DNA from: a virus
Reading direction: 5' to 3' (one strand)
Virus record (IMG/VR): IMGVR_UViG_3300034047_000005
Location: 1 to 6,176 of that record
Length of the DNA stretch: 6,176 nt
Made by a program: the position numbers and the translations under genes. Below, one piece after another: positions 1-6,176 of the stretch. Within the stretch, counting starts at the first letter, position 1. Each line of letters opens with the position of its first letter. The notes below the pieces were generated by a model. It was not told the DNA's origin. It worked only from the letters and a program-made list of their open reading frames with translations, and made no database searches.

Positions 1-94
1 AAAGCGTCGAGCGCGCAGGACGCAGCACCACGCGACGCCCGCACCGCCCCGTGAAGGTCACCAGCAGCAACGCAGGAAGCACGCTCACGCAGGA
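1..94. repeat. Terminal redundancy (wrap-around of a circular molecule), copy 1
   Basis: Identical base for base to 6083-6176, checked by direct comparison. Confidence 0.95.
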
Positions 95-233
95 ACCGCT
101 CACAGGTGCGCGCTTCCAGCAGAACGATATTCTCGCGGGCTTGAGCCTCACGAGCTCGCGCCCGGACGAACGACGAGACAGACAACCCGAGCGAGCCGAG
201 CGCGACGCAGAGAACCAGAGATGCCAGAACCAT
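1..233 (-). CDS. 5' part of a junction-spanning 88-aa ORF: hypothetical small membrane protein upstream of and coupled to rep
   Basis: ATG at 233-231 is preceded by AAGGGG with a 6-nt spacer. My hand translation is MVLASLVLCVALGSLGLSVSSFVRARAREAQARENIVLLEARTCERFLRERASCVAAGDLHGAVRASRGAASCALDAFRVAASRRSAA. It runs off the window start and continues at 6082 down to a TGA at 6051-6049. The N-terminus is hydrophobic. Only about 8 percent of codons end in A, as in the other phage genes. It is absent from the ORF track because the window splits it. Confidence 0.45.
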   Translation of the reverse strand, partial: MVLASLVLCVALGSLGLSVSSFVRARAREAQARENIVLLEARTCERFLRERASCVAAGDLHGAVRASRGAASCALDA

Positions 234-249
234 GGAAAACCCCTTTTTC

Positions 250-267
250 GTCAATTCACCTTGAACA
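250..267. promoter_or_regulatory. Candidate operator, motif copy 1: GTCAA-ttcacc-TTGAACA
   Basis: It shares 12 fixed positions with 305-322. The core is the inverted repeat TCAA-N6-TTGA. Confidence 0.3.
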
Positions 268-280
268 GCGAATATCGCGC

Positions 281-309
281 ATACTGCACACCGAAACACC
301 CACTGTCAA
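281..309 (-). promoter_or_regulatory. Putative sigma70-type promoter for the ORF88-rep operon
   Basis: On the minus strand, TTGACA (309-304) is followed by a 17-nt spacer and CAGTAT (286-281). This would give a leader of about 40 nt to the ATG at 233. The -10 matches consensus at only 3 of 6 positions. Confidence 0.35.
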
Positions 310-322
310 GAGGTTTTGAACA
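305..322. promoter_or_regulatory. Candidate operator, motif copy 2: GTCAA-gaggtt-TTGAACA
   Basis: Same motif 55 bp from copy 1. It overlaps the minus-strand -35 (TTGAC is the reverse complement of GTCAA) and the SD and start codon of the HTH gene. Confidence 0.3.
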
Positions 323-624
323 TGACCGCCGCCATCGAACTACTTGACAAATACAAGCAGGTGTGCGGGATAGATACGGACATGGCCGCAGCCGACCGTC
401 TTGGGCTTGTGCGCGCAACCATCAGCATGTGGCGACACGGAAAAACGCACCCGAGCGCGCACACCGTCCGGGCTATGTGCGAGGCGTGCGGAGAGGTAAC
501 GATCGAATGGCTGCCGAGGATCGAGGCGGCCCGAACATCGAACCCGGAAAGCAAGGCCGCATGGTTGAGCGTGACGAAGGACGCAATCCGCGCACGCATC
601 GCACCAACGCGAAGGCATGGCTAA
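322..624 (+). CDS. Cro/CI-type helix-turn-helix transcriptional regulator, putative phage immunity or lysogeny repressor (100 aa)
   Basis: The segment AAADRLGLVRATISMWRHGKTHPS fits the classic HTH pattern (LG-hydrophobic-x-x-x-T-I/V-S-x-W-x-x-G-K-x-x-P). It is the only gene on the plus strand and is divergent from rep. AAGAGG at 308-313 lies 8 nt before the ATG at 322. The ORF track starts it at a TTG at 316, which I consider less likely. Stop is TAA at 622-624. Confidence 0.8.
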   Translation: MTAAIELLDKYKQVCGIDTDMAAADRLGLVRATISMWRHGKTHPSAHTVRAMCEACGEVTIEWLPRIEAARTSNPESKAAWLSVTKDAIRARIAPTRRHG

Positions 625-946
625 ACCTACGGTTTAACCACACACCTAAAGCGCCCTGCAAGACGCTCAACTTACTCCAAAGGTTTTGTGCAAAGGCTAC
701 GCCTTTACACCCGAGCATCGAGAAAGCGCGCCCATAGTCTGCCGGTCTATACCGGGACAGCACGCGGCCAGACACAGCGACCTTAAAAGCGGGTTTGGCA
801 GGGAGGTATGTGCCTAAAGAATTACCTGCTCGGAACTTGGCCAACAGGACACCGCTACGCATGAACTCCGATCGGTGGCCAAATACAAGATACCGTCCGG
901 GACTACCGGAGAGGCGAAACTACAAGGGCCGCCGACAGCGGCACAA

Positions 947-979
947 TGTCCGCTAGTTGGCCTGGCACAAAAGCGGACA
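947..979 (-). terminator. Possible weak terminator or structured element just after the zot stop
   Basis: An 8-bp perfect stem (tgtccgct at 947-954 pairing with agcggaca at 972-979) encloses a 17-nt loop. In the minus sense it is followed by TTGTGCC. The U-tract is poor and the loop is large. Confidence 0.25.
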
Positions 980-980
980 C
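959..980. repeat. Partial third copy of the 82-bp repeat: ggcctgg-N5-aagcggacac
   Basis: 18 of 22 positions match 3901-3922 with the same internal spacing. It abuts the zot stop codon (982-984). Confidence 0.4.
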
Positions 981-981
981 G

Positions 982-2067
982 CTACCGACTCTCAGCGAAG
1001 GAATCCGGAGAACCGAAACCAGCCGACGCCGGAGGGACGTACACCGAACGCCCCACACCACGCGCCGCACCGGGAACACCGGCAAGAGGCCGAGGAACGA
1101 ACGGCGCCGGTTCCGACGAGGTTTGCACAGGTGGAGGCGGCACCTGCTGCACAGGTTGACGCGTAGGGTTGTACACACCATCCCGAGCGATAGCGCGGCA
1201 CATCTTCACTTCAACGATGTACTTCGTCCCCTGTTCCGTGATGCAGGAACACCCGCCGTCCTCGACAGCTATGCAGTAAATTTCAGGGTTGGAAGCGATG
1301 GAACGACCATCGAAGGCGGGAGCCGTCCACGGCTGACCGGCAAGACGAGGACGCACCCACGAGGCGATATCTTCAGGCCGCTTGAGTTGTGGCTGATCCG
1401 CAAATCCCGAACGCTGCGCGCTCGCGCTTTGCGCGGTAGGCGCCGGAGTTGGAGGTTGGAAAAACGACATGACCCGGTTGTACATGAGCGCAATGGCAAT
1501 CAACAACACCGGGATCGCAAAATAAAACCAAGGGATCTTGCGCTGTGTTGTGTCCTCCACGGTCGATTCATAGAGGTTGCGTTCCATGATCTTTTGCGGG
1601 AATGACCACAGCTTCTTTGTGTCGGAGCTGCCGACATTAGGCGAGAACTTATCCCACCACAGGATGACCGACTTTTTAAGCCCGAACTTGCGGCGCACAT
1701 GCTCATGACGCTCGACAAGCCCGAGCAGAAAGCCGTCAATCTGCTTTTGAGCCTGCTGCGCAATCAGGATGAAATCAAAGCCCCGGTGACGATGCGTAGC
1801 CATCGCCTGCACATGCGGCGGAACCTTGGACGCACCCGAGCGCTGCGGAAAAACGGTATAACACTCGTCGAGCACAATCACCGAGCGATCAGGTAAATCT
1901 TCCCACTTCGTCGGGTCGTCAAGCTCACGAAACCCCGCTTTGTTGAAGTCCAGACCACGGATGCCGTGTGCATAGACTTCGCGCCCCTTTTCCACGAACT
2001 CAACAGCCAGCTGCACAGCGCGCAGTGTCTTACCGTGTCCGGGCTGCCCCGTGATTAGGTAAATCAT
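982..2067 (-). CDS. zot: Zot-like / pI-type phage assembly ATPase (361 aa)
   Basis: The N-terminus MIYLITGQPGHGKT carries a Walker A motif, and VIVLDEC is a Walker B motif. A single TM segment (IPWFYFAIPVLLIAIALMY) follows at about residues 178-196. The C-terminal part has 4 Cys and a Pro-rich tail. It is the last gene of the structural operon, and its start overlaps the upstream stop as ATGA. Confidence 0.93.
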   Translation of the reverse strand: MIYLITGQPGHGKTLRAVQLAVEFVEKGREVYAHGIRGLDFNKAGFRELDDPTKWEDLPDRSVIVLDECYTVFPQRSGASKVPPHVQAMATHRHRGFDFILIAQQAQKQIDGFLLGLVERHEHVRRKFGLKKSVILWWDKFSPNVGSSDTKKLWSFPQKIMERNLYESTVEDTTQRKIPWFYFAIPVLLIAIALMYNRVMSFFQPPTPAPTAQSASAQRSGFADQPQLKRPEDIASWVRPRLAGQPWTAPAFDGRSIASNPEIYCIAVEDGGCSCITEQGTKYIVEVKMCRAIARDGVYNPTRQPVQQVPPPPVQTSSEPAPFVPRPLAGVPGAARGVGRSVYVPPASAGFGSPDSFAESR

Positions 2068-2351
2068 CGCTGCACCGCCCGGAAAATCATTTTCCCGGTG
2101 CGAGCAGCGACCATCGCGGACAGAATCATGGTCACGACGACGTCACCACCAATCGCGCCGAACGCTTGATAAAGATCGGAACCCATCGCGCCAGCGTACT
2201 GCTTGACATAGGACAGCAGAGCCGGAAGGGCAAACGCGGTTGTTGTCGCCGTGATCCCGAGCGTAATGAGGATTTTGAGAACCCATTGCCCGGCATAGGT
2301 GGCAACAAGCCACGTCAGGCCGCGCAGCAACAGCGCAATAATCGCTGGCAT
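2064..2351 (-). CDS. pVI-like small integral membrane protein, putative minor coat or assembly protein (95 aa)
   Basis: It has several hydrophobic segments and sits between the pIII-like gene and zot, as in many inoviruses. Its start overlaps the pIII-like stop as TAATG, and its stop overlaps the zot start as ATGA. Confidence 0.65.
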   Translation of the reverse strand: MPAIIALLLRGLTWLVATYAGQWVLKILITLGITATTTAFALPALLSYVKQYAGAMGSDLYQAFGAIGGDVVVTMILSAMVAARTGKMIFRAVQR

Positions 2352-3769
2352 TATTCAGAACTCCCGGCAAGAATTTTCAACGAAACGAACGCACCAAAAA
2401 CCAACATGATCGAGTGAATGAGCGCAAGCCAGCGGCAGAAAAAATCCTGATATTGCGACATATCGAACATCGTCCCGTTGGCCTCTCGGAAGATGAAAGG
2501 ACACGACGAACCGACCCACCCGGACGAATCCAAACCGGTAGCGTCAACCGTCTTTTCCTTGAACACCGAGCCAAGGGAAGACTCCTCCACGCCGTAGCCG
2601 TCACCATCACCTGGCTTAACTTGCGTCCAATCAGGCTGGCCGTTCCCGTCAGCGTCAACAATCGACGCACCACAGCGCAGAAGCCACGTCTGGGTGACCA
2701 CGCCGCACGTAGGCGCATCACCCGAGCAGACCGGAGGACTATTGCAATTGCCGCCGCCCGCCATGCTCCCTTTGCCCTTGTCTTTGTCGCCGCCGTCAGG
2801 ATCGCCGCCCGGAGTGCCGCCCGTAGAGCCCGAAGGCGCAGGGTTAGGCCCAGCGTCACCGTGTCCCTGACCGCTTGAGGTTGGCCCATTGCCAGACGAA
2901 TAGACGTTAACCACGGTGGTTCCGGTTGACGTAGAAGGCTCACCCGACGCGCCGCCGGTAGTTGTGCCGGTGGTGTACCTGTCAGAAGTATTTATTTCGG
3001 AAACGGGGTCACTGATCGGAGTAGCCGGAGGCGGAGCAGGAAGCGGAGGCGGAGCGCCCGCGCAGATGGTGGAGCCGTCACCGTTCACGCAGCCGCCCGT
3101 GGGCGTGTCACCCGCGCCAGTGCCAGCACCACGCGCAGCGTCCCCAGAAATGCAGGTCTTAGCACCGCCCGCCGCATAGCAATACGTGTCAGTGCCGGGG
3201 TCGTAGCAAGTACCCTCACCGCAGACCGCCGGAGGCGCGGAAGGCTCGCCGTCACCGTCACCCGTACCACCACCCAGCTCAGGCAGGCCCGGAGGACAGG
3301 CGCCGCCCGTGGGGAACCACTCACCCTCACCCAGACGATCAGTGCCGTTGGAATTCGTCTCACCGCCGCCGAGGTAGTACTTACAACCCTCATTGCAAAC
3401 AACCGCCGTCCCGCTCTGACCTTTCAGCAGCGCCCAGCCCACAATCGGAGGCGCGCTCGAACTGCAAACGAGAGGCGGAATCACGAAATTTATAAGATGG
3501 TCATGGGTCGAAGACCCGTCTTTCATATCCCCATAGCCCTTCGCGACGATCTGATTCCCACCACCATCGACACCGCCGCCGCCCTCACAGCTTGGGTTTT
3601 CCCACTTCGTGATAAACATACCGATCCAGCGAGAAGTCTGGCCGCAGAGCGCCAAAGCCTCCTCACGCGTCGGTGCGCTTTCCGTGTCCACAGCCCGCGC
3701 CGGCGACACAGCAAACACAGCCGCCAGCGCGAGCAGGAACCCAACAACGCGAGCCCTCACGAGAAGCAC
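2351..3769 (-). CDS. pIII-like adsorption / minor coat protein (about 469-472 aa)
   Basis: There is a signal peptide (RARVVGFLLALAAVFAVSPARA, then VD), 18 Cys by my count, long Gly/Pro/Thr/Ser linkers and a C-terminal hydrophobic anchor (WLALIHSIMLVFGAFVSLKIL). It is the largest structural gene and lies downstream of the major coat gene. The start is uncertain: GTG at 3769 or GTG at 3760. Neither has a clear SD. Confidence 0.8.
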   Translation of the reverse strand: MLLVRARVVGFLLALAAVFAVSPARAVDTESAPTREEALALCGQTSRWIGMFITKWENPSCEGGGGVDGGGNQIVAKGYGDMKDGSSTHDHLINFVIPPLVCSSSAPPIVGWALLKGQSGTAVVCNEGCKYYLGGGETNSNGTDRLGEGEWFPTGGACPPGLPELGGGTGDGDGEPSAPPAVCGEGTCYDPGTDTYCYAAGGAKTCISGDAARGAGTGAGDTPTGGCVNGDGSTICAGAPPPLPAPPPATPISDPVSEINTSDRYTTGTTTGGASGEPSTSTGTTVVNVYSSGNGPTSSGQGHGDAGPNPAPSGSTGGTPGGDPDGGDKDKGKGSMAGGGNCNSPPVCSGDAPTCGVVTQTWLLRCGASIVDADGNGQPDWTQVKPGDGDGYGVEESSLGSVFKEKTVDATGLDSSGWVGSSCPFIFREANGTMFDMSQYQDFFCRWLALIHSIMLVFGAFVSLKILAGSSE

Positions 3770-3816
3770 AGCCAGAGCGCCGGCAGAATACCCATCATCA
3801 CAAAATAGCCTTCCAT
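3757..3816 (-). CDS. Tentative 19-aa upstream ORF (MEGYFVMMGILPALWLCFS) coupled to the pIII-like gene
   Basis: The ATG at 3816 is preceded by GGAGAG with a 4-nt spacer (GGAG 6 nt upstream). The TGA at 3759-3757 overlaps the GTG at 3760-3758 as GTGA. It is too short to assign a function and could be chance. Confidence 0.2.
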   Translation of the reverse strand: MEGYFVMMGILPALWLCFS

Positions 3817-3841
3817 ACAGCTCTCCACGTCAACAACGAAA

Positions 3842-3923
3842 GTCAACAGCGCAGGAAAGGGCAAGCCCTCTCCTGCACCTCTCATCATCCAAAACGAAAC
3901 GGCCTGGACAACAAGCGGACACA
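3842..3923. repeat. 82-bp intergenic direct repeat, copy 1 (between the coat terminator and the pIII-like gene)
   Basis: 78 of 82 positions are identical to 4523-4604 with no indels. The mismatches are at 3849, 3885, 3887 and 3901. It contains the hairpin at 3851-3876. Confidence 0.95.
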
Positions 3924-3925
3924 GA

Positions 3926-3956
3926 AAGCCCGGAGGCGCCGACCGCCTCCGGGCTT
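3926..3956 (-). terminator. Rho-independent terminator downstream of the major coat gene
   Basis: A perfect 13-bp GC-rich stem (aagcccggaggcg with cgcctccgggctt) encloses a 5-nt loop. It begins 7 nt after the coat stop. In the minus sense it is followed by TTTCTGTGT. The position is analogous to the strong terminator after gene VIII in Ff phages. Confidence 0.7.
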
Positions 3957-3962
3957 GTAGGG

Positions 3963-4172
3963 TCAGCCCTTGGCGCTGCGCTTCACCATCGAGATCAGCA
4001 ACACCACACCGACCAGACCCAGCACGATCCCGCCGACGATCAGAATCTCGCCCTTGCCATCAGCAAGTTCGGTCGTGATCGCAGCGGACAAGTCACCAGC
4101 AGCCGCGAAGGCACTGGACGAAACCACAGCGGCAGTAGCAGCAGCCGCCAGAACACCGATACGCTTGAACAT
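3963..4172 (-). CDS. Major coat protein precursor, pVIII-like (69 aa, predicted 46-aa mature form)
   Basis: The sequence is MFKRIGVLAAAATAAVVSSSAFA, then AAGDLSAAITTELADGKGEILIVGGIVLGLVGVVLLISMVKRSAKG. It shows a signal peptide ending in an AxA site, an acidic N-terminus, a hydrophobic core and a basic C-terminus. The SD GGGAG lies 7 nt upstream, and a strong terminator follows. Confidence 0.88.
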   Translation of the reverse strand: MFKRIGVLAAAATAAVVSSSAFAAAGDLSAAITTELADGKGEILIVGGIVLGLVGVVLLISMVKRSAKG

Positions 4173-4204
4173 TTTGAAACTCCCAGAAATGACCGGAGGT
4201 AGAA

Positions 4205-4414
4205 TTACCCCCGCGCCGTGTGCCGCAAAGTCCGGATTACAAAGCCAATGGCCCAGACCGCCCCGATAGCGCCGGAGATGGCCAAGCCCTCAGCCGCAGA
4301 GAGAACCGGAAAGCCCCCCACAGTGTTCGGAACCCACTGAATCACCGAGCAGTGACCTGTCGTTAGGTCTAAATCCACAGAGGAACAGACGGCCTTAAAT
4401 TCAGCGGTTTCCAT
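4205..4414 (-). CDS. Small membrane protein with a coat-like C-terminus, putative minor coat protein (69 aa from the ATG at 4414)
   Basis: The sequence is METAEFKAVCSSVDLDLTTGHCSVIQWVPNTVGGFPVLSAAEGLAISGAIGAVWAIGFVIRTLRHTARG. It has a C-terminal TM segment and a basic tail. AAGGTGA lies just upstream of the ATG at 4414. The ORF-track start at 4456 is a TTG with no SD. It sits between the gV-like and gVIII-like genes, where Ff carries gVII and gIX. Confidence 0.55.
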   Translation of the reverse strand: METAEFKAVCSSVDLDLTTGHCSVIQWVPNTVGGFPVLSAAEGLAISGAIGAVWAIGFVIRTLRHTARG

Positions 4415-4522
4415 CACATCACCTTGTCTTGTCGCAGCACCCAAGCGCACGCGCAAAAGCTCCTATCGTCGCGTTTACACGTGCACTTGGGCGCCGCTCT
4501 AACCCTTGTCGCCGTCAGCACA

Positions 4523-4604
4523 CCCGCCGACGGTCAACATCGCAGGAAAGGGCAAGCCCTCTCCTGCACCTCTCACCTTCCAAAACGAAACAGCCTGGAC
4601 AACA
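4523..4604. repeat. 82-bp intergenic direct repeat, copy 2 (between the gV-like gene and the 69-aa membrane protein gene)
   Basis: 78 of 82 positions are identical to 3842-3923, offset 681 bp. It contains the hairpin at 4532-4557. Confidence 0.95.
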
Positions 4605-4655
4605 AGCGGACACAACCGAGCAGGAAGAACAACCAGCCCAGCAGACCGCCCCGCC

Positions 4656-4931
4656 TCACTTGCCCGCAGGCGCAGCCGGAGCGACAGGCTGCAACGTCAG
4701 GCGGCGCGAGAGCATGAGCTCGCCGTACTGGCCGAGCGCGAAGCTGTCCGGATGGATGTCATAAGCCCCCACCGGATAGACGGCCCCAGTGCCAAGGCCG
4801 ACTTTGAACGGGAGTTCATAGCCGCCGCCGAGCACGAGAGCCGCACGCTGCTCCCGCATGATTTGAGGACGACCGTCTTTTCCGTTGAACTGCTTTTCAT
4901 GGACTTGGTTGTCCTTCACGTTGATATGCAT
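4656..4931 (-). CDS. Gene-V-type ssDNA-binding (helix-destabilising) protein (91 aa)
   Basis: The C-terminal block YDIHPDSFALGQYGELMLSRRLTLQP resembles the Ff gVp block YTVHLSSFKVGQFGSLMIDRLRLVP as I remember it. Size and position immediately after rep fit. The SD GAGGG lies 7 nt upstream. Its start lies 16 nt inside the end of rep. Confidence 0.88.
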   Translation of the reverse strand: MHINVKDNQVHEKQFNGKDGRPQIMREQRAALVLGGGYELPFKVGLGTGAVYPVGAYDIHPDSFALGQYGELMLSRRLTLQPVAPAAPAGK

Positions 4932-6052
4932 AGTTGAGCCCTCACGAGGCTTTCAAGTTGATTTGCTGCGCCGGTATTTTTGAAGCGCGAGGGCAGCGAG
5001 TCCCGCGCAACGTTCGCCCGCAAGAAAGCAGGCGCATCTTCACCAAGAGCGCGGTACAGCAGGCCGAGGGTTGGCCCGCACTGTTCACGCAACCACTTAA
5101 CCGCAGCAGTCGCGGTCGCTTCTACCTTCGCTTTCACAACGTGCAAGGTTTCGAGCAGATCATCGAGACTGATAGACGCCGTGAGCTCCGCGAGCAGCGC
5201 ATGGGCGCCGCGCAGGTAGCGCAAAGGCGCCGTGAGAATGTCGTATGGAAGACCACCACGAACGCTTGCCGAGCCGTCCTCGCAATCCCGAAAATGCTTG
5301 CCGTAAAAACGCTGTTCCGCACGCACCCATGGCGAGGTTTGATCCTTGAGCTGCTTTCCCTTTTCGTAAACGCAGAGCTCCTTGTGACCCTTCTTTCCCA
5401 CGTAGAGCGTGCAGCCGGTAGCGTTCCCGTGGTCGTCAAGGAATCGAGACTTCGGAGGACGGCCAGCCCCGGCGAAATGTCCGCTCTGCGCCCTGGCAGC
5501 GAGCTCGCGCACATCGAACAACTGACCGGAGAAGTCATCGAGCGCCACATCGACGCGAGACACGCGAGCCTGCACAATTTCAAGCTGCAACCGGACGTGC
5601 GCCCAATCCTTCACCCAGCGACAGCCCGCGCCGGTCAGGTCAAACATGAGAGAACCGCGGTTGCCGCCGAAGCACACATGACCGCAGAGCGCCCCCTCGC
5701 GGTCGAGCATGACGCAAGAGTTTTCATAGAAATTCAACGAGCGCCCGGAAGGCCGCAGCACGCGGATACCGCAGTCGCCCAAGAGAAACTGCGCCAAATA
5801 GTCGAGGTTTGTTGCTGCGCACTCCTCAAGCCTTTCGAGCGAAATCGACACCGTCAGCCAGTCGATGCCGCAGGCGAAACCGTCTGCCGTAGACTTTTGG
5901 CCCCTGTTAGTTTCCGGGCCGAAGGCACCAGCCGGAGCGCTTTTCACCGGGTGAGCCGGTGTAAAGCCAGAAATCAACGACTTACGAGCATCAGACGCAG
6001 CAGCAGAGGCGCAGCGCAGCGCGTGACGCATATCGAGCGAGTCAAGGCTCAT
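4916..6052 (-). CDS. Rolling-circle replication initiation protein, Rep_trans family (378 aa)
   Basis: The block CTLYVGKKGHKELCVYEKGKQ matches the Rep_trans signature (Y-I/V-G, a basic stretch, then hydrophobic-Y-D/E-K). The N-terminal IDWLTVS block is typical of the family. It is the first large gene of the operon and is followed by the SSB gene. Confidence 0.9.
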   Translation of the reverse strand: MSLDSLDMRHALRCASAAASDARKSLISGFTPAHPVKSAPAGAFGPETNRGQKSTADGFACGIDWLTVSISLERLEECAATNLDYLAQFLLGDCGIRVLRPSGRSLNFYENSCVMLDREGALCGHVCFGGNRGSLMFDLTGAGCRWVKDWAHVRLQLEIVQARVSRVDVALDDFSGQLFDVRELAARAQSGHFAGAGRPPKSRFLDDHGNATGCTLYVGKKGHKELCVYEKGKQLKDQTSPWVRAEQRFYGKHFRDCEDGSASVRGGLPYDILTAPLRYLRGAHALLAELTASISLDDLLETLHVVKAKVEATATAAVKWLREQCGPTLGLLYRALGEDAPAFLRANVARDSLPSRFKNTGAANQLESLVRAQLCIST

Positions 6053-6176
6053 GCTGCTGACCTACGAGAAGCAGCAACGCGGAAAGCGTCGAGCGCGCAG
6101 GACGCAGCACCACGCGACGCCCGCACCGCCCCGTGAAGGTCACCAGCAGCAACGCAGGAAGCACGCTCACGCAGGA
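6049..6176 (-). CDS. 3' part of the same junction-spanning 88-aa ORF; 6083-6176 duplicates 1-94
   Basis: Same reading frame as 1-233 once position 1 is equated with 6083. The stop TGA (6051-6049) overlaps the rep ATG (6052-6050) as ATGA. Confidence 0.45.
   Translation of the reverse strand, partial: LRERASCVAAGDLHGAVRASRGAASCALDAFRVAASRRSAA
6083..6176. repeat. Terminal redundancy (wrap-around of a circular molecule), copy 2
   Basis: Identical to 1-94. Offset is 6082 bp. Confidence 0.95.

Follow-up and report, generated by a model that had tools for sequence, protein, structure and literature searches.

The window, that is the whole stretch of 6,176 nt analysed here, is a circular inovirus genome of 6,082 nt whose genes lie on the minus strand. 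The features referred to below are, in gene order:

Containing 5892-5922, minus strand: Rep gene, of the Rep_trans type
4656..4931, minus strand: gene of the gV-like ssDNA-binding protein (Pfam PF02303, 1.3e-15; PHROG single-strand DNA-binding protein)
4573..4659, minus strand: hydrophobic micro-ORF of 28 aa, VRRGGLLGWLFFLLGCVRLLSRLFRFGR; it starts at a GTG that overlaps the gV stop, and 4 nt separate its own stop from hairpin B
4528..4614, minus strand: repeat copy 2, the ancestral copy, made up of the 3' 42 nt of the 28-aa ORF, hairpin B and the GATGTTGACC box
4541..4568, minus strand: hairpin B of copy 2, a stem of 12 bp that includes a U.G pair, capped by a CUUG loop with a closing G-C pair
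4532..4541, minus strand: conserved 3' box GATGTTGACC, in relatives GAT(C/G)TTGAC(C/G)
4434..4497, minus strand: long, imperfectly paired hairpin that separates copy 2 from the 69-aa gene, with counterparts at the same place in L004 and L005
4205..4414, minus strand: 69-aa small structural-module gene (phrog_4644 match), between the repeats
3963..4172, minus strand: major coat protein gene (Pfam PF05356), between the repeats
3926..3956, minus strand: intrinsic terminator hairpin of the coat gene; relatives have longer T-tracts
3837..3923, minus strand: repeat copy 1, the derived ectopic duplicate, beginning 2 nt after the coat terminator stem
3848..3879, minus strand: hairpin B of copy 1, its core identical to that of copy 2; A-to-C at 3849 gives a 14-bp stem
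3841-3850, minus strand: box of copy 1, GCTGTTGACT, counterpart of GATGTTGACC
3757..3816, minus strand: conserved 19-aa ORF MEGYFVMMGILPALWLCFS, its stop overlapping the pIII GTG start
2351..3760, minus strand: gene of a pIII-like adsorption protein and, going downstream from copy 1, the first large one
959..980, minus strand: 22-nt motif just 3' of the Zot stop, similar to the first 22 nt of the repeat (18/22 ungapped, 21/23 gapped)

The two copies of the direct repeat (3837-3923 and 4528-4614) are 87 nt long, agree at 81 of 87 positions (93%) and are spaced 691 nt from start to start. Their longest common exact run measures 35 nt compared to 15 nt at most in 50 shuffles, and the repeat lies far beyond chance. 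Copy 2, including its private variants, was also found in L002, an independent assembly from a sister sample, so the repeat is not an artefact of a single contig. All six differences between the copies fall outside the 35-nt core around the hairpin (P ~0.04 if placed at random); the undamaged core possibly gives weak evidence for selection acting on copy 1. The motif behind Zot has counterparts in L003 (20/22) and L008. Exact-pattern scans with the hairpin core and the 22-nt left end, which miss diverged copies, gave no match in viral contigs, two in genome contigs without similarity beyond 20–23 nt, and five in metagenome contigs (a collection that lacks the source sample) with no phage proteins and no similarity in the flanks.

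A first-pass annotation of this DNA had described long near-identical direct repeats, and both this description and the common orientation of the copies are borne out. Their placement was also correct: copy 2 lies between the gV-like gene and the 69-aa gene, copy 1 between the coat terminator and the pIII-like gene. The coordinates had to be revised, as the intervals 3842-3923 and 4523-4604 given there match at only 28 of 82 positions. An identity of 78/82 had been reported, which is recovered once the second interval is moved by +10 (4533-4614), and the spacing of 681 bp has to be replaced by the value above. Both copies had been called intergenic. This is wrong for copy 2, whose first 42 nt in gene sense (4573-4614) are coding within the 28-aa ORF. 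The peptide common to both copies on the plus strand had been considered a by-product of the DNA repeat, which we confirm since the genes are located on the minus strand.

The window is a mosaic of two lineages, one of which contributed Rep and gV and the other the block of genes that runs from the 69-aa ORF to Zot. Its structural genes share 55–68% amino acid identity with those of L004, L005, L006, L008 and L009; of these five genomes only L004 has a match to its Rep (38%) and none has a match to its gV. Compared to L017-L021 the situation is reversed: Rep is 67–75% and gV 59–67% identical, Zot merely 31–34%. The intergenic region of the window shares blocks with the structural lineage only. 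At most about 30 nt separate copy 2 from the point where the two lineages meet, and the repeat marks this mosaic junction of two inovirus lineages. The coat and 69-aa genes have diverged from their relatives neither more nor less than pVI and Zot. No GenBank phage was matched by megablast with the whole genome or by distant blastn with 3700-4700, the nearest named phages show a Zot identity of just 31–41%, and no Zot relatives were found in IMG/VR. The related inoviruses are of Xanthomonadales type, with hosts of Dyella/Rhodanobacteraceae type.

In the Rep-gV lineage a module stands behind the gV gene: first comes a hydrophobic ORF of 27–28 aa that is coupled to the stop of gV, then a GC hairpin and finally a GAT(C/G)TTGAC box. 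Copy 2 is the native instance of this module. Four independent relatives of the Rep lineage (L017, L020, L021 and L102) carry it once each at the same position; their micro-ORF homologues overlap the gV stop as ATGA or TAATG, and the hairpin lies 4–30 nt 3' of the micro-ORF stop. No PHROGs family matched the 28-aa ORF. Two further relatives, L104 (Rep 71%) and L022 (Rep 62%), are without the module, which is therefore dispensable in some relatives. Such a conserved module of micro-ORF, covarying hairpin and box at the boundary of replication and virion genes is previously undescribed, and it occurs here in uncultured inoviruses. Downstream of it, an Rfam match to mir-5897 at 4426-4505 reflects the long imperfect hairpin only. 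L004 and L005, which have positional counterparts of that hairpin, belong to the structural lineage.

Copy 1 duplicates the 3' part of the module (ORF tail, hairpin and box) over 87 nt and is absent from all relatives examined. In the nine relatives with a readable spacer between coat and pIII no module was found, and the terminator is followed directly by the small ORF before pIII. Copy 2 thus has positional homologues and the site of copy 1 is empty in nine relatives, as in a segmental (dispersed) duplication. In copy 1 the tail of the ORF lacks a start codon, carries a Leu-to-Pro substitution and stops earlier. Since only TC is left after the last paired T's before copy 1 begins, the T-rich tail of the coat terminator is interrupted. 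At its other end copy 1 stops 20 nt short of the conserved 19-aa ORF. ORFs of 19–29 aa ahead of pIII are widely conserved. A further hairpin predicted in the 5' part of copy 1 (hairpin A) was not counted as part of the element because it is kept neither in copy 2, where the sequence is coding, nor in the relatives. We are confident that the repeat arose as a native post-gV module to which a private ectopic duplicate was added.

Hairpin B is a structured cis element kept by compensatory substitutions. RNAalifold on the two hairpins of the window and those of L017, L020, L021 and L102, a covariation sample of only five independent genomes, gave 12 pairs of which none is broken and five are doubly compensated. 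The upper stem and the loop (CUUG, GCGC, UCGC, GGGU and AUCA in the five genomes) vary between the phages, yet the stem always pairs, while the stem base and the 3' box are conserved in sequence. G.T pairs occupy 12 of the 72 cells of the hairpin alignment. A covariance model found one copy each in L017, L020, L021 and L102 and two in the window; searching 92 sources added no members beyond the training set, with none in the other 87 loci, and neither copy matched Rfam 15 even at E<=10. The minimum free energy as RNA is -38.3/-33.5 kcal/mol on the sense strand and about -22.5 on the opposite strand; the structure is specific to the sense strand because its G.U pairs become A.C mismatches on the other. 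As single-stranded DNA of the packaged-sense strand the hairpin is also stable, at about -10 kcal/mol, so it may act at the DNA level, in packaging or complementary-strand priming. Hairpin B has the GC-rich stem-loop of an intrinsic terminator. A U-tract directly 3' of the stem is missing: copy 2 continues with GAUGUUGACCGUCGG and the relatives with GAUCUUGACC, whereas true coat terminators in the same genomes have 5–8 U. Hairpin B is for this reason not a canonical terminator. A lax terminator scan was passed by copy 1 only.

These comparisons bear on the original proposal that the pair of repeats is a device bracketing the capsid genes. As a conserved arrangement this is not supported: L017, L020, L021 and L102 have a single copy after gV and the nine spacers between coat and pIII are empty, which by the measure proposed in the first-pass annotation itself indicates a lineage-specific duplication. 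To judge from the sequences compared, the repeat is an ordinary local duplication and not a general capsid-bracketing device, and therefore no new capsid-module mechanism is revealed. A function had also been argued from the size constraint on a small phage genome. In filamentous phages a longer genome gives a correspondingly longer particle, M13 cloning vectors being an example, so this argument is weak. The suggested cis-RNA element fares better, in that each copy has a real hairpin in gene sense with compensatory changes; the suggestion fits only in general terms.

Taken together, a duplicated native module whose hairpin acts on the sense strand as RNA is the best explanation overall, and we rate its chances as roughly even. 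The duplication would have occurred by illegitimate, microhomology-type recombination or by template switching near hairpins of the rolling-circle genome. The hairpin would act on the gene-sense strand, most likely in a polycistronic mRNA, where an intercistronic stem-loop may block 3' exonucleases and/or partly terminate transcription and in this way determine the balance between upstream and downstream message. Copy 1 might then serve as a second barrier or attenuator behind the coat terminator, whose T-tract it shortened, and might lower or buffer read-through into pIII-pVI-Zot. For the RNA-level mechanism taken by itself our confidence stays somewhat below even. The conserved stem base and 3' box speak against it, since they suggest that a specific sequence is recognised, and a simple barrier to exonucleases could do without this. 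Copy 1 could equally be a tolerated neutral copy. In either case it offers a natural experiment for studying read-through into pIII: an identical hairpin core placed in another setting, where it interrupts the T-tract of the coat terminator.

If copy 1 has no function, it would be neutral or carry a slight cost, having arisen recently as a side product of illegitimate recombination and persisted so far, and only copy 2 would matter; we consider this quite possible, at a little better than one chance in three. No relative has a copy at the site between coat and pIII, the ORF fragment has already decayed, and filamentous phages, as is known for the family, tolerate extra DNA. Set against this, the core stayed intact while six changes accrued in its flanks, one of these changes lengthens the hairpin stem, and a direct repeat of 87 nt invites a lethal deletion of 691 nt, so some cost of copy 1 is to be expected. 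Distinctly less probable, though worth considering, is a signal in single-stranded DNA on the packaged strand, present twice in the window, serving either packaging, with the co-inherited membrane peptide of 28 aa as its reader, or the priming of the complementary strand. The structure is indeed confined to the packaged-sense strand and is stable in the form of DNA, the hairpin travels together with a small hydrophobic ORF, and its stem base and flank are conserved in sequence like the packaging hairpins mapped in Xanthomonas phages. In integrative filamentous phages of Xanthomonas these are hairpins of 20–26 nt with an essential stem sequence and GGX(A/-)CCG(C/T)G as their consensus (bioRxiv 10.1101/2023.12.30.573655). 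This consensus is absent from both strands of the whole genome and no WAGF motif of the PSB15 type is encoded in it. Moreover, the hairpin follows Rep-gV, while the assembly genes of the window come from a lineage without hairpin B that has its own long hairpin there; a packaging signal is disfavoured because it should co-evolve with the assembly genes. The share of G.T pairs suits RNA better than DNA.

Among the readings that involve a protein, it had been suggested that the gV-like protein uses the repeats as translational operators ahead of two blocks of virion genes. M13 gene V protein is reported to repress translation of several phage mRNAs, gene III included, the module was inherited together with gV, and both copies lie upstream of start codons, copy 1 by 31 nt. 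The operator known from Ff, however, has no structure and extends into the initiation region, whereas the conserved part here is a stable hairpin 20–80 nt from the ribosome-binding site, and in the window a hairpin of 80 nt separates copy 2 from the next gene; we regard an operator as improbable. It would be still more surprising if the repeats were recognition or nick sites of Rep, two direct origins that release a 691-nt circle with the capsid genes or a deleted genome of 5,391 nt. The module was co-inherited with Rep across the mosaic boundary, the blocks of the window's intergenic region are those of the structural lineage alone, and CTTG is a nick motif of other Rep families. RstA of CTXphi nicks in the apical loop of its origin hairpin (PMC4439123), but here the loop is different in every genome. 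A better candidate for the origin is a near-invariant 30-nt hairpin block in the Rep coding region (5892-5922), likewise co-inherited with Rep, and two active direct origins would be unstable, yet the copies persisted to 7% divergence. The candidate origin inside Rep and the 19–29-aa ORF before pIII are relevant to the annotation of small inovirus genomes. Equally little credence is given to another earlier suggestion, in which the repeats are bookends that let homologous recombination swap or excise the capsid module; the relatives give no support for it. Copy 2 does adjoin the mosaic junction and a similar 22-nt motif follows the Zot stop, but the enclosed genes are as diverged as pVI and Zot and therefore show no sign of separate exchange, flanking repeats occur in no relative, and essential genes would be lost if the copies recombined. 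A small mobile element (MITE, REP or IS200/IS605-derived) inserted twice, or a duplicated promoter, is the least credible origin of the repeat. Compared with the structural-lineage relatives alone both copies resemble insertions, copy 1 has two predicted hairpins, and the element contains a TTGAC hexamer. Against a mobile element, copy 2 is native sequence including coding DNA, the exact-pattern scans of viral, genome and metagenome contigs did not reveal many copies, and terminal inverted repeats, a target duplication and a common target are missing (5' flanks TTTC and CGGT, 3' flanks unrelated); the idea was dropped once the Rep-lineage relatives showed that copy 2 is native. Neither copy contains a sigma-70 site with -35 and -10 hexamers 16–18 nt apart, no -10 element stands at a usable distance, and a promoter was rejected also because the TTGAC box of L102 is followed after only 23 nt by the next ATG, leaving no room. 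The spacing downstream of the box varies by 8-nt repeats. Finally, both copies might be active cis sites for a phage protein (Rep, gV or the 28-aa peptide) with the 691-nt coat segment as a separable unit, which we judge highly unlikely. If true, a subgenomic circle holding the segment with the 69-aa and coat genes could be set free or amplified, or the segment could have its own mRNA fate, boosting coat supply; for inoviruses no such device for capsid-gene dosage has been described.

The RNA hairpin that we favour has its closest parallel in the REP hairpins between E. coli malE and malF, intercistronic stem-loops that set differential mRNA stability. Like these, hairpin B is GC-rich, has no U-tract and stands between cistrons of one transcription unit on the sense strand only. 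It differs in not being a multi-copy host repeat, in its conserved stem base and 3' box and in its position 4–30 nt after the stop of a coupled micro-ORF. In the Ff phages (f1/M13) the gene VIII terminator and a cascade of processed mRNAs set the levels of gV and gVIII relative to gIII. By analogy copy 1 could be a structured element at the gVIII-gIII boundary governing read-through into low-copy virion genes. Unlike in Ff, the window already has a canonical terminator whose T-tract is interrupted by the added hairpin of copy 1, and the resident copy lies after gV, where Ff has no such element. The lambdoid phages have paired cis RNA elements, nutL/nutR and, in HK022, putL/putR. The resemblance lies in two near-identical structured elements of a small phage genome upstream of different gene blocks; in contrast, the relatives of the window are single-copy, copy 1 follows instead of preceding a terminator to override, and Rfam gave no match. 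With the Xanthomonas packaging hairpins hairpin B shares a short GC-rich form, the viral strand, a sequence-specific stem and the same broad host group, but its stem of 12–14 bp is longer (7–8 bp there) and its loop of 4–6 nt shorter (6–10 nt). The origins of Rep_trans and RstA systems (pT181; CTXphi) are likewise hairpin-containing cis sites inherited with a Rep_trans gene; they differ from the repeat in that here the nick loop is not conserved and the better candidate origin lies within Rep.

The window contains an 87-nt direct repeat at 3837-3923 (copy 1) and 4528-4614 (copy 2), for which a repeat search and a recount gave 81/87 matching positions (93%) at a spacing of 691 nt. The longest exact run common to both copies is 35 nt, whereas shuffled sequences (n=50) reach at most 15 nt. 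The repeat is not peculiar to a single assembly: copy 2, together with every one of its private variants, recurs in L002, a sister-sample contig that breaks off 6 nt beyond it. The first-pass annotation had described 82-bp repeats at 3842-3923 and 4523-4604 with 78 matches. This count is reproduced if the second interval is moved by +10, but at 4523-4604 as written only 28/82 positions match, and the spacing reported there as 681 has to be corrected accordingly.

Both ends of the window carry the same 94 nt (1-94 and 6083-6176, an exact terminal redundancy), and the original JGI contig Ga0373985_00291 from sample 3300034046, which is rotated differently, likewise has ends that overlap by 94 nt. 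The genome is therefore circular with a length of 6,082 nt. The minus strand carries all phage genes except one:

4916-6052, minus strand, Rep (PF02486, Rep_trans)
4656-4931, minus strand, gV (PF02303)
4205-4414, minus strand, 69-aa ORF, kept in relatives
3963-4172, minus strand, major coat protein (PF05356)
3757-3816, minus strand, 19-aa ORF, a conserved small ORF
2351-3760, minus strand, pIII-like gene, kept in relatives
2064-2351, minus strand, pVI-like gene (PF10734)
982-2067, minus strand, Zot/pI (PF05707)
322-624, plus strand, HTH repressor (PF01381)

The gene-sense strand is T-rich (T 24% vs. A 16%), as is usual for the strand that inoviruses package. Zot shares only 31–41% identity with the nearest named phages, which are Stenotrophomonas, Xanthomonas and Ralstonia inoviruses. 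Since Rep and Zot have named cellular relatives in Dyella, Luteibacter and further genera of the Xanthomonadales type, we infer a host of this type.

Relatives were collected by searches with the Zot protein and the 69-aa ORF, and a second set by a search with Rep. Five loci (L004, L005, L006, L008 and L009, the structural lineage) show 55–68% amino acid identity across the gene block that runs from the 69-aa ORF through Zot. Among them L004 alone matches the window Rep, at 38%, and none matches the window gV. The Rep lineage (L017 with L018 and L019, L020, L021 and L102) shows the reverse: Rep is 67–75% and gV 59–67% identical, with about 73% DNA identity over 4651-6052, while Zot reaches only 31–34%. 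The window is thus a mosaic, with Rep and gV, including a 28-aa ORF and a hairpin following gV, derived from one inovirus lineage and the block between the 69-aa ORF and Zot (both included) plus the large intergenic region from a second. Mosaic regions were noted at 4500-4530 and 625-981, placing one junction at most about 30 nt downstream of copy 2.

In all four independent Rep-lineage phages (L017, L020, L021, L102) a three-part module is located 3' of gV. It consists of a hydrophobic ORF of 27–28 aa whose start overlaps the gV stop (ATGA or TAATG; products for example MRPRWIAYAFLLLAVVRFGCWLFRIRL, MRRSHWLGVAFLLLAVVRLLCSMFRTRF, MRRPHWIALAFLLLAVVRLVMYAFRIRF and MRRFGWLGVAFLAVAVARLALSYFRYRH), a GC hairpin with the conserved base (G)GUGCAGG...CCUGCG, and a box GAT(C/G)TTGAC(C/G). 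The window counterpart of the ORF, at 4573-4659 on the minus strand, has a predicted product of 28 aa (VRRGGLLGWLFFLLGCVRLLSRLFRFGR) without a PHROG match; its GTG overlaps the gV TGA, and it appears to be translationally coupled to the gV stop. This ORF, kept in L017, L020, L021 and L102, had been missed by the gene finder. Copy 2 comprises its last 42 nt, then hairpin B starting 4 nt past the stop, then the box. With the module at the same site in four Rep-lineage phages, copy 2 is native to its position and partly coding, not intergenic as assumed for both copies at first. Between the box and the next gene, L020 (1694-1773) and L017 (2740-2775) carry 8-nt tandem repeats GCTGTTCC of 3–6 units, whose copy number differs between these two Rep-lineage relatives.

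Copy 1, in turn, is a duplicate that covers the module's 3' 87 nt. It starts 2 nt past the point where pairing in the coat terminator stem (3926-3956) ends, and it stops 20 nt before the 19-aa ORF, 31 nt if measured from the hairpin end. In the five structural-lineage relatives the terminator and the 19-aa ORF lie within about 15–25 nt of each other; in the window ~90 additional nt separate them, and copy 1 falls in that stretch. No comparable repeat was found in any of these five loci. The first-pass annotation had named relatives lacking the repeat among the signs of a neutral recent duplication, and on this ground the repeat is a lineage-specific duplication. The ORF fragment in copy 1 lacks a start codon, stops earlier and carries a Leu-to-Pro change. 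The copies differ at six gene-sense positions, 23, 37, 39, 75, 83 and 84, leaving a 35-nt core around the hairpin free of differences (P about 0.04 if differences were random); the change at position 75 extends the copy 1 stem to 14 bp. TGTGTC at the left edge of copy 1 recurs in the L005 terminator tail and a second TGTTGAC is found directly to its right, which would fit an origin by microhomology-mediated template switching near hairpins of the rolling-circle genome.

The 19-aa ORF next to copy 1, MEGY(L/F)VMLG(L/V)LPA(I/L)WLALS, lies between the coat terminator and pIII, with its stop overlapping the start of pIII. All structural-lineage relatives share it (L004 2932-2991; L005 about 1035-1094; L006 7246-7305; L008 4362-4421; L009 4052-4111), the window version being MEGYFVMMGILPALWLCFS. 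Its Rep-lineage counterparts (L017 3253-3342; L020 2242-2313; L021 4374-4457; L102 6058-6147) have 23–29 aa with the pattern xGYFVxxxxxGxxWILFS... This pre-pIII ORF may encode an unannotated small membrane or virion protein. The 43-aa ORF called by JGI at 3757-3888 is regarded as an annotation artefact, the 19-aa ORF over-extended upstream into copy 1, where two of the substitutions gave rise to ATGATG.

Compared with structural-lineage relatives only, both copies resembled insertions, and a mobile element was therefore considered. Copies elsewhere were sought by exact-pattern scans. The hairpin core gave no match in viral contigs and two in 596 Gb of species-representative genomes, with similarity ending at 20–23 nt. 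A left-end 20-mer with degenerate positions gave none in viral contigs and five in JGI metagenome contigs, without phage proteins or flank similarity. Terminal inverted repeats, target duplication and shared target sequence are all absent from the ends of both copies. On these results and the native position of copy 2, a MITE, REP or IS200/IS605-type element is rejected. The repeats had also been proposed as recombination bookends of the capsid module, an idea that finds no support: the enclosed genes have diverged no more and no less than pVI and Zot, and relatives have no flanking repeats. It is highly improbable that the two copies are both active and turn the 691-nt coat segment into a separable unit. 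The earlier argument from size constraint for a function of the repeat is weak for filamentous phages. The repeat is a cis element that has undergone ordinary dispersed duplication; the element itself is undescribed, though of familiar kind. A 22-nt motif directly 3' of the Zot stop (959-980, minus strand, GTGTCCGCTT(G/T)T..CC.GGC) is kept in intergenic regions of relatives (L003 2490-2511; L008 7449-7464) and is similar to the 22 nt with which the repeat begins, the L003 version at 20/22 positions; this likeness may be coincidental, a remnant of old recombination or the sign of a shared site.

On the gene-sense strand hairpin B of each copy reads GGUGCAGGAGAGGGC-UU-GCCCUUUCCUGCG, with a CUUG loop and a G-C closing pair. 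RNA minimum free energies of the whole copies are -38.3 kcal/mol (copy 1) and -33.5 kcal/mol (copy 2), compared to about -22.5 kcal/mol on the opposite strand, where G.U pairs turn into A.C mismatches. As DNA the hairpin is also stable (about -10 kcal/mol). For copy 1 an additional 5' hairpin is predicted, which copy 2 does not retain, and neither copy matches Rfam. RNAalifold of six hairpins gave 12 pairs, none broken in any sequence; both sides are changed in five of them, including C-G to A-U in the lower stem of L017, a part that is conserved in other respects. G.U pairs make up 12/72 alignment cells, and U.G at the stem base is invariant. A covariance model from these six hairpins found two copies in the window, one each in L017, L020, L021 and L102, and no member among 87 further loci, about 80 of which are more distant Rep_trans inoviruses. 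The module is also absent from two loci with related Rep, L104 (71%) and L022 (62%).

A promoter is rejected, because the copies show no sigma-70 match, the spacing downstream of the box varies via the 8-nt tandem repeats and the L102 box lies just 23 nt from the next start codon. A canonical terminator would require a U-tract. Clear U-tracts are seen at the coat terminators in these genomes, but none follows the hairpin B stem. The genome has neither the PSB15 motif nor the published consensus of the Xanthomonas packaging signal. A packaging role is further disfavored since such a signal should follow the assembly genes, while this hairpin follows Rep-gV; the window assembly genes come from the lineage with a different long hairpin at the equal spot. 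That imperfect hairpin (4434-4497, minus strand, about 24 bp, z = -5.5) lies just upstream of the 69-aa gene and has counterparts in L004 (about 2335-2390) and L005 (about 438-488), common in position and partly in sequence. It is possibly a packaging or priming signal; its Rfam microRNA match is spurious. As the virion genes have no promoter of their own, transcription must traverse hairpin B. Its sense-strand fold, frequent G.U pairs and intercistronic site after a translated micro-ORF favor an RNA-level barrier or attenuator that would set relative message levels across the replication/virion boundary, partly bearing out, for the hairpin, the earlier idea of a cis-RNA element. The ribosome terminating on the micro-ORF could possibly modulate the hairpin, and conservation of the stem base and box suggests that there may be a specific binding partner. 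The T-rich tail of the window coat terminator, CUUUCUGU, has 5 U in 8 nt after the stem GGG, compared to 6–7 U in relatives; copy 1 would add a second structure behind this weakened terminator, ahead of the 19-aa ORF, pIII, pVI and Zot, but may equally be neutral.

Hairpin B is probably not the Rep origin either. CTXphi RstA nicks within the apical loop of its origin hairpin (PMC4439123), whereas the loops here all differ between genomes. A better candidate lies inside Rep: the block GGCCC(A/G)GA(A/T)ACTAACAGGGGCCAAAAGT at 5892-5922 (minus strand) is nearly invariant in five genomes, in which all-five identity elsewhere is about 50%. These 30 nt of the N-terminal coding region, GGCCC-GGAAACTAACAG-GGGCC-AAAAGT, could form a GGCCC/GGGCC hairpin with a 12-nt loop, and we regard them as a candidate plus-strand origin and nick site. 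The pT181 origin sits inside repC, and the predicted origin would likewise lie within the coding region of its rep gene.
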